In this document: positions 1 through 64,000 of the stretch, piece by piece
How the letters are laid out: the number at the start of each line of letters is the position of its first letter
Position numbering within the stretch: the stretch's first letter is position 1
Origin: Gemmatimonadales bacterium
GTDB lineage: Bacteria > Gemmatimonadota > Gemmatimonadetes > Gemmatimonadales > GWC2-71-9
Length of the DNA: 64,000 bases
Assembly (NCBI GenBank): GCA_036262935.1
Contig: DATAHW010000108.1
Span: 23,958 to 87,957 of the forward strand
Reading direction: 5' to 3'
Translations under genes and position numbers: made by a program
Notes under the pieces: generated by a model
Told to the model about the DNA's origin: nothing
The model's input: the letters and a program-made list of their open reading frames with translations, nothing else
Database searches by the model: none

Positions 1-336
1 GATGTAGCTGACGTCCGGGTCCTTGAACTTGGAGAGCGGCGTCGGCACGCAGATGGACACCGCGTCCGGCTCGGACAGCCGGGCCGTGTCCGTCGTGGCG
101 CTCAGCCGCCCGGCGCCCACGGCCGCCCGAAGCTGGGCATCCGTCACGTCCTTGACGTGCGATCGGCCCGCGTTGATGCCGTCCACCACCTTCTGCTGCA
201 CGTCGAATCCGAGCACGCGGTAGCCGGCGTTCGCCAACTCGACGGCCAGCGGAAGGCCGACGTAGCCGAGCCCCACGATGCCGAACAGCGCCTCGCGCCG
301 TTCGGCCCTGACGATCAGGTCATGGGCGATGCTCAT
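1..336 (-). CDS. nucleotide-sugar dehydrogenase, N-terminal part (UDP-glucose/GDP-mannose dehydrogenase family, WbpA/TviB-like); 3' end lies outside the window
   Basis: Not in the ORF track because it runs off the edge. Reverse translation from the ATG at 336 gives MSIAHDLIVRAERREALFGIVGLGYVGLPLAVELANAGYRVLGFDVQQKVVDGINAGRSHVKDV...VSICVPTPLSKFKDPDVSYI. This shows the Rossmann GxGxxG N-terminus and CVPTP motif of the family. ATGA overlap with the upstream stop (333-336). Confidence 0.8.
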   Translation of the reverse strand, partial: MSIAHDLIVRAERREALFGIVGLGYVGLPLAVELANAGYRVLGFDVQQKVVDGINAGRSHVKDVTDAQLRAAVGAGRLSATTDTARLSEPDAVSICVPTPLSKFKDPDVSYI

Positions 337-1448
337 GGGTAGAACTCCAGGACGGCGTCGATGACGGCTTGCTGCTGCGACTCGGTCAGCTCGGGGAACA
401 CCGGCAGCGAGATGACTTGCGCCGATGCCGTTTCGCTTACCGGAAAGCTGCCCTCGCCGTAGCCGAGATGGGCGAAGCAGGGCTGCAGGTGCAGCGGCAG
501 CGGATAGTAGACCGAGCTTCCGATGCCTTTGGCGCGCAGGTGGGCCTGCAGCTCGTCCCGACGCGGCACGCGGATGGTGTACTGGTTGTAGATGTGCTCG
601 TTGGCCGGATCGGTTCGCGGCGGGCACACCGCGGGATGCGCGGCAAAGGCCTCCGTATAGCGCGCCGCGTGACGGGCCCGGGCCGCGCTCCAGCCGGCCA
701 GATGGGGCAGCTTGGCCAGCAGCACCGCGGCCTGCAGCGTATCGAGGCGGCTGTTGAATCCGACTTCGTCATGGTAGTACTGCCGGCTGCCGCCGTGCAG
801 GCGCAGGCGCCGGAGCCGCCCGGCGAGCGGCTCGTCCTGTGTCACCATCATCCCGCCGTCGCCGAAGGCCCCCAGGTTCTTGCTGGGAAAGAACGACAGC
901 GTGCCCACGGTGCCGAGCTCCCCGGCGACGCGCCACGCGCCGTCGACCTTGCGCCGCGCGCCGATCGCCTGCGCGGCATCCTCGATCAGGGCGATGCCGT
1001 GCCGCTCGGCGATCGGCACCAGCGCCTCCATGGCGGCCATCTGGCCGAAGAGGTGGACCGCGATGATCGCGCGCGTCCGGGGCGTGACCGCTGCCGCCAC
1101 CGCCGCCGGGTCGAGATTGAAGGTATCGGCCTCGATGTCCACGAACACCGGGGTCCCACCGGCGTTGTGGATGGCGCCGGCGGTGGCGAAGAAGGTGAAC
1201 GGGGTGGTGATGATCTCGTCGCCCGGCTTCAGATCGAGGGCCCGGAGCGGAAGGAGGAGGGCGTCAGTGCCGCTCGCGCACGCGATCCCGTGGGCCGCAT
1301 GCGACAGCGCGGCCACGGCGGCCTCGAGCTCCGTCACCTCGGCACCCATGATGAAGGCCTGGCGCTCGATCACGCGCATGACGGCCGCGAGCACCTCGCC
1401 CTCGACACTACGATACTGCGCCACGAGATCGAGCAGTGGTACGTTCAC
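333..1448 (-). CDS. DegT/DnrJ/EryC1/StrS-family PLP-dependent sugar aminotransferase (WbpE-like)
   Basis: 371-aa ORF starting MNVPLLDLVAQYRSVEGEVL. The whole length reads as this family (ITTPFTFFATA, SFFPSKNLGAFGDGG). It sits between a sugar dehydrogenase and a hexapeptide acetyltransferase. Confidence 0.9.
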   Translation of the reverse strand: MNVPLLDLVAQYRSVEGEVLAAVMRVIERQAFIMGAEVTELEAAVAALSHAAHGIACASGTDALLLPLRALDLKPGDEIITTPFTFFATAGAIHNAGGTPVFVDIEADTFNLDPAAVAAAVTPRTRAIIAVHLFGQMAAMEALVPIAERHGIALIEDAAQAIGARRKVDGAWRVAGELGTVGTLSFFPSKNLGAFGDGGMMVTQDEPLAGRLRRLRLHGGSRQYYHDEVGFNSRLDTLQAAVLLAKLPHLAGWSAARARHAARYTEAFAAHPAVCPPRTDPANEHIYNQYTIRVPRRDELQAHLRAKGIGSSVYYPLPLHLQPCFAHLGYGEGSFPVSETASAQVISLPVFPELTESQQQAVIDAVLEFYP

Positions 1449-1505
1449 CGGAGCGGTCCATGTGAAAGCCAGCGTTCAAGGCGGAACCCACGGCAGCCGT
1501 GCAAC

Positions 1506-2099
1506 TTAGCGGCCGCGGACGGGTGGGTCAATCTGGCGGAGGGACACCCCGTCCTCCTGGTACCGGGCCCCGCAGGCGTCACATGTGCCGGTGCCGTCCA
1601 CCGACAACTGGAGACGGACACCGCATTGGCACATCCACCCTACCCGCCGCGCCGGCACCCCGACCATCAAGGCGAACGCCGGCACCACGCCCCGGACCAC
1701 CGCGCCGGCTCCGATGAAGCAGTACTCGCCCAGGGTGGCCCCGCAGATGATGGTGGCATTGGCCCCGATCGACGCGCCGCGGCGGACGAGCGTGGGCCGG
1801 TATTCCGACTGGCGCGGGATGTGGCTCCGGGGGTTGGTGACGTTGGTGAACACACAGCTCGGGCCGCAGAAAACGTCGTCTTCGAGGGTCACGCCTTCGT
1901 AGATGGAGACGTTGTTCTGCACCTTCACGTTGTCGCCCAGCCGGGTCCCGTTCATCACCACGACGTTCTGCCCCAGGTTGCAGCGTTCACCGATCACGGC
2001 CCCGGGCATGACGTGGCAGAAATGCCAGATCTTCGTCCCCGCGCCGATGGTGGCGCCGTCGTCGATGTAGCAGGATTCGTGGGCGAAGTAGTCAGGCAT
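1506..2099 (-). CDS. left-handed beta-helix (hexapeptide repeat) N-acetyltransferase, WbpD-like
   Basis: 197-aa ORF with repeated hexapeptide pattern ([51 protein letters not shown]). Genomic context is with the WbpE/WbpA-like genes. Confidence 0.85.
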
Positions 2100-2109
2100 G
2101 ATTGTGGTT

Positions 2110-2203
2110 AGTCGTGAGTCGTGAGTCGTGAGTCTTGGGTCGTGGGTGTACGGCCCGGGAGCCTGGAAACCAGCTCACGACCCATGACTCACGACTCACG
2201 ACT
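2110..2203. repeat. long imperfect hairpin built from tandem heptamers (GTCGTGA array facing inverted CACGACT array)
   Basis: Left arm is AGTCGTGAGTCGTGAGTCGTGAGTCTTGGGTCGTGG. Right arm is CACGACCCATGACTCACGACTCACGACT. The loop is about 25 nt. It fills the murB-to-acetyltransferase intergenic gap, and the murB stop codon lies inside the right arm. Confidence 0.8.
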
Positions 2204-3151
2204 CCCCCCCGAGATACTCCCCGAGCGCGCCGATCAGCTTCACCTCGGGCTCGAGCCGCACGCCGGTGCGAGCCTCGACCTGCCGCCGGACGAGCTCGAT
2301 CAGCGCACGCACGTCCGCGGCGGTCGCTCCGCCGGTGTTCACGATATAGTTGGCGTGCATCGGCGATACCTCGGCGGCGCCGACGCGAGTGCCCTTGAGC
2401 CCGGCCGCCTCGACCAGTTGCCCGGCGGTCCGCGGCCCATCGGTTCGCTGCCAGCTCGGCCCGGACGGGTTCCTGAAGACGCTGCCGCAGCACGGCTGAT
2501 TGAACGGCGTCCCGCGCTGGCGCCACTCGAACATTTCGGCGATCTGCTCGTCGAGCTCGGCCTGCGCCGCGGGACGGAGGCGCACCACCGTCTCGAGCAC
2601 GATGTTCCCGTCCAGCCCGCTCCGCCGGTACGTGAACGGGACCTCGGCCCGACCGAGCACGTGGTCCCGGCCGGTGGCGTCGACGACGGTGACGCGCTCG
2701 ACCACTGCCGACCAGTCGCCCCCGTGGCAGCCGGCGTTCATGTAGACGCCACCGCCGACGGAGCCCGGCACGCCGACGAACACGTGCAGCCCCGCGAAGC
2801 CCGCTGCCGCCGTCCGGCGCGCGGCGAGCGGTGCCGGGAGCCCTGCACCCAGGGTCCAGCAGTGGCCGTCCTGCCGGAGCGTGTCGAGCCCCTTCCCCAG
2901 CCGGATCACCAGCGCGTCGAGTCCGGCGTCCGGGAGGAGGATGTTGGAGCCAAGGCCCAGCGCGAACCACGGGATCCCGGCCGCATGTGCGGCACTGATC
3001 GCCACACTCACATCTTCGGCGGTGGCCGGCAGGACCACGGTCGCCGGACCGCCGATCCGGTAGGTGGAATATCGCGCGAGCGGTTCCCCTTCCCGCACCT
3101 CGCCCCGCACCCGCTGGCGGAGCGCCCGCGAAAAGGCGGGGTCGCGCGCCG

Positions 3152-8365
<5,214 letters not shown>

Positions 8366-8486
8366 TCATCGGCCGTGGGAGATTAGGTTTACGGGCTTCC
8401 GGCGAGCGGGATTGCCGGCGACTACTCGAACTTTTCACATCAGACTGGCGGTTCGTCCGGCCGTCCGTCTCACCGAAGGTGGAACT

Positions 8487-8699
8487 ATGGCACGGCTGTG
8501 CACCGTGTGCGGCAAGGGGCCGGTCACCGGCAACAACGTGAGTCACGCCAACAACCGCACGAAGCGCCGCTGGTACCCCAACCTGCAAACCGTCCGGGTG
8601 CTGGTCGAAGGCGCGCCGCGGCGCGTCCGGGTGTGCACGCAATGCCTGAAGAGTAACCGCGTCGCGAAGGCTCCGAGGACCACGGCCGCCGGGGCCTGA
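8487..8699 (+). CDS. rpmB: 50S ribosomal protein L28
   Basis: [34 protein letters not shown] is the L28 signature. A GAAGGTGG Shine-Dalgarno lies 5 nt upstream of the ATG at 8487. Confidence 0.9.
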
Positions 8700-8728
8700 C
8701 GCCCGGCCGGGTGTCGTGCGCCGGCCAA

Positions 8729-8760
8729 GAAAAAGGGGACCCTCGGGTCCCCTTTGTCGT
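8729..8760. terminator. bidirectional Rho-independent terminator between convergent rpmB and rplQ
   Basis: AAAAAGGGGACC-CTCG-GGTCCCCTTTGTCGTTT. The stem is 10 bp with a 4-nt loop. An A-run on one side and a T-run on the other give a U-tract in both transcription directions. Confidence 0.7.
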
Positions 8761-8781
8761 TTCCGGCCGCCCGGGCTCCCG

Positions 8782-9138
8782 TCACTCGGAGAGCAGCTCG
8801 ATGCGGGCGACATCGGCGCCGTCGCCCTCGCGGTGGCCCAGCTTCAGGATGCGGGTGTAGCCGCCGGGCCGCGCCGCGAACCGCGGGCCGATCTCGCTGA
8901 ACAGGCGCGAGAGCGTCTCGCGGTCCTTGATCTTCCGCTGCACCAGCCGGCGCGCGTGCAGGTCGCCCCGGCGGGCGAGCGTGATCAGCTTCTCGGCGAA
9001 CGGGCGCAGCTCCTTGGCCTTGGCCTCGGTGGTGACCACACGGCCGTGCTCGAACAGGCTGGTGGCCATGTTGTTGAGCAGGGCCCGGCGGTGGCTCGAC
9101 GTGCGCGAGAGCTGCCGTCCCTTGGCGCGGTGACGCAT
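8782..9138 (-). CDS. rplQ: 50S ribosomal protein L17
   Basis: [55 protein letters not shown] is canonical L17. Confidence 0.95.
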
Positions 9139-10202
9139 CAGAGCGCCTCGCCGCTGCCGGCCGGCGGGTGGGCCATCGGCGGCACGCCGGGCCGGAGCAC
9201 GCGCAGCTCGCCGTCGGTCTCCTCGAACTCCATGCCGAAGTTGAGGTCTTCCTTGCCGAGGAGTTCGGCGATCTCGCTCAACGCCTTCTCGCCCACGTTC
9301 TTGACCTTGAGCAGATCATCCTCGGAGAACTCGACGAGGTCCTTGAGGGTCCGGATGTTCGAGTTCTTGAGCGAGTTGAGCGACCGCACCGACAGGCCGA
9401 AGTCGTCGATGGGCCGGGAGAGCCGCTGGCGCAGATTGGCGCCGTCGGCGGCGCCTCCCGCCGACCCCGGATCGCGCATCGTGGGCACCTTGCCGAAGTC
9501 CACGAAGTACTGGAAGTGGACCTGCGCGAGCGCCGCCGCGTAGGCGATGGCGTCCTCGGGGCTGATGGTGCCGTTGGTCTCGACCTGGACCGTGAGCCGG
9601 TCGTAGTCGGTGCGCTGCCCGACGCGGGTCTCGGCGACGGCGAAGTTGGCGCGACGGACCGGATTGTAGATGGCGTCGATCCGGACCAGGTCCACCGGGA
9701 GCGACCGGTCGGCCGGGTGCATCTCGGCCTCGACGTAGCCCCGGCCCTTGTTCACGTACAGCTCCATGTTGACCTCACGGTCGTCCTGGAGGGTGAACAG
9801 CAGGTGATCGGGGTTCTTCACCGTAACCGAGCCGTGCTCCTGGATATCACGGGCGTAGACCGGGCCCGCGCCCTCGCGGCGGATGTGCAGCACCGCCTCG
9901 TCCACTTCCTCGGTGAGCACGAGCGTGAGCGACTTGAGCCGCTGCACGATCTGGTGCACATCCTCGAGCACGCCCTGGACGGTCTGGTGCTCGTGCACCA
10001 CGCCGTCGAGCCGGAAGCCCCAGACGGCACTGCCGCGCAGGGAGGAGAGGAGCAGCCGCCGGAGCGAGTTGCCCAGCGTATAGCCGAATCCCCGCTCCAG
10101 CGGCTGGAGACGGAATTCGGCGGCATTGGGGTTGTCGTCCCGCTTCGTCATCTCGACGAGGTGCGGACGGACCAACCCGGTCAGATCAATGGTCATGGTC
10201 AC
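9138..10202 (-). CDS. rpoA: DNA-directed RNA polymerase subunit alpha
   Basis: [23 protein letters not shown] in the N-terminal domain. The C-terminal domain has [21 protein letters not shown]. The start is GTG 10202 or ATG 10196. Confidence 0.95.
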
Positions 10203-10834
10203 TTCGAGTAGAGCTCGACGATGAGCTGTTCTTGCGCGTTGATCGGGATGGCTTCACGGGTGGGGCGCTCGACCATGCGGCCGGCGGCCTTGTCGGCGTC
10301 CACCGAGAGCCAGGCCACGGGCTGGCCGCGCGAGGCGGCCTCCTGGGCCAACTTCACGGCCACGAGCTCACGGCTGGCCGGTGCCATGCGCACTTCCTCG
10401 CCCGGGATCACCCGGTACGCCGGCACGTCCACCCGGCGGCCGTTGACTTCCACGTGCCCGTGCGCGATGAGCTGGCGCGCGGCCTTGCGGCTGGAGGCGA
10501 AGCCCATCCGGTGGACGATGTTGTCCAGCCGGCTTTCCAGCGCGATGAGGAGATTGGTGCCCTTGACGCCCGGCTCGCGGGTGACCGCGTCGAACGTGTT
10601 GCGGAACTGACGCTCCGTGAGGCCGTAGATGCGCTTCACCTTCTGCTTCTCGCGGAGCTGCTTGGAGTACTCGGAGGCCTTGCGCGGCCGCCCGCCCGAC
10701 TGGCCGTGCTGGCCCGGCGCATAGGGACGGCGCTCCACCGGACACTTCTCGGTGAGGCACTTGGTGCCCTTCAGGAACAGCTTGGTGGCCTCGCGACGGC
10801 AGAGGCGGCAGCTCGGCCCGACGTATCTCGACAT
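10199..10834 (-). CDS. rpsD: 30S ribosomal protein S4
   Basis: MSRYVGPSCRLCRREATKLFLKGTKC...YGLTERQFRN is canonical S4. Confidence 0.95.
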   Translation of the reverse strand: MSRYVGPSCRLCRREATKLFLKGTKCLTEKCPVERRPYAPGQHGQSGGRPRKASEYSKQLREKQKVKRIYGLTERQFRNTFDAVTREPGVKGTNLLIALESRLDNIVHRMGFASSRKAARQLIAHGHVEVNGRRVDVPAYRVIPGEEVRMAPASRELVAVKLAQEAASRGQPVAWLSVDADKAAGRMVERPTREAIPINAQEQLIVELYSK

Positions 10835-10837
10835 GGC

Positions 10838-11239
10838 TCAGACCCGCCGCTTCTTCGGCGGACGGCAGCCGTTGTGAGGGATCGGCGTGACGTCCCGGAT
10901 GGAGACGACACGGAGCCCGACCGAGGCCAGCGCCTGGATGGCCGACTCCCGCCCGCTCCCCGGCCCCTGCACGCGCACGTGCACGCGGCGCACCCCCAGG
11001 TTCATGGCTTCGCGCCCGCAGTTCTCGGCAGCCACGGTGGCGGCGAACGGGGTGGACTTCTTCGAGCCCTTGAACCCGGCCTTGCCCGCCGATCCCCACG
11101 CGAGGGTATTCCCCTTCATGTCGGTGATCGTGATGAGCAGGTTGTTGAAGGTCGCCGCGATGTGGGCCATGCCCTCGGACTCGACGACCTTCTTGGAGCG
11201 CTTGGCGCCCGGCGCCTTCGCTGGAGCTGGAGCGGTCAT
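10838..11239 (-). CDS. rpsK: 30S ribosomal protein S11
   Basis: [28 protein letters not shown]...[18 protein letters not shown] is canonical S11. Confidence 0.95.
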
Positions 11240-11620
11240 TTACTTCTTCGTCACTTTCTTCTTGCCGGCGATGGCACGCCGCGGACCCTTCTTGGTCCGC
11301 GCGTTGGTGTGGGTCCGCTGGCCGCGGACCGGCAGGCCCCGCCGGTGGCGGATGCCGCGGTAGCTCCCGATGTCCATCAGGCGCTTGATGTTCATCGCGA
11401 TCTCGGTGCGAAGGGCGCCTTCGACCTTGACCGAGCGCTCGATGATTTGCCGAAGCCGCGCCACCTCGTTGTCCGACAGGTCCCGCACCCGGGTCTCGGG
11501 GCTCACGCCCGTCTCGCCGAGGAGACGGCTGCTGGTGGACCGGCCGATCCCGTAGATGTACGTGAGGGCGACTTCGACGCGCTTCTCGCGCGGAAGGTCC
11601 ACGCCTGCGATGCGCGCCAT
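11240..11620 (-). CDS. rpsM: 30S ribosomal protein S13
   Basis: [30 protein letters not shown] begins at aa 46 of the track ORF. 126 aa. Confidence 0.95.
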
Positions 11621-11622
11621 GA

Positions 11623-11739
11623 TCAGCCTTGCCGCTGCTTGTGCTTGGGATTGCGCTTGCAGATGATGCGAACGACGCCCTGTCGCTTGACGACCTTGCA
11701 GTGCTCGCAAATCGGCTTCACGCTCGAACGAACCTTCAC
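11623..11739 (-). CDS. rpmJ: 50S ribosomal protein L36
   Basis: Not in the ORF track (too short). Reverse translation from the GTG at 11739 gives (M)[37 protein letters not shown] followed by TGA at 11623-11625. Confidence 0.9.
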
Positions 11740-11773
11740 GCGTTTCTCCGGGCAAATTAAGGACTAGCTACCC

Positions 11774-11802
11774 AATATATCCCGGCGCGGAAAGCCATGC
11801 AA
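11774..11802 (-). promoter_or_regulatory. candidate sigma70-type promoter of the rpmJ-rplQ operon (TTGCAT-17 nt-TATATT)
   Basis: On the minus strand, TTGCAT (11802-11797), a 17-nt spacer, then TATATT (11779-11774), about 35 nt upstream of the rpmJ GTG. This is one of the few AT-rich patches in the window. Confidence 0.45.
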
Positions 11803-11820
11803 GGAGGGGGCTTCGCCGCT

Positions 11821-12228
11821 TTAGCCGACCACCCGGAGCTCCACCAGGCTCCAGCCCGTCCGCTCCAGGCGATAGCCGAGCAACAGGCTCTGCGTGCGGA
11901 TCTCCTGGGTGCCGGCCACCCGATAGCGGCGCTGGAGCTCGACGTATCCGCGACCCCGCTCGACCTCGCGCGCGGCCCGGACCACCGTCTCCACCTCCTG
12001 CGCGGACGCCAGGAAATCGGCCAGGAGCGCCGCCGCCTGGGGAGCCGGCAGCGCGGCCGACGGATCCGCGCCGGGGAGCTGAACCAGAAGCCGCGGGCTT
12101 CCGGCCACGAGGCGGGCCGGGTCGTGCGCAAACCATGCGTCGCGCGCCTGCCCGGCCGCGGCCAGGAGCCCGGCGGTCGGCTCCTGAGCCGCGCCGGCCC
12201 CGGGGGGAAGCAGCAATGCCGCCAGCAT
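11821..12228 (-). CDS. small hypothetical protein, probably exported
   Basis: C-terminal 135-140 aa of track ORF 11821..12744 have normal composition and a hydrophobic N-terminus (LLMLAALLLPPGAGAAQEP). The ATG at 12228 shares 1 nt with the pyrF stop (TGATG). GTG at 12243 is an alternative start. No family recognised. Confidence 0.55.
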   Translation of the reverse strand: MLAALLLPPGAGAAQEPTAGLLAAAGQARDAWFAHDPARLVAGSPRLLVQLPGADPSAALPAPQAAALLADFLASAQEVETVVRAAREVERGRGYVELQRRYRVAGTQEIRTQSLLLGYRLERTGWSLVELRVVG

Positions 12229-12920
12229 CAGGAGCCGATACACCGTGCCTCCTCCAGAAACCCACGAAACGCCGCCGCGGGATCGGTCGCAAGCAGGATG
12301 GGACGCCCCACGACCAGGTGCGTGGCCCCCGCCTCCGCCGCCGCTGCCGCCGTGGCCACCCGGACCTGATCGTCCGGCGCATCGGTGCGGCCGCGGATGC
12401 CCGGCACGACGATCGCCGCGTCGGGACCGAGCCGGCGTCGGGCGAGCGCGATCTCGCCCGGCGCGCACACCACACCTGCCAGACCGCTCTCCGCTGCTTC
12501 CGCAGTCAGGCGCTCGACCTCGTGCCCGAGATCCGCATCGGTCCGGCCGACTGCCCGACGATACGACGCCGCATCGTGCGACGTCAGGACGGTTACGCCC
12601 ACGATCGCCAACCGGTCCCCGGCCGCGCCGGTAGCGGCCTGCATCATGGCCGCGCCGCCCAGCGTGTGCACGGTGGCCATCGCCACGCCCAGCGCCCGCG
12701 CCGCACCCACCGCCTCGGCCACGGTGTTGGGGATGTCGTGCCACTTGAGATCCAGAAACACCCGGAGCCCTCGGTCGGCCAGGACCCGGATCAGATCGGG
12801 CCCCTCGGCGGTCATCAGGATCGAGCCGACCTTGACCCAGCGGACATCCGGCAGCCGGTCGAGCAGCCGGATGGCGTCCAGGCCGCTCGTGAGGTCGAGC
12901 GCGACGATCACCTCAGCCAT
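12228..12920 (-). CDS. pyrF: orotidine 5'-phosphate decarboxylase
   Basis: MAEVIVALDL...VKVGSILMTAEGPDLI...VFLDLKWHDIPNTV motifs. Starts at aa 43 of the track ORF. Confidence 0.9.
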   Translation of the reverse strand: MAEVIVALDLTSGLDAIRLLDRLPDVRWVKVGSILMTAEGPDLIRVLADRGLRVFLDLKWHDIPNTVAEAVGAARALGVAMATVHTLGGAAMMQAATGAAGDRLAIVGVTVLTSHDAASYRRAVGRTDADLGHEVERLTAEAAESGLAGVVCAPGEIALARRRLGPDAAIVVPGIRGRTDAPDDQVRVATAAAAAEAGATHLVVGRPILLATDPAAAFRGFLEEARCIGS

Positions 12921-13797
12921 CCCCACGCTCCAGGTCTCGAATGATCCGCTCCGGAAGCCGGGGATCCGCGAGCGCCGCCGTTCCAATCCCCACGAGCCCG
13001 GCGCCCACGCGAAGGTACTGCCGGACATCGGCGGCCGACCGGACACCGCCTACTCCGATCACGGGCATCCCCCCTGTCCTCTCCACCACTCGAGCCGCCG
13101 CGAGCACCCCGATCGGCAGGAGCGCGGGGCCGCTCACCCCGCCGTTGCCGTTCCCGAGCCGGCCGGCCGCGGTGTCCTCCGCAAGGAGGAGGCCGGGAAT
13201 GGTGTTGACCACGGTAATGGCATCCGCGCCCGCGTCACGGGCCACGAGCGCCATGGCGGGGATATCGGGCAGCACGGGGGAGAGCTTGGCTGAAAGCGGC
13301 ATCCGGGTGCGGGCGCGGCACGTGGCCACGATGCGTCGGACGCAGGCCGAGTCGGAGCCGAACTCGATGCCTCCCGCACTGGTGTTGGGACAGGACAGGT
13401 TGAGCTCGAATCCGGCGACGCCGGGCGCACCGTCCAGCCGTGCGACTACCTCGCCGTACTCCTCCACCGTGAACCCGACCACGTTCATCAGCACCTGGGC
13501 CCGGAGGGCGCGGGCGGCGAGCCATGGCAGGAACTCGGCCCGGACGCGCTCCACTCCGGGGTTGGCGAGGCCGACGGAGTTGAGCATCCCGCCCCGGAAC
13601 TCGGCGACACGCGGCGCGCGGTTCCCCGCGCGAGGCGCGAGCGAGACCGCCTTGGTCACCAGCCCGCCGAGCCGGTCGAGGTCCATCACGCCCTCGAGCT
13701 CGCGCCCGAATCCGGCGGTGCCGGAGGCGAGGAGTATCGGATTCTGAAATCGGCGGCCGAGGAAGGTCCGCGAGAGGTCGCTTCCGCCGACGCTCAC
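12913..13797 (-). CDS. pyrD: dihydroorotate dehydrogenase, class 1 catalytic subunit
   Basis: FQNPILLASGTAGFG, MLNSVGLANPG, ELNLSCPN (active-site Cys) and GGVSGPAL motifs. The GTG start at 13797 is in GTGA overlap with the upstream stop. No pyrK is adjacent. Confidence 0.85.
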   Translation of the reverse strand: MSVGGSDLSRTFLGRRFQNPILLASGTAGFGRELEGVMDLDRLGGLVTKAVSLAPRAGNRAPRVAEFRGGMLNSVGLANPGVERVRAEFLPWLAARALRAQVLMNVVGFTVEEYGEVVARLDGAPGVAGFELNLSCPNTSAGGIEFGSDSACVRRIVATCRARTRMPLSAKLSPVLPDIPAMALVARDAGADAITVVNTIPGLLLAEDTAAGRLGNGNGGVSGPALLPIGVLAAARVVERTGGMPVIGVGGVRSAADVRQYLRVGAGLVGIGTAALADPRLPERIIRDLERGDG

Positions 13798-15257
13798 AAA
13801 TCGGGACGGCGGCGGGTGTTCGACGGCTTGTCCTCGTCCGCCGGCGGGTTGCGGCGCCGCCGGGGCTCGTCCTCCGGGAGCACCCGGCCGGGCACGCCCG
13901 GCCGGCGGGGCTGTCGAACGACCGTCTGCGTTGCGGCGAAGGCCTGCAGCGAGTCCTCGAGCGCGCGGTACCCCGCCGGATCCTCGCCGCGCAGCACCGC
14001 GAGATAGGGGCTGTCCGGGTAGAGACTGTCCAGCCGCGCCCGTGCCGAGTCGACATCGGCCGGATCGAGCAGTTGCGCGGCCAGGAGCGCCTTGGGGGCG
14101 TAGGGGGAACCAGGCCACGTCTCGGCCAGGTGGCGGAACAGTCCGGCCGCGAGGGCCGGCGCGGCGAGCGTGTCCCGCGCGACCTCGGCCGCGAGAAAGA
14201 GGCGAAGGTCACCGCGCTCGACGCCGGGGCCGGTCGAGTCGCCGAGCTGGCCGAGGCGAGTGAGGGTCGCCCCAAGGGCGGTGGCTTCGGCCCCGGCGCC
14301 GTTCTCCCGCCGGGCCAGCACGGCCAGCGAGTCCGCCACCGGCGGGAGCTCGTCGAGTGTCCGGATCCGGCTCAGGGTCCGGCGCAGCAGCCGGAGCCTT
14401 GCCATGTCGGCACTCTCGCTTCGGGCCGATGCCCCCGCAGCCTCCCGGAGGCGCGCGGCCGCGGCAGCCGTATCCACGGCTTCCAGGCGGAGAGCGTCCT
14501 CGTAGAGGCGGCGCGCCCGGACTTCCGGGGTGAGCGCGGGATCGGCCTGCAGCCGACTCACCAGGGTGGAGGCGGCGCGCGGGTCCTCTCCGCCGAGCGT
14601 CACGAGCACGCTGTCCCAGACCAGGGTCGAGTCCTTCGAGGCGACCAGCGAGTCCGCCAGCGCGAACGCTTCATCCTTCCGCCCCGTACCGAGAAGGGCC
14701 AGGAGCAGGTCGCCCCGGCCGCGCGGATCAGGACTGTCGCGGAGCAGCGCCAGCGCCTCCTCGTGGTGGCCGGTGAGCCGGAGCGCGCGGGCGTGCCGGA
14801 ACCGAGCCTCGTGGCGGCGCGCCGAGTCGGGGCTGTTGATCACCCGGGCGAAGGCGATATCGGCCAGGGCGGCATCGCCCAGCTCGAGCCGGCAGCGGCC
14901 CAGGGCGAGCGCGGCCTCCTCGGCGACGTCATCCCCGAGCCCGGATGCCTGCTCGAGCCGGCCGAGTGGTTCAACCGCATTCGGGCAGTCGCCCAGACGC
15001 GCGAGCGCGAGGCCGCGCAGCACGCTCGCCTGCTCGGCGTACTTGCTCCGGGGATGGTGCGCCACGAGCGAGTCGGCGCGGGTGATCACCTGGCCCCAGA
15101 GGTTCCTGGCTTCCGACGGGCGGCCGTCCCGCTCCGCCTTGCGCGCGGACTTGGTGAGCCGGTTGGTGTTGTACATCCCGTTGTAATAGACGCAGCCACC
15201 GAGGACGAGGGTCCCGGCCAGCAACGCCAGCACGCGTGCCCGCGGCCGGCGGCTCAC
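13794..15257 (-). CDS. TPR-like repeat lipoprotein, function unknown
   Basis: GTG start gives (M)SRRPRARVLALLAGTLVLGGC (lipobox LGGC). The body is Ala/Leu/Arg-rich helical repeats. GTGA overlap with the amidase stop. The rest of the 904-aa track ORF is a different gene in another frame. Confidence 0.7.
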   Translation of the reverse strand: MSRRPRARVLALLAGTLVLGGCVYYNGMYNTNRLTKSARKAERDGRPSEARNLWGQVITRADSLVAHHPRSKYAEQASVLRGLALARLGDCPNAVEPLGRLEQASGLGDDVAEEAALALGRCRLELGDAALADIAFARVINSPDSARRHEARFRHARALRLTGHHEEALALLRDSPDPRGRGDLLLALLGTGRKDEAFALADSLVASKDSTLVWDSVLVTLGGEDPRAASTLVSRLQADPALTPEVRARRLYEDALRLEAVDTAAAAARLREAAGASARSESADMARLRLLRRTLSRIRTLDELPPVADSLAVLARRENGAGAEATALGATLTRLGQLGDSTGPGVERGDLRLFLAAEVARDTLAAPALAAGLFRHLAETWPGSPYAPKALLAAQLLDPADVDSARARLDSLYPDSPYLAVLRGEDPAGYRALEDSLQAFAATQTVVRQPRRPGVPGRVLPEDEPRRRRNPPADEDKPSNTRRRPDL

Positions 15258-16459
15258 CGGCGGGTCCCCGAGTCGGCGGCGGTGCCGGTCTTCCGCTCGT
15301 ATTCGAGCAGGTACTCCACGACGGCGTCGGCGATGGATGCCGCCAGCGCCTTCTGGCTCGTCCTCGTCGTCAGCAAGCGGCCGTCCTGCGGGTTGGTGCT
15401 GTAACCCATCTCCACCAGCACGGCCGGACGCCGGGCGGTGGTGAGCACCATGAAGCCGGCCTGCTTGACGCCACGGTTCTCGCTCGTGTGCGCCCCGTCG
15501 AGCCCGCGCTGGACCAGCTCGGCCAGCCGGGCCGACTCGCGCAGGTGCTCGTTGAGCTGGAGGTCCTTGACGATGAAGTCCAGACCACCGGCGGCGTCCG
15601 CCGGCGAGGGTCCGGTCTCGAACCGGACGGCATCGTTTTCCATCCTGGCCACGCGCGCCGCGTCTTCCGTCCGCGCCTCCGCCAGAAAGAACGTCTCGAA
15701 CCCGCGCACGTCCGTGTAGCCTCTCCGTCGCGCCAGCGAATTCACGTGCAGGCTGACGAACAGATCGCAGGCCTCGGTGCAGTACCCGCCCCGGTCGCCG
15801 AGCGCAATCAGCGTATCGGTGGTGCGCGTCATCCGGACGGTGATGCCGCGGCGCTCGAGCTCGTCCCTGAGCAGGAGGCCGATCTGCAGGGTCACGTCCT
15901 TCTCGTGGGTGCCGCGGGGAAAGAAGATGCCGGGATTGCCCGGGTCCACGCCGCCATGGCCCGGGTCCACGGTGACGACGTGCCCCGGACGCAGGCCGCT
16001 CGGAAGGCGAGCGGGGTTGCTGGCGGCGCGGCCGGCCAGGGTCGTCGTCCGCCCGCGCAGTTCCTCGAGCCGGGCACGCCGCGGATCCCACCGGTACCGC
16101 TCGGCGAGATAGTAGGGAAGGATTTCGGCGACGAACTGGTATGGGAGGAACAGGCTGTCGCCCTGAACGGATGCGGGACCCGCGAGCGGGAGAAGCTGGC
16201 TGCTGAAGAGGTACAGCGGCGCGCCCACGAGGAAGCGGAACGGCTGATCGGCGACGACGACCTCGGCCCAGCCCCCGTCGAGCCGGAGCCGCCCGTCGAG
16301 GGCCGCGATCAGCGGCGCGGCCGGCATCACCGGCGAGCCGGCCGCGTCGCTCCGGACGGGAATGCGCGCCTCGCCGCGCACCGCAGCGATCGTCACCTCC
16401 CGCGGCAGCGTCCCGGGGGAGCCGACCAGCGCCGCGGCCAGGGCAAGTTGGACGATCAC
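15254..16459 (-). CDS. N-acetylmuramoyl-L-alanine amidase (Amidase_3, AmiC-like with an N-terminal targeting domain)
   Basis: VVTVDPGHGGVDPGN, EKDVTLQIGLLLRDEL, DLFVSLHVNS and FMVLTTARRPAVLVEMGY motifs. The GTG start overlaps the smpB stop. Confidence 0.85.
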   Translation of the reverse strand: MIVQLALAAALVGSPGTLPREVTIAAVRGEARIPVRSDAAGSPVMPAAPLIAALDGRLRLDGGWAEVVVADQPFRFLVGAPLYLFSSQLLPLAGPASVQGDSLFLPYQFVAEILPYYLAERYRWDPRRARLEELRGRTTTLAGRAASNPARLPSGLRPGHVVTVDPGHGGVDPGNPGIFFPRGTHEKDVTLQIGLLLRDELERRGITVRMTRTTDTLIALGDRGGYCTEACDLFVSLHVNSLARRRGYTDVRGFETFFLAEARTEDAARVARMENDAVRFETGPSPADAAGGLDFIVKDLQLNEHLRESARLAELVQRGLDGAHTSENRGVKQAGFMVLTTARRPAVLVEMGYSTNPQDGRLLTTRTSQKALAASIADAVVEYLLEYERKTGTAADSGTRR

Positions 16460-16959
16460 CGGCGGCCCCGTACCGATACCGCCCTGGCCGTCTCGCGCTC
16501 GACGGCACGGCGCTTCAGGTCCTCGCGCTTGTCGTGCTGCTTCTTGCCCCGTCCCAGGGCGATCACGACCTTGGCCCGGCCGTTCTTGAAGTAGAGCTCG
16601 AGCGGCACCAGCGTGAGCCCCTTCTGTTCGACCGCCCCGATGAGCTTCTCGATCTCGCGCCGATGGAGGAGGAGCTTGCGGGTCCGGACCGGGTCGTGGT
16701 TATAGCGATTGCCCTGCTCGTACGGGGTGATGTTCATGCCGTCGAGGAACACCTCGCCGTTCCTGAGCCGCGCGTAGGCCTCCTTGATGGAGGCCTTGCC
16801 GGTGCGGAGCGATTTGACCTCGGTGCCGGTCAGCACGATCCCGCATTCCCAGGTGTCCAGGATATGGTAGTCATGCGTCGCCTTCGGGTTGCGGGCGACC
16901 GGCTGCTTGCGCTCGGCTGGCGGGGAGGTCTCGCGGGTCACGTCACCATCCTGAGCCAA
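16456..16959 (-). CDS. smpB: SsrA-binding protein
   Basis: VARNPKATHDYHILDTWECGIVLTGTEVKSLR...LLLHRREIEKL...GLTLVPLELYFKNGRAKVVIALGRGKK is canonical SmpB. Confidence 0.92.
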   Translation of the reverse strand: MAQDGDVTRETSPPAERKQPVARNPKATHDYHILDTWECGIVLTGTEVKSLRTGKASIKEAYARLRNGEVFLDGMNITPYEQGNRYNHDPVRTRKLLLHRREIEKLIGAVEQKGLTLVPLELYFKNGRAKVVIALGRGKKQHDKREDLKRRAVERETARAVSVRGRR

Positions 16960-16996
16960 GGATAGGTCAGCATCGCGAGAGGGTCAATCGGCCGGG

Positions 16997-17025
16997 TTGA
17001 TTCCGCCTCTCGAGGGCGCTAGGTT
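16997..17025 (+). promoter_or_regulatory. candidate promoter of tRNA-Leu (TTGATT-17 nt-TAGGTT)
   Basis: TTGATT at 16997-17002, a 17-nt spacer, then TAGGTT at 17020-17025, 9 nt before the mature tRNA 5' end. Confidence 0.35.
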
Positions 17026-17034
17026 TGCGCCCTC

Positions 17035-17118
17035 GCCGAAGTGGTGGAACTGGTAGACGCGCTGCGTTCAGGGCGCAGTGGGCGCAAGCCCGTGCGGGTT
17101 CGAGTCCCGCCTTCGGCA
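17035..17118 (+). tRNA. tRNA-Leu (anticodon CAG), long variable arm, CCA not encoded
   Basis: Hand-folded as GCCGAAG/TG/GTGG-AACTGGTAGA-CGCG/CTGCG-TTCAGGG-CGCAG/TGGGCGCAAGCCCGT/GCGGG-TTCGAGT-CCCGC/CTTCGGC-A. All four stems are Watson-Crick. The layout matches E. coli tRNA-Leu(CAG). Confidence 0.9.
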
Positions 17119-17124
17119 TGGGGC

Positions 17125-17204
17125 GGAAGGACGGAAAGGCGGAAGGACGGAAGGTAAGGCACGCCGGAGCCACGTGCCGTTTCCTTCCGTCCTTCCGTCC
17201 TTCC
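17125..17204. repeat. long imperfect hairpin built from tandem octamers (GGAAGGAC array facing GTCCTTCC array)
   Basis: The sequence is GGAAGGACGGAAAGGCGGAAGGACGGAAGGTAAGGCACG, loop CCGGAGCCA, then CGTGCCGTTTCCTTCCGTCCTTCCGTCCTTCC. It exactly fills the gap between convergent tRNA-Leu and the CysO-MoeZ gene. Confidence 0.8.
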
Positions 17205-18641
17205 TCAATACCGCGCCATCCCCGGTTCCACCCGCTCCGCCCAGGCATCGATGCCGCCGGCCAGGCTGCGGACCTTGCCGAAACCGGCGCCCCGCAGGAT
17301 CTCGAGCGCCTTCATCGAGCGGCTGCCGTGGTGGCACTGCGTGACGATCTCGGCGTGGCCGTCGAGCTCGTTCAGCCGATCGGGAAGTTGGCTCAGCGGG
17401 ATGAGCCGGGCGCCCTCGATGTGAGCGATCTCCCATTCGTGCGGCTCGCGGACGTCCAACAGTACCAGCTCGGCCCCATTGGCAGTGCGCTCCTGCTGGA
17501 ACTCCTCAACCGAAATCTCCGGCCCCGCATACTCCGGCTCCGCGCCGATCCCGCAGAAGGCCTGATAGTCGATCAGCTCGTGAATCGTCGGGTGGTCGCC
17601 GCAGATCGGGCAGTTCGGGTCCTTTCGCAGCTTGAGCTCGCGGAAGCGGAGCTTCAAGGCATCGAACAGCACCAGGCGGCCAACGAGCGAGTCACCCTCG
17701 CCGAGGATCCACTTGATCGTCTCGAGCGCCTGCAGGCAGCCGATGATCCCGGGCAGCACGCCCAGCACGCCGCCTTCGGCGCAGCTCGGCACCAGTCCCG
17801 GAGGCGGCGGCTCGGAGTAGAGGCAGCGATAGCACGGCCCTTCCTTGGCGTAGAATACCGACGCCTGTCCCTCGAACCGGAAAATGCTGCCGTAGACGTT
17901 CGGCTTCCCGAGCAGGACGCAGGCGTCGTTCACCAGGTAGCGGGTCGGGAAGTTGTCGGTGCCGTCCACGACGATGTCGTAGTCGCGCAGGATCTCGAGC
18001 GCGTTCTCCGAGGTAAGGCGGGTCTCGTGCCCGATCACGTTGACGTTGGGGTTGAGATCCAGGAGGCGCTCCCGGGCCGAGTCGAGCTTGGGGCGGCCGA
18101 GGCTGGCGGTGCCGTGCACCACCTGACGCTGAAGATTGGTGAGGTCGACCGCGTCGAAGTCCACGATGCCGATGGTGCCGACGCCCGCGGCCGCCAGATA
18201 GAGCGTGAGGGGCGAGCCCAGGCCGCCGGCTCCGATCGTGAGCACCCGCGCGGCCTTGAGCTTCCGCTGGCCTTCGAGGCCCACTTCCGGCAGCAGCAGG
18301 TGACGCGAGTACCGCAGCACCTCGGCATGGGAAAGCTTCGGCAGATCCGTCTCCGTCGCCGGGCGGCCGCCCGCGATGCTCGGCACGATGGTGAGCACGT
18401 CGCCCGCGCTCACCGCTGTGGCCGTGGACTCGAGCTGCCGGATGTCGGTGTCGTTGAGGTAGAGGTTCACGAAGTTCCGGAGCTTCCCGTCGTCCTGGAC
18501 GAGGTGGCGCCGGAGGCCGCCGTGGGCGGCGAGCAGCCCGTCCAGCACTTCACCCACGGTGGCGCCGGCCACGGGAACGGCGTCGCGCCCGCCGGTGAAG
18601 TTGCGGAGCGGGGTCGGAATGGAAACGGTCACGGACATCAT
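17205..18641 (-). CDS. fusion protein: CysO/MoaD/ThiS-like beta-grasp sulfur carrier (about aa 1-93, ending ...VPSIAGG), MoeB/ThiF-type adenylyltransferase (E1-like) and a C-terminal rhodanese domain (MoeZ-like)
   Basis: N-terminus MSVTVSIPTPLRNFTGG...FVNLYLNDTDIR...GDVLTIVPSIAGG closely resembles, from my recollection, M. tuberculosis CysO. It continues into LSHAEVLRYSRHLLLPEVGLEGQRKL...VLTIGAGGLGSP (ThiF), CxxC pairs (CYRC, CPIC) and rhodanese (LLDVREPHEWEIAHIEGARLIP...CHHGSRS). Confidence 0.85.
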   Translation of the reverse strand: MMSVTVSIPTPLRNFTGGRDAVPVAGATVGEVLDGLLAAHGGLRRHLVQDDGKLRNFVNLYLNDTDIRQLESTATAVSAGDVLTIVPSIAGGRPATETDLPKLSHAEVLRYSRHLLLPEVGLEGQRKLKAARVLTIGAGGLGSPLTLYLAAAGVGTIGIVDFDAVDLTNLQRQVVHGTASLGRPKLDSARERLLDLNPNVNVIGHETRLTSENALEILRDYDIVVDGTDNFPTRYLVNDACVLLGKPNVYGSIFRFEGQASVFYAKEGPCYRCLYSEPPPPGLVPSCAEGGVLGVLPGIIGCLQALETIKWILGEGDSLVGRLVLFDALKLRFRELKLRKDPNCPICGDHPTIHELIDYQAFCGIGAEPEYAGPEISVEEFQQERTANGAELVLLDVREPHEWEIAHIEGARLIPLSQLPDRLNELDGHAEIVTQCHHGSRSMKALEILRGAGFGKVRSLAGGIDAWAERVEPGMARY

Positions 18642-19069
18642 TACACCTCGCTGAGGACGTCGAGGGACTCGGGATGCATGAGCGGGCGCTCGTCATCCAG
18701 CACCCAGCTCGCCATGCTCGCACCCCGGCCACGGTCGATCTGCACGATCAGATAGCTGTACCACGGCCACGCGTGCTCGGCGTCGAACGGCGACGGCACC
18801 GCGGGATGGTCGGGGTGCGAGTGATAGTAGCCGACGATCTCGAGCCCGGCGGCGCGCACCTCCGCCTCGAGCCGCCTGAGATCGTCCGGGGCGATGAGAT
18901 AGCGGTGCGGATCGTCGGTGCGGCGGTTCACCGCCGGCGACAACCGGAGCACCTCCTTGGTGCCCGCCTCGGTCCGGCCCACCAGCACGCCGCAGCACTC
19001 GGCCGGGTAGGCGGCCTCGCCGTGGCCGCGGATCTCGTCGGCAAGGGCGCCGGGCAGCCGGAGCGTCAT
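18641..19069 (-). CDS. JAMM/Mov34 (MPN+) metalloprotease, Mec-like
   Basis: 142 aa from MTLRLPGALADEIR. It has a catalytic Glu (AYPAECCGVLVG) and the JAMM motif HSHPDHPAVPSPFD. ATGA overlap with the cysM stop and a 1-nt overlap with the next start. Confidence 0.85.
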   Translation of the reverse strand: MTLRLPGALADEIRGHGEAAYPAECCGVLVGRTEAGTKEVLRLSPAVNRRTDDPHRYLIAPDDLRRLEAEVRAAGLEIVGYYHSHPDHPAVPSPFDAEHAWPWYSYLIVQIDRGRGASMASWVLDDERPLMHPESLDVLSEV

Positions 19070-20001
19070 GGGCCGGCCCACCGATGCGGCTCGCTGAGAT
19101 AGCGGGCGCCGGTGTCGCAGCCGATGGCCACCACGTGGGCATCGGGCTCGCGCCGCACGATGTCCATCGCCGCGGCGACGGCCGCCCCGGCGGACCAACC
19201 GACCAGGAGGCCGCTGCTGCGCGCGAGCCAGCGCGCGCTCCGGTCGGCCAGCTCGGTGGGAATCTCGGCAATCACGTCGGGAACCCCGGGATCGAAGAGG
19301 GCGGGCGGCTCGCTGGTGCTGGCGAGGTGCTTGAGCCCTTCGAGCCCGTGGTAGGGCGAGTCGGGCTGCACCCCGACCAGCGTCACCGCCGGGTTGCGCT
19401 CCTTCAGGAAGCCCCCGGTGCCCATCATGGTTCCCGTCGTGCCCATTGCGGCGACGAAATGCGTAATCCGGCCGCCGGTCTGCGCCCACAGCTCGGGGCC
19501 GGTGGTTTCCCGGTGCGCCTGCGGGTTGGCCGGATTGCTGTACTGGTCGGCGTAGAAGTAGCGTGCGGGGTCGGCCCCGGCCAGTTCGCGGGCACGGCGT
19601 GAGGCGCCCTCGGTGCCCTCGAGCCGGTCGGTCACCACGACCTCCGCTCCGTACACCTCGAGCAGCGCGCGCCGCTCGGGACTGGCATTCCCCGGCAGGC
19701 AGATGGTGACCTCCACGCCCGCGGCGGCGCCGAGCATCGCGTAGGCGATCCCGGTGTTGCCGCTCGATGCATCCAGCAGCCGGCGGCCGGACAGCAGTCC
19801 GCGCCGGAGCGCGTCGCGCAGAATCGCACGTGCCGCGCGATCCTTGACGCTCCCGCCCGGGTTCATCCACTCCGCCTTGAGCCAGAACCGGCCCGCGCCG
19901 CCGGGAAGCTCGACCGGCAGCAGCGGGGTGTTGCCCACCGCCTGCCAGAGCGCCGGCTCCCGCACCAACGATAGTTCCCGCAGTTCCCGCGCTGCCGTCA
20001 T
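19066..20001 (-). CDS. cysM: PLP-dependent cysteine synthase, CysM-like (probably uses a thiocarboxylated carrier as sulfur donor)
   Basis: NPGGSVKDRAA (PLP lysine), SSGNTGIAYA and GTTGTMMGTGGFL motifs. I place the start at ATG 20001 (MTAARELRE) behind a GGGAGGG Shine-Dalgarno. The track start TTG 20016 lies in the upstream terminator U-tract. Confidence 0.85.
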   Translation of the reverse strand: MTAARELRELSLVREPALWQAVGNTPLLPVELPGGAGRFWLKAEWMNPGGSVKDRAARAILRDALRRGLLSGRRLLDASSGNTGIAYAMLGAAAGVEVTICLPGNASPERRALLEVYGAEVVVTDRLEGTEGASRRARELAGADPARYFYADQYSNPANPQAHRETTGPELWAQTGGRITHFVAAMGTTGTMMGTGGFLKERNPAVTLVGVQPDSPYHGLEGLKHLASTSEPPALFDPGVPDVIAEIPTELADRSARWLARSSGLLVGWSAGAAVAAAMDIVRREPDAHVVAIGCDTGARYLSEPHRWAGP

Positions 20002-20012
20002 CCGATTCCCTC

Positions 20013-20045
20013 CCAAACGAAAAACCCGACCGGACGGGTCGGGTT
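20013..20045 (-). terminator. Rho-independent terminator/attenuator between the Rrf2 regulator gene and cysM
   Basis: Minus strand reads AACCCGACC-CGUCC-GGUCGGGUU followed by UUUUCGUUU (9-bp stem, 5-nt loop, U-tract). The cysM Shine-Dalgarno follows immediately. Confidence 0.6.
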
Positions 20046-20066
20046 GCGAGCGAAACCACCGCGGCG

Positions 20067-20525
20067 CTAGCTCCCGGACGAGATCCCGACCAGCTCCTGG
20101 ACCTGTGGCTCCTGTTTCATCAGGTCGGCGAGGGAGATGCTCGCCAGCAGCTCGTCCACCCGCTGCTGGAGCGCCTGCCAGACCGGCCGGATGCTGCAGG
20201 TGGCCCCGGGGCTACATCGCACGACATCGACCGGGTGGGTGTCGCAGTTCACTTCGAACGTCTGATGCTCGGACGCGGACATGACATCGTGGACCGAGAT
20301 GGCGGCGGGCTCACGGGCCAGGAAGTAGCCGCCCTTGGCACCACGGACGCTTTCCACCAGCCCGGCGCGCCTGAGCCGGAGCAGGATCTGCTCGACATAG
20401 TCGGCCGGCAGACGCTCGACGTCGGCGAGCTCCCGCGCGGCCACGGGACCGTTCCCCGCCCGGCCGCGACGAGCCAGATGAAGCGAGATGATCAGACTGT
20501 ATTCGGTCCAGGTGGTGACCCGCAT
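20067..20525 (-). CDS. Rrf2-family transcriptional regulator (CymR/IscR-like)
   Basis: MRVTTWTEYSLIISLHLAR...VAARELADVERLPADYVEQILLRLRRAGLVESVRGAKGGYFLA is an Rrf2 winged helix. C-terminal Cys residues (CDTHPVDVVRCSPGATC) are possible cluster ligands. Confidence 0.85.
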   Translation of the reverse strand: MRVTTWTEYSLIISLHLARRGRAGNGPVAARELADVERLPADYVEQILLRLRRAGLVESVRGAKGGYFLAREPAAISVHDVMSASEHQTFEVNCDTHPVDVVRCSPGATCSIRPVWQALQQRVDELLASISLADLMKQEPQVQELVGISSGS

Positions 20526-20531
20526 GAGCGC

Positions 20532-20560
20532 AATATGGACCGTCAGAGGTCCGGATTCAA
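20532..20560 (-). promoter_or_regulatory. candidate promoter of the Rrf2 gene (TTGAAT-17 nt-CATATT), probably leaderless, with an inverted repeat in the spacer
   Basis: Minus strand reads TTGAAT (20560-20555), 17 nt, then CATATT (20537-20532). The ATG at 20525 is only 6 nt downstream of the -10 box. The spacer holds GGACC-N6-GGTCC (20537-20552). Confidence 0.45.
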
Positions 20561-20588
20561 TGGCTTCGAGGCCTGGCCGGCCCGCGCC

Positions 20589-21389
20589 TCACCGCTTGTC
20601 GGCCGCGGTCCACCGCGCCACCTCCTCGGCGCTGAGCGATCCGTACGGCCGGATGCGCGCGTCGCGGAAGCTGCCGCCGAACACGTCGCCCAGGTACTGC
20701 GACCAGGAGAGCAGCGTGCCGTAGCACACCGGATCGTCGGCATCGGGGCCATCGAGCTCCGGCGCCAGCCGCTCGAGCAGCTCGCGCATGACCCACGCCG
20801 GGATGCGCGAGCGCGCGCTGGGATAGATGAATCCGTACAGCACCAGGTGGCTCAGGAGGACCCGCCAGTGCGGTCCGAAGCGATCCAGCAGCCGGCGCCA
20901 GTCGAGCCGGTCGCCATAGGCCAGGATGATATGGGCGACGTCGGCGCCGTCGAACCGCTCGCGCTCCTGGACGAAAGCCTTGGACCAGAGACTCTCCTCG
21001 GCCGGCGCCACCTGCACGGTGAGGCCGAGCACGTTCTGCTGGGTCGCGTGCTCGAACCACTGCTCGTCCACCACGGCGAGGCCGTTGCCCGAGCTGAAGA
21101 TCACGTCGATGAACGACTCGCCCGAGCGGATCTTGGCCAGCCAGTGGGAGAAGACCAGCTCGGCCTCGTAGCCCGCCGCCGAGCACACCTCCAGCAGCCG
21201 GTGAACGTCGCAGGGGCGGACGAAGAGGTCGAGATCCTTGGTGGAGCGGTCGATCCCCGCCTGATGCACGAACGCGAACGCCCCGCCCACGAGGAACGGC
21301 ACCTCCGCGCGGGTCAGGATCTCCATCGCCTGACGATAGTAGGCCCTCGAAGGGGTCTCGACGAGCGACTGCGTGGGGGCCAGAGCCAT
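20589..21389 (-). CDS. hypothetical protein, nucleotidyltransferase-fold-like
   Basis: 266-aa ORF with normal composition. VPFLVGGAFAFVHQAGIDRSTKDLDLFV resembles the G[SG]-x-DhD pattern of Pol-beta-type nucleotidyltransferases. The family assignment is tentative. Confidence 0.55.
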   Translation of the reverse strand: MALAPTQSLVETPSRAYYRQAMEILTRAEVPFLVGGAFAFVHQAGIDRSTKDLDLFVRPCDVHRLLEVCSAAGYEAELVFSHWLAKIRSGESFIDVIFSSGNGLAVVDEQWFEHATQQNVLGLTVQVAPAEESLWSKAFVQERERFDGADVAHIILAYGDRLDWRRLLDRFGPHWRVLLSHLVLYGFIYPSARSRIPAWVMRELLERLAPELDGPDADDPVCYGTLLSWSQYLGDVFGGSFRDARIRPYGSLSAEEVARWTAADKR

Positions 21390-21506
21390 GCCGTCTCCTC
21401 CTCAGGGCCGTCACCTCATCGGGGCAGAATACGATACCCCCTCTCTCGAGTCCGGCGTTGTGCCGGGGATCACCGCTCCCCCTCCCGGGGGAGAATTGAT
21501 TGGGGC

Positions 21507-22259
21507 ATGACCAGAATCCCGGGGAAGGTCCGCATCGCGGCCGTGGCCGATCTCCACTTCGGCCGTGCCGGCCCGCCGCTTCGCACGCTGTTCGCCGAGG
21601 CGATCGAGCGCAGCGACGTGCTGGCCCTCTGCGGCGACCTCACCGACAACGGGGAGCCGGAGGAGGCCCGCGCCCTGGCACGCGCGCTCTCGGGTGCCTC
21701 GATCCCGACCGTCGCGGTGCTGGGCAACCACGATTTCCAGTCGGGCAAGCAGGGGGAGGTGTCCCGCATCCTGTGCGACGCCGGTGTCCACGTGCTCGAC
21801 GGCGGCAGCTACGAGGTCTATGGCGTGGGGTTCGCAGGCGTGAAGGGATTCGCCGGCGGATTCGGCCGGCGCGCGCTGGGCCCGTGGGGAGAGGAGATCA
21901 TCAAGCTGTTCGTGCAGGAAGCGCTGAACGAAGCGCTCAAGCTCGAGACGGCGCTCGCCCGGCTGCAGAGTGAGCACCGGGTGGTGCTGCTCCACTACTC
22001 GCCCATCGAAGGCACGGTGGAGGGGGAGCCGAGGGAGATCTTTCCGTACCTCGGGTCGAGCCGGCTGGAGGAGCCGCTGACGCGCTACCCGGTGGATGCC
22101 GTGTTCCACGGGCACGCGCACCACGGCACGGCCGAAGGGCACACCCGCACCGGCGTCCCGGTCTACAACGTATCGCTGAGCCTGCTGCAGCGGCTGGACC
22201 AGGACGTGCCGCCGTTCCGGATCCTCGAGCTCCCGGCCGGCGGCGCGCCGCCGGATTGA
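21507..22259 (+). CDS. calcineurin-like metallophosphoesterase
   Basis: From the ATG at 21507: VRIAAVADLHFG, LCGDLTDNG, AVLGNHD, VLLHYSP and HGHAHHG motifs. The upstream 424 aa of the track ORF are junk antisense to real genes. Confidence 0.85.
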   Translation: MTRIPGKVRIAAVADLHFGRAGPPLRTLFAEAIERSDVLALCGDLTDNGEPEEARALARALSGASIPTVAVLGNHDFQSGKQGEVSRILCDAGVHVLDGGSYEVYGVGFAGVKGFAGGFGRRALGPWGEEIIKLFVQEALNEALKLETALARLQSEHRVVLLHYSPIEGTVEGEPREIFPYLGSSRLEEPLTRYPVDAVFHGHAHHGTAEGHTRTGVPVYNVSLSLLQRLDQDVPPFRILELPAGGAPPD

Positions 22260-23663
22260 TCAGCCGCCGCCGGGCACACCGAGCTCGGTCATGGCTCGGA
22301 GGTCGAGCACTTCCTCCAGCTCGGCCCCTTCGAGCACCCGCTTGCCGGTCACCAACTCCCTCACCGTCTGTCCCGTGGCGAGCGCCTCCTTGGCCAGCCG
22401 CGCTGCCTCGGCGTAGCCGATCTTCGGCGCCAGCGCCGTTACCAGCGCCGGACTCCGCTCGAGCCAGTAGGCGCATTGCGCCGCGTCGGCCTCGATGCCG
22501 TCCACGCAGCGCTCCGCGAACACCCGCGTCGCATTGCCGACGATGATCAGCGCGAAGACGATATTGTGGGCGATGACCGGCATCATCACGTTGAGCTCGA
22601 GCTGTCCCGCGTCCGACGCCATGGCAACCGTCGTGTCCAGCCCCAAGGCCTGGTAGCAGACCTGGTTCACCATCTCGGCGATCGACGGGTTCACCTTCCC
22701 CGGCATGATGCTCGACCCGGGCTGCACGGCGGGGAGCACGATTTCCGCCAGGCCGGTCCGCGGGCCCGAGGCCAGCAGCCGGATGTCATTGGCGATCTTG
22801 TTGAGATCGAGCACGTACGCGCGGAGCGCGCCGCTCAGCGTGGCGACGTCACCCATCGACTGCATGAGCTGGATCCGGTCCTGGCCCTCCCGCAGGTCGA
22901 GGCCGCTCACCTGCCGGAGGTGCGTCACCATGAGCGCGGGATAGGCGGGCTCGGCGTTGATGCCGGTGCCGACGGCCGTGCCGCCGATGTTGAGCTCGCG
23001 CAGCCAGTCGGCCGCCTGCGCGAGCTTCTGGCGGTGCCGCTGCACGGTGTGACCGTACGCGGTGAACTCCTGGCCCAGCCGGATGGGCGTCGCGTCCTGC
23101 AGGTGGGTGCGTCCCGACTTGACCACGTCGTCGAACTCGATCCCCTTCGCCAGCATGGAGGACGCGAGCACCTCGAGCGCGGTGAGGACGCCAGGCAGGG
23201 TGGCGAGCGCGGCCAGACGGATGGCCGTGGGGATCACGTCGTTGGTGCTCTGCGCCATGTTGACGTGATCGTTCGGGTGCACCGGCTGATAGCTGCCCCG
23301 CGCGCCACCCAGCATCTCGTTGGCGCGATTGGCCAGGACTTCATTTACGTTCATGTTGTGGCTGGTGCCCGCACCGGCCTGGTATACGTCCACGATGAAC
23401 TGGTCGCGGTGCCTGCCGGCGAGGACCTCATCCGCCGCCCGGACGATCGCGTCGGCCAGCCGGGCGTCGAGCCGGCCGGTTTCCTTGTGCGTCAATGCCG
23501 CCGAGCGCTTGATCCAGACGACGGCATCCACGAAGGCCGGCAGCGGGCGGAGACCCGAAATGGGAAAGTTTTCGGCCGCGCGGAGCGTCTGGATGCCGTA
23601 CAGCGCGTCGGAGGGGACGGCTTTCTCGCCGAGCGGATCGCGTTCGGTGCGCGTGCTGGTCAT
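22260..23663 (-). CDS. aspA: aspartate ammonia-lyase (class II fumarase/aspartase family)
   Basis: 467 aa with DVYQAGAGTSHNMNVNEVLANRA and the signature GSSIMPGKVNP. The aspartase-versus-fumarase call rests on the QAGAGTS-type motif and is not certain. Confidence 0.8.
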   Translation of the reverse strand: MTSTRTERDPLGEKAVPSDALYGIQTLRAAENFPISGLRPLPAFVDAVVWIKRSAALTHKETGRLDARLADAIVRAADEVLAGRHRDQFIVDVYQAGAGTSHNMNVNEVLANRANEMLGGARGSYQPVHPNDHVNMAQSTNDVIPTAIRLAALATLPGVLTALEVLASSMLAKGIEFDDVVKSGRTHLQDATPIRLGQEFTAYGHTVQRHRQKLAQAADWLRELNIGGTAVGTGINAEPAYPALMVTHLRQVSGLDLREGQDRIQLMQSMGDVATLSGALRAYVLDLNKIANDIRLLASGPRTGLAEIVLPAVQPGSSIMPGKVNPSIAEMVNQVCYQALGLDTTVAMASDAGQLELNVMMPVIAHNIVFALIIVGNATRVFAERCVDGIEADAAQCAYWLERSPALVTALAPKIGYAEAARLAKEALATGQTVRELVTGKRVLEGAELEEVLDLRAMTELGVPGGG

Positions 23664-23704
23664 AGGCCCGGAATGATACCGGGCCGCCGGGAGGGCGACA
23701 ACCG

Positions 23705-24028
23705 ATGAGCGACTACTTCACGCAGATCGCGGATGCCGTGTCGTTCGGCGCCGACCGTCCCGCCAAGGCCGACCTGTTCGCCGGGCGTCATCTCTTCGTG
23801 GGGCTCAACTGCTTCGAGCCGGGCCAGAGTCAGCGGGTCCACACCCATCCGGGCGCCGACAAGTTCTATCTGATCGTGAGCGGACGGGCGAACATGGCCG
23901 TGGGCGACGAGACACGGGTAGCCGGGCCCGGCACGGTGGTCTGGGCGCCGGCCAACGTGCCCCACGGCGTCGTCGAGGCGCTGGAGCGGACCGTGATGCT
24001 AGTGGGGATCGCTCCACCGCCGCGCTAG
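23705..24028 (+). CDS. cupin domain protein
   Basis: 107 aa. GQSQRVHTHPGADKFYLIVSG...APANVPHGV is the two-motif cupin signature. Confidence 0.8.
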   Translation: MSDYFTQIADAVSFGADRPAKADLFAGRHLFVGLNCFEPGQSQRVHTHPGADKFYLIVSGRANMAVGDETRVAGPGTVVWAPANVPHGVVEALERTVMLVGIAPPPR

Positions 24029-24865
24029 GTGGCGGACGGCGGGCCAGCCGTAGATGCGGGCCGCGAGCGCGACGCCGAGGACCACCCCGACCCCGTTGGT
24101 GTAGAACCGCCAGGCCAGCAGCAGCCAGCCTTCCCCGCTCCCCAGATCGCCCGCGGCGCCGCCCAGGAATCCAAGCTCCACCGCGCCCACGCCGGACGGC
24201 GTGGGCAGCACCAGCTGGCTGTAGAGCAGCGCGAAGGAGCCGAGCAGCATGGGCCCCATCGGCGGTGGCTCCGGCAGGGTGAGGGCCAGCACCGGCAGGA
24301 TCGCGACGCGGGTCGCGAGATTGATGAAGCTGAGCGGCGTGCTCGCGACCAGCGGCCAGAGCGGCATGCGTCGCCAGTAGACCAGGGCGCGTTTCACCGG
24401 CCGGCGAAACTGGTGCGCCGCGGGCGAGGCGAACCGGCGGCCGGCCCGCCAGGCCAGCACGCTCAGGAGCACGACGGCGATGACCCACGGCCACGCCGCC
24501 GCCGCCGTGCTGGCGAGCCGCGGCTCCGCCATGGCCCACCACGCGGGCGCGTAGCGCCAGATGAGCCAGCCGCCGGCCACGAGGATGACCGGCCAGGAGG
24601 CCAGCACCTCGAGGCTGATGGCGACGAACGCCGCCGGGGCCGGCACCCGGCTCCGGAGCATGCCCGCCAGCCGGGCCGGCTCGCCGCCGATCCGGAGCGG
24701 GGTCACCGCGCTCGCCGCGTCGCCGAAAGCGTTGAGGACGAACGAATCCCACAGGCTGATCGGCTGACCGAGCCCCTGGACGATCCACTGGATCCGCCAG
24801 GCGCGCGCCAGGAGATCGGCCGCGACGAGGGCGACGCAGACCAGATGCGCCTGGACCGGCGTCAT
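23999..24865 (-). CDS. flippase-like membrane protein (LPG-synthase transmembrane-domain / UPF0104 family)
   Basis: From the ATG at 24865 (aa 60 of the track ORF; ATGA overlap with the upstream stop). 288 aa with multiple TM helices, plus DAASAVTPLRIGGEPAR and VLPTPSGVGAVE motifs typical of the family. Confidence 0.75.
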   Translation of the reverse strand: MTPVQAHLVCVALVAADLLARAWRIQWIVQGLGQPISLWDSFVLNAFGDAASAVTPLRIGGEPARLAGMLRSRVPAPAAFVAISLEVLASWPVILVAGGWLIWRYAPAWWAMAEPRLASTAAAAWPWVIAVVLLSVLAWRAGRRFASPAAHQFRRPVKRALVYWRRMPLWPLVASTPLSFINLATRVAILPVLALTLPEPPPMGPMLLGSFALLYSQLVLPTPSGVGAVELGFLGGAAGDLGSGEGWLLLAWRFYTNGVGVVLGVALAARIYGWPAVRHLARRWSDPH

Positions 24866-25581
24866 CCCTGGAGCGCGGCGTAGGAGATGGGCGCGTGGCG
24901 GGCGAGCCAGCGGTCGAGGGTGGGGCCGAGCGCCGCGGCGGTGGCTGGATGGCCGAGATCGCCGGGATGCAGGGCAATGCGTGGCAACGGCGCGCGCCGT
25001 TGCAGCGTCCAGCGCGCCCGCGCGACGGCGAGCGAGCCCCACGCCCGGAGCGGCGTGCGCGCGCTCCAGCGCACCACGGGCGAGGCGACCCGCCGCCCGG
25101 ACGGGAACAGGCGGATGGCGTGCTCGTCTTCGCTGAAGCCGAGGCCGGCGCGGCCGGCCGCGCCGTGTCCGTCCTCGCGCGCGAGCCAGGCCGGCGGCAC
25201 GAACCCGACCGGCTCGAGCCCCAGCGCCCGAAGGCGGTGTCGTCCGCGGGCGATCCGCTCCCCCGCCGCGGCCCCGTCGAGCGTCAGGAACTCGCCTTCA
25301 CGCGCGGTGCGGCCCCAGGCCCGGAGCTCGTCCGAGAGGCGCCGCGGCAGTCCGGACTCGTCATGCCGCTCACCATGCAGCACGATCTCCGCCCCGTCCG
25401 CGGCGCGCGCCCGGAGCCAGGCCACGAACTCCGGGTGCGCTTCGAGCGGCCATTCGCCATGCCACTCGGGCACCACGAGCAACGCCGGCGTGAGCCCCCG
25501 CGCGGCGCACAGCGCCCAGAGCCGCACGATTCCATCCGCCAACGCCGGAGTGACGTCGTGGATCGAGACGAGCAGGCTCAC
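24862..25581 (-). CDS. DUF2334 / polysaccharide-deacetylase-like protein
   Basis: GTG start in GTGA overlap with the GT4 stop. (M)SLLVSIHDVTPA...LLVVPEWHGEW...VLHGERHDE...GFVPPAWL matches DUF2334. Confidence 0.7.
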   Translation of the reverse strand: MSLLVSIHDVTPALADGIVRLWALCAARGLTPALLVVPEWHGEWPLEAHPEFVAWLRARAADGAEIVLHGERHDESGLPRRLSDELRAWGRTAREGEFLTLDGAAAGERIARGRHRLRALGLEPVGFVPPAWLAREDGHGAAGRAGLGFSEDEHAIRLFPSGRRVASPVVRWSARTPLRAWGSLAVARARWTLQRRAPLPRIALHPGDLGHPATAAALGPTLDRWLARHAPISYAALQG

Positions 25582-26846
25582 GACTCCAGGATTCCGCGAT
25601 AGACGCCGAAGATCCGGTCCAGCACCGCGTCCCAGCCGTGGTGCGCCTCCGCGTAGCGCCGGCCGGCGGCGCCGAGCGCCGGGAGATCGCCCCGGAGGAG
25701 GTGCTCGGCCTGCGCCGTGAGCGCGGCCGCATCGCCCGCGGGGAACGTCGCGCCGCCGCCCGAGCGCTCCACGGTCTCCGCCACGCCGCCGCGGTCGGCG
25801 GAGAGGAGGGGCGTGCCGCTCGCGATCGCTTCGAGCGCGGAGAGGCCGAACGTCTCGATCGAGCACGGCGCGACGGCGAGATCGGCGGCCGCGAGGAGGT
25901 CGGCCAGCCGGTCGCGGTCCTGCTGGAACGGCAGCCAGTGCCATCGCTCGCTCCCCGCCCGGCGCTGCAGCCGCCGCCGCGCGGGGCCATCGCCCACGAG
26001 CACCAGGCCCGCTCCGGTGCGGCGCTCGACCTCGGGCCACGCGGCGAGGAGCAGATCGACCTCCTTCTCCGCCGCCAGCCGGCCCACATAGATCGCGAGC
26101 GGCCCCGACGGGAGGCCATGCCGGCGCCGCGTCTCGGCCGCGGCGGCGCGGCGTCTGGGATGGAAGCGATCGAGGTCCACGCCGAGCGAGACGCGGACCA
26201 CGCGCTCCACCCCCTCGCGCTCGAGCTCACGGGCCACGAAGTCGGACGGCGCGAGCGTGGCCCGCACCATCCGGCCGAGCCGGCGGACGTAGCGCCAGGC
26301 GAAGCCGGCGGCGGTCCGGCGCACGCCGCCCGCACGCTCCGGCCAGGGAGCGATGACCCGGGGAAAATTGCTGTGGTAGAACCAGAGCACCGGCAAATCC
26401 ACCCGCCGCGTGGCCAGGTGCACCAGCCAGGGCGCGAACCAGGTGCTCCCGACTTCGATCAGATCGGGCCGCTCGTGCGCCACGATGCGGCTGGTCGAGC
26501 GCGTGGCGAGCATGAAGCGGTACGGCTTCTGGGTGGGCACACTGGGGCCGTGAAGGCGGTAGCAGCGGACGCCACTCGCCTGGAGAATCTCGTCGCGGGC
26601 CCCGGGAACGATGATGGCCTGCCGCAGCGCGGGACGGCGCTGCACGTAGCGCGCCTTCTGCAGCAGATAGGTGCGCACGCCACCGGTTGTTTCACCAAAG
26701 AACTCCGTGATGTCGAGAACGCCCAGGCTGGCGGCGGGACGGAGTCGCGGCGGGAGCTCGAGCCGCGAGATGTCGAGCGAGGCGCTCGCCCCGCCCGCGA
26801 CGACCGCCTCGAGGTCGGGAATCGCCGCCGCGGCGGTCTCAGTCAG
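25578..26846 (-). CDS. family-4 (GT-B, GT1-type) glycosyltransferase; start codon unresolved
   Basis: The conserved body runs from VLDITEFFGETTGGVRTYL through GRLAAEKEVDLLL and ETFGLSALEAIASGTPLL (E-x7-E). High GC3 begins right after the zinc-ribbon ORF stop, but that stretch has no in-frame ATG/GTG/TTG. The only candidates are CTG 26846 and ATT 26852. Confidence 0.78.
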   Translation of the reverse strand: MTETAAAAIPDLEAVVAGGASASLDISRLELPPRLRPAASLGVLDITEFFGETTGGVRTYLLQKARYVQRRPALRQAIIVPGARDEILQASGVRCYRLHGPSVPTQKPYRFMLATRSTSRIVAHERPDLIEVGSTWFAPWLVHLATRRVDLPVLWFYHSNFPRVIAPWPERAGGVRRTAAGFAWRYVRRLGRMVRATLAPSDFVARELEREGVERVVRVSLGVDLDRFHPRRRAAAAETRRRHGLPSGPLAIYVGRLAAEKEVDLLLAAWPEVERRTGAGLVLVGDGPARRRLQRRAGSERWHWLPFQQDRDRLADLLAAADLAVAPCSIETFGLSALEAIASGTPLLSADRGGVAETVERSGGGATFPAGDAAALTAQAEHLLRGDLPALGAAGRRYAEAHHGWDAVLDRIFGVYRGILES

Positions 26847-27054
26847 AACAATCCCCGAGCGGGTAGACGGTCCCGCAGTTGGGGCACGGATTCTTGCAGC
26901 CGGTGGCGCGCACCGGCACCTGGAAGCCGCAGCGGTTACAGGCGGGCGCGCGGTCAGGCGGTCGGGCCGTCGGGCGGTCGGGGGAGCCGGCCGTCGTCCC
27001 TGACCGGGCGACCGCCTGACCGCCTGACCGCCTGGCCGCCCGCCCGTCATCCAA
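26839..27054 (-). CDS. candidate small zinc-ribbon protein (C-terminus CNRCGFQVPVRATGCKNPCPNCGTVYPLGDCSD)
   Basis: In 26839-26940 this frame has near-uniform G/C third positions, whereas the overlapping GT4-frame extension does not. It has a CxxC...CxxxCxxC pattern. The only usable start is TTG 27054, straddling the MBL stop, which puts the N-terminal half inside the octamer hairpin. Confidence 0.4.
   Translation of the reverse strand: MDDGRAARRSGGQAVARSGTTAGSPDRPTARPPDRAPACNRCGFQVPVRATGCKNPCPNCGTVYPLGDCSD
26941..27044. repeat. long imperfect hairpin built from tandem octamers (GGTCAGGC/GGTCGGGC array facing GCCTGACC array)
   Basis: Left arm is GGCGGGCGCGCGGTCAGGCGGTCGGGCCGTCGGGCGGTCGGGGG. 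Right arm is CCCTGACCGGGCGACCGCCTGACCGCCTGACCGCCTGGCCGCCCGCC. It lies immediately downstream of the MBL hydrolase stop. Confidence 0.75.
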
Positions 27055-27694
27055 TGGGAAACGCCCCGGTGAGGAAGGGATTGGTGAGGCGCTCCACACC
27101 GATCGTGGTCGCGGGGCCGTGGCCGCTGTAGACCGTGGTCGAATCGGGGAGGGAGAGGAACTGCGACTGGATGGTGGCCATCAGCGTCGCGGAGTCGCCG
27201 CCGGGGAGGTCGGTACGTCCCACCGAGCCGTTGAACAGCACGTCGCCGCCGAATACCATGTCGTGCCCGCTGAAGCTCACGCTCCCGGGCGAGTGCCCGG
27301 GCGTGAAGCGCACGTCGAACTCGAACCGGCCGACCGTGACCCGGCTCCCGGGCCGGAGCTCGACGTCGGGCGGCGGCGCGGGGTCGAGCCGCATGCCCAG
27401 CCAGGCGCCGAACTGGGGCAGCGCGTCGTAGATCGGGCGGTCGAGTGCGTGGAGATGGATCGGAACGCCGGTGGCCTGCTTGACGGCGCCCACACCCATG
27501 ATGTGGTCGATGTGGGCGTGGGTGAGCCACACCGCCCGCAGAGTCCAGGCGCGCGTGTCGAGCTCGGCGAGGAACATCGCGGGCTCCTCGCCGGGATCGA
27601 TGAGCACCGCCTCGCGGGTCCCGCGGTCGGCCACCAGATAGCAGTTCTGGGCGAACTGCCCATTGGGCAGCGCCACCACCTCCAGCTCAGACAC
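27047..27694 (-). CDS. MBL-fold metallo-hydrolase, glyoxalase II (hydroxyacylglutathione hydrolase)-like
   Basis: 215 aa with THAHIDHIMG (HxHxDH), TPGHSPGS and GRTDLPGGD motifs. Confidence 0.88.
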   Translation of the reverse strand: MSELEVVALPNGQFAQNCYLVADRGTREAVLIDPGEEPAMFLAELDTRAWTLRAVWLTHAHIDHIMGVGAVKQATGVPIHLHALDRPIYDALPQFGAWLGMRLDPAPPPDVELRPGSRVTVGRFEFDVRFTPGHSPGSVSFSGHDMVFGGDVLFNGSVGRTDLPGGDSATLMATIQSQFLSLPDSTTVYSGHGPATTIGVERLTNPFLTGAFPIG

Positions 27695-28649
27695 CGACGC
27701 TCGCCCCCGGCACTCCGCTCTTCCGGGCCTTGAGAAACTTCTCCACCGCGATGGCGGCGGTGGTGGCGTCGCCCACTGCGGTGGTCACCTGGCGGGTGAG
27801 CTGCATCCGGAGGTCGCCTGCCGCGAACAGGCCGGGGATGGAGGTCATCATCCGCTCATCGGTGATGATGTAGCCGCTCGGGTCGTGGTCCACATGCTGG
27901 GTCACGAGGCCGGTGTTGGGCCGGAACCCGATGAAGATGAAGCACCCGCTCACCTTGAGCGCGAGCTCCTCGCCGGTCACGGTATCCACCATCTCGATCC
28001 ACTCGAGGCCGGCGGGACCGCCCTTGAGCTCGCGCACCCGCTTGTTCCAGATCACCTCGATCTTCGGGTTCGCGAACAGCCGCTCCTGCAGGATCTTCGA
28101 TGCCCGGAACTCGTCCCGGCGGTGGATGACGTACACCTTCTCCGCGTAGCGCGAGAGGTACTCGGCCTCCTCCACGGCCGCGTCGCCGCCGCCGACCACC
28201 GCGATCGTCTCACCCTTGAAGAAGGCGCCGTCGCACACGGCGCAATAGGACACGCCCCGGCCGGCGTACTCGTACTCGCCCGGGACCTCGAGCTTGTAGG
28301 GAGTGCCGCCGGCGGTGAGGATCACCGTCGGGGCTTCGTAAGTGGTGCCACCCGACGTGACCACCTCGAAGATGCCGTCCTCGCGCCGCGCGATGGATTC
28401 CACGTGCTCCTGCCGGATGTCGGCGCCGAACGCGATCGCGTGCGCGGTCATCTTCTGGGCCAGCTCCCGCCCGAGGATGTGCTCGAAGCCCGGGTAGTCA
28501 TCGACCCACTCGGTGTTCAGCAGCTCGCCACCGGGCACGCCCCGCTCCAGCAGGGCGGCCTTGAGCATCCCGCGGCCGGCGTACATGGCCGCGCAAAGGC
28601 CGGCCGGGCCGGCGCCGACGATGATCAGCTCGAACTCCTCGGTACTCAT
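27687..28649 (-). CDS. trxB: thioredoxin-disulfide reductase
   Basis: From the ATG at 28649: ELIIVGAGPAGLCAAMYA, redox centre CAVCDG, VVGGGDAAVEEA and GLFAAGD motifs. 320 aa. Confidence 0.92.
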   Translation of the reverse strand: MSTEEFELIIVGAGPAGLCAAMYAGRGMLKAALLERGVPGGELLNTEWVDDYPGFEHILGRELAQKMTAHAIAFGADIRQEHVESIARREDGIFEVVTSGGTTYEAPTVILTAGGTPYKLEVPGEYEYAGRGVSYCAVCDGAFFKGETIAVVGGGDAAVEEAEYLSRYAEKVYVIHRRDEFRASKILQERLFANPKIEVIWNKRVRELKGGPAGLEWIEMVDTVTGEELALKVSGCFIFIGFRPNTGLVTQHVDHDPSGYIITDERMMTSIPGLFAAGDLRMQLTRQVTTAVGDATTAAIAVEKFLKARKSGVPGASVGV

Positions 28650-28702
28650 CCGATGCCCCGTGTGTGGTTGGGTCAAATATAGAACAGGCGGGGGTTCCCG
28701 TC

Positions 28703-29473
28703 TCAGGCCGGCGCACCCGGCGAGGGACCGAGGTGAAGCAGGCTCGCCGCACCGTGGCAGGCGGAGACGGTGCCGACGAGCACGTCCGTCGGCATTCCCG
28801 CCTCGCCCGCTTCGGCCACCACCCGGTCGCCGTGAAGGACCGTGCCCACGTCGAACATCCCGACGCCGTACACCCGGTGCCGGCAGGTGAAGAGCACCGG
28901 ACCCGCCGTCCGGCGGACGGCATCGAGCCGCCGGGCCAGCGCCTCCATGGCGTCGCCCATTTCCCAGCTCCGCGGCGCGCGGATCACCGGGCAGACCGCG
29001 GGCTCGACGCAGTGGGTGGGGCAGAGCCAATCGGCGAAGGAGACGTACCGGGTGCCGTCCGGCGCCTGGACGTCGTACGGCGTGCCGGGTCCGAGCGGCA
29101 CCGGCCTGGGCTCGACCAGGCGTCCGGGCCAGCGAGCCCGGGCCCGCCGGAGCAGCCACTCGTACATGAGGTGCGGCATGAGGGGAGAGGGCACGATCGC
29201 ATCGGGTGGATCCGACGCCGGGGCCGCCCCGGCCAGGTATCGGTCGAAGAAGCCGCCCCACTCCGCCACTACCAGCTCGGTGCCATCGGCCGCCGCACGC
29301 TCCGCGGCGAAGCGGCAACCGGGGTCGCGATCCACCACGAGCAGGCGGCGCCACGTCGCGCTGCCGCGCTCGCGGGCCCGGAGGAGCTGGCGGGCGTAAA
29401 AGCTCCCGTAGCATCCGCCGCCCACGATGACGACATCGCCCAGCGCGACGCTAGCGGAGGAGGCGTCCGCCAT
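28703..29473 (-). CDS. hypothetical protein with an N-terminal Rossmann-type dinucleotide motif and a Cys-rich core
   Basis: 256 aa with good GC3. Motifs: VVIVGGGCYGSFYARQLL, then WLCPTHCVEPAVCPVIRAPRSW, FTCRH and SACHGA. No family recognised. It overlaps the upstream SDR stop by 23 nt. Confidence 0.65.
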   Translation of the reverse strand: MADASSASVALGDVVIVGGGCYGSFYARQLLRARERGSATWRRLLVVDRDPGCRFAAERAAADGTELVVAEWGGFFDRYLAGAAPASDPPDAIVPSPLMPHLMYEWLLRRARARWPGRLVEPRPVPLGPGTPYDVQAPDGTRYVSFADWLCPTHCVEPAVCPVIRAPRSWEMGDAMEALARRLDAVRRTAGPVLFTCRHRVYGVGMFDVGTVLHGDRVVAEAGEAGMPTDVLVGTVSACHGAASLLHLGPSPGAPA

Positions 29474-30182
29474 CGACCACCAGGACGTCGCCGGTCACGA
29501 AGTCGCCCCCCTCGAGCAGGTAGAGGAGCGCGGCGATCGCATCGGCGGGCTGCCCCAGGCGGCGCAGCGGAGTCGTGCGGGCCAGCCGATCGCGCTCGTC
29601 CCGGTCGTACTCCTCGGGCACGAGCACGGCGCCCGGCGCGATGGCGTTGACGGTCACATCCGGCGCGAGCGCCTTCGCGAGCACCCGGGTGAGCATCACC
29701 ACGCCCGCCTTGGCGACCGAGTGCGCCGCGAAGCCGGGCCAGGGCTCGAGCCCGGCCAGGTCGGCCATGTTGACGACCTTGCCACGCGCCGCGCGCAGGG
29801 CCGGCGCCGCGCCCTGGGTGCAGAAGAAGACCGAGCGCAGGTTGAGGTCGAGTACCTCGTCGTACTCCGCGGGGGTGGTGTCCTCGAACGACCGGCGGCG
29901 CATGACGGCGGCCGAATTGACCAGCACGTCGAGCCGCCCCAGCTCGGCGACCACCCGGCGCGGAAGCTCGGCCGCCGCCGTGGCGTCGGTCAGGTCGGCG
30001 GCGAAGCAGGCGGCCTGCCCGCCGGCGGCCACGATCTCGTCGCGCAGCGCGTCGGCGCCGGCCGAGGACGCGTGATGATGGATAGCCAGAGTCATCCCGC
30101 GGCCTGCCAGGGCCCGCGCCATGGCCCGGCCGAGCCGGCGGCCGGCTCCGGTGACGAGAGCGGCGCGACCGGCCAGCTCCAT
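29451..30182 (-). CDS. short-chain dehydrogenase/reductase (SDR)
   Basis: ALVTGAGRRLGRAMA (TGxxxxxG) and HSVAKAG (YxxxK variant) in a classical SDR layout. Confidence 0.85.
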   Translation of the reverse strand: MELAGRAALVTGAGRRLGRAMARALAGRGMTLAIHHHASSAGADALRDEIVAAGGQAACFAADLTDATAAAELPRRVVAELGRLDVLVNSAAVMRRRSFEDTTPAEYDEVLDLNLRSVFFCTQGAAPALRAARGKVVNMADLAGLEPWPGFAAHSVAKAGVVMLTRVLAKALAPDVTVNAIAPGAVLVPEEYDRDERDRLARTTPLRRLGQPADAIAALLYLLEGGDFVTGDVLVVDGGRLLR

Positions 30183-30916
30183 CAGGCGGCGCGAGGCGCG
30201 ATCCGCAGGATCACGCCGGTAGGCGCGTCGGGCCCCGACAGGGCGAGCGAGAGCACGCCCTTGGTGAGATCCTCCATCTCCACGTAGTCCGCTTCCTCTC
30301 CCGCGCTGGCGACGTTGTCGCCGGTCCGCGCCATGCTCGGCGCCACCGCGTTGACCCGCACGTGGCGATCCGCCAGCTCGACGGCCAGGCTCCGCGTGAA
30401 ACCCGCGACCGCCGCCTTGGCGGCCGAGTAGACGGCCATGGGGCTCTGCGGCTCGAAGTAGGCGATGGACGCGAAGTTCACAATGACTCCCTGAGTCTCC
30501 GTGAGCGAGGCGATCGCCGCCTGGGAGACGAGCACCGTGGTCTTGAGATTGATCGCCAGCTCGCGGTCGATGTCCTTCACCGTGAGCCGCTCGACCGGGC
30601 CGTACGTCGTGAGCCCGCCCGCCACATTCACCACCACGTCGAGCCGGCCGAAATCGCGGAGGGCCACCTCGACGGCCAGCGCCGCCATGTCGGGCTGCGT
30701 CAGGTCGCCGGCGCAGGGCCGGGCGTCCACGCCGAGCGCCGCGAACTCGCGCACGCGCTGGGTGACGCCCACCGCGTTCACGTCGCAGGCTACGAGGCGC
30801 GCGCCGGCCTGGCCCAATGCCAGCGCCACGGCGTTGCCGATCTGCCCCGCGCGTCCCACCCCCGTCACCAGGGCCACTTTGCCGCTGAAATCGAACGCCG
30901 CCGGACTCATGCTCAC
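30182..30916 (-). CDS. short-chain dehydrogenase/reductase (SDR)
   Basis: VALVTGVGRAGQIGNAVA, NVAGG and YSAAKAAV (YxxxK) motifs. The start is GTG 30916 (GTGA overlap) or ATG 30910. Confidence 0.85.
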   Translation of the reverse strand: MSMSPAAFDFSGKVALVTGVGRAGQIGNAVALALGQAGARLVACDVNAVGVTQRVREFAALGVDARPCAGDLTQPDMAALAVEVALRDFGRLDVVVNVAGGLTTYGPVERLTVKDIDRELAINLKTTVLVSQAAIASLTETQGVIVNFASIAYFEPQSPMAVYSAAKAAVAGFTRSLAVELADRHVRVNAVAPSMARTGDNVASAGEEADYVEMEDLTKGVLSLALSGPDAPTGVILRIAPRAA

Positions 30917-31353
30917 CTCAGGGCTTCGAGAACGATCTCCGCACCGGGCGCGCCGGACTGACTGTAGGCGACGGTGCCATCGCGCTCGATCAATACGACC
31001 GAGCGGGCGATCGTCGCGCCGTCCGGCCGCACGGCGCCGTACGCCCTGGCCACCGCCAGCCCGGGATCGGAGAGGAGCGGAAACGGCAGGCGCAGGCGAA
31101 CGGCGTAGTCGGCATGACGGGCGGCCGGGGCGGGATTGACGCCGAAGGGCCGGACCTGATGACGCTCGAACAACGGCATGTCGTCGCGCACGGCGGACAA
31201 CTGGCGGTTTCAGCCGGGGGTATCGTTCCCCGGGTAGAACACGAGGAGCACCCGGGAGAGCTCGAGCAGCTCGCGCAGCCGGTAGACGCGGCCGTCCGAC
31301 GCGTCGGCGGAGAACTCCGGCGCTACGCTCCCGGGCGGAAGCAGCCGGCTCAC
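30913..31353 (-). CDS. Bcp/AhpC-TSA-family peroxiredoxin with an in-frame TGA at the peroxidatic-Cys codon (candidate selenoprotein; alternatively a pseudogene)
   Basis: Track ORFs 31210..31989 (C-terminus ...LPPGSVAPEFSADASDGRVYRLRELLELSRVLLVFYPGNDTPG stop) and 30913..31200 (SAVRDDMPLFERHQVRPFGVNPA...LPFPLLSDPG...VVLIERDG) are in the same frame. They are separated only by TGA AAC CGC CAG. The TGA (31210-31212) falls where the family has YPxxxTPGC. The GTG start at 31353 is in GTGA overlap with the PHP gene stop. Confidence 0.6.
31179..31199 (-). promoter_or_regulatory. candidate bacterial SECIS-like hairpin downstream of the in-frame UGA
   Basis: In the mRNA, with U of UGA as 1: U14-A34, G15-C33, U16-A32, C17-G31, a bulge (A29, C30), then C18-G28, G19-C27, C20-G26, and apical loop CGUGC containing GU. 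The hairpin starts 10 nt after UGA. Hand-folded only. Confidence 0.3.
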
Positions 31354-32213
31354 GGGCCGACCGACGCCGGGAGCCCCGCGCGCCGTGTCTCGAGCTGCTC
31401 GAGCCACTCGAGCGGTACCTGCTGCGAGCCCAGCGGGTCGTGGCTCTCTCCGGGGCCGGGATCGCCGTGCCAGTCGCTGCCGCCCGTCCGGAGCAGCCCG
31501 AGCCCCAGGGTCGAGTTGGTCAGTCGCGTCCGGAGATCCGGGTCGTGGCTGGGGTGGCGGGTCTCGACCGCGTCGAGCCCCTCGCCCCGAAGCCGCTCCA
31601 GAAACGCGCGCGTGCCGCGCTCCTTGAGGTGGGCCACGGAGACGACGCCACGGACGGAGTGCACCAGCTCGGCGATCTCCCGGAACGCGGGAAGGACCTT
31701 CTCCACGAACGCGGGCCGATGCCGGCCCAGAAAGCGGTCGAACGCCTCCGAGACATCGCGCGCGCCGCCCTGCCGGACGACGGCACGCGCGACGTGCGGC
31801 CGCCCGACCGCGCCGCCCGCCGCCTCGTCGAGCACGTGATCGAATTCGAGCGGGACGCCGAGCGCCTGGAGGCGGGCCACCATCTCCCGGGCCCGCCGCA
31901 CCCGGTCGGTACGGGAGCGCACGAGGAACGACTCCAGCTCGGGCGAGTGCGTGGGCAGAAAGTAGCCCAGCACGTGCATCTCGCCCCACGGCGCGGCGGA
32001 GCTGAACTCGCAGCCCCCGACCACGCGCACCCCCAGGCGCTCGCCGGCCAGGAGCGCGCCGGGGACACCCGCGACCGTGTCATGGTCGGTGAGCGCCACG
32101 GCGGCGAGACCCGCCGCGCGCGCGCGCTCGACCACGGCCTGCGGCGGCAGGCTTCCGTCGGAGGCGGTCGAGTGCACGTGAAGGTCCACGAAGCCGGCCG
32201 CGGACGTGCCCAC
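31350..32213 (-). CDS. PHP-domain phosphoesterase (TrpH/YciV-like)
   Basis: FVDLHVHSTASDGS, ALTDHDTVAG, RPHVARA and GGSDWHG motifs. The start is taken as GTG 32213. A CTG at 32222 overlaps the upstream TGA. Confidence 0.8.
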   Translation of the reverse strand: MGTSAAGFVDLHVHSTASDGSLPPQAVVERARAAGLAAVALTDHDTVAGVPGALLAGERLGVRVVGGCEFSSAAPWGEMHVLGYFLPTHSPELESFLVRSRTDRVRRAREMVARLQALGVPLEFDHVLDEAAGGAVGRPHVARAVVRQGGARDVSEAFDRFLGRHRPAFVEKVLPAFREIAELVHSVRGVVSVAHLKERGTRAFLERLRGEGLDAVETRHPSHDPDLRTRLTNSTLGLGLLRTGGSDWHGDPGPGESHDPLGSQQVPLEWLEQLETRRAGLPASVGP

Positions 32214-32218
32214 GGCGG

Positions 32219-32485
32219 TCAGCGGCGGTACCCCAGCTCGGGAGAAGTCCAGGACGGCTGGGAATGGGCCAGGAGCTCCCGCAGCTCCCGATCGCTCATC
32301 CGGCCCAGCGACAGCTCTCGGCTCTTGGCGCCGAGCGGACTGTAGCGCACGACGCGCCGCTCGCGGTCCGGGCCGATGCCACGGCTGAAGACGAGCCCGA
32401 ACTCGTCCTTCGTGTACTGGGTGATCCGCCCGCTGACCGCGACCTCCCACTGGTCGCCGTCCACCTCGATCATCCGTCTCGGCAT
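32219..32485 (-). CDS. small conserved-looking hypothetical protein (88 aa)
   Basis: MPRRMIEVDGDQWEVAVSGRITQYTKDEFGLVFSRG... has balanced composition and high GC3. It lies between E2 and the PHP gene on the same strand. No family recognised. Confidence 0.55.
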   Translation of the reverse strand: MPRRMIEVDGDQWEVAVSGRITQYTKDEFGLVFSRGIGPDRERRVVRYSPLGAKSRELSLGRMSDRELRELLAHSQPSWTSPELGYRR

Positions 32486-32511
32486 CTGCGTTCGCTCCTC
32501 GGGCGGTCCGA

Positions 32512-33912
32512 TCAGACCGCGGCTTCGGGAAACTCCTGCAGCATCCGCTTGACGTCGGCCATGAACCGGTCGGCGTCGGCGCCATCCACCACCCGGTGAT
32601 CGAAGGCGAGGGAGAGCATCCCCTTCGTCCGGACGGCGAGGGTGTCGGTGCCGTCCACGGTGATCACCGCCGGCTGCTTCTCGATGGCGCCGACGCAGAG
32701 AATCGCGGCCTGCGGCTGGTTGATGATCGGCGTGCCGATCACGGATCCGAACACGCCGGGGTTGGTGATGGTGAAGGTCCCGCGCTGCACGTCATCCGGA
32801 CTGAGCTTCTTGGTCCGCGCGCGCTCCCCCAGGTCGTTGATCGCGCGGGCGATGCCCAGCAGCGACAGCTCGTCGGCGTGATGGATGACCGGCACGATCA
32901 GTCCCCAGTCGAGCGCCACTGCGATGCCCAGGTTGATGTCGCGCCGGATGACCGTGCTCTCCCCGCTCACGGCCGAGTTGACGACGGGATGTTTGCGGAG
33001 CCCATCGGCCACGGCTTTGGCGATGAAGGCGAGATACGTGAGGTTCACCCCGCGGCCGGCGTACTCCTGCTTCTTCCGCGCGCGAAGCTGGACCACGCGA
33101 GTGTAGTCGATCTCGAAGATGGTGTTGACGTGCGGCGAGACGCGGCGCGACATCACCATGTGCTCGGCCGTGAGCTTCCGGATCCGGGACCACGGCTCGA
33201 CCCGGTCGCCAGGCCACGCCTCCACGCTCGGGGCGTACGCCGGCGCGGGCGCGGGCGGTGCCGGGACCGCTGCGACGGTCGGCGCCGTTGCGGGCGGCGC
33301 CTCGGCCACCGGCGCGCCAGTCTCGAGATAGCCCAGGATGTCGTTCTTGGTAACCCGCCCCGCGAGCCCGCTGCCCGGGATGGCGCTCAGGTCGAGGTTG
33401 TGCTCCGCGGCCATCTTCCGAACCAGCGGCGTGGACTTCCGGCGCAGCCGCTCCTCCGCGCTCTCGCCGCCGCCGTTGCCGCCGACGTCCGCGGCCCGGC
33501 CGGCCGCCGGACGCGGCGGCGCGGCGGGTGCCGGGGCGAGTGGGGCCGGCGGCGCGCTCGGCTTGGCCGGCTGCTGCGGAACGGGCGCCTGGGGTGGGGG
33601 CGCCGGAGGCGGCGGCGCCGAGGGCGCCGGAGCGGAGGGCGCCGGAGCGGAGGTCGCCGCGCCGGCGCCGGCCTCCGTCTCGATCCTGGCCACCACCGTC
33701 TGCACCGCGACCGTCTGCCCCTCCTGCACCAGGATCTCCGTCAGGACGCCGGCGTTCGGCGCCGGAATCTCGGCGTCCACCTTGTCGGTCGAGATCTCGA
33801 AGATCGGCTCGTCGCGCTTGACCGCGTCGCCTACCTGCTTGAGCCAGCGAGAGAGCGTCCCTTCGGCGATGGACTCGCCCATCTGCGGCATGATCACGTC
33901 GATTGTGGCCAT
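32512..33912 (-). CDS. 2-oxoacid dehydrogenase E2 component (dihydrolipoamide acyltransferase)
   Basis: Lipoyl domain (EISTDKVDAEIPAP), Ala/Pro linker, E3-binding domain (PLVRKMAAEHNLDLSAIPGSG) and catalytic domain (LSLAFDHRVVDGA). Confidence 0.92.
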   Translation of the reverse strand: MATIDVIMPQMGESIAEGTLSRWLKQVGDAVKRDEPIFEISTDKVDAEIPAPNAGVLTEILVQEGQTVAVQTVVARIETEAGAGAATSAPAPSAPAPSAPPPPAPPPQAPVPQQPAKPSAPPAPLAPAPAAPPRPAAGRAADVGGNGGGESAEERLRRKSTPLVRKMAAEHNLDLSAIPGSGLAGRVTKNDILGYLETGAPVAEAPPATAPTVAAVPAPPAPAPAYAPSVEAWPGDRVEPWSRIRKLTAEHMVMSRRVSPHVNTIFEIDYTRVVQLRARKKQEYAGRGVNLTYLAFIAKAVADGLRKHPVVNSAVSGESTVIRRDINLGIAVALDWGLIVPVIHHADELSLLGIARAINDLGERARTKKLSPDDVQRGTFTITNPGVFGSVIGTPIINQPQAAILCVGAIEKQPAVITVDGTDTLAVRTKGMLSLAFDHRVVDGADADRFMADVKRMLQEFPEAAV

Positions 33913-33927
33913 ACTCTCGGTCTCCGA

Positions 33928-34905
33928 TCAGTACGCCGCGAGCCAGCGCGCGGCCCGGACGATGTCCGGGGTTTGCGGGAGGACGAAGTCCTCGAGCTGC
34001 GGCGCGTACGGCAGCGGCACGTCATGCGCGGCGACGCGCCGGACCGGCGCGTCCAGCCACTCGAAGGCGAGCTCGTTGATGCGGGCGGTGATCTCGCCCG
34101 CGATGCCGCCGGTCACGGTATCCTCGTGCACGATGAGCACGCGGTTGGTCTTCTTCACGGTCGCGACGATCGCCTCGTCGTCCATCGGGAGCAGCGAACG
34201 GAGGTCGAGCACCTCGACCGAGAGCCCATCCTCCTTTCGCAGCTGCTCCGCCGCCTCGAGCGCCTTCCACACCGTCGCCGCGTAGGTGATGATGCTCAGG
34301 TCCGTGCCTTCAAGCGCCAGGCGCGCCTTCCCGATCGGGACGACATGATCGCCCTGGGGCAGCTCTTCCTTGATGCGGCGATAGAGATACTTGTGCTCGA
34401 AGAAGAGCACGCAGTCGTCGTCGCGGATGGCGCTCTTGATGAGCCCCTTCGCGTCACTCGCGGTGGCGGCATAGACGATCTTGAGCCCGGGCGTGTGCAG
34501 GAAGGCCGCCTCGGGGTTCTGCGAGTGAAACGGCCCGCCGCGCACGTAGCCTCCGCTCGGTCCGCGCACGACCATCGGGCACGGCAGAAACGCGCGGTAG
34601 CGCGCGGTGGCGACGTAGTTGGTGAGAATGCTGTAGGCGCTGGAGACGAAGTCGATGAACTGCATCTCGCAGACCGGCCGCATCCCCATGTGGGCGGCGC
34701 CCGCCGCGGCGCCCACGAAGCCGGTCTCGCTGATGGGCGTGTCGATCACCCGATCGGCGCCGAAGCGGTCGAGCAGCCCTTCGGTGACCTTGAACGCGCC
34801 GCCGTACGCGCCGATGTCCTCGCCCATGCAGAAGACGCTCGGATCGCGCTCCATCTCCTCGAACAACCCCTGGCGGATGGCCTCGAGGTAGGTGGCCTCA
34901 GCCAT
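33928..34905 (-). CDS. 2-oxoacid dehydrogenase E1 component, beta subunit
   Basis: From the ATG at 34905: MAEATYLEAIRQGLFEEMERDPSVFCMGEDIGAYGGAFKVT...VIDTPISE. 325 aa. Confidence 0.9.
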   Translation of the reverse strand: MAEATYLEAIRQGLFEEMERDPSVFCMGEDIGAYGGAFKVTEGLLDRFGADRVIDTPISETGFVGAAAGAAHMGMRPVCEMQFIDFVSSAYSILTNYVATARYRAFLPCPMVVRGPSGGYVRGGPFHSQNPEAAFLHTPGLKIVYAATASDAKGLIKSAIRDDDCVLFFEHKYLYRRIKEELPQGDHVVPIGKARLALEGTDLSIITYAATVWKALEAAEQLRKEDGLSVEVLDLRSLLPMDDEAIVATVKKTNRVLIVHEDTVTGGIAGEITARINELAFEWLDAPVRRVAAHDVPLPYAPQLEDFVLPQTPDIVRAARWLAAY

Positions 34906-36001
34906 CGTGCGTCCCCCAGCTCGCGGGGCGCTCGTGCCGCTCCACCGCGCTCCGGATGCCCTCGCGGTACCAGAGTGCCGGCGCCTCCGCCGGCTCGGCG
35001 TAGACGCCGGCCAGGCAGTCACGTGGCTCGGGCGCCGGGGACTGCTCGGCGAGGTCGGTGGCCTGGTCGATTTCCGTGCGCACCCGGGCGTCGATCATCT
35101 CAAGCTCCGCGGGCGCCACGCCCTCCTCGCCCGTGAGGCGCCGGGTGTAGCGGTCGAGCGGATCGTTCTCCTCGGCCCAGCGCTCGATCTCGCCGGCGGG
35201 GACGTACGATTGGTTGTCGTGCTCCGCGTGGCCTTTCCGGCGGTAGGTCATCAGCTCGATCAGGGTCACGCCCTCGCCGCGCCGGGCGCGGGCCACCGCG
35301 TCCCGGGTTACCTGATACGCCGCGATCACGTCGTTGCCATCGGCCCGGACGCCGGGAATGCCGTAGCCCGCCGCCTTGTCGGCCAGGCGCTCGGCCGCGC
35401 ACTGCCGCGTGGTCGGGGTAGAGTAGGCGTAGCGGTTGTTCTCGATGATCACCACCAGCGGGCAGCGCTGCACGGCCGCGAAGTTGATCCCCTCGTGGAA
35501 CGCGCCGGTGGAGGTCGCGCCGTCGCCCACATACACCAGACCGACCCGGGGCTCCTGCCGCAGCCTGAACGTGAGGGTGACGCCGGCCATCACCGGCACC
35601 ATGTCTCCCAGGTGCGAGATCTGGCCGATGAAGTTCCGGTCTGCCACGTCGCCGAAATGGATGTTGAGCTCGCGGCCGCGGGTGGGCGAATCGCCCTTGG
35701 CCATGTACTGCCGCAGCACCTCGAGCGGGGACGCGCCTTTCACCAGCATCGAGCCCAGGTTGCGGATCAGCGGTGAGAGAACGTCCTCGCGCCGGAGAGC
35801 GTAGGCGGAGCCGACGGCGCACGCCTCCTGTCCCAGCGAGCGGAAGAGCCCGCCCACCACCTTGGTCTGCCGGTACAGATTGACCAGCCGCTCCTCGAGC
35901 GACCGGGTGAGACGCATCCAGTAGTAGAGTTCGAGGAGTTGCTCCCGGGACAGGCCGGCCCGGGCGGCCGGATCGGGGGCGAGCGCACTGGTGACAGCCA
36001 T
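34898..36001 (-). CDS. 2-oxoacid dehydrogenase E1 component, alpha subunit (TPP-binding)
   Basis: From the ATG at 36001: YYWMRLTRSLEERL and the TPP motif VYVGDGATSTGAFHEGINFAA...IIENNRYAYSTP. 367 aa. Confidence 0.9.
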   Translation of the reverse strand: MAVTSALAPDPAARAGLSREQLLELYYWMRLTRSLEERLVNLYRQTKVVGGLFRSLGQEACAVGSAYALRREDVLSPLIRNLGSMLVKGASPLEVLRQYMAKGDSPTRGRELNIHFGDVADRNFIGQISHLGDMVPVMAGVTLTFRLRQEPRVGLVYVGDGATSTGAFHEGINFAAVQRCPLVVIIENNRYAYSTPTTRQCAAERLADKAAGYGIPGVRADGNDVIAAYQVTRDAVARARRGEGVTLIELMTYRRKGHAEHDNQSYVPAGEIERWAEENDPLDRYTRRLTGEEGVAPAELEMIDARVRTEIDQATDLAEQSPAPEPRDCLAGVYAEPAEAPALWYREGIRSAVERHERPASWGTHDG

Positions 36002-36062
36002 GCAGGTCCCGGTTGGGGGAGAGGTGATCCGGCGTGGAAAATCCACCCTCCCGGAAGGAGAG

Positions 36063-37709
36063 TCAAGCGAGGGTGGGCAGGAAGCGCGGCGCCTTTCGAT
36101 GCATGGTTATCTGTTCGAATGCATACGCCAGCCGGATCAGTACGGGCTCGCTCCACGCGCGGCCGATGAACGAGAGGTTCACCGGCAGTCCCCACGCGTC
36201 ACCCATCGGCACGCTCACGCTCGGGTACCCGGCGACGGCGGCCGGCGTCGAGCTCGAACCGGTGAAGTGATCGCCGTTGACCGGGTCGGTGGGCCAGGCC
36301 GGATTCCCGGTCGGGGCCACGAGGGCGTCCAGCCGGTGCCGGGTCATCACCGCGTCGATGCCGAGCGTACGCGAGAGCCGCCGGCAGTCGCGCAGCGCCT
36401 TCCGGTACCCCGGCGACGTGAGCGGCCCCTTGGCCTGGGCGCGGACGAAGAGCTCCTGCCCGAAATACGGCATCTCGCGCGCGCGCGCGCGCTCGTTGAA
36501 CGCGATCACGTCGGCCAGCGTCCGGACCGGCGCGGCCGGACCGAGCGCCGCGAGGTACGCGTTCAGGTCGGCCTTGAGCTCGTAGAGCAGCACCTCGAGC
36601 TCGGCGTCGTCGTACGTGCCCGCGTGCGGGATGTCGGCGGGATCGACGATCACGGCCCCGGCGCCGCGCATCGCGTCGAGCGCCGCCGCGGCGAGCCGGT
36701 CGGTGACATCGCTGTACCCGAAGAACTTTTCCCGCGGCACGCCGATCCTGGCGCCGCGGAGCGCCGCCGGATCGAGGAACCGGGTGTAGTCCGGCGCCAC
36801 GTGTCCGGCGGCGGCGGCCGTGGCCCGATCCCGGGCATCGGTGCCGGCCATCGCGGTGAGCAGCGCCGCCGCGTCGGCCACGGTGCGGCAGAGCGGGCCC
36901 GCGGTGTCCTGGGTGTGCGAGATCGGAACGATGCCGGCCCGGCTCACCAGCCCGACGGTGGGCTTGATCCCGACGACGCCGTTCGCGCCGGCCGGGCAGA
37001 CGATCGAGCCGTCGGTCTCGGTGCCGACGGCCACGGCGCCGAGATTGGCGGAGACCCCCGCGGCGGAGCCGGAGCTCGAGCCGCACGGGTTGCGATCGAG
37101 GACGTAGGGGTTCCGGCACTGCCCACCCCGCGCACTCCAGCCGCTGGACGAATGGCTCGAGCGGATATTGGCCCATTCGCTGAGATTGGCCTTCGCGAGC
37201 AGGACCGCGCCGGCGGCGCGGAGTCGTTCGGCCACGTGGGAGTCGCGGAGCGGCACCGACCCCTCGAGCGCGAGCGACCCCGCGGTCGTGGTCATCCGGT
37301 CGGCGGTGTCGATGTTGTCCTTGAGCAGAACGGGAACGCCATGGAGCGGACCGCGCGTGCGGCCGGCCGCGCGCTCGCGGTCGAGCGCCTCGGCGAGGCT
37401 CACGGCGTCCGGATTGGTCTCGATGATGGCGTGAAGCGAGGGGCCGGCCCGGTCGAGCGCGGCGATGCGCTCGAGATACTGCTCGACGATGCGGCGCGAC
37501 GTCCAGCGGCCCGAGGCCATGCCGGCCTGGAGCTGGACGGCGGTCACCTCCTCGAGCTCGAACGGCGCCGGCGCCGGCGGCGCCGCCGGCGCCGCCCCCA
37601 GGGGGGGGCCCGCCGCGGGGAGCTTCACGCCGCCCGCGGCCGCGGCGCCGAGCACCGCGGCGTGGCCCAGGAACGCCCGGCGGTCCAGTGGGTCGCGGTG
37701 CTCGGACAT
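36063..37709 (-). CDS. amidase-signature family amidase with a Tat-type signal peptide
   Basis: From the ATG at 37709: [26 protein letters not shown] (twin-Arg). AS signature [12 protein letters not shown]...[15 protein letters not shown]...[12 protein letters not shown]. 548 aa. The upstream 440 aa of the track ORF overlap hppA in another frame. Confidence 0.85.
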
Positions 37710-37720
37710 CGGCGACGCGC

Positions 37721-40264
<2,544 letters not shown>

Positions 40265-40305
40265 CGGGCAACGCCTCCAGAGAGAAGGGTCATGCGGGAA
40301 CGAAA

Positions 40306-40596
40306 TCAGTACGCGCCGATCGGCCGGTGGCCCGGATCGGCCATCGTGTGCACGAGGGTCAGGAAGCGCTTGGCCAGCTTGTCGGCCTCGCTCTCCGCGA
40401 CCTGGTTGGTCTCCACCGTAACGAGCGTATAGTGGCCGCCCTCCGCGTCCGCGGTGACGCCGATCTGGCCGATGGTGCCGGTGAACCGGCGCCGCCTCGG
40501 CAGCTCCTCGACCGGCGCGAGCCGCGCGCCGAAGAACGCCGTGGCCCGCGCCAGGACGGCATCGGGGGGGAGCTGGGTGCGGTGGAAGTATTTCAT
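40306..40596 (-). CDS. small hypothetical protein (96 aa)
   Basis: MKYFHRTQLPPDAVLARATAFFGARL...HYTLVTVETNQVAESEADKLAKRFL has balanced composition and high GC3. No family recognised. There is no Shine-Dalgarno; the ATG abuts the heptamer repeat. Confidence 0.55.
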   Translation of the reverse strand: MKYFHRTQLPPDAVLARATAFFGARLAPVEELPRRRRFTGTIGQIGVTADAEGGHYTLVTVETNQVAESEADKLAKRFLTLVHTMADPGHRPIGAY

Positions 40597-40598
40597 AT

Positions 40599-40644
40599 GA
40601 GTCGTGAGTCGTGGGTTGTGAGTCGTGGGTCGTGACTCACGACT
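40599..40644. repeat. tandem heptamer array (GAGTCGT GAGTCGT GGGTTGT GAGTCGT GGGTCGT) ending in a short inverted copy (GACTCACGACT)
   Basis: Same unit as the hairpin at 2110-2203. It fills the whole 40-nt gap between inositol-phosphate synthase and the 96-aa ORF, and contains the synthase stop codon. Confidence 0.7.
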
Positions 40645-41974
40645 TTCCGGCCTCCTGATAGTACTCCATCCCCAGATGCGTGATCTGCTCCTCCCCCATC
40701 AGATACCGCAGCGTGTTCTTGAGCTTGGTCTGCTGGATGAACAGGTCGTGCTCGGGGTAGAGGCCCGGGGCCACCTGCGGGCTCTTGAAATAGAAGGACA
40801 GCCACTCCTGGATGCCGCTCAGGCCGGCGCGCTGCGAGAGGTCGAAGAACAGCGCCAGGTCGAGCACCAGCGGGGCGGCCAGGATCGAGTCGCGGCAGAG
40901 GAAATCGACCTTGATCTGCATCGGGTAGCCCAGCCACCCGAAGATGTCGATGTTGTCCCAGCCTTCCTTGTTGTCGCCGCGCGGGGGATAGTAGTTGATC
41001 CGCACCTTGTGATACAGGTCGCCGTAGAGCTCGGGATAGAGCTTCGGCTGGAGGATGAAGTCGAGCACGCCGAGCTTCGATTCTTCCTTGGTCTTGAAGC
41101 TCTCGGGATCGTCCAGCACCTCGCCATCCCGGTTGCCGAGGATGTTGGTCGAGTACCAGCCCGCCACGCCCAGCATCCGGGCCTTGAACATCGGCGAGAG
41201 CACGGTCTTGACCATCGTCTGGCCGGTCTTGAAGTCCTTGCCGCCGATCGCCACGCCCTTCGACTTGGCGAGCGCCACCATGGCGGGGAAGTCGCAGGTC
41301 AGGTTGGGCGCGCCGTTCGCGAACGGGACGCCCTCCTGGATGGCGGCCCAGGCATAGAGCATCGAGGGGGCGATGGACGGATCGTTCGCGTCCATCGCGC
41401 GCTCGAAGGCCTCGAGCGTCTCGTGGGCCGGGCCGTGGCTGATGAAGATCTCGGTCGAGGCGCACCAGACCACCACCAGGCGATCGCAGCCGTGCCGCGC
41501 CTTGAAATCGCGGATGTCCTTCCGCAGCGCCTCCGCGAGGTCGCGCTTGGTCTTGCCGACCTTGACGTTCTTGCCCTCGAGCCGCTTGACGTAGTTCTGG
41601 TCGAACACCGCCGGCATCGGCTGGATCGCCTTGAGGAAGTCGGCGATGGGCTCGAGGTGGTCGTGCCGGTCGAGCACCCCGGCCTCCCGGGCGGCGGTGT
41701 AGGCATCGTCCGGCACCGGGTCCCAGGCGCCGAAGACGAGATCCTCGAGGGCCGCGAGCGGGACGAACTCCCGGATCAGCGGCGCGCGCGCCTCGGTCCG
41801 CTTGCCCAGCCGGATCGTGCCCATCTGGGTGAGCGAGCCGATGGGCCGGGCCGCCCCGCGCCGCACGTTCTCGACGCCGGCGATGAATGTGGTCGCCACG
41901 GCACCCAGCCCGACGCAGAGCACCCCAAGCTTTCCCTGAGCCGGCGCAATGCGCCGGCCGGTCTGATCCGCCAC
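40637..41974 (-). CDS. ino1: myo-inositol-1-phosphate (inositol-3-phosphate) synthase
   Basis: 445 aa. GKLGVLCVGLGAVATTFIAG (NAD site), WCASTE, GKDFKTGQT and LAAPLVLDL give the MIPS layout. Confidence 0.88.
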   Translation of the reverse strand: MADQTGRRIAPAQGKLGVLCVGLGAVATTFIAGVENVRRGAARPIGSLTQMGTIRLGKRTEARAPLIREFVPLAALEDLVFGAWDPVPDDAYTAAREAGVLDRHDHLEPIADFLKAIQPMPAVFDQNYVKRLEGKNVKVGKTKRDLAEALRKDIRDFKARHGCDRLVVVWCASTEIFISHGPAHETLEAFERAMDANDPSIAPSMLYAWAAIQEGVPFANGAPNLTCDFPAMVALAKSKGVAIGGKDFKTGQTMVKTVLSPMFKARMLGVAGWYSTNILGNRDGEVLDDPESFKTKEESKLGVLDFILQPKLYPELYGDLYHKVRINYYPPRGDNKEGWDNIDIFGWLGYPMQIKVDFLCRDSILAAPLVLDLALFFDLSQRAGLSGIQEWLSFYFKSPQVAPGLYPEHDLFIQQTKLKNTLRYLMGEEQITHLGMEYYQEAGKS

Positions 41975-41977
41975 GAG

Positions 41978-42655
41978 CTAACGTCCTTTCGCGAGAGTAT
42001 CGAGCGGCATGCCGGCGTCCCGCGCAGGGGACGGCTCGGGCACGCCATCGGCGGTCCGGTAGACGTACACGAACCGCTGGATCACGGTGATGACCGAGGC
42101 CACGGCCAGGAGGGCCACGATGGCTTCGAGGAGCAGCGCGTGCGGCCCCGCCCCGAACACCAGTGACGCCACCCCGACCAGCAGGATTCGCTCGGCGCGC
42201 TGGGCGATCCCCACCTTGCACTCGAGCCCGAGTCCTTCGGCCCGGGCCCGGGCATAGGAGACCAGCAGCGAGCTGAGGATGGCCACCATGCAGGCGATCG
42301 TGGCCGCGACCCGGTGGGCGACGTCGGGAGCCGTCAGGAAGTAGGCGCCGATGCCGATGAAGGTGGCCCCGTCTCCCACCCGATCCAGCGTCGAATCGTA
42401 GAAGGCGCCGAACCGGGTGACCATCGCGCCACCCCGGGCCACCTGGCCGTCCAGGGTGTCGGCGACCCCGCTCAGCAGGAGCAGCAGGCCGCCGATGCGG
42501 ATGTGGCCCGTCCCGAACACCGCCGCGGATACCAGCACCAGCCCGGTGCCCACCGTCGTGATGGTGTTCGGCCGCACGCCGGACCGGATCAGCCGCGCCA
42601 CCAGCGGATCGACCGCCGCGTAGAACGGCTTCTCCAGGGCACCGAGCAGCTTCAC
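41978..42655 (-). CDS. CDP-alcohol phosphatidyltransferase (candidate phosphatidylinositol-phosphate synthase)
   Basis: GTG start at 42655 (VKLLGALEKPF). The family motif D-x2-DG-x2-AR-x8-G-x3-D-x3-D reads ADTLDGQVARGGAMVTRFGAFYDSTLDRVGD. It ends 3 nt upstream of ino1. Confidence 0.8.
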   Translation of the reverse strand: MKLLGALEKPFYAAVDPLVARLIRSGVRPNTITTVGTGLVLVSAAVFGTGHIRIGGLLLLLSGVADTLDGQVARGGAMVTRFGAFYDSTLDRVGDGATFIGIGAYFLTAPDVAHRVAATIACMVAILSSLLVSYARARAEGLGLECKVGIAQRAERILLVGVASLVFGAGPHALLLEAIVALLAVASVITVIQRFVYVYRTADGVPEPSPARDAGMPLDTLAKGR

Positions 42656-42786
42656 GTCGCTTCCGACTCCCGGATAGGATGTGGGCGGCCGGCCACCGCG
42701 ACCCGTAACCGGGCGAAAGGATAATCGGCAGAACCGGTTAGGCGCAATCGGAGCGGTCCAGTGGAACCGGCGTCGCACCCGGACGG

Positions 42787-42875
42787 AACTGTCATCCCGA
42801 GCGAAGTGAGGGATCTACTCGGCTGGTCCCCGAGCGAGGCGCAGTAGATCCCTCGCTTCGCTCGGGATGACAGTT
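42787..42875. repeat. palindromic element: 33-bp inverted arms (AACTGTCATCCCGAGCGAAGTGAGGGATCTACT / AGTAGATCCCTCGCTTCGCTCGGGATGACAGTT) around a 23-nt loop
   Basis: The arms are complementary at 32 of 33 positions; the mismatch is a G-U pair in RNA. It sits in the 250-nt gap downstream of the NamZ-like gene and upstream of the CDP-alcohol transferase/ino1 operon. The architecture differs from the k-mer hairpins. Confidence 0.8.
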
Positions 42876-42905
42876 GAGCGCCGGACAACCGTTTCCACCC
42901 GCGCG

Positions 42906-44150
42906 CTACTCCGGATACAGCAGCACCGCGCGCCTCCGCTCGCGAAAGCGCTGGAGCGCCGGCTCCCACCCGTGAACGATGTCCGCCGAGGGAATGCCGG
43001 CGTCGATCTGGCCCCGCAGCCTGGGCCCACCCGCCAGCCGGTCGAACTGTCGGGGAATCCACTGGAACCGGTCGCCGTGCACGGCCCGGACGGCCGCCAG
43101 CAGATGCACGGCGACGGCGGTCGGATCGTAGCGGGCCCGATCGGTGGACTCGAGCCGGATCCCGCTGAGCAGCGTGTCGGCGTACTTGCCGTCTCCCGGG
43201 TGCTCTGGCGTGAACGTGACGCCCGCGAACCGCACGCCCGGAAGTGATGCCCGCCGCACCCGCGCCAGCACCGCCGAGGTGTCCAGCCACGGCGCCCCGA
43301 TCTGCTCGAAGGGCGCGGCCGAGCCGCGGCCCACACTCAGGTTGGTGCCCTCGAACAGGCACAGGCCCGGGTAGTGGTACAGGCTCTCGACCGACCGGAG
43401 ATTCGGACTGGGCGGCACGAACGGGAGTCCGGTGGCTTCGAGTCCCGCGGCTCGCCGCCATCCCGAGACGGGCACCACGGCGAGGTCGGTCGTGAGCCCC
43501 AGGTCCGATCGCGCCAGCCGCGCGAGCTCGCCCAGCGTCATGCCGTAGCGCATCGGCACCGCGAGCAGCCCCACAGGCGACGCATATGCCGGGTCGAGCA
43601 CGTTTCCCTGCACCGCCCCGCCGATCGGGTCGGGGCGGTCCAGCAGCACCACCCGGATCCTTCGCCGGGCCGCGGCCCGCATCACCTCGACCGTCGTGAA
43701 GAGATAGGTGTAGTAGCGGGCACCCACGTCCTGCAGGTCCACGAGCAGCAGGTCCACCCCGTCGAGCATCGCGTCGGTGGGGGCGGTATTCCGGCCGTAC
43801 AGACTATAGATTGGTAACCCGGTAGCCGAATCGATCGACGAGGCGACCACGGCGCCCGGCTCGGCGGCGCCGCGGAAGCCGTGCTCGGGACTGAACAGCG
43901 CCACGAGCCGGACGCCCGCCGATCGCAGGCGCACCACGTCGCTGATCCCTTGTGCATCCACGGCCGCCTGGTTGGTCACCAGCCCGACCCGACGGCCGTG
44001 CACCACCGCCAGGCTGTCGGCCAGCAGCACGTCGATGCCGGGCCGCACCGTGCCGGTCGCCGGCGCGAGGGATGTGGGGCCGCGTGCCCCGCAGCCCAGC
44101 GTCCATCCGCAGAGTCCCAGTACCACGAGAGATCTGTGCACGCCAAGCAC
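42906..44150 (-). CDS. DUF1343-family lipoprotein, NamZ/YbbC-like exo-beta-N-acetylmuramidase
   Basis: Lipoprotein signal (M)LGVHRSLVVLGLCGWTLGC. VGLVTNQAAVD, ALFSPEHGFRG, LVDLQDVGARYYTY and LDRPDPIGG motifs. The start is GTG 44150 or GTG 44141. Confidence 0.85.
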   Translation of the reverse strand: MLGVHRSLVVLGLCGWTLGCGARGPTSLAPATGTVRPGIDVLLADSLAVVHGRRVGLVTNQAAVDAQGISDVVRLRSAGVRLVALFSPEHGFRGAAEPGAVVASSIDSATGLPIYSLYGRNTAPTDAMLDGVDLLLVDLQDVGARYYTYLFTTVEVMRAAARRRIRVVLLDRPDPIGGAVQGNVLDPAYASPVGLLAVPMRYGMTLGELARLARSDLGLTTDLAVVPVSGWRRAAGLEATGLPFVPPSPNLRSVESLYHYPGLCLFEGTNLSVGRGSAAPFEQIGAPWLDTSAVLARVRRASLPGVRFAGVTFTPEHPGDGKYADTLLSGIRLESTDRARYDPTAVAVHLLAAVRAVHGDRFQWIPRQFDRLAGGPRLRGQIDAGIPSADIVHGWEPALQRFRERRRAVLLYPE

Positions 44151-45893
44151 CTCGCGCTCGCAATGGTATGGCTCGTCGGCTGCGGGCCGGCACCGGTCGC
44201 CGGGCCCGTGCCGGTCAGCGCACCGGGCATGACGGCCGCCGGCATCGACAGCCTGCTGGACACGCTGCCGCTGCGCGACCGGGTCGCGCAGCTCGTCATG
44301 CCCTGGATTCCCGGCACCTACGCCGCGCTGGACGATCCCGAGCTCATGCGGACGCTCGCCTGGGTGGATTCACTCCACGTGGGTGGACTGCTCGTCTCGG
44401 TGGGATCCCCGCTCGACATCGCGGCGAAGCTTAACTATCTGCAGCAGCGCTCGCCGCTGCCGCTCCTCATCGGCTCCGACCTCGAGAGCGGCACGTCGTT
44501 CCGGCTGATCGGCGGGACGCCCTTCCCGCCCAACATGGGCGTCGCGGCCGGCGGCGGCGAGCTGGCGGCGTACGACATCGGGACGATAACGGCCAGGGAG
44601 GCGCGCGCCGTCGGCATCCACATCACCTTTTCTCCCGATGCCGACGTCAACAGCAATCCGGACAATCCCATCATCAATCTCCGCTCGTTCGGCGAGGACC
44701 CGCGCGCGGTGAGCCGCCTGGTGGCGGCGGCCGTGCGCGGCATCCAGGACCACGGGCTGCTGGCCACGGCCAAGCACTTTCCCGGGCACGGCGACACCGA
44801 TGTCGACACCCACCTGGACCTGCCGGCCACGACGGCCACCTGGGCCCGGCTCGACTCCGTGGAGCTGCGGCCGTTCCGCGCCGCGATCGACGCCGGCGTC
44901 GCGGCGATCATGTCGGCGCACATCGCGCTTCCCACGGTCGACGCCGGGGTGCACCGGCCCGGCACGCTCTCACCGGTGGTGCAGACGGCGATCCTGCGGG
45001 ACTCGCTGGAGTTCCGCGGCCTCGTGCTCACGGACGCGCTCAACATGGGGAGTCTGGTGCGGAACTATACGCCGGCCACCGTGGCGGTCGAGGCGCTCCG
45101 GGCCGGCGCCGACATTCTGCTCCAGCCGGCGGACCCGGCCGTGGCGATCGACGCCGTCGTCGCCGCGGTACGCGACGGGCGGATCTCGCGCGAGCGGCTC
45201 GACCGCTCCGTCCGCCGCGTCCTCGAGGTGAAACGGAGCCTTGGCCTGTTCGCGCACCGCGGCGTGCGGCTCGACAGCATTCCCGCCGAGGTGGGCCGGG
45301 CGGAATACCTGGCGCGCGGCGCGCAGATCGCCGCGCTGAGCATCGTGCTGGCCGAGGACCGGGACGGCACGGTCGATTCCCTCCGCGCGCGCCCCCAGCC
45401 GGTGGCGCTCGTGAGCTATGGGGACGACCGGAGTCCCACCGCCGGCATCGCACTCGCCGCCGAGCTCAAGTCGCGTGGCTACGCGGTGAGCGCGTTTCGC
45501 CTTTCGCCGGCGAGCGGGGAGGCCGGCTACGACTCCGCGCGCGTCGTGCTCGGACGCGCGCCGGTCGCGGTGTTCGCCGTCGCCATCCGGCCCGCGCCGT
45601 GGCACGCGAACGGGGTCAGCCTGCCGCCGGCGCTCGCCCGGCTGATCGACAGTACGTCCGCGGCGCGACGCACGGTGCTCGTTTCCGAGGGGACGCCCTA
45701 CATGATCCGGGAGACGCCCGGCGTTTCCTCCTATCTGCTCGCCTGGGCGGCGGACCCGGTGAGCGAGACGGCGGCCGCGCGCGCGCTCGCGGGCGCCGCG
45801 CTGATCACCGGCCATCTCCCGATCACGATTCCCCCCCGCTACCCGCTCGGCGCCGGCCTCCGGCGCGGCGCCGATCTCGGCGCCCGGCCCTGA
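44136..45893 (+). CDS. nagZ: glycoside hydrolase family 3 lipoprotein, two-domain NagZ/YbbD-like beta-N-acetylglucosaminidase
   Basis: The GTG at 44136 gives (M)HAKHLALAMVWLVGC (lipobox). GH3 motifs: LLIGSDLESG, ITFSPDADVNSNPDNPIINLRSFGEDP, KHFPGHGDTDVDTH and LTDALNM. ATG 44163 is an alternative start. Confidence 0.85.
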   Translation: MHAKHLALAMVWLVGCGPAPVAGPVPVSAPGMTAAGIDSLLDTLPLRDRVAQLVMPWIPGTYAALDDPELMRTLAWVDSLHVGGLLVSVGSPLDIAAKLNYLQQRSPLPLLIGSDLESGTSFRLIGGTPFPPNMGVAAGGGELAAYDIGTITAREARAVGIHITFSPDADVNSNPDNPIINLRSFGEDPRAVSRLVAAAVRGIQDHGLLATAKHFPGHGDTDVDTHLDLPATTATWARLDSVELRPFRAAIDAGVAAIMSAHIALPTVDAGVHRPGTLSPVVQTAILRDSLEFRGLVLTDALNMGSLVRNYTPATVAVEALRAGADILLQPADPAVAIDAVVAAVRDGRISRERLDRSVRRVLEVKRSLGLFAHRGVRLDSIPAEVGRAEYLARGAQIAALSIVLAEDRDGTVDSLRARPQPVALVSYGDDRSPTAGIALAAELKSRGYAVSAFRLSPASGEAGYDSARVVLGRAPVAVFAVAIRPAPWHANGVSLPPALARLIDSTSAARRTVLVSEGTPYMIRETPGVSSYLLAWAADPVSETAAARALAGAALITGHLPITIPPRYPLGAGLRRGADLGARP

Positions 45894-45909
45894 CCCTCCG
45901 AGGAACCTG

Positions 45910-47709
45910 ATGCACCTCGTCGCGTCCGACTGGCTGATCATCATCCTCTATTTCGTCGCCTCGGCGGCCATCGGCCTGGCCTACACCCGGAAGGCCGGCA
46001 AGTCGCTGGCCGACTACTTCGTCTCGGGCCGCTCGCTGCCGTGGTGGCTGGCCGGGACCTCGATGGTCGCCACCACCTTCGCGGCCGACACGCCGCTGGT
46101 GGTCGCGGGGCTGGTGGCCAAGTACGGCGTCGCGGGCAATTGGCTCTGGTGGAACGGGGCGTTCTCCGGCGTGCTGACGGTGTTCTTCTTTTCGCGGCTC
46201 TGGCGGCGCGCGGGCGTGCTCACGGACGTCGAGTTCGCCGAGCTCCGCTACGGCGGCCGGCCGGCGGCGGTGCTGCGCGGGTTCCGCGCACTCTACCTGG
46301 CGCTCCCCATCAATCTGATCATCATGGGCTGGGTGACACGGGCGATGGTCAACATCCTTCAGATCACCCTCAACATCGATCCGTGGAAGGCGGCGATCTT
46401 CCTCTTCGGCTTGACCGCGCTCTACAGCGTGTTCGCGGGGCTCTGGGGCGTCATCGTCACCGATCTGTTTCAGTTCGTCTTCGCCATGGGCGGGTCCATC
46501 CTGCTGGCCGTGCTGGCCGTGCAATCCGTCGGCGGGCTCGACGCGCTGACCGCCCAGGTCTCCGCGCACTTCGGCTCGACCGAGGCCGCGTTCGGGGTGA
46601 TTCCTCCGCTCGACGCGCCCTGGCTGCCGATCACGACCCTGCTCGTCTGGCTCAGCGTCCAGTGGTGGGCGGCGTGGTACCCGGGCCAGGAGCCCGGAGG
46701 TGGCGGGTATGTCGTGCAGCGCATCCTCTCGACCAAGGATGAGCGGAGCGGACTGCTGGCCACGCTGTGGTTCACCATCGCCCACTACGCGCTCCGGCCG
46801 TGGCCGTGGATTCTCGTGGGGTTCGTCGGCCTGATCCGGTATCCCGGACTCGCCAACCCGGAGGACGGCTACGCGAAGGTGATGGTGGACATTCTGCCCT
46901 CGCCGTTCAAGGGCCTGCTGCTCGCCGCCTTCGCGGCGGCATACATGAGCACGATCAGCACCCATCTCAACTGGGGCGCGTCCTACCTGGTCAATGACGT
47001 ATACCTCCGGTTCATCAAGCCCCAGGCCAGCCCGCGGGCGCAGGTCGTCGCCTCGCGGGTGGCCACCGCCGTGCTGATGGTGTCCTCGCTCATCGTCATG
47101 GGATTCCTGAGCAGCGTCGAGCAGGGCTGGAAAATTCTGATCGGAATCGGCGCGGGGACCGGGCTCGTGTTCATCCTCCGCTGGTACTGGTGGCGGGTGA
47201 ACGCCTGGTCCGAGATCAGCGCCATGGTGACCTCGTTCGTGGTCTCGCTGCTCCTGACCATCTTCGGCCACTCGCTGAGCGACACCAGCACTCCCGACTA
47301 CGCCTTCACGATGCTGACCACCGTGGGGGTCACGACCGTGGTCTGGCTGGCGGTCACGCTGCTCACCGCGGCCGAATCGGAGGCGACCCTGGACCGGTTC
47401 TACCGCCAGGTTCGGCCGGGTGGCCCCGGCTGGCGGCGGGTGGCCCTCAGGCTGGGGTACGGCGATGACCGGATCCCCGGCGGCGCGCTTTCCTGGATGA
47501 ACTGGGTGGCGGGCCTCGCGACGGTCTATGCGTCGGTGTTCGCGGTGGGCGCGGTGGTGACCGGATCACCCAGGCGGGGGTTGCTCTATGCGGCCGTTGC
47601 GGTTGCGGCTTTCCTGTTGATTCAGCGCAACTTGCGGGCCGACGAGCAGCTCGCGGCCAGCGTTGACACGACGCTCGAGCCCCGGTTACGTTTCGACCCC
47701 GGAGAGTGA
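45910..47709 (+). CDS. sodium:solute symporter (SSS) family transporter
   Basis: 599 aa with about 13-14 TM helices. N-terminus DWLIIILYFVASAAIGLAYTRKAGKSLADYFVSGRSLPWWLAGTSMVATTFAADTP is typical of SSS. A GAGGAA Shine-Dalgarno lies upstream. Confidence 0.85.
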   Translation: MHLVASDWLIIILYFVASAAIGLAYTRKAGKSLADYFVSGRSLPWWLAGTSMVATTFAADTPLVVAGLVAKYGVAGNWLWWNGAFSGVLTVFFFSRLWRRAGVLTDVEFAELRYGGRPAAVLRGFRALYLALPINLIIMGWVTRAMVNILQITLNIDPWKAAIFLFGLTALYSVFAGLWGVIVTDLFQFVFAMGGSILLAVLAVQSVGGLDALTAQVSAHFGSTEAAFGVIPPLDAPWLPITTLLVWLSVQWWAAWYPGQEPGGGGYVVQRILSTKDERSGLLATLWFTIAHYALRPWPWILVGFVGLIRYPGLANPEDGYAKVMVDILPSPFKGLLLAAFAAAYMSTISTHLNWGASYLVNDVYLRFIKPQASPRAQVVASRVATAVLMVSSLIVMGFLSSVEQGWKILIGIGAGTGLVFILRWYWWRVNAWSEISAMVTSFVVSLLLTIFGHSLSDTSTPDYAFTMLTTVGVTTVVWLAVTLLTAAESEATLDRFYRQVRPGGPGWRRVALRLGYGDDRIPGGALSWMNWVAGLATVYASVFAVGAVVTGSPRRGLLYAAVAVAAFLLIQRNLRADEQLAASVDTTLEPRLRFDPGE

Positions 47710-47743
47710 CACCACCAGACGTTCTGGACGAAGGGAGCAACGC

Positions 47744-48112
47744 ATGACGGGCATCGAGCAGCAGGCCCCGGCCACGGGCTTCAATATGACCCTGACCGAA
47801 CGGGCCGCTGAAGAGGTGCAGAAGTTCATGGTGCAGGAGCAGGTCGCGCCGGAAACGGCCGGCCTTCGCGTCAGTGTGCTTCCCGGCGGCTGCTCGGGCT
47901 TCAAGTACAGCCTGAACATCGAGGAGCGCGCGCTGGACGACGACATGGTCCACGAGGTCAACGGCGTCCGCGTCTTCGTCGATGGCTTCAGCGCCCAGTA
48001 CCTCAGCGGCATCACGATCGATTACGTCACCTCCATGCAGGGGTCGGGGTTCACGTTCAGCAACCCCAACGCCAGTGGTGGGTGCGGGTGCGGGAGCAGC
48101 TTCACGGCATAA
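47744..48112 (+). CDS. A-type iron-sulfur cluster carrier (IscA/ErpA/HesB family)
   Basis: From the ATG at 47744 behind a GAAGGGAG Shine-Dalgarno: LRVSVLPGGCSGFKY...F.NPNASGGCGCGSSF is the HesB signature. Confidence 0.9.
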   Translation: MTGIEQQAPATGFNMTLTERAAEEVQKFMVQEQVAPETAGLRVSVLPGGCSGFKYSLNIEERALDDDMVHEVNGVRVFVDGFSAQYLSGITIDYVTSMQGSGFTFSNPNASGGCGCGSSFTA

Positions 48113-48243
48113 CTGCGGTAAGCAGTGAGCGGTAAGCGGTAAGAGGGGGTGGTCGGAGGAGCGCAGCTCGCCGGGCCACCCCCTCTTCCTTAAGTACCGC
48201 TCACCGCTCACCGCTCACCTCTTACCGCTCACCTCTCACCCCC
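48113..48243. repeat. long hairpin built from tandem heptamers (GCGGTAA/GCAGTGA array facing ACCGCTC array) with a perfect 12-bp core AAGAGGGGGTGG/CCACCCCCTCTT
   Basis: The sequence is CTGCGGTAAGCAGTGAGCGGTAAGCGGTAAGAGGGGGTGG, a 23-nt loop, then CCACCCCCTCTTCCTTAAGTACCGCTCACCGCTCACCGCTCACCTCTTACCGCTCACCTCTCACC. It starts right after the iscA stop and runs up to the conserved N-terminus of the next permease. Confidence 0.8.
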
Positions 48244-49743
48244 CTGTCCCCTCTCGACCTCGCCGTCATCGGGCTCTACTTCGCCGCCACGCTTGGCATC
48301 GGGCTGTGGACCACCCGGCGCCAGGAGACGGCCGGCGACTACTTCCTGGGCGCCCGCAACCTCCCCGCCTGGGCCGTGCTCCTCTCGATCGTGGCCACCG
48401 AGACCTCCGCGCTCACGGTCATCTCCGTACCCGGCATCGGTGCCCGCGGGAGCCTGGTGTTCCTGCAGCTCGCGTTCGGTTACCTGGTGGGCCGCATCGT
48501 CGTCGCGGGCTGGTTGCTGCCCGGCTACTTCCGGGGAGAGCAGGAGACGGCCTATGCCCGCCTCGAAACGCGATTCGGTCCGGGCACCCGCCGCCTGGTT
48601 TCGGTCGTCTTCCTGGTTACCCGGTTCCTCGGCGACGGCGTCCGGATCTACGCCGGCGCGATCCCGCTCGCGCTGGTCACCGGGTGGAGCATCCCGTTTT
48701 CCATCCTCGCCATGGGCGGCGTGACGCTGATCTACACCTGGTTCGGCGGACTCAAGGCGGTCGTCTGGGCGGATGTGGTGCAGCTCGCGGTGTACGTGGC
48801 CGGCGGCGTGGCGGCCCTGCTCATCGCGTGGCAGTTGGCGGGCGGCCCCGGCGTGGCGCTCGGTACCGCGGCAGCGGCCGGCAAGCTTCGGCTCATCGAC
48901 CTGTCAGTGGACTTCAGCTCCACCTACACGCTGCTGGGCGGCCTCGTGGGCGGCGCCATGCTCTCGGCTGCGTCGCACGGCACCGACCAGCTCATCGTGC
49001 AGCGCCTGCTCGCCACCCGCTCGCTCAAGGATGCCCGCGTGGCCCTGATCGGCTCCGGCGTGGTGGTGATCGCCCAGTTCCTGCTCTTCCTGCTCGTCGG
49101 CTCGGCCATCTGGGCGGCCCATCTCGCGCCCGCCGGGCTGCCGGCCGACCAGATCTTCCCGCGCTTCATCGTGGAGCAGCTTCCCGCCGGGCTCGCCGGG
49201 CTGGTCGTGGCCGGGATCCTGGCGGCCGCGATGAGTACGATCAGCTCCTCGATCAACGCGCTCGCCTCCTCGATGACCCACGATCTGTACGCCGGCTGGA
49301 CCGGCCGGCGGGACCCCGAGCATCTGCTCGTAGTCGGGCGGATCTTTTCCGCCGTCTGGGGCATCGGGCTCATCGGCGGCGCGCTCTTCTTCGAGCGTTA
49401 CGCGGGGGGCAACGACACGCCGGTCGTGGTGCTGGCGCTTTCGATCGCCTCGATCACTTACGGCGCGCTGCTCGGCACCTTCCTGCTCGCCACCCGGTGG
49501 CCGCGCGCGAGGGGGCGCGACGTCGTCGGCGCGGTGCTCGTTACCGTGGTGGCGATGCTGATCGTCGTGTTCGCCCGACCTCTCGCCGGCATGGCGGCCC
49601 TGGACTGGCTCCGGCCGGTGGGCCGGCTCGCGTGGCCGTGGTACGTGCCGCTCGGCACGCTGCTGGCCGTCGGCACCGGTGTCGCCCTGAGCTATCTTCC
49701 GGACCGTGCCGCCCTGCCCACTTCACGGATGAGCGAACGGTGA
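48244..49743 (+). CDS. sodium:solute symporter (SSS) family transporter; no canonical start codon at the expected N-terminus
   Basis: The track ORF starts at GTG 48376. The same frame upstream encodes the conserved first TM helix and motif (PLDLAVIGLYFAATLGIGLWTTRRQETAGDYFLGARNLPAW). That frame is open back to a TAA at 48133 with no ATG/GTG/TTG. CTG 48244 is the only plausible start. Confidence 0.72.
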   Translation: MSPLDLAVIGLYFAATLGIGLWTTRRQETAGDYFLGARNLPAWAVLLSIVATETSALTVISVPGIGARGSLVFLQLAFGYLVGRIVVAGWLLPGYFRGEQETAYARLETRFGPGTRRLVSVVFLVTRFLGDGVRIYAGAIPLALVTGWSIPFSILAMGGVTLIYTWFGGLKAVVWADVVQLAVYVAGGVAALLIAWQLAGGPGVALGTAAAAGKLRLIDLSVDFSSTYTLLGGLVGGAMLSAASHGTDQLIVQRLLATRSLKDARVALIGSGVVVIAQFLLFLLVGSAIWAAHLAPAGLPADQIFPRFIVEQLPAGLAGLVVAGILAAAMSTISSSINALASSMTHDLYAGWTGRRDPEHLLVVGRIFSAVWGIGLIGGALFFERYAGGNDTPVVVLALSIASITYGALLGTFLLATRWPRARGRDVVGAVLVTVVAMLIVVFARPLAGMAALDWLRPVGRLAWPWYVPLGTLLAVGTGVALSYLPDRAALPTSRMSER

Positions 49744-50642
49744 CCCGCATTCTGATCGGTGTCGATGTCGGAGGAACCAAGACCGCTGCCGCCGTGTCCG
49801 ACGGGGAGCGGATCGTGGCCCGGGCCGAAGGTCCCGGCGCCGCGGTGCGACCCGGTCGTGCGCTCGCGTCGGCGGGCGTCATCGCCGAGGTGGTGCGCCA
49901 GGCGCTCGCAAGCGCCGCGCGGCTCTCGGGCGACGTGCTCTACATCGGAGCCGCCGGCGCGGGCCGCGAGCCCGAGCGCGACGAGCTCCAGAAGGCGCTC
50001 CGCGCCGAGAACCTGGCCCCCACGGTCGTGGTGGCCACGGACATCGAGATCGCGCTCGCGGCCGCATTCGATGAGGCCCCCGGCATCGTCGTCAGCGCGG
50101 GCACCGGCAGTGTGGCGGTGGGCCGGGACCGCGCGGGGGTGCGCCACCGGATCGGCGGCTATGGCTGGCAGATGGGCGACGAAGGCAGCGGCTATGCGAT
50201 CGGGCGCGCCGCCCTCGGCGCGGTGAGCCGCGCGGCGGATGGCCGGAGCCCGCGGACCGGGCTGAGCGCACGGTTGCTGTCGGCCACCCGGAGCGACGAC
50301 TTCGACGCGCTCGTTCGCTGGGCAGCTACCGCCTCACCGGCCGAGGTGGCCGCGCTGGCTCCGCACGTGCTGGACGTGGCCGCGCAGGCGGACCCGCTGG
50401 CGCAGGGCATCGCCGATTACGCCGCGCGCGAGCTGACGCAGCTCGCCATCTGCCTGCTGCCGGTCATGGAAGTCGACCCGCCGGTGCCCGTGGCAGTGAC
50501 CGGCGGGCTGTTGTCATCCGACGGTCCGCTCCGGCGCAGCGTCCTGACCCGACTGCGGGAGGAGCCCGGGCTCACACCGGTGGAAGCACCGGTGGATGCC
50601 GTAGCGGGGGCGGTGAAGCTGGCGGAGCGCACCGGCCGCTGA
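49740..50642 (+). CDS. BadF/BadG/BcrA/BcrD-type ATPase, N-acetylglucosamine/MurNAc kinase-like
   Basis: The GTG at 49740 is in GTGA overlap with the permease stop. (M)TRILIGVDVGGTKT, SAGTGSVAVG and GGYGWQMGDEGSGYAIG motifs. 300 aa. Confidence 0.8.
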   Translation: MTRILIGVDVGGTKTAAAVSDGERIVARAEGPGAAVRPGRALASAGVIAEVVRQALASAARLSGDVLYIGAAGAGREPERDELQKALRAENLAPTVVVATDIEIALAAAFDEAPGIVVSAGTGSVAVGRDRAGVRHRIGGYGWQMGDEGSGYAIGRAALGAVSRAADGRSPRTGLSARLLSATRSDDFDALVRWAATASPAEVAALAPHVLDVAAQADPLAQGIADYAARELTQLAICLLPVMEVDPPVPVAVTGGLLSSDGPLRRSVLTRLREEPGLTPVEAPVDAVAGAVKLAERTGR

Positions 50643-50674
50643 GCGCCGGCGCGAACGTCGTCCCGCACGCCCCG

Positions 50675-52237
50675 TTACGCCGCCTCCTCGCTCCGCTCCG
50701 CCGCCGCGGCCGCCGCACGCAGGCGGCTGTGTCGCACCCCGTAGAAGAAGTAGACCACCAGCCCCAGCACCAGCCAGATCCCGAAACGGATCCAGGTCAC
50801 CCGCGGCAACTGGAACATCAGGTAGAGACACGCCACGATCGAGATCATCGGCGTCACCGGCACCCAGGGCGCGCGGAAGGGTCGCACCCGGTCCGGCTCC
50901 TGCCGCCGCAGCACGATCACACCGGCGGAGACCAGCACGAACGCGAACAGCGTCCCGATGTTGGTCAGGTCTACCACCTCGGCAATGTTGGCGAACGCCG
51001 CGAACACCGCCACGAACAGCCCCGTGAGAACCGTGCCGATGTAAGGCGTCTTGAACCGGGGATGCACCCGGGCGAGGAACGGTGGGAGCAGCCCGTCACG
51101 CGACATGGACATGAAGATTCGCGGTTGCCCAAGCTGGAACACCAGCAGCACGCTGCTCATCGCGATGACGGCGCCCAGCGAGACGATGAAACGCGAGATG
51201 GCCAGCAGCCGCGGCGAGCCGTCGGCCAGGGCGAGCGCGGTGATCATCGGCTCCGGGGTGCCGAGGCCCTGCCACGGAGCCATGCCGGTCATCACCAGCG
51301 ACAGCACGATGTACAGCACCGTGCAGACCACCAGGCTCATGATGATCCCGAACGGCATGTCGCGAGCGGGATCGCGCGCTTCCTCGGCCGCGGTGCTGGT
51401 GGCATCGAACCCGATGTAGCTGAAGAAAATGATCGCGGCGCCGGCGCTGATGCCCGCGAACCCGTTGGGCGCGAAGCCGCCAGTGGCCGGATTGTTCCAG
51501 TTCACCGGCTGGATGAGCGTGCTGCCGACCGCGCAGAAGAACAGGATGATGCCGATCTTGAGCACCACCATCGCGGTGTTCGAGTTGGCGCTCTCCTTGA
51601 TCCCGATCACCAGTACCACGGTGATGAGCGCGACGATCAGAAATGCCGGGAGATTGGCGATGAGCGGGACGCCCAGCACGTGCGGCGCGCTCGAGAGCGC
51701 GGACGCGAGATAGCGGCTGCTCGCGTCCGTGGCGCCCGCCGCCACCGCCTCCGCCGCCATGTGGGCCGACCGGTAGTCGGTCGCGAGCCAGGGCGGCAGG
51801 TGCAGCCCGAAGTGGGTGAGCAGCTCCCGGAAGTACCCCGACCACCCGATCGCCACGCCGATGTTCCCCACCGCGTACTCGATGATCAGGTCCCATCCGA
51901 TGATCCAGGCGACGAGCTCGCCCAGGGAGGCATAGGCGTATGTGTACGCCGAGCCGGAGATGGGCACCATGGCCGCGAACTCGGCGTAGCAGAGCGCCGC
52001 GAAGCCGCAGGTGAGCGCGGTGAGCAGGAACGAGAGCACGATTGCCGGCCCGGCGCCGGGCCGGACGGGATCGCCCACGATCGCCGTGCCGGTGGTGGCG
52101 AAGATGCCGGCGCCGATGGTGGCGCCGACGCCGAGCGCGGTCAGGTGCCACTTCCCGAGCGAGCGCTTGAGTCCGCCGCGCTCGAGGATGTCGTTCTCGC
52201 AGTCCTGTACCGATTTCCGGAGGAAGAGCCGGCTCAT
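50675..52237 (-). CDS. APC-superfamily amino acid permease (cationic amino acid transporter-like)
   Basis: 520 aa. LKRSLGKWHLTALGVGATIGAGIFATTG and AELVAWIIGWDLIIEY motifs, about 12-14 TM helices. Confidence 0.88.
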   Translation of the reverse strand: MSRLFLRKSVQDCENDILERGGLKRSLGKWHLTALGVGATIGAGIFATTGTAIVGDPVRPGAGPAIVLSFLLTALTCGFAALCYAEFAAMVPISGSAYTYAYASLGELVAWIIGWDLIIEYAVGNIGVAIGWSGYFRELLTHFGLHLPPWLATDYRSAHMAAEAVAAGATDASSRYLASALSSAPHVLGVPLIANLPAFLIVALITVVLVIGIKESANSNTAMVVLKIGIILFFCAVGSTLIQPVNWNNPATGGFAPNGFAGISAGAAIIFFSYIGFDATSTAAEEARDPARDMPFGIIMSLVVCTVLYIVLSLVMTGMAPWQGLGTPEPMITALALADGSPRLLAISRFIVSLGAVIAMSSVLLVFQLGQPRIFMSMSRDGLLPPFLARVHPRFKTPYIGTVLTGLFVAVFAAFANIAEVVDLTNIGTLFAFVLVSAGVIVLRRQEPDRVRPFRAPWVPVTPMISIVACLYLMFQLPRVTWIRFGIWLVLGLVVYFFYGVRHSRLRAAAAAAERSEEAA

Positions 52238-52272
52238 GAAGTCCTCAGCAAGGGAAGCGGCGGGCGGTGGAG

Positions 52273-53142
52273 TCAGGAATCGCGCTTGCCGGGCAGCGTG
52301 AACGTCACCGTCGTCGTCCCCGCCACTCGGCTGCCGTTCGGCGCCCGGGCAGGGGTGAATCGGAACGCGCGGATCACCTCGTCGAACTTGCGGGCGTAAT
52401 CGTGATCGCCGATCGCCGGGTCCACTTCATAGCGCTCCACCTGTCCGTCCACCCGGACCCAGAACGTCACGGCGAGCGACGCGCCGCGAAGCTCTTTCGG
52501 CGGCTTGTCGAAGGGAAGGGCAAAGTCGCGAAGTTCCGGCGGCCGGATCGATCCGCCTGTCCCGCCGCCTCCCGCTCCAGGCCCTGCGCCGGCGCCCTGT
52601 CCCGGGCCGATCCCCTGCCCTGCCCCACCGCCCACGCCTGCGCCTCTACCCGGACCCGCACCAGGCGGAGCATTCGCCGTGGACGGGGTAGCGGCCGCGG
52701 GGCCGCGCGCGGGCGGGTGGCTATCGACCGGCTGGGGCGGGGGTGCAGGGGGCTGGACCTCCGGCGGGGGCTTTGAAACGACGGGTGTGGGGGTGGGCGC
52801 CGGCTCGGGCCGCGGTCGCGGTGGCGCGACCGGCTGCGGCCGAGGCATCACCGGCTCGAGCGCCGGCGGCAGGGAAATATAGGCCACGCGGGAACCGCCG
52901 CCACCACCACCACTGCCCCCGCCGCCTCGCGCGAGCGACAGCGGCTGTCCCGGCGCCCCGGCGGGGGACCAGAGCCGCGCGCCGCCGAGAATCAGCCCGG
53001 CGGCCGCGAGCGCGTGCAGCAGCAGCGAGATCAGCAAGCCGCCGTAGCGGCGGCGCGGCGCCGGCAGCGCGAGATCCAGTGGGGCGGGCGCGCGCGCGGG
53101 GACCGACACTCGGTCCCCGCGCGTGTGTTCGCTGGTGCTCAC
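52273..53142 (-). CDS. TonB-family protein (membrane anchor, Pro/Gly-rich spacer, TonB C-terminal-like domain)
   Basis: N-terminal TM helix (GGLLISLLLHALAAAGLILG), a long P/G-rich region, and a C-terminal about 90-aa beta-rich domain (ASLAVTFWVRVDGQVERYEV...AFRFTPA). Confidence 0.65.
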   Translation of the reverse strand: MSTSEHTRGDRVSVPARAPAPLDLALPAPRRRYGGLLISLLLHALAAAGLILGGARLWSPAGAPGQPLSLARGGGGSGGGGGGSRVAYISLPPALEPVMPRPQPVAPPRPRPEPAPTPTPVVSKPPPEVQPPAPPPQPVDSHPPARGPAAATPSTANAPPGAGPGRGAGVGGGAGQGIGPGQGAGAGPGAGGGGTGGSIRPPELRDFALPFDKPPKELRGASLAVTFWVRVDGQVERYEVDPAIGDHDYARKFDEVIRAFRFTPARAPNGSRVAGTTTVTFTLPGKRDS

Positions 53143-53150
53143 GGCACCGC

Positions 53151-53573
53151 CTATTTCGCCGCGTTCACTTCCTGCGGCGTGAAGCCGATGATCTGGACCC
53201 CGGCCCCCCGAGCGACGTCCATCGCGTTGATGACGTCCTGGTAGATCCGGTTCGGCCCCGCCTTGATGAACAGCAGCTTGGCCGGGCGCTGGTCGTAGAT
53301 CGCGTGGATCTGTGTGTCCAACTGGTCCTTCGGCACCGGCTGGCCGTTGATGGCGTACCCGCCGTCATCCGTCAGCTCCAGCACGATCTGGCTGGGTGGC
53401 GTCTTGGACACGGTCGGCGGCTCCGGTGGTGGAACCTGGACATCCATCGCCATCCTGGAGAGCGGCTGCGTGATCATGAAGATGATCAGCAGCACCAGCA
53501 GGATGTCGATCATGGGCACCACGTTGGGCTCGGAGCTGACGGTGCCGCGTCCTCCCGATGACATGCCTGCCAT
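53151..53573 (-). CDS. exbD: ExbD/TolR biopolymer transport protein
   Basis: NVVPMIDILLVLLIIFMI plus the C-terminal KAGPNRIYQDVINAMDVARGAG pattern. Confidence 0.85.
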   Translation of the reverse strand: MAGMSSGGRGTVSSEPNVVPMIDILLVLLIIFMITQPLSRMAMDVQVPPPEPPTVSKTPPSQIVLELTDDGGYAINGQPVPKDQLDTQIHAIYDQRPAKLLFIKAGPNRIYQDVINAMDVARGAGVQIIGFTPQEVNAAK

Positions 53574-53574
53574 G

Positions 53575-54033
53575 TCAGTGCTTCTCCTTGTTCTTGTCGT
53601 CCGAGAAGAGCGCCCGCGAGCTCGGCTCCGTGATGGCCGCCATGACCCGCACGCCCGCCTGGCGCGCCGTCTCGACCGCCTCCTGCACCTTGGAGTACTT
53701 CAGCTTGTTGTCGGCCTTGAAGTACAGGATCTTGTCCTCGCTGCGCGCGGCGTAGATCGAGCGGAGCTGGTCCTGCAGCGTCCCCGCCGCGATGGCACGC
53801 CCGTTGAGGAAGTACCGCCCGGCCTCGTCGATACCGAGCACGACCTCGTTGTCGCCTTCCGGCCGAGGGTCGAGGTTCTTCCCCTTCGGCAGCGTGGCCT
53901 TGAAGCCCGCCGCGATGAGCGGCGTCACGATCATGAAGATGATCAGCAGCACCAGCATGATGTCGATCATCGGCACCACGTTCGGCTCCGACCGGACGGA
54001 GGTCTGTCCGGTCTGCCCGACTGAGATCGCCAT
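53575..54033 (-). CDS. exbD: ExbD/TolR biopolymer transport protein (second copy)
   Basis: NVVPMIDIMLVLLIIFMI and KADNKLKYSKVQEAVETARQAGV. Confidence 0.85.
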   Translation of the reverse strand: MAISVGQTGQTSVRSEPNVVPMIDIMLVLLIIFMIVTPLIAAGFKATLPKGKNLDPRPEGDNEVVLGIDEAGRYFLNGRAIAAGTLQDQLRSIYAARSEDKILYFKADNKLKYSKVQEAVETARQAGVRVMAAITEPSSRALFSDDKNKEKH

Positions 54034-54067
54034 GGGCTAGCTCCTTCCCGTCGTGAAGGGGCCGGCG

Positions 54068-54817
54068 TCAGCCCGAGATCTGGCCACTGCCGGTCACCGC
54101 CTTCTGGGCCTGGAACTCCTTCGTGAAGATCGAGCGGCCGAACTCGCTGCCGACGCTCTTGATCAGATAGTCGATCAGCTCCTTGGAGCCGTACGTCATC
54201 TCGACCGAGAGGTTCTCGATCTTGGTCGTGAAGTAGTTGTAGGCCCACACCGCCGGAATGGCCACCAGCAGGCCGAGCGCGGTGGTAATCAGCGCCTCGG
54301 CGATACCGGCCGAGATGCCGGCCAGGCCACCGGACGCGCCCTGGGCCGCCATGCCCGTGAACGCGTTGATGATGCCCATCGTGGTGCCCAGCAGGCCGAC
54401 GAACGGCGCCGTGGCGCCCACCGTCGCCAGGATGCCGGTGCCGCGCTTGAGCTCCGACAGCACGATCAGCATCTGGCGCTCGACCGCGCGCTCGGCGGAG
54501 TTGATGTCGGCCGCGGTGATGGTGGCGCGATCGCGCAGGAGCGGCTTGACCTCGAAGAGCGCCTCACCCACCACGCGGGCCAGGTGACTCTTCTTGTTCT
54601 TTTCGGCCAGCGAGATGGCCTGGTCGAGGTTCTCCTCCTGGATGGCGCGGGAGAACTGGGGCGCGAAGACCCGGGTGGCTCGCTGGGTCCGGGCGAAGCT
54701 GATCCACTTCGTGATCATCACGGTGAGCGACCAGATGGACATGATGGCGAGCACGAAGACGATGAACTTGGCGAACCAGCCCATCGTGTGCCAGAGCGTG
54801 ATCAGATCGAGATTCAT
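54068..54817 (-). CDS. exbB: MotA/TolQ/ExbB proton-channel protein
   Basis: 249 aa. LATVGATAPFVGLLGTTMGIINAF...GIAEALITTALGLLVAIPA is the family signature. Confidence 0.9.
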   Translation of the reverse strand: MNLDLITLWHTMGWFAKFIVFVLAIMSIWSLTVMITKWISFARTQRATRVFAPQFSRAIQEENLDQAISLAEKNKKSHLARVVGEALFEVKPLLRDRATITAADINSAERAVERQMLIVLSELKRGTGILATVGATAPFVGLLGTTMGIINAFTGMAAQGASGGLAGISAGIAEALITTALGLLVAIPAVWAYNYFTTKIENLSVEMTYGSKELIDYLIKSVGSEFGRSIFTKEFQAQKAVTGSGQISG

Positions 54818-54842
54818 GTTCTCTCCTCAGGAGATCGAGTCA

Positions 54843-55547
54843 CTACTGCCCGACTTTGAACGAGATGCGCTGCTGAACCAGTTGCCGGACCGGCTGTCCC
54901 TTGAACTTGGCCGGCTTGAACACGCCCTTGGTGATGGCCTCCTTGGCCGGCTCGACGAACGCCGGGTGCGTCGTCTTCAACACCTTGAAGGAGTTCGGCT
55001 CGGCGTGGCCGGTGGTGTCCACCACGTACTGCAGATCCACGGACCCCGCGATCCCGGCGCTCTGGAGCACCGGCGGGTAGCGCGGCGTGGGAATCGAGAT
55101 GGGCTGCACCGGGTCGTCGAGCTGCGCCTCCAGGAACACCTCGCCCGAGACCACCGGCGCCGTGCCGCCCACGATGCCCTTCGCGATCCCGCCCTCGACA
55201 CCCTTGCCCGTGAAGTCCTTCGGATCGAACGGCTTCTGGTCGAGGTCGACCGGCGGAATGTCCTTCGGGATATCGGTCGGCGCCACCACCGTCTGGAAGC
55301 CCTTGGGCGGCGGGTTCGCGCTCACCACGACGTCCGGCGGAGGCTGCTCCGGCGGCGGCGGCGGCGGGGGCGGCGGCTTCAGGAACACCATGGTGGTGTC
55401 CACGGGCCGATTGGTCATGGTCTCGGCGACGCCTTGGGTCGCCTTCACCGCGGCGAAGATCAGGGCACCGTGCACGAGCACCGACACCGCCGTCTGTCCC
55501 ACCGTCCGCTTGGACTTCTGCTTCGATTCGATCAGGTTCTCGAACAC
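54843..55547 (-). CDS. tonB: TonB energy transducer
   Basis: GTG at 55547 behind a GGAGG Shine-Dalgarno. (M)FENLIESKQKSKRT..., TM helix, PPPPPPPPPEQPPP spacer, and C-terminal domain YPPVLQSAGIAGSVDLQYVVDTTG...AKFKGQPV. The upstream 102 aa of the track ORF were discarded. Confidence 0.8.
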   Translation of the reverse strand: MFENLIESKQKSKRTVGQTAVSVLVHGALIFAAVKATQGVAETMTNRPVDTTMVFLKPPPPPPPPPEQPPPDVVVSANPPPKGFQTVVAPTDIPKDIPPVDLDQKPFDPKDFTGKGVEGGIAKGIVGGTAPVVSGEVFLEAQLDDPVQPISIPTPRYPPVLQSAGIAGSVDLQYVVDTTGHAEPNSFKVLKTTHPAFVEPAKEAITKGVFKPAKFKGQPVRQLVQQRISFKVGQ

Positions 55548-55647
55548 GCAACTACCTCCATGAAGGGAGGGTGATCGTGCCGAGCATACTAGCACCCGAC
55601 CGATGGCATCTCCGTAGCCCGAAGATGACAATTCCATGTCAGTCGAA

Positions 55648-57096
55648 TTAACCGTTCGGTGTCGTCGCGCGGGGAAGCCGCACCGTGAAACTCGTGCCTC
55701 GCCCGGGCCGGCTCTGCACCGTGATGGAGCCGCCGTGCGCTTCGGCGATCCACTTTGTGATGGATAGCCCGAGCCCGGTGCCGGGCCGCTCTCCGGTGCG
55801 GGAGCGCGCGGGATCGGCCCGCCAGAACCGCTCGAAAATGTGAGGCAGATCACCAGGCGCGATCCCGATGCCCGTATCGCGTACCATCAGGCTCACGGCA
55901 TCGCTCCGCTCGGTGAGCGTCAGGTCGACCGTGCCGCCCTTTCGGGTGTACTTGATGGCATTGGTCACCAGGTTGAGCAGCATCTCCCGGATCCGGTGCG
56001 GGTCCACGGCCAGCAGTACGGGCTGGTCCGGCATGCTGCTGGTCACCGTGATTCCCGCGCTCTCCCCCAGCATGCCCGCGGTCTCGGTGACGTCCGCCAG
56101 CAGGTCGCGGAGATCCGATTCCTCCACCGCCAGCGGCGCCCGGCCCTCGTCGGCTCGCGCCAGCGTGAGCAGGCTCTCCACCAATTCGGTCATCTCGTTG
56201 ATCTGCGCCAGCGTTTCGTCCAGCGACTGCATGATCTCGCCGGGCACGCCCGGGTGCACCAGCGCGCGCTCCACGCCCGCCCGGAGCACCATGAGCGGCG
56301 TCTTGAGCTCGTGGCTCGCATCGGCAGTGAACCGGTGCAGGCTCGCGAAGCTCTGCTCCAGCCGGGCCAGCATCCCGTTCACGGTGAGGGCGAGGCGCGA
56401 CATCTCGTCGCCCGAGAGCGGCACGGCGAGGCGCCGGTGAAGGCTGGTGCCGTCCGAGATGGCGTCCACCTCGTCCATGATCCCCTGTACCGGCCGAAGC
56501 GCCGTGCCCGCGAGCCAGTATCCGATCAGTCCCGCGGCGGCGAGGATGAGCGGCGCGATGATGATCATCGATCGCAGCAACTGCGCCGGGCCGAGGGCGG
56601 CCTGGGCGATTGGCGTGGCCACGAGCAGCCCGCCGATCTCGGGGCCGGCCGCCTCCACCCGGACGGCGAGGTAGCGCGCGCGCCCGCCCTCGCCCAGCGA
56701 CAGCGAGCCCGCGCGCTTGGGCAGCCGGAGCGAGTCGAGCGGTCCGGTGAGGCTCTCGAGCGCATCGGCGCTCAGCGTGCGGGCGGCCTCGGAGAGCGCC
56801 AGGACCTTGCCGGTGGTGTCGGTCACCACCAGGTAGTCGCGCACCGCCTCGAGATACGCGCTGATGCCGGGGTCGAGCGAGGGACTGGTGCCCGCGGTGG
56901 TCACGATCCGCCCGAGCACGTTGTAGGACTCGCTGAGCCAGCGGGTGGCCAGGTCCGCCTCGAGCGCCAGCCGCTGGTCCAGCTCCCGCAGGCTGGATTG
57001 CCGGCGCTCGAGGTAGAGCAGTCCGCCGAAGGTCAGCACCGTCACGCCGAGCGCGACCGTGTACCACACGGTGAGCCGCGACCGGATCGTGTTCAC
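55648..57096 (-). CDS. sensor histidine kinase (2 TM, HAMP, HisKA, HATPase_c)
   Basis: H-box FTADASHELKTPL, N-box LLNLVTNAIKYT, G-boxes RDTGIGI and GTGLGLSI. 482 aa. Confidence 0.85.
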   Translation of the reverse strand: MNTIRSRLTVWYTVALGVTVLTFGGLLYLERRQSSLRELDQRLALEADLATRWLSESYNVLGRIVTTAGTSPSLDPGISAYLEAVRDYLVVTDTTGKVLALSEAARTLSADALESLTGPLDSLRLPKRAGSLSLGEGGRARYLAVRVEAAGPEIGGLLVATPIAQAALGPAQLLRSMIIIAPLILAAAGLIGYWLAGTALRPVQGIMDEVDAISDGTSLHRRLAVPLSGDEMSRLALTVNGMLARLEQSFASLHRFTADASHELKTPLMVLRAGVERALVHPGVPGEIMQSLDETLAQINEMTELVESLLTLARADEGRAPLAVEESDLRDLLADVTETAGMLGESAGITVTSSMPDQPVLLAVDPHRIREMLLNLVTNAIKYTRKGGTVDLTLTERSDAVSLMVRDTGIGIAPGDLPHIFERFWRADPARSRTGERPGTGLGLSITKWIAEAHGGSITVQSRPGRGTSFTVRLPRATTPNG

Positions 57097-57097
57097 C

Positions 57098-57766
57098 TCA
57101 GACTCTCACAACGTACCCGACGCCGCGCACCGTGTGCACCAGCTTCTGCGCCTGGCCCGAGTCCACCTTCTTGCGGAGCCGGTTGATGACCACGTCCACG
57201 ATGTTGGTGCCCGGATCGAAGTGGTAGTCCCACGCATATTCCGTGATGAGCGTGCGGGACATGACCCGTCCCGCGTGGCGCATCAGGTACTCGAGGACGG
57301 TGTACTCCTTGGGGGTGAGATCGATCCGCTCTCCCGCCCGGTGGACCTCCCTCGTCGCGGTGTCCAGCTCGAGCTCGCCCACCCGGAGCACCGGGTCCTG
57401 GATCGCCTGCGGACGCCGTCCGAGCGCCTCGACGCGCGCCAGGAGCTCCTCGAAGGCGAACGGCTTGGTGACGTAATCGTCCGCCCCCGAGCGGAGCGCC
57501 TGCACCTTGAAGTCGACCGCGTCCTGCGCGGTCAGCACCAGGATCGGCGTAGTGGTGCCGCGGTCCCGCAGGGTGCGGAGGACTTCCAGGCCGCTCATCC
57601 CCGGCAGCCGGAGATCGAGCACGAGCAGATCGTAGTGGCCGCCGGAGGCGAGCCGCAGCCCTTCCATCCCGTCGTCCACCAGGTCCGCCTGGTAGTGGTG
57701 CTCCTCCAGCCCCCGCTTGACGTACTGGCCGACGGTGCGGTCGTCCTCGATCACCAGGATCTTCAT
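57098..57766 (-). CDS. OmpR/PhoB-family response regulator
   Basis: MKILVIEDD...LLVLDLRLPGMSG...TKPF receiver domain plus a winged-helix C-terminus (LTPKEYTVLEYLM...VRGVGY). ATGA overlap with the upstream kinase stop. Confidence 0.92.
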   Translation of the reverse strand: MKILVIEDDRTVGQYVKRGLEEHHYQADLVDDGMEGLRLASGGHYDLLVLDLRLPGMSGLEVLRTLRDRGTTTPILVLTAQDAVDFKVQALRSGADDYVTKPFAFEELLARVEALGRRPQAIQDPVLRVGELELDTATREVHRAGERIDLTPKEYTVLEYLMRHAGRVMSRTLITEYAWDYHFDPGTNIVDVVINRLRKKVDSGQAQKLVHTVRGVGYVVRV

Positions 57767-59268
57767 GCGTGTACCGGAAGGTGGACCCGGAAGCGGGTGC
57801 CGCGTCCGGGGGCGCTGTCCACCTCGATGCGGCCGCGGTGGTCGGCTACGATGCCGTAGCAGATCGACAGGCCGAGGCCGGTGCCGCGGCCGGGTGGCTT
57901 GGTGGTGTAGAACGGCTCGAAGATCCTGCTCTGCTCCGCCGGCGGGATGCCGGCGCCGGTGTCCTCGATCTCCACGACGACCTCGTCCGGGCGGCCGGGG
58001 CTCGGCCCGGTGCGGACGGTCAGCTGGCCGCCCTGTTCCATCGCGTCGAGCGCGTTGAGCATGAGCGCCATCAGCACCTGAATGAGCTGTTCCTGGCTCC
58101 CGATCGTCTCCGGCAGCCCGGGCGCGAGCGCGCGCGCCACCTGCAGCCGCTTGAAGCGCTGGTGGTGCTTGAGGAGAAAGAGCGTCTCCTCGACCAGGGC
58201 GTTGAGCGCGATCGGCCGCCGGGGCGTCGGCTTCGGCCGGCTGAAATCGAGCAACCCGTCGACGATCCGGGTGCAGCGGTCCACCTCGCGGTCGATGATC
58301 TCGAGATACTCCCCCACCGGCCCCTCCATGCCCGCCCCCGCCAGCCGGCCCTCGATGGCGGCCACGCACGCGCTGATCGTGGCCAGGGGATTGTTGATCT
58401 CGTGCATGACGCCCGCGGCGAGCTGTCCGATGGCCGCGAGCTTCTCGCGCTGCAGGATCTGCCCGTGGACCCGGTGCCACTCCGTCACGTCCTCGCCGAT
58501 GGTGATGACGTGGGTGATCGCGTCCCCGTCGAGCCGCATCGGGATCTTGCTCAGCCGGAAGAACCGTGCTTCGCCGGCCAGCCGAACCTCCTGTTCCGTC
58601 TGCTGGATCTCACCCGTCTCGAACACGCGATCGAATTCGGCGCGGAGCTGCTCGGCCGGCTGCCGCGTGAGTACGTCGAACACCGGCCGGCCGACGACAT
58701 CGTCGCGGCGCAGCCCCTGGGTGCCCGTCTCCCGCTTGCGGTTCCAGCTCTGGATGCGGTAGTCGCGATCCACCACGTAGAGGCCGAGCGGCAGGCTGTC
58801 CACGATCAGGCTGGTGAACCGGCGGTGCTCCTCGATCTCGCGCGACTGCGCCGCGACCTCGCCCGCGAGATCGGCCGAGAGCTCCACCGCGGCCAGGTAT
58901 GGCGAAAGGAAATCGGCCACGATCGCCAGCACCTGGCGCCCGGACGCACCCGGCGATGCGCTCTCGCCCACCTGGGCCTCCAGCAGGCCGAGCCGCGTGC
59001 CCTCGTGCTCGAGCGGCAGCCGGCACCACCCTGCGCCGAGCGGCAGCGCGTCGGGGGAGCGGATCCCGTCCTTCGGTCCCGGCGCCGCCGGGACCTGCAC
59101 GGGGCGGAAGACCGGCGTGGCGGTGTCGCGAAACCAGACCGCCACCGCCGCCGCCGGCAGCCCCTCGCGCAGGGTTTCGGCGATGGCGGTGAGCGTCGCC
59201 TCGGTCCCGAGCCCCTGGTTGAGGAGCCGGGCGACGGCTCCGACCAGGGCGAGGTCAGCGCGGCTCAC
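57763..59268 (-). CDS. cytoplasmic sensor histidine kinase (GAF-like N-terminus, PAS, HisKA, HATPase_c)
   Basis: No TM helices. PAS core (IVDSLPLGLYVVDRDYRIQSWN), H-box MHEINNPLATI, N-box LMLNALDAM, G-boxes DTGAGI and GTGLGLSI. Confidence 0.85.
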   Translation of the reverse strand: MSRADLALVGAVARLLNQGLGTEATLTAIAETLREGLPAAAVAVWFRDTATPVFRPVQVPAAPGPKDGIRSPDALPLGAGWCRLPLEHEGTRLGLLEAQVGESASPGASGRQVLAIVADFLSPYLAAVELSADLAGEVAAQSREIEEHRRFTSLIVDSLPLGLYVVDRDYRIQSWNRKRETGTQGLRRDDVVGRPVFDVLTRQPAEQLRAEFDRVFETGEIQQTEQEVRLAGEARFFRLSKIPMRLDGDAITHVITIGEDVTEWHRVHGQILQREKLAAIGQLAAGVMHEINNPLATISACVAAIEGRLAGAGMEGPVGEYLEIIDREVDRCTRIVDGLLDFSRPKPTPRRPIALNALVEETLFLLKHHQRFKRLQVARALAPGLPETIGSQEQLIQVLMALMLNALDAMEQGGQLTVRTGPSPGRPDEVVVEIEDTGAGIPPAEQSRIFEPFYTTKPPGRGTGLGLSICYGIVADHRGRIEVDSAPGRGTRFRVHLPVHA

Positions 59269-59767
59269 GCGCTCCCCCGGGTCGCGAGACGGTGGCGGCC
59301 AGACTCAGGATCTTCCACTCGCCGCCGATGCGCCGGAGCACCAGGTGCTCGATCCATTCGCCGCTGCGGACGGAGCCGGCCACGGGGAGGAGCCGTCGGG
59401 TGGTGAGCCACACCGCCGCGAGGTCGCCGTCCTGCCGGTAGTCCGAGCGGAGCACCCGGACGTCGAACCGGCCGGAATCGAGCCCGTCCGTCCGCCGCGC
59501 CAGCGCCGCGAGCGCGAGATCCACGGGCACGGCCTGATGGCCGCTGGCGCTGGCGAGGACGAACGGGCCCGAGTAGATCGCGTCGGACCAGAAGAGCGCC
59601 CGGGCGCCGGCCCAATCGTGATCGGAGAGGGTGCGCGCGTAGCGGGAGACGAGCGCCTGGACCGCCTCCTCGTCCTGGCGCGTGCCGGTCGGCGTGTGGT
59701 CCTCGATCCGGCAGCCCGCGGCGAGCAGCAGGCCGAGGCACAGGACGGTGCGGCGGAGACGCGTCAT
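59255..59767 (-). CDS. small lipoprotein, SnoaL/NTF2-like (DUF4440-like)
   Basis: From the ATG at 59767: MTRLRRTVLCLGLLLAAGC (lipobox). AVQALVSRYARTLSDHDWAGARALFWSDA is typical of the NTF2-like fold. 170 aa. Confidence 0.62.
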   Translation of the reverse strand: MTRLRRTVLCLGLLLAAGCRIEDHTPTGTRQDEEAVQALVSRYARTLSDHDWAGARALFWSDAIYSGPFVLASASGHQAVPVDLALAALARRTDGLDSGRFDVRVLRSDYRQDGDLAAVWLTTRRLLPVAGSVRSGEWIEHLVLRRIGGEWKILSLAATVSRPGGAREPR

Positions 59768-59802
59768 CGGGATCCCTGGTGGGGTGCTGAAAGCGTAACG
59801 TA

Positions 59803-62172
59803 TCAACCGCGGAGCAGGAAGCGCACTTCGTGCCGGTCGTGCGACTCGAAGCGCGCGCGAGCCCCGGCTAGCTGCACGTCGTCCACCTCGGTGGCCTCTA
59901 CCTCGACGCCGCGCGCGCCGACGCTCAGCACCAGTCGCGGACCGAACAGGTGCGCCGTCCGGAGCACGAGCGCACCCGGCCGGCGGCGCAGCTCGAGGTC
60001 GAGGAGGGCTCGCCCGACGCGGAGCCGGCGGAGCGCGATGCCGGCCCACCCAGCCGGGAGCAGCGGTGCGATCCCGAGCGCCGCATTCGGCGCATCAGGC
60101 TCGAGGCCCCAGAGCGCGGCCACCGCCTCCAGCAGCGCGGTGCCGGCCCCCGTCCCCGGGAGCGCGCCCGGAGCGCGCCGGAGCGTGGCAGCCGCGGCCT
60201 CGACCACCGCGTGCGATTCGACCGCCGCGGGGTCGGGCCCGGGCACGACCCGCTGCCGGAGCGCAACGAGCCATCCGGCGGGGCTGGCGCCGTTCACCAC
60301 CTCCTCGAGCGCATCGAGCACGCGCTCGCGAGGAACGGCGGCTACATCGTCGCGGGCGGCGAGGTATGCCGCCGCCCGGCGGAACGGCTCACGCTGACGC
60401 CTGAGCGCCTCGAGCTCGCCCGTCCACGCCAGGAACCGCTCGGCCAGCTCGAGAAATGCGATCGTGCTCGCGGGGTCGGCAGCGGAGGAAAGTCCGCCGA
60501 GTGGATCGCAGGCGCCGATCCCGCCGTCGGCGCGCTGGGCCTGGGCCAGGAACTTGAGCAGCTCGCGGGCAGGGTCGCGATTGCCCGCGACGAGCTGGGC
60601 CGCCGCGGCCGCGCACGCGCCGGCCCCGAAGCACCACGCGTCGTCCCCCGCGCCGCGTGGACAGGCGACGAGCAGCGATCGGCCGATCCCCGGCGCGCCG
60701 ATGAGCGCCTCGTCGCCCCGCTGGCGCGCCCACTCGAAGCCGCGCCCGAGCAGCTCGTCAGGCGCCTCGAACGCGGTGCCGTAGCGGGTGAGCTGCGCCG
60801 CCTTGCGGCCGCGCGCCGCCGCCAGCCCCGCGACGCCGTCGCGCGCGAGCACCCGCACCGAGCGCTCGAGCTCGTCCCGATCCGTCCCGGCCATGGCGAC
60901 GATCCGGAGCGGCGGCGTCCCGGTGCACCGCACGCGCACAGTGGGCGCTTGGAGGCGTTCGCCCTGCTCTGCCGACAGGCGCCCGCCGGTGACGGCAAAG
61001 AGCGCCCGCGGCCCCCCGGCCGACTCGACGCGCAGCGCGAGACCGTCGGCCGCCACCGAGAAGATCAGATCTCCGTACGAGCCCTCCGGGTAGGGCCACG
61101 CCCGGCGCAGATCGGCTTCCCACTCGGCCTCCAGCGGGATGCCGGGTTGGCCCCCGATCTCCCACACGGCAACCGGTACGTCGGGTGCCGCCATCCAGCG
61201 CTCGAGCAGCCGGTGACTTCCCAGCGCCAGCCCGCCGGCGATCCCGTCCGCGGCAATGTGTTCAGGCGCGCAGGGAATCGCGCCCCGCACCCGCGCCGCG
61301 TGCATGACGCGGAACGGCGGCGCCCACACCTCCCGGCTCCCCGTCGCGGGTCGTGCGGTGATGAGGAGCCGCCGGCCGGCGTGCGTCCAGGCCGCGGCGG
61401 GAGTGAGGTCGAGCGCGGGCATCGAGCCGGGCGGCCACGCGTCGGCGGGCGCGGCCGGAAGCGGATCACCGCTCGCCGTGCGGAGCGCCCGCTTCCCCGG
61501 CGGCGGCCAGAGCGCCGCCGGGCCGCGGGCGCGATACGGCACCGCCTCACCGACCAGCGCGTTCGCGAGCATGACCTCGCCCCCGCCTGGTGAGTCAGTC
61601 GGTCCGGCGTACAGGAGCGACGGATGCAACGCCAGGCACAGCACCCCGCCCGCGCCGACGGCGTACTCCCATGCGAGGATGCGACCCGGTTGCAGCGTCA
61701 GCCCGCTGCGCTCGACGGCCACCACGCCGCCGTCGAGCGGCCGCGTGCCGTCGTAACAGCACAGGACTTCGGCCGCGGGCGGGCCGAGCACGGCCCCGCC
61801 GCGAAGTCCCGCGAACAGGGGATGCGCGCCGAAGCCGGCCAGACCGAAGTCCGCCGGCGGCGGCTGCCCGAGCTCGATTGTCGTGGGGGGTGCGCGCTCG
61901 AGGCCCAGCACGGTCGGCGCCACGGCGGCGGCCCCCGTCGCCAGCAGGCGCCCACCGGCCTCGAGCCAGGCGAGCAGCCGCGCGTCCGACTCGACGCTGC
62001 CACGCATCCACAGCACGTCCGTGTCGTCGAGCGGCACGTCCTGCACCCGCTCGTGGCGCGAGGCCCGGCCCACCGGGAGCATGTTCAGCCAGCCGAGCAG
62101 CGCGTCGAGCTCCGGCGCACCGCGACCCGGGTCGCCCCCTCGGGGCTCGGCCACCAGCCCCACCCGCCGCAC
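59803..62172 (-). CDS. large uncharacterised protein; the C-terminal half resembles an (alpha/alpha)6 six-hairpin glycosidase / glycogen-debranching (GDE_C)-like fold
   Basis: 789 aa from GTG 62172, 3 nt after the peroxiredoxin stop. High GC3 throughout. The segment ...NRDPARELLKFLAQAQRADGGIG... fits the helical-hairpin pattern of that fold. The N-terminal about 200 aa are possibly class-I amidotransferase-like. Function is not supported beyond fold level. Confidence 0.55.
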   Translation of the reverse strand: MRRVGLVAEPRGGDPGRGAPELDALLGWLNMLPVGRASRHERVQDVPLDDTDVLWMRGSVESDARLLAWLEAGGRLLATGAAAVAPTVLGLERAPPTTIELGQPPPADFGLAGFGAHPLFAGLRGGAVLGPPAAEVLCCYDGTRPLDGGVVAVERSGLTLQPGRILAWEYAVGAGGVLCLALHPSLLYAGPTDSPGGGEVMLANALVGEAVPYRARGPAALWPPPGKRALRTASGDPLPAAPADAWPPGSMPALDLTPAAAWTHAGRRLLITARPATGSREVWAPPFRVMHAARVRGAIPCAPEHIAADGIAGGLALGSHRLLERWMAAPDVPVAVWEIGGQPGIPLEAEWEADLRRAWPYPEGSYGDLIFSVAADGLALRVESAGGPRALFAVTGGRLSAEQGERLQAPTVRVRCTGTPPLRIVAMAGTDRDELERSVRVLARDGVAGLAAARGRKAAQLTRYGTAFEAPDELLGRGFEWARQRGDEALIGAPGIGRSLLVACPRGAGDDAWCFGAGACAAAAAQLVAGNRDPARELLKFLAQAQRADGGIGACDPLGGLSSAADPASTIAFLELAERFLAWTGELEALRRQREPFRRAAAYLAARDDVAAVPRERVLDALEEVVNGASPAGWLVALRQRVVPGPDPAAVESHAVVEAAAATLRRAPGALPGTGAGTALLEAVAALWGLEPDAPNAALGIAPLLPAGWAGIALRRLRVGRALLDLELRRRPGALVLRTAHLFGPRLVLSVGARGVEVEATEVDDVQLAGARARFESHDRHEVRFLLRG

Positions 62173-62174
62173 CG

Positions 62175-62636
62175 CTACTGAAGCGCGCGCAGCTGCTCGA
62201 GGAGCTCCGCGTTTTCCCGGCGCGTACTCGGGGTGGTCTCGGCATACGTCCACCGGACCACGCCGTTCCGGTCGATCAGGACGTACGCCCGGTTGGAGAA
62301 GAACTTGTCTTCCAGCAGCGTCCCGTACCGCCGGCTCACGTCCCGCTTGAAGTCGCTGAGCAAGTCCAGCGTCATCCGCTCCTTGGCCTTGAACTCCTTC
62401 AACGTGGGTACGGAGTCCACGCTGATGGGAAGCACGACCGTGTTGGCGTCCTGGAACTGCGAATAATCATCAGAGAGCGCGCACATCTCGCTGGTGCACG
62501 TCTTGGTAAAGGCGAGCGGGAAGAACGCCAGCAGCACGTTCCGGCCGCGCAACCGGGACAGCGTCACGTCCGTGCCGGCCGTGGATGGCAGCGTGAAGTC
62601 GGGTGCGGGCGAGCCAACGGCGGGGAGCGCGGCCAT
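62175..62636 (-). CDS. peroxiredoxin (AhpC/TSA-redoxin family, Cys-type)
   Basis: From the ATG at 62636: VGSPAPDFTLPSTAGTDVTLSRLRGRNVLLAFFPLAFTKTCTSEMC with an intact peroxidatic Cys. 153 aa. Confidence 0.85.
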   Translation of the reverse strand: MAALPAVGSPAPDFTLPSTAGTDVTLSRLRGRNVLLAFFPLAFTKTCTSEMCALSDDYSQFQDANTVVLPISVDSVPTLKEFKAKERMTLDLLSDFKRDVSRRYGTLLEDKFFSNRAYVLIDRNGVVRWTYAETTPSTRRENAELLEQLRALQ

Positions 62637-62641
62637 GGCGA

Positions 62642-63259
62642 TCAGGCTTTGCCGGCGCGGTCGAAGCGCCGCCCGATGTCGGTCCAGTTGACCACGTTCC
62701 ACCAGGCGGCGACGTAGTCCGGGCGCCGGTTCTGGTATTTGAGGTAGTACGCGTGCTCCCACACGTCGCAGCCCAGGATCGGCTTCTTGCCGCTCATCAG
62801 CGGGGAATCCTGGTTGGGGGTGCTCTCGATGGAGAGGGCGCCGTTCCGATCGGCCACCAGCCAGCCCCACCCGCTCCCGAACCGTCCGCCGCACGCCTTC
62901 GCGAACTGTTCCTGGAACTGCGCGAACCCGCCGAAGCTCTTCGTGATCGCGTCCGCGAGCGCACCGGCGGGCTGTTTGGCGCCGCCGGGGGCCATCATCT
63001 CCCAGAACATCGTGTGGTTCGCGTGACCGCCGCCGTTGTTCCGGACCGCGGTCCGGATGCCCTCGGGCACCGCGTCCAGGTTGCCGACCAGCTCTTCGAC
63101 GGACTTCTTCTGCAGGTCGGGGTGGGACTCGAGGGCGGTGTTCAGGTTGTTCACGTAGGCGGCGTGGTGCTTGTCGTGGTGGATCCGCATGGTCTGCTCG
63201 TCGATGTGCGGCTCCAGCGCGTTGTACGGGTACGGGAGGGGGGGAAGGGTAAACGCCAT
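62642..63259 (-). CDS. Fe/Mn superoxide dismutase
   Basis: From the ATG at 63259: [36 protein letters not shown]...GGGHANH...[18 protein letters not shown] is canonical. 205 aa. The metal type is not resolved. Confidence 0.95.
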
Positions 63260-63321
63260 GACTGACTCCTCAGGCTGAAAGCTGCTGAATTCCGAACGAC
63301 TTACTCGGCTCAAGCGAGCGA

Positions 63322-63350
63322 AATATGGACCGGGCCGGAGAAGGGGTCAA
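63322..63350 (-). promoter_or_regulatory. candidate sigma70-type promoter of the sod-peroxiredoxin operon (TTGACC-17 nt-CATATT)
   Basis: Minus strand reads TTGACC (63350-63345), a 17-nt spacer, then CATATT (63327-63322), about 60 nt upstream of the sod ATG, which has a GAGGAG Shine-Dalgarno. Confidence 0.5.
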
Positions 63351-63392
63351 CGAAGCCATTGCGCTCGTCCCTCGGCTCGTCAGATTCCCGCC

Positions 63393-64000
63393 ATGAGCGA
63401 GAGCCATCCTCCGCTGCGACCGTTGGGGCCGGTGCTGCTGCTGGATCGGTTCGCGCCGCTCCAGGCGAAGCTGATCGCGCTCCTGCGCGGCCTAGCGCCA
63501 GGCGACTGGCAGCGGCCGACGGCCTGCGCGCTCTGGTCGGTGAAGGACATCGTCGCGCACCTGCTGGACGACGACCTCCGCCGGCTCTCGTCCGACCGCG
63601 ATGGCCTGCCGCCCGACAAGGACGGCCCCGGCGACTACGCGTCACTGGTCGCTTGGATCAACCGGATGAACGCGCAATGGGTCGCGGCCGCGCGGCGGCT
63701 GAGCCCACGCGTGCTGGTGGACCTGCTCGAGGTGACGGGTCCAGAGGTGGTCGAGCTGTTCCGCTCACGCGATCCGTTCGCGCCGGCGCACTGGGCCGTC
63801 GCCTGGGCGGGCGAGACGGAGTCGCCGCACTGGTTCGACGTCGGCCGCGACTATACCGAGCGCTGGCTGCACCAGCAGCAGATCCGCGAGGCGGTCGGCG
63901 CGCCGCTGCTCACAGGAGCGGAGTGGCTCGGCCCCGTGCTCGACCTGTTCGTTCGGGCGGTACCGATGGCGTTGCGAGGGGTCATGCGGGCGCCGGGTAC
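63393..64000 (+). CDS. DinB-like / mycothiol-maleylpyruvate-isomerase N-terminal-domain family protein; 3' end lies outside the window
   Basis: Not in the ORF track (no stop in the window). ATG 63393: MSESHPPLRPLGPVLLLDRFAPLQAKLIALLRGLAPGDWQRPTACALWSVKDIVAHLLDDDLRRLS...YTERWLHQQQIREA. The pattern is W-S-x-x-D-x-x-x-H-L plus a downstream ERW-H. Confidence 0.72.
   Translation, partial: MSESHPPLRPLGPVLLLDRFAPLQAKLIALLRGLAPGDWQRPTACALWSVKDIVAHLLDDDLRRLSSDRDGLPPDKDGPGDYASLVAWINRMNAQWVAAARRLSPRVLVDLLEVTGPEVVELFRSRDPFAPAHWAVAWAGETESPHWFDVGRDYTERWLHQQQIREAVGAPLLTGAEWLGPVLDLFVRAVPMALRGVMRAPG

Follow-up and report, generated by a model that had tools for sequence, protein, structure and literature searches.

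Tandem heptamer and octamer arrays at gene boundaries of Gemmatimonadales, probably grown in place into quasi-palindromic hairpins

Described short-unit repeats and the Gemmatimonadales arrays

According to the account of Mrazek et al. (2007) given in PMC4679880 and PMC4692102, heptanucleotides are the commonest of the long-unit simple sequence repeats in bacteria. In Xanthomonas, 70-75 convergent pairs of GGGAATC arrays have been reported per genome, with stem-loop potential and with evidence that they are transcribed (Rehm et al. 2015, PMC4692102); the length of these arrays varies between related genomes, their type (single array or pair) is usually kept, and the one dominant G-tract unit was studied as a former of G-quadruplexes (PMC4692102). 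The TAACTGA repeats of Beggiatoaceae and the STRR heptamers of cyanobacteria abut gene ends or start codons with a biased orientation, and a control of translation has been suggested for them; the Beggiatoaceae study found one inverted case among 170 sets (PMC4679880). Heptamer repeats of Calothrix are also cited in PMC4692102. In addition, template switching has been described as a process that creates and maintains hairpins (PMC8794818, PMC5941160).

We analysed a 64-kb stretch of DNA (the window), placed in Gemmatimonadales by its inositol-phosphate synthase gene, in which an original prediction had noticed five repeat-filled intergenic gaps that it could assign to no described class. This last claim has to be withdrawn, since both a heptanucleotide excess and convergent Xanthomonas pairs have been published (PMC4692102); the arrays are not a new class but belong to a described, poorly understood kind of heptamer repeat. 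As in the Xanthomonas pairs, at four sites of the window one unit is found on opposite strands, convergently, within a single intergenic region; unlike in Xanthomonas, there are at least four units within 64 kb, including octamers, and most are without G3 tracts (GTCGTGA, GCGGTAA, GGAAGGAC, and GGTCRGGC all lack them). The arrays also resemble long-unit simple sequence repeats, as described in PMC4679880 and PMC4692102, in having tandem 5-11-nt units, a dominant period of 7, an intergenic bias, and polymerase slippage as the proposed process; they differ from the direct arrays treated there in their paired hairpin arrangement and their polarity. The Beggiatoaceae and cyanobacterial heptamers, which occur in other phyla and have other units, are genome-wide families of one or a few units that are almost always direct. 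What differs here is the phylum, the occurrence of several units (including octamers) in one genome, the lack of G-quadruplex potential, the link to a terminator core, and a birth-and-growth series within a species; the probable origin in place, the terminator-core link, and the within-species unit steps go beyond what has been described for Xanthomonas.

Other elements found at gene ends also have to be compared. Like intrinsic (Rho-independent) terminators, which are often bidirectional, the arrays form GC-rich stem-loops right after a gene (at all sites), and the core of the fifth locus is orthologous to T-run-tailed stems of relatives; in AT-richer relatives the 3′ units themselves supply a T run (TTTTCAC) and the 5′ units an A run. 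Unlike intrinsic terminators, they have no U tract, their stems are 3-5 times longer, and four of the five sites lie in tight co-directional strings of genes. REP/BIME elements have a genome-wide consensus, are spread by RAYT transposases, and are thought to protect mRNA 3′ ends. The resemblance to them that had been proposed stands as far as placement goes, both being intergenic imperfect palindromes at gene ends, but the sequence here is site-specific and probably grown in place; REP/BIME were excluded because neither the five sites nor the further hairpins of relatives share a consensus. MITEs were excluded because the seed unit is already present in the short allele, growth proceeds by whole units, and there is no duplicated flank (see below); and CRISPR was rejected, as originally, because the units are contiguous and 7-8 nt long, compared with 23-50-nt repeats with unique spacers. 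Similar to template-switch hairpins, a single replication event could copy the opposite arm, which would explain mirror variants and paired changes without selection; the published cases are single short stems, whereas here the stem is a microsatellite, so the palindrome could keep growing.

Repeat hairpins in the window

The 64-kb window was read for arrays, with Tandem Repeats Finder for periods, an inverted-repeat search, and RNA folding compared with 200 shuffles; the genes flanking the five sites were identified by Pfam (Table 1). Both the reading and Tandem Repeats Finder put arrays at the five intergenic positions that had been predicted, with period 7 at 2110-2144, 2174-2204, 40598-40635, 48115-48143, and 48196-48240, and period 8 at 17124-17154, 17182-17204, 26941-26982, and 26999-27040; they amount to 3-6 head-to-tail units at every site (counting at least three copies of a 5-11-nt unit). 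At loci 1, 3, 4, and 5 the arrays are the arms of long hairpins, and all four rank among the five longest distinct inverted repeats that the window contains: for example, 2116-2144/2176-2204 (29 nt, 97% complementary) and 26943-26980/27009-27046 (38 nt, 87% complementary). Their predicted RNA folds range from −61 to −87 kcal/mol (z = −5.2 to −7.6), a stability equalled by none of the 200 shuffles.

Table 1. Positions, strands, and gene contexts of the tandem-repeat features in the window.
Feature	Start	End	Strand	Context
Hairpin 1	2104	2204	−	between murB (2196-3197, minus) and a hexapeptide-repeat transferase gene (1506-2099, minus)
Site 2	40598	40644	−	between the inositol-1-phosphate synthase gene (40637-41974, minus) and a 96-aa gene (40306-40596, minus)
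Hairpin 3	17122	17205		gap between tRNA-Leu(CAG) (17035-17118, plus) and a convergent ThiS-ThiF-rhodanese gene (17205-18641, minus)
Hairpin 4	26941	27046	−	directly 3′ of the stop (27047-27049) of a metallo-beta-lactamase-fold hydrolase gene (27047-27694, minus)
Hairpin 5	48113	48243	+	between an IscA/ErpA-type gene (stop TAA 48110-48112) and a sodium:solute symporter gene (CTG 48244)
carB array	4957	4989	−	four copies of the locus-4 octamer GGTCRGGC, direct only, in coding sequence

Arrays and array pairs are far more frequent than in shuffled sequence: two-unit probes of each unit gave 6-12 matches in the window compared with 0.2-1.3 in dinucleotide shuffles, and a strict detector found 2 inverted array pairs compared with a mean of 0.01 per shuffle (the strict version missed two of the four hairpins, all of which are picked up by a loosened one; period-6 matches were dropped as codon-periodic false positives). 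By a rough gene map, 7.3% of the window is intergenic and all paired arrays fall in that fraction; on the same rough map, the probability that four or five sites would all be intergenic by chance is p ~3e-5 to 2e-6. The intergenic placement thus held for the five sites but not for every array, since the octamer of locus 4 also forms a direct array inside carB. There it is translated as GRSGGQAV in a variable linker, has no inverted partner, and keeps the reading frame, which shows that this octamer can also expand within a gene if the frame is preserved. An Rfam scan of the whole window at the gathering score gave no match except tRNA-Leu, and no family for the hairpins. We conclude that the hairpins are real, non-random, and (with the census below) lineage-wide in Gemmatimonadales.

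As predicted, four of the sites lie between tightly packed co-directional genes and the fifth spans the convergent gap beside the tRNA. The first unit takes in the upstream stop codon at sites 1 and 2 and begins 0-3 nt after it at sites 3-5, and the hairpins fill their spacers, the final unit being 3-22 nt ahead of the next start. At locus 1, (AGTCGTG)n at 2174-2204 forms the 5′ arm of the transcript and (CACGACT)n at 2104-2147 its 3′ arm; the first unit (..GAGTCGTGA) contains the murB stop TGA (2196-2198), the last unit is 10 nt before the ATG at 2099, and the fold is −65.2 kcal/mol (z −6.6). Two strain contigs (L002 and L003) carry three uncompensated substitutions in this hairpin, all in the 5′ arm. 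Site 2, described originally as five direct units and a short inverted copy at 40599-40644, is just that, with five direct CACGACY units and one inverted unit in the transcript; it is essentially a direct array, folds weakly (z −1.9), and has the synthase stop TGA (40637-40639) inside an AGTCGTGA unit (..AAGTCGTGA). The arms of hairpin 3 are GGAAGGAC at 17124-17154 and GTCCTTCC at 17181-17205, around an inner stem GGCACG...CGTGCC; the stop of the ThiS-ThiF-rhodanese gene is at 17205-17207, and the two strands fold with −61.2 kcal/mol (minus, z −7.3) and −59.3 kcal/mol (plus, z −6.3).

Hairpin 4 has octamer arms (GGTCRGGC/GCCYGACC, at 26941-26982 and 26999-27046) and the lowest fold energy (−86.5 kcal/mol, z −5.2). 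It is followed 3′ by a possible small zinc-ribbon ORF (its zinc-ribbon matches in a Pfam scan were all sub-threshold) and then by a GT4 glycosyltransferase gene, with no canonical start codon near either; the only contigs matched through the hydrolase gene were the short-read contigs L085 and L086, and both break off within the array. Hairpin 5 has GCGGTAA/GCAGTGA units in its 5′ arm (48115-48143) and ACCGCTC units in its 3′ arm (48196-48240), around a conserved non-repeated core stem with loop at about 48138-48185; the perfect 12-bp core that had been noticed (AAGAGGGGGTGG/CCACCCCCTCTT) is present, and the fold is −77.6 kcal/mol (z −7.6). A look-up of the exact protein of the IscA-type gene beside it gave no match.

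Three further details of the original prediction need correction. The arrays are 22-50 nt apart, rather than separated by loops of 10-25 nt, and at loci 3 and 5 this interval holds the inner non-repeated stem. There are indeed several distinct units, but they are not all unrelated, since GTCGTGA (= GTGAGTC) and GCGGTGA/GCGGTAA (= GTGAGCG/GTAAGCG) have a common GTRAG core. Finally, the missing Shine-Dalgarno of downstream genes is not a distinguishing feature, since only about 20 of 64 rough gene calls in the window have one.

Strain alleles, orthologous spacers, and relatives

The slippage-prone construction supposed for these arrays is seen directly as copy-number variation between strains, at loci 2 and 3, where the flanks are 96-100% identical. 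Contigs encoding an identical 96-aa protein (L087-L095; flanks 96-99.6% identical to the window) have locus-2 spacers of 12, 40, 66, 73, 80, and 87 nt: the 12-nt allele contains a single seed unit, the 40-nt allele has five direct units as in the window, and the 66-, 73-, 80-, and 87-nt alleles have the full hairpin, with a 3′ arm longer by 7 nt at each step. Site 2 of the window is thus an intermediate allele of a locus at which sibling strains have the full hairpin. The 66-nt allele is the 40-nt one with 26 nt inserted, and the first 15 of these (GTCGTGAGTCGTGGG) reproduce the adjacent CCCACGACTCACGAC exactly in reverse complement, pointing to an inverted duplication by template switching; it is from this one allele pair that we infer template switching. 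At locus 3, alleles have 3, 5, or 8 GGAAGGAC units on the ThiF side, with flanks 99.3-100% identical, and the interrupted tRNA-side arm is constant across the strain alleles. Such lopsided alleles (8 compared with 4 units) indicate that, over short times, the arms are not kept perfectly paired.

Contigs from short reads are often broken at these arrays: L001 opens with a poly-C run, and the repeat is where L004, L085, and L086 stop. Short-read assemblies may miscount repeats, yet the alleles recur across independent assemblies; and because the arrays break such assemblies, they are under-counted in metagenome-assembled genomes.

We compared orthologous spacers with those of related genomes, the best of which are 88-91% identical to the window in the synthase protein and ~81-82% in DNA. 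The IscA-symporter spacer (locus 5) was compared across 22 related genomes. Eleven more distant relatives have a GC stem and a T run there (e.g., GAGGGCCCG..CGGGCCCTC TTTTCG), and L007 has the core stem alone. The window, L005, and L006 share a core, GGGTGGCC...GGCCACCC, with different outer arms around it: GTRAGCG/CGCTYAC, GTGAACG/CGTTCAC, and GTGAAAA/TTTTCAC, respectively. Since the arms differ symmetrically between the genomes, the unit must have changed on both arms in step. L013, L049, and L016 have a core stem inside arms of yet other units, and in L013 and L049 a T run follows that stem, within the repeat arms. In the spacer between the synthase gene and the 96-aa gene (locus 2), most relatives have only 5-30 nt and no hairpin; a GTGAAAA/TTTTCAC hairpin is found in L005 and L006, and CACGACT units in the window. 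A third orthologous spacer is empty in some relatives, has an 8-bp palindrome in L005, a direct (CTATTAG)x3 array in L006 that repeats the upstream gene's own last 7 nt (including the stop codon), and full hairpins in L007, L014, and L020. These graded series at three orthologous spacers show, as far as sequence comparison can, that the hairpins arise in place, and the earlier view that they are not one mobile family is borne out by such whole-unit growth from a local seed.

Related genomes also contain hairpins of their own. A simple detector run on 80 loci (1.28 Mb) identified, in the related genomes L005-L084, 14 further tandem-arm hairpins with at least 10 different units, including GTGAACG, GTGAAAA, GCTATCR, GGGGAAC, GAAGCGA, GTTGGTC, GGAGCAC, and GAGTGTCG; its 18 matches consist of these 14, the strain copies of hairpin 1 (L002 and L003), and weak two-copy matches (L034 and L065). 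The genes on either side of these hairpins are co-directional or convergent, and the hairpins start 0-11 nt past the upstream stop. Some relatives, in using GGGGAAC, do have a G-tract unit. In 1.33 Mb, there are 17 near-perfect arrays of at least three copies with period 7 and 4 with period 8, compared with 0 and 0 after shuffling, and the period-7 peak corresponds to the published heptanucleotide excess.

Polarity, competing explanations, and biological meaning

The hairpins have a clear polarity. In 18 of 22, a G-rich, purine-rich 5′ arm is paired with a C-rich 3′ arm; the 5′ arms contain 47 NTG start codons and 43 stop codons, compared with 11 and 16 in the 3′ arms. Among 80 metagenome loci with (GTCGTGA)x3, 15 have an inverted partner, and all 15 have the polarity 5′-(GTCGTGA)n...(TCACGAC)n-3′; in 44 of 59 cases a gene lies to the left with its reading frame closing in or at the first units, a figure that is partly automatic because each frame of the unit contains a stop. 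GTCGTGA was found in more than 120 metagenome stretches, on contigs of 33-74% GC, and no core stem is obvious in several of the GTCGTGA hairpins on other contigs. GTCGTGA was considered as a special unit and dropped, since in viral contigs it gave 2 array matches compared with 4 and 11 for control heptamers of the same composition. The polarity could be accounted for if, after a gene end, arrays adjoin with the stop-bearing strand in sense and, before a gene start, with the start-free, G-poor strand in sense; an inverted copy could then be added only away from the gene, and both routes would yield the polarity that is seen. It is not inherited from stem composition, since ordinary T-tailed terminator stems show no skew toward a G-rich 5′ arm (11 compared with 14).

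That the hairpins are not classical intrinsic terminators, as had been claimed, holds insofar as a terminator scan of the window called none of the five sites and the window hairpins have no U tract; it does not hold for the core of locus 5, which corresponds to the GC stem with T run of relatives. Canonical U-tract terminators are scarce altogether (one or two in the window, 27 in 1.33 Mb). Four of the sites lie in tight co-directional strings with no room for a new promoter, so that they cannot be full terminators. Even so, the hairpins hold the place of gene-end hairpins, and locus 5, the one site of five for which the sequences reveal a terminator ancestor, descends from one. Folding energies of sense and antisense RNA showed no consistent difference among 15 hairpins, the sense strand often being worse, and in the alleles L088-L093 the mismatches are A.C in the sense RNA. 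Accordingly, there is no indication that selection works on the transcript as opposed to on, or by, the DNA; together with the lopsided alleles, the even folding of the strands means that a mutational process at the DNA level fits at least as well as selection on RNA.

We favor the view, with a probability of roughly two in three, that these are hypervariable microsatellites of 7- or 8-nt units, grown in place at gene boundaries into quasi-palindromes that may act as gene-end hairpins. The part of this reading that concerns nature and origin (a microsatellite growing on both sides of, or into, a gene-end palindrome) is well supported by the allele and spacer series; the function, a leaky terminator or a 3′-end protecting stem with a strength set by unit number, is plausible. 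By the sequence comparisons, a unit is seeded from local sequence, either at or beside a stop codon or at the base of a gene-end hairpin that is already there, and whole units are gained or lost through replication slippage. An inverted copy of the array is then written alongside as the second arm, most simply by an intrastrand template switch, and the arms are kept as mirror images, the unit changing on both together between species. The resulting stem-loop of 30-47 pairs would be co-transcribed with the neighbouring genes and may serve as this lineage's gene-end hairpin (a leaky terminator or attenuator, or 3′-end protection) where relatives have U-tract terminators, its strength varying with copy number.

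The same series could be a mere mutational by-product, in which slippage and template switching act wherever intergenic DNA tolerates them, the hairpins have no role, and selection only purges harmful versions. The wide variation in length within a species, the equal folding of the strands, the lopsided arms, the arbitrary units (control heptamers formed arrays in viral contigs as often as GTCGTGA), and the toleration of an array inside carB would all be expected of such a process; strict placement within 0-11 nt past stop codons, strong polarity (18 of 22 hairpins; 15 of 15 GTCGTGA pairs), the retention of the locus-5 hairpin across genomes only about 81-82% identical in DNA, and its position on a terminator site would not, unless they are all filters on a neutral process, which they could be. 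We regard this explanation as possible, if doubtful. A device for translation appears unlikely. According to this explanation, stop and start adjoin at the foot of the stem, so that a terminating ribosome would melt the foot and free the start, with copy number as the tuning, and translational coupling would be kept despite a 100-nt insert. The first unit indeed contains the stop or lies no more than 3 nt from it, the start follows the last paired unit by 3-22 nt at loci 1, 2, and 5, the shortest locus-2 allele is a 12-nt coupled spacer, NTG starts are nearly absent from 3′ arms, Shine-Dalgarno use is low, and for Beggiatoaceae and Nostoc an effect of start-adjacent heptamer arrays on translation has been proposed (PMC4679880; bioRxiv 10.1101/2022.06.06.494920); but locus 3 has no downstream gene, and the geometry is automatic for any hairpin that fills a spacer.

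Arrays of sites bound by a protein or an RNA in a 7-8-nt register (for example, by a cold-shock-domain protein, by Rho on the C-rich arm, or by a transcription factor) are a still more improbable explanation: the 3′ arms are C-rich and G-poor like Rho loading sites, and cold-shock proteins bind heptamer registers, by the discussion of them in PMC4679880, but a binder is hard to reconcile with the variety of units (at least four in the 64-kb window, at least ten among relatives), with a unit that drifts between species at one orthologous site (locus 5), and with most of the array being locked in a stem. Insertion of a mobile family (REP/BIME or MITE) has little in its favor beyond the intergenic, palindromic nature of the hairpins and the recurrence of GTCGTGA, and likewise of GGTCRGGC, at two sites of the window. 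Considering the lack of a shared consensus, terminal repeats, or target duplications, the growth in 7- and 8-nt steps from one seed copy that the short allele already contains, the unit made of the host gene's own last codons in L006, and the lack of any Rfam match besides the tRNA, it is effectively excluded. So, with a probability close to nil, is an assembly artefact in which fold-back chimeras form at repeats: short-read contigs do break at the arrays, but the same hairpins with the same flanks are found in independent JGI, ENA, and Logan assemblies, and hairpins are present in megabase-sized contigs of the related genomes L005 and L007.

The stages of growth (seed, direct array, inverted copy, and two-arm growth) can all be followed within one species and also at an orthologous site across relatives, and the series illustrates how long near-perfect stem-loops can arise without stepwise compensatory selection. 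As a rather speculative extension, which we put forward only tentatively, a ratchet of slippage and template switching may build and resize hairpins in the GC-rich, U-tract-poor Gemmatimonadales, making unit number a heritable and fast-mutating dial. Unit number would then set read-through, mRNA 3′-end stability, or the stop-start coupling of neighbouring genes, the strict polarity would be a trace of selection, and free-living soil bacteria would have a contingency-type mechanism. If the hairpins act on transcripts, they would provide fast heritable variation in operon expression in an abundant and poorly studied soil phylum, and might explain how gene ends are marked in lineages poor in U-tract terminators.

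GTCGTGA arrays in other contigs and an octamer array in carB

Arrays of GTCGTGA, the heptamer that builds one hairpin of the window and a second site in it, are present with 3-30 copies in metagenome contigs (L096-L175) of 33-74% GC, a span which places them in many phyla. Arrays of other heptamers (GTGAGTG, GTGAGAC, CGACTAT, GGTCCGT, and GACTCTG) are often found near them in these contigs, and inverted partners of the GTCGTGA arrays were seen there only above 63% GC. A GTCGTGA array with an inverted partner is also present in one contig classed as viral, and its polarity matches that of the bacterial pairs (table). GGTCRGGC, the octamer of the hairpin that follows the metallo-beta-lactamase-fold hydrolase gene (hairpin 4), is repeated in frame inside carB, where the copies translate to GRSGGQAV within a carbamoyl-phosphate synthase linker that is variable; this array is a microsatellite expansion tolerated within an essential gene.

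Features of the window and of related contigs (window positions unless a contig is named)
Feature	Position	Strand	Basis or context
GGTCRGGC direct array, 4 copies	4957-4989	-	inside carB
T-run terminator	~8720-8767		window terminator scan
T-run terminator	20023-20045	-	window terminator scan
GT4 glycosyltransferase gene region and small Cys frame	26679-26940	-	adjoins hairpin 4
Non-tandem hairpin, 33-nt arms	42787-42875		inverted repeat and fold
Sodium:solute symporter gene	48244-49743	+	Pfam domain
GTCGTGA inverted pair	L222 8166-8295		IMG/VR contig classed as viral
Contig ends within arrays	L001 1-55; L004 1; L085 and L086 3' ends; L016 1-68; L109-L112		

Gene starts, terminators, and a non-tandem hairpin

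No ATG, GTG, or TTG is found in the symporter gene from the upstream stop to 48376, and its Pfam domain begins upstream of that position. The window and four loci of related genomes (L005-L008) have CTG where other relatives carry ATG, GTG, or TTG, and the CTG looks like a conserved start codon. A CTG also stands before the conserved N-terminal strand (..GVLDITEFF) of the GT4 glycosyltransferase gene, upstream of which a canonical start was not found. Between this gene and hairpin 4 there is a 33-codon open frame with a Cys-X2-Cys...Cys-X2-Cys pattern, whose zinc-ribbon matches in the Pfam scan were all sub-threshold; only two canonical starts are in its frame, GTG 27099 and TTG near 27056, and both are upstream of hairpin 4, which would be coding if either were used.

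Shine-Dalgarno motifs precede only about one third of the rough gene calls. Canonical hairpin-plus-T-run terminators are scarce in the window and in L005-L084, with one or two convincing cases in the 64-kb window and 27 on both strands of 1.33 Mb.

A further hairpin differs from those with tandem units in its non-tandem arms (97% complementary; fold z -10 to -11). It carries the motif GTCATCCCGAGCGAAG..GGGATC and sits in a 250-nt gap after a gene ending at 42906; among all fetched loci, the sole other exact copy of its 16-mer is in an Acidobacteriaceae contig (L076).

Arrays at contig ends

Short-read metagenome contigs often begin or stop inside arrays of 7- or 8-nt units (table), and contig L001 starts with a poly-C artefact. 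Since contigs break inside them, such repeats are likely under-represented in metagenome-assembled genomes.

Follow-up and report, generated by a model that had tools for sequence, protein, structure and literature searches.

Four genes lie on the minus strand of the 64-kb window (the whole stretch of DNA, from a soil bacterium, that was analysed), in the order Rrf2-family regulator, cysM, JAMM/Prok-JAB protease and a gene encoding a 478-aa fusion protein. The list of open reading frames and the Pfam searches recovered all the genes and domains that a preliminary description of this DNA had named, including the carrier-E1-rhodanese layout of the fusion (Table 1). As read from the window sequence, the stop codon of cysM and the start codon of the JAMM gene share 4 nt (ATGA), and the JAMM stop and the fusion start share 1 nt (TAATG). 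The latter overlap, reported before, holds for the start as listed, but it turns into a 2-nt gap if translation in fact begins at the second ATG, as in relatives whose protein starts with MSVTV. The listed start of cysM is a TTG (20016), and translation probably begins at the in-frame ATG at 20001.

Table 1. Genes and protein domains of the cluster, with positions in the window.
Feature	Position	Strand	Evidence
Rrf2-family transcriptional regulator, 152 aa, first gene of the cluster	20067..20525	-	Pfam Rrf2 6.5e-32
CysM-like PLP-dependent cysteine synthase	19066..20016	-	Pfam PALP 4.1e-62
Mec-like JAMM/MPN+ metalloprotease, 142 aa	18641..19069	-	Pfam Prok-JAB 1.4e-26
Putative 478-aa precursor: CysO-like carrier, linker, MoeZ-like E1 and rhodanese	17205..18641	-	Pfam; independent assemblies
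CysO-like beta-grasp sulfur-carrier domain, aa 1-92, ending VPSIAGG	18366..18641	-	CysO matches; conservation
Linker RPATETDLPK, aa 93-102	18336..18365	-	Column entropy; AF2 pLDDT
MoeB/ThiF-type adenylation (E1) domain, aa 103-348	17598..18335	-	Pfam ThiF 2.2e-83; PDB matches; motifs
Rhodanese domain, aa 379-469	17235..17507	-	Pfam Rhodanese 5.9e-18; active-site loop motif

The regulator contains the cysteine motif C94-x9-C104-x5-C110 and was above the cutoff of the NCBIfam model rrf2_super, while IscR and CymR were below theirs. In related loci, its gene either precedes cysM (21 loci) or follows the fusion (12 loci). The CysM-like protein is a member of the fold-type II CysK/CysM family (PALP, 210.6 bits), with the PLP lysine K58 located within NPGGSVKDR, and its score against TIGR01138 cysM was 304.9 bits, under the cutoff of 394.2. 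The metal site of the JAMM protein is intact, with Glu24 and HSHPDHPAVPSPFD at residues 83-96 following the pattern E...H-S/T-H-x7-S-x2-D (here Glu24 and H83-S-H-x7-S-x2-D96). The protein scored 93 bits against Pfam Prok-JAB (cutoff 25), and its PDB matches included the Salinibacter Mov34/MPN protein 2kcq (2.3e-27) and PfJAMM1 (3e-7).

Pfam placed three domains on the fusion protein, namely ThiS at residues 6-92 (E 2.9e-10), ThiF at 111-345 (279.5 bits) and Rhodanese at 379-469 (65.6 bits). The best PDB matches of the E1 domain were Uba4 (3.7e-63) and MoeB 1jw9 (3.4e-60), and the domain contains the nucleotide-binding loop GAGGLG (137-142), the zinc motifs CYRC (270-273) and CPIC (344-347) and the conserved SCAEGG (286-291). 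The active-site loop of the rhodanese is C436-HHGSR. The enzyme part thus characterised is an E1-rhodanese of the MoeB/MoeZ group, but the exact MoeB/MoeZ equivalog is not assignable, because the scores against NF005902 MoeZ (492.7 bits, cutoff 647) and NF005646 MoeB (525.2 bits, cutoff 633) were under their cutoffs and NF006444 MoeB alone was passed (475.8 bits, cutoff 449). The AF2 model of the fusion showed confident domains with uncertain inter-domain geometry (pTM 0.59).

The N-terminal domain, which scored 41 bits against Pfam ThiS (cutoff 22.5) and was modelled by AF2 as a confident beta-grasp-sized domain, is CysO-like, as had been proposed. It was aligned by phmmer end to end with M. 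tuberculosis CysO (residues 2-92 against 1-93; 3dwg_C, 1.9e-20; 4n6e_B, 5.2e-21), and its internal Gly-Gly falls onto the C-terminal Gly-Gly of that protein. The preliminary description was right about the domain and its VPSIAGG ending, but the length of about 93 residues needs correction, since the Gly-Gly corresponds to residues 91-92 (codons 18371-18366) and Arg93 is already the first residue of the linker. CysO-type carriers are characterised by a free C-terminal Gly-Gly. Here the Gly-Gly is at residues 91-92 of 478, with no stop codon behind it, so a free terminus is attainable solely through proteolysis.

P87, A90, G91 and G92 were invariant in 64 full-length proteins from Gemmatimonadales and Acidobacteriota, which are only 59-64% identical between the two groups. 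The column entropy was 0 at P-S-x-A-G-G versus 2.3-3.1 bits at positions P1'-P8'. S, A, T, V, R, N or G was found at P1'. The linker varied in both sequence and length, and the distance from the Gly-Gly to RYSRH ranged from 13 to 34 aa. Such a jump in entropy, followed by a variable linker, is the pattern expected of a functional terminus and then a spacer, in keeping with the earlier view that the Gly-Gly matters: it is fully constrained and the residues behind it are free. The AF2 pLDDT was below 50 for residues 88-98, which points to an exposed and flexible putative cut site. The bond predicted to be cut, Gly92|Arg93, lies between nt 18366 and nt 18365. Of the 150 library sequences that best matched the CysO-like domain, 31 carried short tails after the Gly-Gly and only nine ended at it.

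The fusion layout is genuine, and in two soil phyla it is common. A survey of homologues, which the preliminary description had suggested, counted at least 597 species-representative genomes with it among Gemmatimonadales and Acidobacteriota. In 69 of 74 related loci, the JAMM gene immediately precedes the fusion gene. All 240 full-length relatives listed carry the fusion (474-486 aa, PF02597+PF00899+PF00581), and the read-through junction is kept in 563 related proteins. Logan contigs from four independent soil metagenome runs matched positions 18200-18700 with 0 differences and 0 gaps. A stop codon hidden after the Gly-Gly by a sequencing or assembly error was therefore ruled out by the four identical assemblies together with the species genomes, and hundreds of protein clusters with identities of 50-98% show the read-through as well. 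Frameshifted or truncated fragments do occur among the database relatives, and the long-read MAG loci L001 and L030 carry frameshifts, but no support was found for the fusion being an artefact, the chance of which is negligible.

The JAMM protease had been singled out before as the obvious candidate for the cut, and its gene is indeed the immediate, translationally coupled upstream gene of the fusion. The order cysM-JAMM-fusion was observed in at least 56 of the 74 loci, and an adjacent JAMM gene was absent in five (L022, L026, L040, L050 and L059). A separate free CysO gene, whose presence elsewhere had been raised as a concern, was not found: neither the 64-kb window nor the flanking sequence of 80 related loci contained a second CysO-like open reading frame.

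Three relatives encode the carrier on its own, with a stop codon 1-4 residues behind the Gly-Gly, and moeZ then restarts at a start codon preceded by a Shine-Dalgarno sequence. The carriers end in GG-R in L053 and L076 and in GG-NGDR in L075, which suggests that even free carriers need trimming behind the Gly-Gly. The E1 part of the split L075 is 89% identical to that of the fused L041, and those of L053 and L076 are nearest to fused Bryobacteraceae proteins. The closeness of split and fused versions indicates that fused and free carriers interconvert and are functionally interchangeable.

The components of the cluster resemble those of the thiocarboxylate-dependent cysteine pathway of M. tuberculosis, CysO/CysM/Mec+/MoeZR (Burns 2005, summarised in PMC3227635), since a beta-grasp carrier, a PLP cysteine synthase, a JAMM protease and an E1-rhodanese activator are all present here, as judged by sequence. 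In M. tuberculosis, however, CysO is a free protein ending in Gly-Gly, whereas here it is the N-terminal part of the activator and has to be cut free to mature. In addition, moeZR is unlinked there (Rv3206c versus Rv1334-1336) and lies inside the operon here, where an Rrf2 regulator is also attached. The CysM proteins differ as well: the one described here matched E. coli/Salmonella CysM (1.7e-71, 244 bits) better than M. tuberculosis CysM (4.5e-45, 157 bits), and it appears nearer to E. coli CysM than to the O-phosphoserine-specific enzyme of M. tuberculosis. This affinity and the sub-cutoff score may count against the reading of the cluster as a precursor pathway.

We infer that the fusion is probably a CysO-MoeZ precursor, cleaved behind Gly92 by the product of the neighbouring Mec-like JAMM gene. 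The split variants, the sharp edge of conservation at the Gly-Gly and the flexible linker indirectly favour cleavage at this position. The 478-aa protein would be a precursor polyprotein, its first 92 residues serving as the CysO-type sulfur carrier of the operon, and the JAMM protease would cut Gly92|Arg93 in the flexible linker. This cut would yield a carrier of ~10 kDa whose Gly-Gly carboxylate is free, along with a MoeZ-like E1-rhodanese enzyme. The E1 domain would then adenylate the C-terminus of the carrier, which the rhodanese persulfide would convert to a thiocarboxylate, and CysM would transfer the carrier sulfur onto an activated serine (O-phosphoserine or O-acetylserine) to give carrier-Cys. 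Finally, the same JAMM protease would hydrolyse the Gly-Cys bond, yielding cysteine and the regenerated carrier. It is established that the glycine on which E1/MoeB-type adenylation acts is a free C-terminal one and that CysO-Cys is hydrolysed by Mec (PMC3227635), and JAMMs are also known to cut linear Ubl fusions (PMC8832034). If this mechanism is true, one protease does one chemistry twice, at maturation and then once per catalytic cycle, both behind the Gly-Gly.

The synteny of the JAMM gene alone is no proof of a maturation role, because the CysO cycle includes a Mec-type protease in any case, and the co-occurrence does not tell the competing readings apart. The presence of the JAMM is already accounted for by the catalytic cycle (PMC3227635), and, with the five loci that have no adjacent JAMM, this leaves room for a cut behind the Gly-Gly by another protease or by autoproteolysis, the JAMM merely freeing cysteine from carrier-Cys. 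The cleavage of MoaX in M. tuberculosis, ascribed to an as yet unidentified protease, shows that enzymes besides a neighbouring JAMM can do such a job. We consider this unlikely, given that Mec-type JAMMs already cut the peptide bond directly behind the same Gly-Gly, that JAMMs do cut linear Ubl fusions and that the JAMM and fusion genes are overlapped and coupled; for autoproteolysis, the variable P1' residue does not fit an intein-like N-to-O/S shift, which needs Ser, Thr or Cys.

The beta-grasp domain could also stay attached and act in cis, as a docking module, a chaperone or an autoinhibitory pseudo-substrate of the E1, with a free carrier elsewhere serving CysM. Ubl-ThiF fusions in which the beta-grasp lies N-terminal to a ThiF-type adenylation domain have been described in Campylobacter and relatives (Iyer, Burroughs, Aravind 2006), and a non-carrier role was inferred for the fused Ubl there because it is distinct from ThiS and a solo ThiS is present in the operons (Iyer et al. 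2006). The portion of the present genome that was seen is 64 kb, and a carrier or another protease could lie outside it. Here, however, the fused domain is CysO itself, a bona fide homologue with a conserved Gly-Gly rather than a divergent Ubl, and no solo carrier is present in the operon and its flanks, either in this cluster or in the 80 related loci. Close relatives are split with a stop just behind the same Gly-Gly, and the absolute conservation of A-G-G with a freely varying linker right behind it fits a reactive terminus. A domain that is never released is thus quite improbable.

Release of the carrier by the JAMM protease would be a variation on a maturation trick that is already known for related sulfur carriers. 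The testable parts of the earlier proposal of a ubiquitin-precursor-like step held, but the idea is less new than it had seemed, as Iyer et al. 2006 predicted that JAB peptidases release fused ThiS/MoaD in general, and the JAMM DR0402 cuts the MoaD-MoaE fusion DR2607 of Deinococcus radiodurans. The MoaX protein of M. tuberculosis likewise requires a cut at Gly82|Ser83 for activity. These fusions share with the present one a ThiS/MoaD-family carrier N-terminal to a partner enzyme and an internal Gly-Gly, but their partner is a synthase subunit that uses the thiocarboxylate, in contrast to the activating E1 (MoeZ) here. They act in molybdopterin synthesis, whereas a role in cysteine synthesis is predicted here, and the protease gene is here adjacent and coupled, its product being expected to act again in each catalytic cycle. 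In eukaryotes, polyubiquitin and ubiquitin-ribosomal protein precursors are cut by deubiquitinases directly behind the Gly-Gly (PMC11354881). There too a beta-grasp modifier is synthesised as the N-terminal part of a larger protein, as in our case, where release behind the Gly-Gly is predicted; the partners, however, are ribosomal proteins or ubiquitins instead of an E1, and the product predicted here is a sulfur carrier with no known role in modifying proteins.

Shorter extensions are found in QbsE (CF after the Gly-Gly) and CxnE (a decapeptide), for which the cluster-encoded JAMMs QbsD and CxnF are the proposed trimmers before MoeZ-type activation, and Mec has been reported necessary for the maturation of MetO. 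The extension behind the Gly-Gly is 1-10 residues in these systems and a whole 386-residue enzyme in the fusion, and the split relatives L053, L076 and L075 are exactly of the short-extension type.

Open reading frames and Pfam domains bore out the gene order of the preliminary description, with an Rrf2 regulator, cysM, a Mec-like JAMM protease gene and a gene fusing a CysO-like carrier to a MoeZ-like E1 and a rhodanese. The stop codon of cysM overlaps the start codon of the JAMM gene (ATGA), and that of the JAMM gene overlaps the start codon of the fusion (TAATG), so the last three genes are probably translationally coupled. The carrier domain does contain an internal Gly-Gly (GG), although at residues 91-92 (nt 18371-18366) and not at residue 93 as originally placed; the junction reads ...DVLTIVPSIAGG followed by RPATETDLPKLSHAEVLRYSRH...

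Features of the cysteine-biosynthesis gene cluster and its surroundings
Feature	Position	Strand	Remarks
Rrf2 regulator	20525-20067	minus	first of four co-directional genes
PALP/CysM cysteine synthase	20016-19066	minus	likely ATG at 20001
Prok-JAB/JAMM protease, 142 aa	19069-18641	minus	
Fusion ORF, 478 aa	18641-17205	minus	Pfam: ThiS aa 6-92, ThiF 111-345, Rhodanese 379-469
Terminator-like hairpin	20023-20045	minus	9 pairs, 6 G-C, then T-run
tRNA-Leu(CAG)	17035-17118	+	Rfam/ARAGORN; 87 nt past fusion gene end, opposite strand

Residues 1-92 of the fusion aligned end to end with CysO of M. tuberculosis (3dwg_C, E 1.9e-20) and with another member of the ThiS/MoaD family (4n6e_B, E 5.2e-21), the internal ...AGG falling on their C-terminal ...AGG. 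The E1 part matches Uba4, MoeB and ThiF and carries the nucleotide loop GAGGLG, two CxxC zinc motifs and the conserved SCAEGG cysteine; it scored under the curated MoeZ and MoeB equivalog cutoffs, NF006444 excepted, and the rhodanese loop is CHHGSR. The metal site of the JAMM protein (MPN+) is complete, comprising Glu24 and HSHPDHPAVPSPFD, and its nearest structural relative by sequence is 2kcq, an MPN protein of Salinibacter ruber, which Iyer et al. included among the hosts of a ThiS/MoaD, E1-rhodanese, JAB and cysteine synthase operon (type 4c). The operon CysM keeps the PLP lysine and was nearer to E. coli/Salmonella CysM (244 bits) than to that of M. tuberculosis (157 bits), which is thiocarboxylate-using and O-phosphoserine-specific, so that protein-thiocarboxylate use may not be limited to the M. 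tuberculosis-type CysM lineage. The Rrf2 regulator has cysteines spaced C-x9-C-x5-C at aa 94-110 (20196-20246, minus strand), in the region that holds the Fe-S cluster in IscR/NsrR-type relatives, and scored under the IscR and CymR equivalog cutoffs. Its gene lies upstream of cysM in Gemmatimonadales and downstream of the fusion in many Acidobacteriota.

The CysO-MoeZ fusion is widespread and unannotated. The junction stretch was contained in 20 soil-metagenome runs, and contigs assembled independently from 4 runs showed no differences and no gaps over 18200-18700. A 128-aa query spanning the junction retrieved 563 proteins, all of which, where inspected, ran through GG into the E1, the short matches being contig-end or frameshifted fragments. 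Among genomes screened at one per species, at least 597 from two phyla carried the junction, and the best 80 of these belonged to Gemmatimonadales and many Acidobacteriota classes, with Vicinamibacteria, Blastocatellia, Bryobacterales, Thermoanaerobaculia, Pyrinomonadaceae and Chloracidobacterium represented. A sequencing error hiding a stop codon after GG, a concern raised in the preliminary description, is ruled out by the identical assemblies and the many species genomes. The 120 best full-length relatives of the fusion, and likewise the 120 best of an acidobacterial fusion, all had three domains and 474-486 aa. Their source names were 'molybdopterin-synthase adenylyltransferase MoeB' or 'sulfur-carrier protein adenylyltransferase/sulfurtransferase', with no mention of the fused carrier. 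Three MAGs labelled Cyanobacteriota (L017), Bifidobacteriaceae (L052) and Enterobacterales (L071) carried operons 57-59% identical to the query and typical of Acidobacteriota; these labels are probably binning or taxonomy errors.

In a 64-sequence alignment covering both phyla, P87, A90, G91 and G92 were invariant, with just 59-64% identity between the Gemmatimonadales and Acidobacteriota groups. Column entropy over 76 loci was 0 at P-S-x-A-G-G and 2.3-3.1 bits over the following eight positions. RYSRH, an E1 motif, follows GG at a distance of 13 to 34 residues, and the residue directly after GG (P1') was S, A, T, V, R, N or G. The AlphaFold2 model of the fusion (pTM 0.59) contained three confident domains, with pLDDT <50 for residues 88-98, that is, the carrier tail and linker. 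This pattern is characteristic of a reactive terminus that is conserved, with a flexible and disposable spacer behind it. With A, V or R often at P1', intein-like self-cleavage is unlikely. A separate carrier made by means of an internal translation start is impossible since there is no stop codon behind the carrier, and no ATG, GTG or TTG was found in the linker ahead of the E1 helix.

Comparison of related loci revealed three (L053, L075 and L076) in which the carrier is a separate gene, with the moeZ start following at once. Their junctions read GGA GGA CGC TAA GCC ATG in L053 and GGA GGA CGC TGA ACG GTG in L076, where the carrier ends in GG-R, and GGC GGC AAC GGG GAC AGG TAA ATG in L075, where it ends in GG-NGDR. 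In L053 (6250-6270) and L076 (6255-6275), the Gly-Gly codons GGAGGA form a perfect Shine-Dalgarno sequence 9 nt before the moeZ start. Split L075 shares 89% identity in its E1 with a fused locus (L041), and L053 and L076 are closest to fused Bryobacteraceae loci (75-77%). As the split loci are nearest to fused ones, fusion and fission must have occurred at least twice among close relatives, which shows that free carrier and fused domain are functionally interchangeable. The free carriers of the split loci, too, bear residues behind GG that would need trimming.

The JAMM gene, whose co-occurrence with the fusion had been raised as a point to be surveyed, lay immediately 5' of the fusion in 69 of the 74 loci with enough upstream sequence (64 counted automatically, 4 with an ORF overlap just past the counting limit and 1 frameshifted long-read assembly), and the order cysM-JAMM-fusion was kept in at least 56 of the 74. 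An HMM of the carrier domain detected no further CysO-like ORF in the 64-kb window (E up to 10) and no second one in 80 related loci of ~12 kb, so the separate free CysO that the preliminary description had considered was found in neither; none of the window ORFs ending in GG is a beta-grasp protein. In a few Acidobacteriota with the same linker type (L022, 2953-7446; also L040 and L059), the fusion is located not behind cysM-JAMM but directly after thrB (homoserine kinase) and a threonine-synthase-family PLP enzyme. This arrangement is reminiscent of a route reported recently, MetM/MetO, where homocysteine is made from O-phosphohomoserine by a ThrC-like enzyme together with a thiocarboxylated carrier; by this analogy, the fused carrier of these loci may act in methionine synthesis.

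Adenylation by MoeB/ThiF/E1 enzymes takes place on a C-terminal glycine with a free carboxylate. An internal GG is not adenylatable, so cleavage would be obligatory if the domain is a carrier. The simplest agent of a cut behind GG would be the coupled JAMM protein, as originally proposed: Mec hydrolyses the CysO-Cys adduct behind the C-terminal glycine of CysO (PMC3227635), and one reaction would serve for maturation and again at each turnover. A carrier freed in this way would have the semi-tryptic peptide QLESTATAVSAGDVLTIVPSIAGG (or its orthologue). The comparative evidence supports the interpretation of the fusion as a carrier precursor. JAMM co-occurrence would be expected from the CysO cycle anyway and is therefore by itself no proof of a maturation role; stronger arguments for cleavage are the separate carrier genes of the split loci, the drop in conservation right behind GG and the lack of another carrier in the window and the 80 loci. 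We consider it highly probable that the fusion is cut behind GG by some agent, and probable that this agent is JAMM, a cut by another protease being quite unlikely. It is very unlikely that the fused domain is never released and is regulatory, with a free carrier encoded elsewhere, as no other CysO-like ORF was detected and the split loci show the two forms to be interchangeable. That the fusion is an artefact is a negligible prospect given the independent assemblies and species genomes.

Cleavage by JAMM could also make the fusion a zymogen-like control device and not just a convenient polyprotein, which we regard as unlikely. The uncut CysO domain may then sit in its own E1 as a pseudo-substrate, filling the Ubl-binding site but offering no carboxylate to adenylate and so leaving the E1 unable to serve other carriers such as MoaD, and the JAMM cut may be an irreversible on-switch under possible control of metal or redox state and of the Fe-S-type Rrf2 regulator. 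The cut may also deliver the carrier pre-docked on its activator in 1:1 stoichiometry. If so, this would be a bacterial DUB-type protease licensing an E1.

The general idea of freeing a fused carrier is not new and was conceptually anticipated. M. tuberculosis MoaX (MoaD-MoaE) is inactive unless cut at Gly82/Ser83, the Deinococcus JAMM DR0402 cleaves the MoaD-MoaE fusion DR2607, QbsD and CxnF have been proposed as trimmers of QbsE and CxnE, and Mec was reported to be necessary for maturation of the MetO carrier. Whereas MoaE is the fusion partner in MoaX and DR2607, here the partner is the E1-rhodanese that activates the carrier itself. Iyer et al. (2006) judged the Ubl-ThiF fusions that they described to have a non-carrier role, since a solo ThiS accompanies them. 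A literature search, in which subscription papers were thinly covered and an earlier mention is thus possible, returned no description of a CysO-MoeZ or Ubl-E1-rhodanese fusion.

If the proposed cut is true, one small JAMM protein would both mature a Ubl carrier from a fusion with its own E1 and recycle it at each turnover, which would add a widespread natural case to the prokaryotic antecedents of ubiquitin-precursor processing and provide, in precursor and protease, a simple pair for studying JAMM specificity behind Gly-Gly. The operon is standard equipment of Acidobacteriota and Gemmatimonadota, among the most abundant soil phyla. Since the proteins are named only MoeB or adenylyltransferase/sulfurtransferase, predictors wanting a separate cysO would score the thiocarboxylate cysteine route as absent, and so miss it in thousands of genomes where it is probably present. 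The MetM/MetO homocysteine route may be missed likewise in a few lineages.

The CysO domain had 4667 relatives in a 1.84-billion-protein representative library; among the best 150, at least 25 were clear E1 fusions, 9 stopped at GG, 31 had a short tail behind GG and the others had longer extensions or were fragments without the GG motif, counts that are qualitative only because this 50%-identity library holds many truncated or frameshifted fragments. Close CysO-family domains with other partners behind GG (P0470, P0416, P0481, P0385, P0428, P0424, P0445 and P0402) were joined to TusA, a swapped-order rhodanese-ThiF, rhodanese alone, a tandem second ThiS, or a NIL, glyoxalase or phosphatase-like domain. 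In the CysO-like carrier clade, a partner behind an internal GG seems to be a general feature, and some of these fusions could be assembly chimeras. Free relatives (P0429, P0432, P0459, P0384, P0452, P0461 and P0475) end in GG-C or are Cys-rich, with tails such as GG-CCCCCCL, GG-CCVMTCGT and GG-CCALI; such a genome-encoded GG-Cys end mimics the CysO-Cys adduct cut by Mec.

The terminator-like hairpin lies between the stop codon of the Rrf2 gene and the start of cysM, which are 50-65 nt apart, and could be a terminator for the Rrf2 gene or an attenuator before cysM; chance alone would give one such site in this region. The Rfam scan found no riboswitch in the operon, and tRNA-Leu(CAG) was the sole Rfam or ARAGORN match in the 64 kb. 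The next minus-strand ORF (16456-16959) is one that we take, by eye from its translation, to resemble SmpB, the tmRNA-binding protein.

Follow-up and report, generated by a model that had tools for sequence, protein, structure and literature searches.

The locus lies on the minus strand of the window (the whole 64-kb stretch of DNA that was analysed), where a peroxiredoxin (Prx) gene of 146 codons, interrupted by one in-frame TGA, sits between a phosphoesterase gene and two dehydrogenase genes. The gene, its active-site codons and its neighbours are as follows.

30913..31353, minus strand: putative selenocysteine (Sec) peroxiredoxin gene, complete, AhpC/TSA family, 146 residues, starting at GTG 31353..31351 and ending at a TGA of its own, 30915..30913
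31212..31210, minus strand: in-frame UGA, predicted to be read as Sec (U48), the peroxidatic residue of P-x-x-x-T-P-G-U
31219..31221, minus strand: codon of the active-site Thr (T45) of the T-x-x-U motif, aligned to the Thr of AhpE
31003..31005, minus strand: codon of the active-site Arg (R117), an invariant column in homologue alignments, aligned to the Arg of AhpE
31350..32210, minus strand: upstream gene for a PHP-domain phosphoesterase (start approximate; Pfam PHP, E 7.8e-12)
29451..30916, minus strand: two downstream short-chain dehydrogenase (SDR) genes (Pfam adh_short, E 4e-42 and 1e-43), syntenic in relatives
27687..28649, minus strand: trxB, thioredoxin-disulfide reductase with a CAVC active site (TIGR01292, 365 bits against a cut-off of 343)

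The TGA stop of the PHP gene overlaps the GTG start of the peroxiredoxin gene within the GTGA at 31350-31353, and this arrangement was syntenic in all relatives, in Sec and Cys forms alike; in the orthologue of one relative (L002), an ATG stands at the position of the window gene's start codon. The SDR genes are closely packed behind the peroxiredoxin stop. The first-pass annotation had described GTGA overlaps on both sides of the gene. Both are present; the one at 30913-30916 involves a possible SDR start, and in relatives this SDR gene is called from an ATG 3 nt after the stop instead. The same annotation placed the gene in a redox operon with trxB, and here the identity of trxB was confirmed; it lies four genes downstream on the same strand with conserved synteny. 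Co-transcription of the two genes is uncertain, given an intergenic gap ahead of trxB that contains a weak terminator-like hairpin (28702-28683). The second peroxiredoxin of the window (62175-62636, minus strand) does use Cys, as had been stated, in the motif FTKTC.

Reading frame and protein family

Translation of the minus-strand frame 31353..30913 gave VSRLLPPGSVAPEFSADASDGRVYRLRELLELSRVLLVFYPGNDTPG, followed by the stop codon and then by NRQLSAVRDD...VVLIERDG...EALR up to the terminal stop. The TGA at 31212..31210 is the sole internal stop in this frame (context TPG-U-NRQL). With this stop replaced by Cys, the frame matched Pfam AhpC-TSA at E 3.7e-27 (95.2 bits against a cut-off of 26, residues 8-130 of 146) and scored 65 bits with the Redoxin profile, which bears out the earlier proposal of one peroxiredoxin of ~146 aa split by a single TGA. 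The active-site motif P-x-x-x-T-x-x-C(U) is present, reading YPGNDTPG-U, together with the conserved Arg. T45 was Thr in every one of the 54 distinct Sec sequences and almost without exception among Cys homologues, and the U48 codon aligned with the Cys of AhpE in solved structures. That the TGA falls exactly at the peroxidatic Cys was likewise correct: homologues carry Cys at that column, and syntenic orthologues have TGC.

The assignment to the Bcp type had to be narrowed. Scores with the NCBIfam models for Bcp (NF006960; 58.9 against a cut-off of 140), PrxQ (NF053650; 49.8 against 260) and PrxU (NF040737; 31.2 against 270) were all under the curated cut-offs, and by this measure the protein is none of these three equivalogs. 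The resolving Cys of the Bcp/PrxQ 2-Cys type (C-x-x-x-x-C) was not found in the window protein, which reads U-NRQL-S at this site, and its translation held no Cys residue anywhere. Judged by its residues, the protein is of the 1-Cys (here 1-Sec) type. 'Bcp-type' is therefore valid only in the sense of the broad COG1225 group, because no equivalog cut-off was reached, the resolving Cys is missing, and the closest solved relative is the 1-Cys enzyme AhpE.

Conservation of the TGA and of the downstream hairpin

The equivalent codon is also TGA in 61 related loci, which represent 56 distinct sequences, down to ~49% protein identity, in assemblies drawn from JGI, ENA, Logan and NCBI; this recurrence at one codon is therefore far beyond chance. 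The TGA form was present in 27 of 28 Gemmatimonadota species genomes, and the near-complete genomes that carry it include GCA_035699205.1, GCA_036769285.1 and the MAG of the 1.16-Mb contig CAWHMT010000002.1; QHUU01, DATNOR01 and the MAG of SHZT01000001.1 carry it as well. Gene callers break the gene of relatives into 47 aa and 88-95 aa. Among the 120 best homologue clusters, 77 were C-terminal fragments of 88-95 aa with 78-98% identity, while the remaining 43 were full length and carried T-x-G-C in 41 cases. The equivalent codon was TGC in loci L036, L037, L066 and L120-L125; assemblies with the Cys form include GCA_038207935.1, GCA_039924155.1, GCA_049680185.1 and JBBSEY01. These Cys forms were regarded as orthologues because their gene neighbourhood (E1/E2, PHP, Prx, SDR, AF_1314_C, TrxB, MBL) is the same as that of the Sec forms.

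Entropy at codon positions 1/2/3 was 0.70/0.64/1.29 upstream of the TGA and 0.76/0.70/1.30 downstream, a periodicity which indicates that both halves of the gene are evolving as coding sequence. No additional stop was found among 55 distinct sequences of the Sec-form gene. The gene had been described as something other than a decaying pseudogene, and retention of the TGA in 61 loci, free of further disruptions, agrees with that description. Other in-frame TGA candidates in the window were set aside as ordinary gene ends with the next gene in frame, or as non-coding frames.

The sequence 3' of the UGA contains a conserved element with the following parts.

31198..31180, minus strand: conserved SECIS-like hairpin of 19 nt, nt +15 to +33 from the U of the UGA (RNAalifold)
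31198..31193, minus strand: 5' arm of the hairpin
31192..31188, minus strand: apical loop CGUGC
31187..31180, minus strand: 3' arm, with a 2-nt bulge at 31184..31183
31184..31197, minus strand: invariant 14-nt core UCCGCCGUGCGCGA, which takes in the third positions of one Ser, one Ala, one Val and one Arg codon, all four-fold degenerate

RNAalifold and a separate pair count converged on this one hairpin, which is set off from the UGA by a spacer of 11 nt. Its cells were paired in 98.8% of cases, compared to 14-60% in slid controls. The hairpin that the first-pass annotation had drawn at 31179-31199 exists, but only 31198..31180 is conserved; the seventh pair, U-A, occurs in the window sequence only and lies outside the conserved part. 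The closing pair switched between G-C (14 sequences) and C-G (12 sequences). Covariation was confined to one base pair, for which the tree suggests one or two change events. In L034, the helix is re-registered to 7 bp without a bulge, and the loop is unchanged. An alternative register with a CGU triloop and a bulged C27 was thermodynamically about as probable; it was rejected as the consensus, its outer pair 15-30 being broken in most sequences and L034 favouring the register with the CGUGC loop.

Across 54 distinct sequences, codons +5 to +8 had a third-position entropy of 0, and every conserved four-fold site beyond codons -1 to +8 had 0.98-1.83 bits. The 14-nt core occurs once in the window. 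It was altered in the Cys orthologues L120, L124, L125 and L036, and Cys orthologues that retain the same peptide NRQLSAVRDD showed synonymous changes in the core (TCG, GTA, CGT) and had lost the closing pair. This pattern of substitutions indicates that the hairpin is under selection at the nucleotide level, and that this selection is relaxed in the Cys orthologues.

The bacterial SECIS model requires an apical loop of 3-9 nt with a G within the first two positions, usually followed by G or U, on an upper stem of 4-16 bp, with a UGA-to-loop distance of 16-37 nt and a minimum free energy no higher than -7.5 kcal/mol (PMC13188914). The geometry of the hairpin agrees with this model: it has a 5-nt loop with G then U at loop positions 2-3, a 6-bp stem with a 2-nt bulge, and 17 nt between UGA and loop. 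Its predicted stability is weak: the short hairpin alone had a mean energy of -4.1 kcal/mol, and of the 55 sequences only 36 had a 48-nt window that reached -7.5 kcal/mol. By the same calculation, the mini-hairpin of E. coli fdhF came to -4.2 kcal/mol. A search of the whole window against Rfam at gathering thresholds, together with a permissive search of 30900-31400, returned no SECIS family and only a tRNA-Leu and a chance miRNA-like match.

A second selenoprotein candidate was encountered in the related loci. An AhpD-like gene reading CRY-TGA (CxxU), unrelated to Prx, lies 2-5 kb from the Sec-Prx gene in six related Gemmatimonadota genomes and has a predicted hairpin of its own (-29 kcal/mol in L048, -22 kcal/mol in L054). 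This gene carries Cys in exactly those loci whose Prx is a Cys form; two further Cys loci that were checked gave no additional case of such a joint switch. The AhpD-like gene is absent from the window. The two genes do not form a two-gene selenoprotein operon, because at least five genes separate them.

Decoding of the UGA and alternative readings

The reading favoured here, at a probability of about 90%, is that the gene encodes a one-selenocysteine peroxiredoxin whose UGA is decoded via the downstream hairpin. This supports the selenoprotein interpretation of the first-pass annotation, all of whose predictions at the level of sequence were borne out. The UGA at 31212..31210 would not be taken as a stop during translation; instead, the hairpin 11 nt past it, with G22-U23 exposed in the CGUGC loop, would bind SelB carrying Sec-tRNA(Sec), and SelB would insert Sec at the peroxidatic position of T-P-G-U. 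The resulting selenolate, held in a pocket with Thr45 and Arg117, would reduce peroxides and be converted to a selenenic acid, which a thiol from outside the protein may then recycle; thioredoxin, itself reduced by the nearby TrxB, would most likely be the donor. The parts of this scheme that I infer are the need for SelB and tRNA-Sec, the incorporation of selenium, the activity as a peroxidase and the choice of reductant.

With SelD, SelB and part of SelA from E. coli K-12 as tblastn queries, no selA, selB or selD was found in the 64-kb window or in the ~10 kb flanks of related loci, and ARAGORN likewise called no tRNA-Sec for the window or for any Gemmatimonadota locus. As the DNA covered represents a few percent of each genome, this absence neither supports nor refutes the use of Sec. 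The only tRNA-SeC calls came from an unrelated Thermaerobacter contig (L073). The literature searched contained no paper that describes the use of Sec by Gemmatimonadota (Gemmatimonadetes) or by Gemmatimonas.

The best-surviving alternative, itself very improbable, is that the UGA is read through without Sec, the hairpin stimulating near-cognate or suppressor decoding (as Cys, Trp or Gly) to give a selenium-free full-length enzyme. Such readthrough would fit the failure to detect Sec machinery in the window or the ~10 kb flanks, as well as a hairpin that falls short of the energy threshold in the published bSECIS model. However, the recoded site is the redox-active Cys of the orthologues, which is a signature of Sec rather than of generic readthrough, and the spacing and G-U loop match the SelB-dependent fdhF element. 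The co-occurrence of a CxxU gene with its own hairpin, which turns to Cys jointly with the Prx gene, also argues against readthrough of this kind, and if Cys were the residue inserted, a TGA would be pointless compared to TGC, yet it is kept in 56 distinct sequences.

The view that the TGA is a true stop, whether in a pseudogene, through an error of sequencing or assembly, or between two small proteins of 47 aa and about 92-95 aa, is effectively refuted by sequence comparison. It agrees with the automatic annotation, which gives two fragments in all public records, and a TTG or GTG start is available downstream of the TGA; yet these 'start' codons vary among relatives, most of them fall within the hairpin loop, and either fragment would be missing the catalytic residue. 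An error would not be expected to recur as the same TGA in 61 loci that were assembled independently and sequenced on independent platforms. Nor would an inactivating mutation persist across ~50% protein divergence with the adjacent synonymous sites frozen, and the 55 distinct sequences showed no other disruption and coding periodicity in both halves. A genetic code in which UGA is sense everywhere, for which nothing speaks except the in-frame TGA itself, is refuted by the usage of TGA in the window, as this codon terminates 36 of 49 coding-like ORFs (including the peroxiredoxin gene and both its neighbours), so that there is no genome-wide reassignment, and the 64 kb gave no second in-frame TGA with coding sequence both before and after it.

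Returning to the decoding of the UGA as Sec, this residue is probably ancestral for the Gemmatimonadota orthologue group, with repeated Sec-to-Cys reversions, because a single hairpin sequence is common to all Sec forms, and an approximate tree places the Cys forms on several distinct branches. A bolder version holds that the Sec form is ancestral and nearly universal for this Prx across Gemmatimonadota, a mostly aerobic soil phylum, and that it is decoded by a SECIS of ~19 nt with a 14-nt invariant core, thermodynamically weaker than the accepted bacterial model, with repeated reversions to Cys. This version is tentative, and I would rate it at slightly under an even chance. If true, it would mean that a lineage-specific SelB recognises the element largely by its sequence, and the reversions would have left natural orthologue pairs and 'fossil' hairpins behind.

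These results point to a lineage of Sec peroxiredoxins from soil bacteria that is routinely mis-annotated as two fragments. A clade of antioxidant enzymes in abundant soil bacteria would thereby be invisible to automated pipelines, because records split the gene and no NCBIfam model reaches its cut-off. The finding also points to Sec decoding in many Gemmatimonadota. The syntenic pairs of Sec and Cys orthologues may help in studying which advantage Sec gives a peroxiredoxin and why it has been lost repeatedly, and the minimal conserved SECIS-like hairpin, with its fdhF-like 11-nt spacer, is a compact candidate for studies of SelB recognition or for engineering.

Relation to known selenoproteins and peroxiredoxins

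Sec peroxiredoxins with a TxxU motif are already established, the window gene belongs to this known kind, and the known picture of bacterial selenoprotein function is unchanged. The family (COG1225/PF00578, motif TxxU) includes PrxU of Eubacterium acidaminophilum (Sohling et al.). The window gene shares with this family the Pfam domain, Sec (as predicted here) at the peroxidatic site within T-x-x-U, widespread Cys homologues, and a hairpin within the coding sequence 3' of the UGA. The window protein differs from the family in scoring below the PrxU, Bcp and PrxQ cut-offs, in being without a resolving Cys and in coming from the lineage Gemmatimonadota. Its SECIS-like hairpin is unusually short for the family, with a core that is invariant in sequence, whereas Sec-Prx genes of other phyla (L069, L071, L100 and L105) have different and stronger hairpins. 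Clusters of Prx-like and AhpD-like selenoprotein genes have been reported in metagenomes (PMC13188914, PMC1088965), and the six related Gemmatimonadota loci with a CRY-TGA gene near Sec-Prx resemble the AhpD-like (CxxU) selenoproteins in this respect.

The element of E. coli fdhF (formate dehydrogenase H, UGA140), taken from the E. coli genome, has the same 11-nt spacer as the window hairpin, a G-U in a small apical loop (G23-U24 in fdhF, G22-U23 in the window) and a small bulge in the upper stem. In fdhF one U bulges out on the 5' side, but in the window hairpin 2 nt do so on the 3' side, and fdhF forms a fold of ~40 nt at -14.9 kcal/mol, whereas the window hairpin has no conserved lower stem.

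Among solved structures, the best match to the protein was the 1-Cys peroxiredoxin AhpE of Mycobacterium tuberculosis (Rv2238c; PDB 1XVW, 4X1U; E 1.4e-14, residues 2-137), followed by archaeal and bacterial Bcp (3DRN, 2CX3). The AhpE and Bcp structures alike aligned across residues 2-137, and their Thr, Cys and Arg fell in register with the window protein. Both AhpE and the window protein have a single catalytic chalcogen residue, no resolving Cys, and Thr and Arg in register. The match is a distant one (E about 1e-14), AhpE uses Cys instead of the Sec predicted here, and its active-site loop reads PLAFTGIC, compared to PGNDTPGU in the window protein.

A peroxiredoxin gene with an in-frame TGA

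The minus-strand gene at 31353..30913 is a single frame of 147 codons, interrupted solely by the TGA at 31212..31210 and ended by its own terminal TGA at 30915..30913. With Cys replacing the internal stop, the 146-residue product matched Pfam AhpC-TSA (E 3.7e-27, residues 8-130) and also Redoxin, and the internal TGA occupied the peroxidatic position in Y-P-G-N-D-T-P-G-[U]-N-R-Q-L; frame, TGA position and family were thus correctly described in the first-pass annotation. The nearest solved structures by sequence were M. tuberculosis 1-Cys AhpE and archaeal Bcp proteins (E about 1e-14, residues 2-137), with the active-site Thr, Cys and Arg in register in these alignments, and the protein is of the 1-Cys type because it has no other Cys. 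The earlier label 'Bcp-type' holds for the broad group but not as an equivalog, as the product scored below the NCBIfam equivalog cut-offs for Bcp (59 vs 140), PrxQ (50 vs 260) and PrxU (31 vs 270). The original observation is confirmed and its interpretation as a selenoprotein is supported; I consider it very likely (roughly 0.9) that this peroxiredoxin gene is truly decoded with Sec.

DNA of relatives was drawn from NCBI MAGs, JGI, ENA and Logan assemblies, and from a GTDB-based collection at one genome per species. Among the 120 best homologue clusters, 77 were C-terminal fragments (88-95 residues, 78-98% identity), which are genes started after the TGA by gene callers, while the other 43 were full length at 52-67% identity and carried T-x-G-C in 41 cases. 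A TGA at the peroxidatic codon was found in 61 loci (56 distinct sequences) with protein identity down to about 49%; these include 27 of the 28 species genomes that the collection gave for Gemmatimonadota. The ortholog alignment proposed as a check showed Cys (TGC) at the Sec column in the related loci L036, L037, L066 and L120-L125. These Cys forms are orthologues, since they share their gene neighbourhood with the Sec forms (2-oxoacid dehydrogenase E1/E2, PHP, peroxiredoxin, SDR, AF_1314_C-like, TrxB, MBL hydrolase). Judged from these alignments, the TGA is conserved and not accidental.

Across 55 distinct TGA sequences, entropy at codon positions 1, 2 and 3 was 0.70, 0.64 and 1.29 upstream of the TGA and 0.76, 0.70 and 1.30 downstream of it, a periodicity that, as a sequence pattern, points to purifying selection on both sides and to halves translated in one frame. 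None of the 55 contained further in-frame stops, a result that is partly due to filter construction downstream of the TGA but not upstream. A reassigned genetic code is excluded, as TGA ends 36 of the 49 coding-like ORFs in the window (70.6% G+C), the peroxiredoxin gene and its neighbours included, and no second in-frame TGA with coding sequence on both flanks was found there. A pseudogene, a sequencing error and a split gene are each excluded by the periodicity, the stop-free frame and the TGA stop usage combined, and these same data require local, context-dependent recoding.

A small conserved hairpin after the UGA

Third-position entropy was assessed at 30 conserved four-fold-degenerate codon columns in 54 distinct full-length Sec sequences. 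It was 0.98-1.83 bits at all sites outside a block from codon -1 to codon +8, counted from the UGA, and exactly zero at codons +5 to +8 (TCC GCC GTG CGC). The window has a single copy of the resulting 14-nt core, UCCGCCGUGCGCGA (31197..31184). RNAalifold, run on 27 sequences, predicted a hairpin at nt +15..+33 from the U of the UGA (31198..31180, minus strand) with 3 + 3 bp, a 2-nt A-Y bulge between them and the loop CGUGC, which recovers the hairpin first noticed in the sequence; by pair count on this structure, 98.8% of cells were paired, compared with 14-60% for slid controls.

The closing pair was G-C (n=14) or C-G (n=12), and this covariation probably represents one or two events, because every G-C sequence fell into one clade of an approximate neighbour-joining tree. 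A hint of second, independent structural support came from the related locus L034, where two substitutions re-register the helix into a bulge-free 7-bp stem of -10.1 kcal/mol with an unchanged loop. The conserved hairpin is thermodynamically weak (mean -4.1 kcal/mol), and a second possible register, containing a CGU triloop, has about equal thermodynamic probability; comparative data favour the CGUGC register. Three Cys orthologues keep the peptide NRQLSAVRDD: L120 has the core codons TCG and GTA, L124 has TCG and CGT, and L066 retains the core with the closing pair lost, which looks like a recent 'fossil'. The strongest argument for a putative RNA element is this freezing of synonymous sites and their thawing in Cys orthologues with the same peptide. 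Rfam gave no match to the element. Public calls of the C-terminal fragment mostly begin at a GTG within the hairpin loop.

Gene neighbourhood and a second candidate

The peroxiredoxin start and the stop codon of a PHP-domain phosphoesterase gene overlap in the sequence GTGA, and the peroxiredoxin gene is followed on the same strand by two SDR genes, an AF_1314_C-like gene, thioredoxin-disulfide reductase (TrxB; TIGR01292, 365 bits vs cut-off 343) and an MBL-fold hydrolase, a gene order conserved in Sec and Cys relatives. Of the redox operon with trxB proposed earlier, the synteny stands and co-transcription is uncertain, because trxB is preceded by an intergenic gap that contains a weak terminator-like hairpin and may be transcribed separately. 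I infer that thioredoxin/TrxB is the reductant.

Other features of the window, all on the minus strand
28683-28702: weak terminator-like hairpin between the AF_1314_C-like gene and trxB
28703-29473: conserved 256-residue protein between the SDR genes and trxB; no match in Pfam or NCBIfam scans, precomputed PF27252 (AF_1314_C) match for orthologues in relatives
32219-32485: conserved 88-residue ORF between the 2-oxoacid dehydrogenase E2 and PHP genes; no Pfam match, unannotated 86-88-residue gene in its place in most related loci
62175-62636: second peroxiredoxin, Cys-type as annotated earlier (FTKTC...C; AhpC-TSA E 3e-35)
62642-63313: ORF directly upstream of the second peroxiredoxin, resembling Fe/Mn superoxide dismutase by eye only

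The last two would form a separate antioxidant pair.

Sec machinery genes usually lie elsewhere in the genome, and neither the window nor the DNA up to about 10 kb from the gene in the related loci contained selA, selB, selD or tRNA-Sec. ARAGORN called two tRNA-SeC genes on L073, a 2.2-kb Thermaerobacter MAG contig, at 1237-1331 (+) and 1379-1473 (-). They lie next to a Cys-type Bcp gene, on opposite strands and separated by about 50 nt, and may be a true pair or two calls of a single palindromic region. A further call, 'tRNA-???' at L001:10980-11073 with gcag as its 4-nt anticodon, falls within a glycosyltransferase gene of a related MAG and is probably spurious.

A scan of the DNA flanking the gene in related loci, for other TGAs that interrupt a coding frame, revealed an AhpD-like/YciW-related (CMD-domain) selenoprotein candidate with a CxxU motif (...NRCRY-[TGA]-LxSH...), located 2-5 kb from the Sec peroxiredoxin in six Gemmatimonadota genomes (L043, L045, L046, L047, L048, L054) and absent from the window.

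AhpD-like genes in related loci
L048:14917-15459: TGA at 15163; predicted hairpin after it, -29 kcal/mol
L054:14644-15186: TGA at 14890; predicted hairpin after it, -22 kcal/mol
L066:6870-7388: Cys version, CAYC read directly
L120:14127-14663: Cys version, uninterrupted 178-residue CMD-domain gene called; likewise L121
L124:14109-14645: Cys version, uninterrupted 178-residue CMD-domain gene called

The AhpD-like gene has Cys in exactly the loci with a Cys peroxiredoxin (L066, L120/L121, L124), with no discordant loci, as expected if both UGAs depended on a genome-level trait lost in one lineage. This co-switch is suggestive and not statistical, because the Cys-Cys loci form one clade in the approximate neighbour-joining tree.

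Comparison with known selenoproteins and SECIS elements

TxxU peroxiredoxins (COG1225/PF00578) are an established bacterial selenoprotein family, and AhpD-like CxxU selenoproteins are already known (PMC9312934, PMC13188914, PMC1088965). No report of Sec use in Gemmatimonadota turned up in a literature search; what is new is the lineage, the very small SECIS with its invariant sequence, and the pattern of repeated Sec-to-Cys reversion. The finding is of practical use for annotation and of some interest for SECIS biology, and would not surprise a specialist.

The same genome scan returned Sec peroxiredoxins from Thermodesulfobacteriota, Ignavibacteriales, Acidobacteriota and Myxococcales MAGs, with the peroxidatic-codon TGA at the following positions.

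Peroxidatic-codon TGA in peroxiredoxins of other phyla
L069:1230
L071:4842
L100:10130
L105:3823

Each of their hairpins differs from the Gemmatimonadota element and is stronger (-10 to -21 kcal/mol). The bacterial SECIS model has a loop of 3-9 nt with G within its first two nucleotides and, as a rule, G or U after it, an upper stem of 4-16 bp, a UGA-loop distance of 16-37 nt and an MFE <= -7.5 kcal/mol (PMC13188914). The peroxiredoxin element agrees with this model in every respect other than energy, where the result is mixed: the hairpin alone averages -4.1 kcal/mol, and 48-nt windows reach -7.5 in 36 of 55 sequences. The E. coli fdhF mini-hairpin alone gives -4.2 in the same calculation. The fdhF-like geometry proposed from the sequence was borne out: in fdhF (K-12 genome) 11 nt separate the UGA from the mini-hairpin, which begins at nt 15 and presents G23-U24 in its loop; spacer length and first nucleotide are identical in the peroxiredoxin hairpin, whose loop carries G22-U23.
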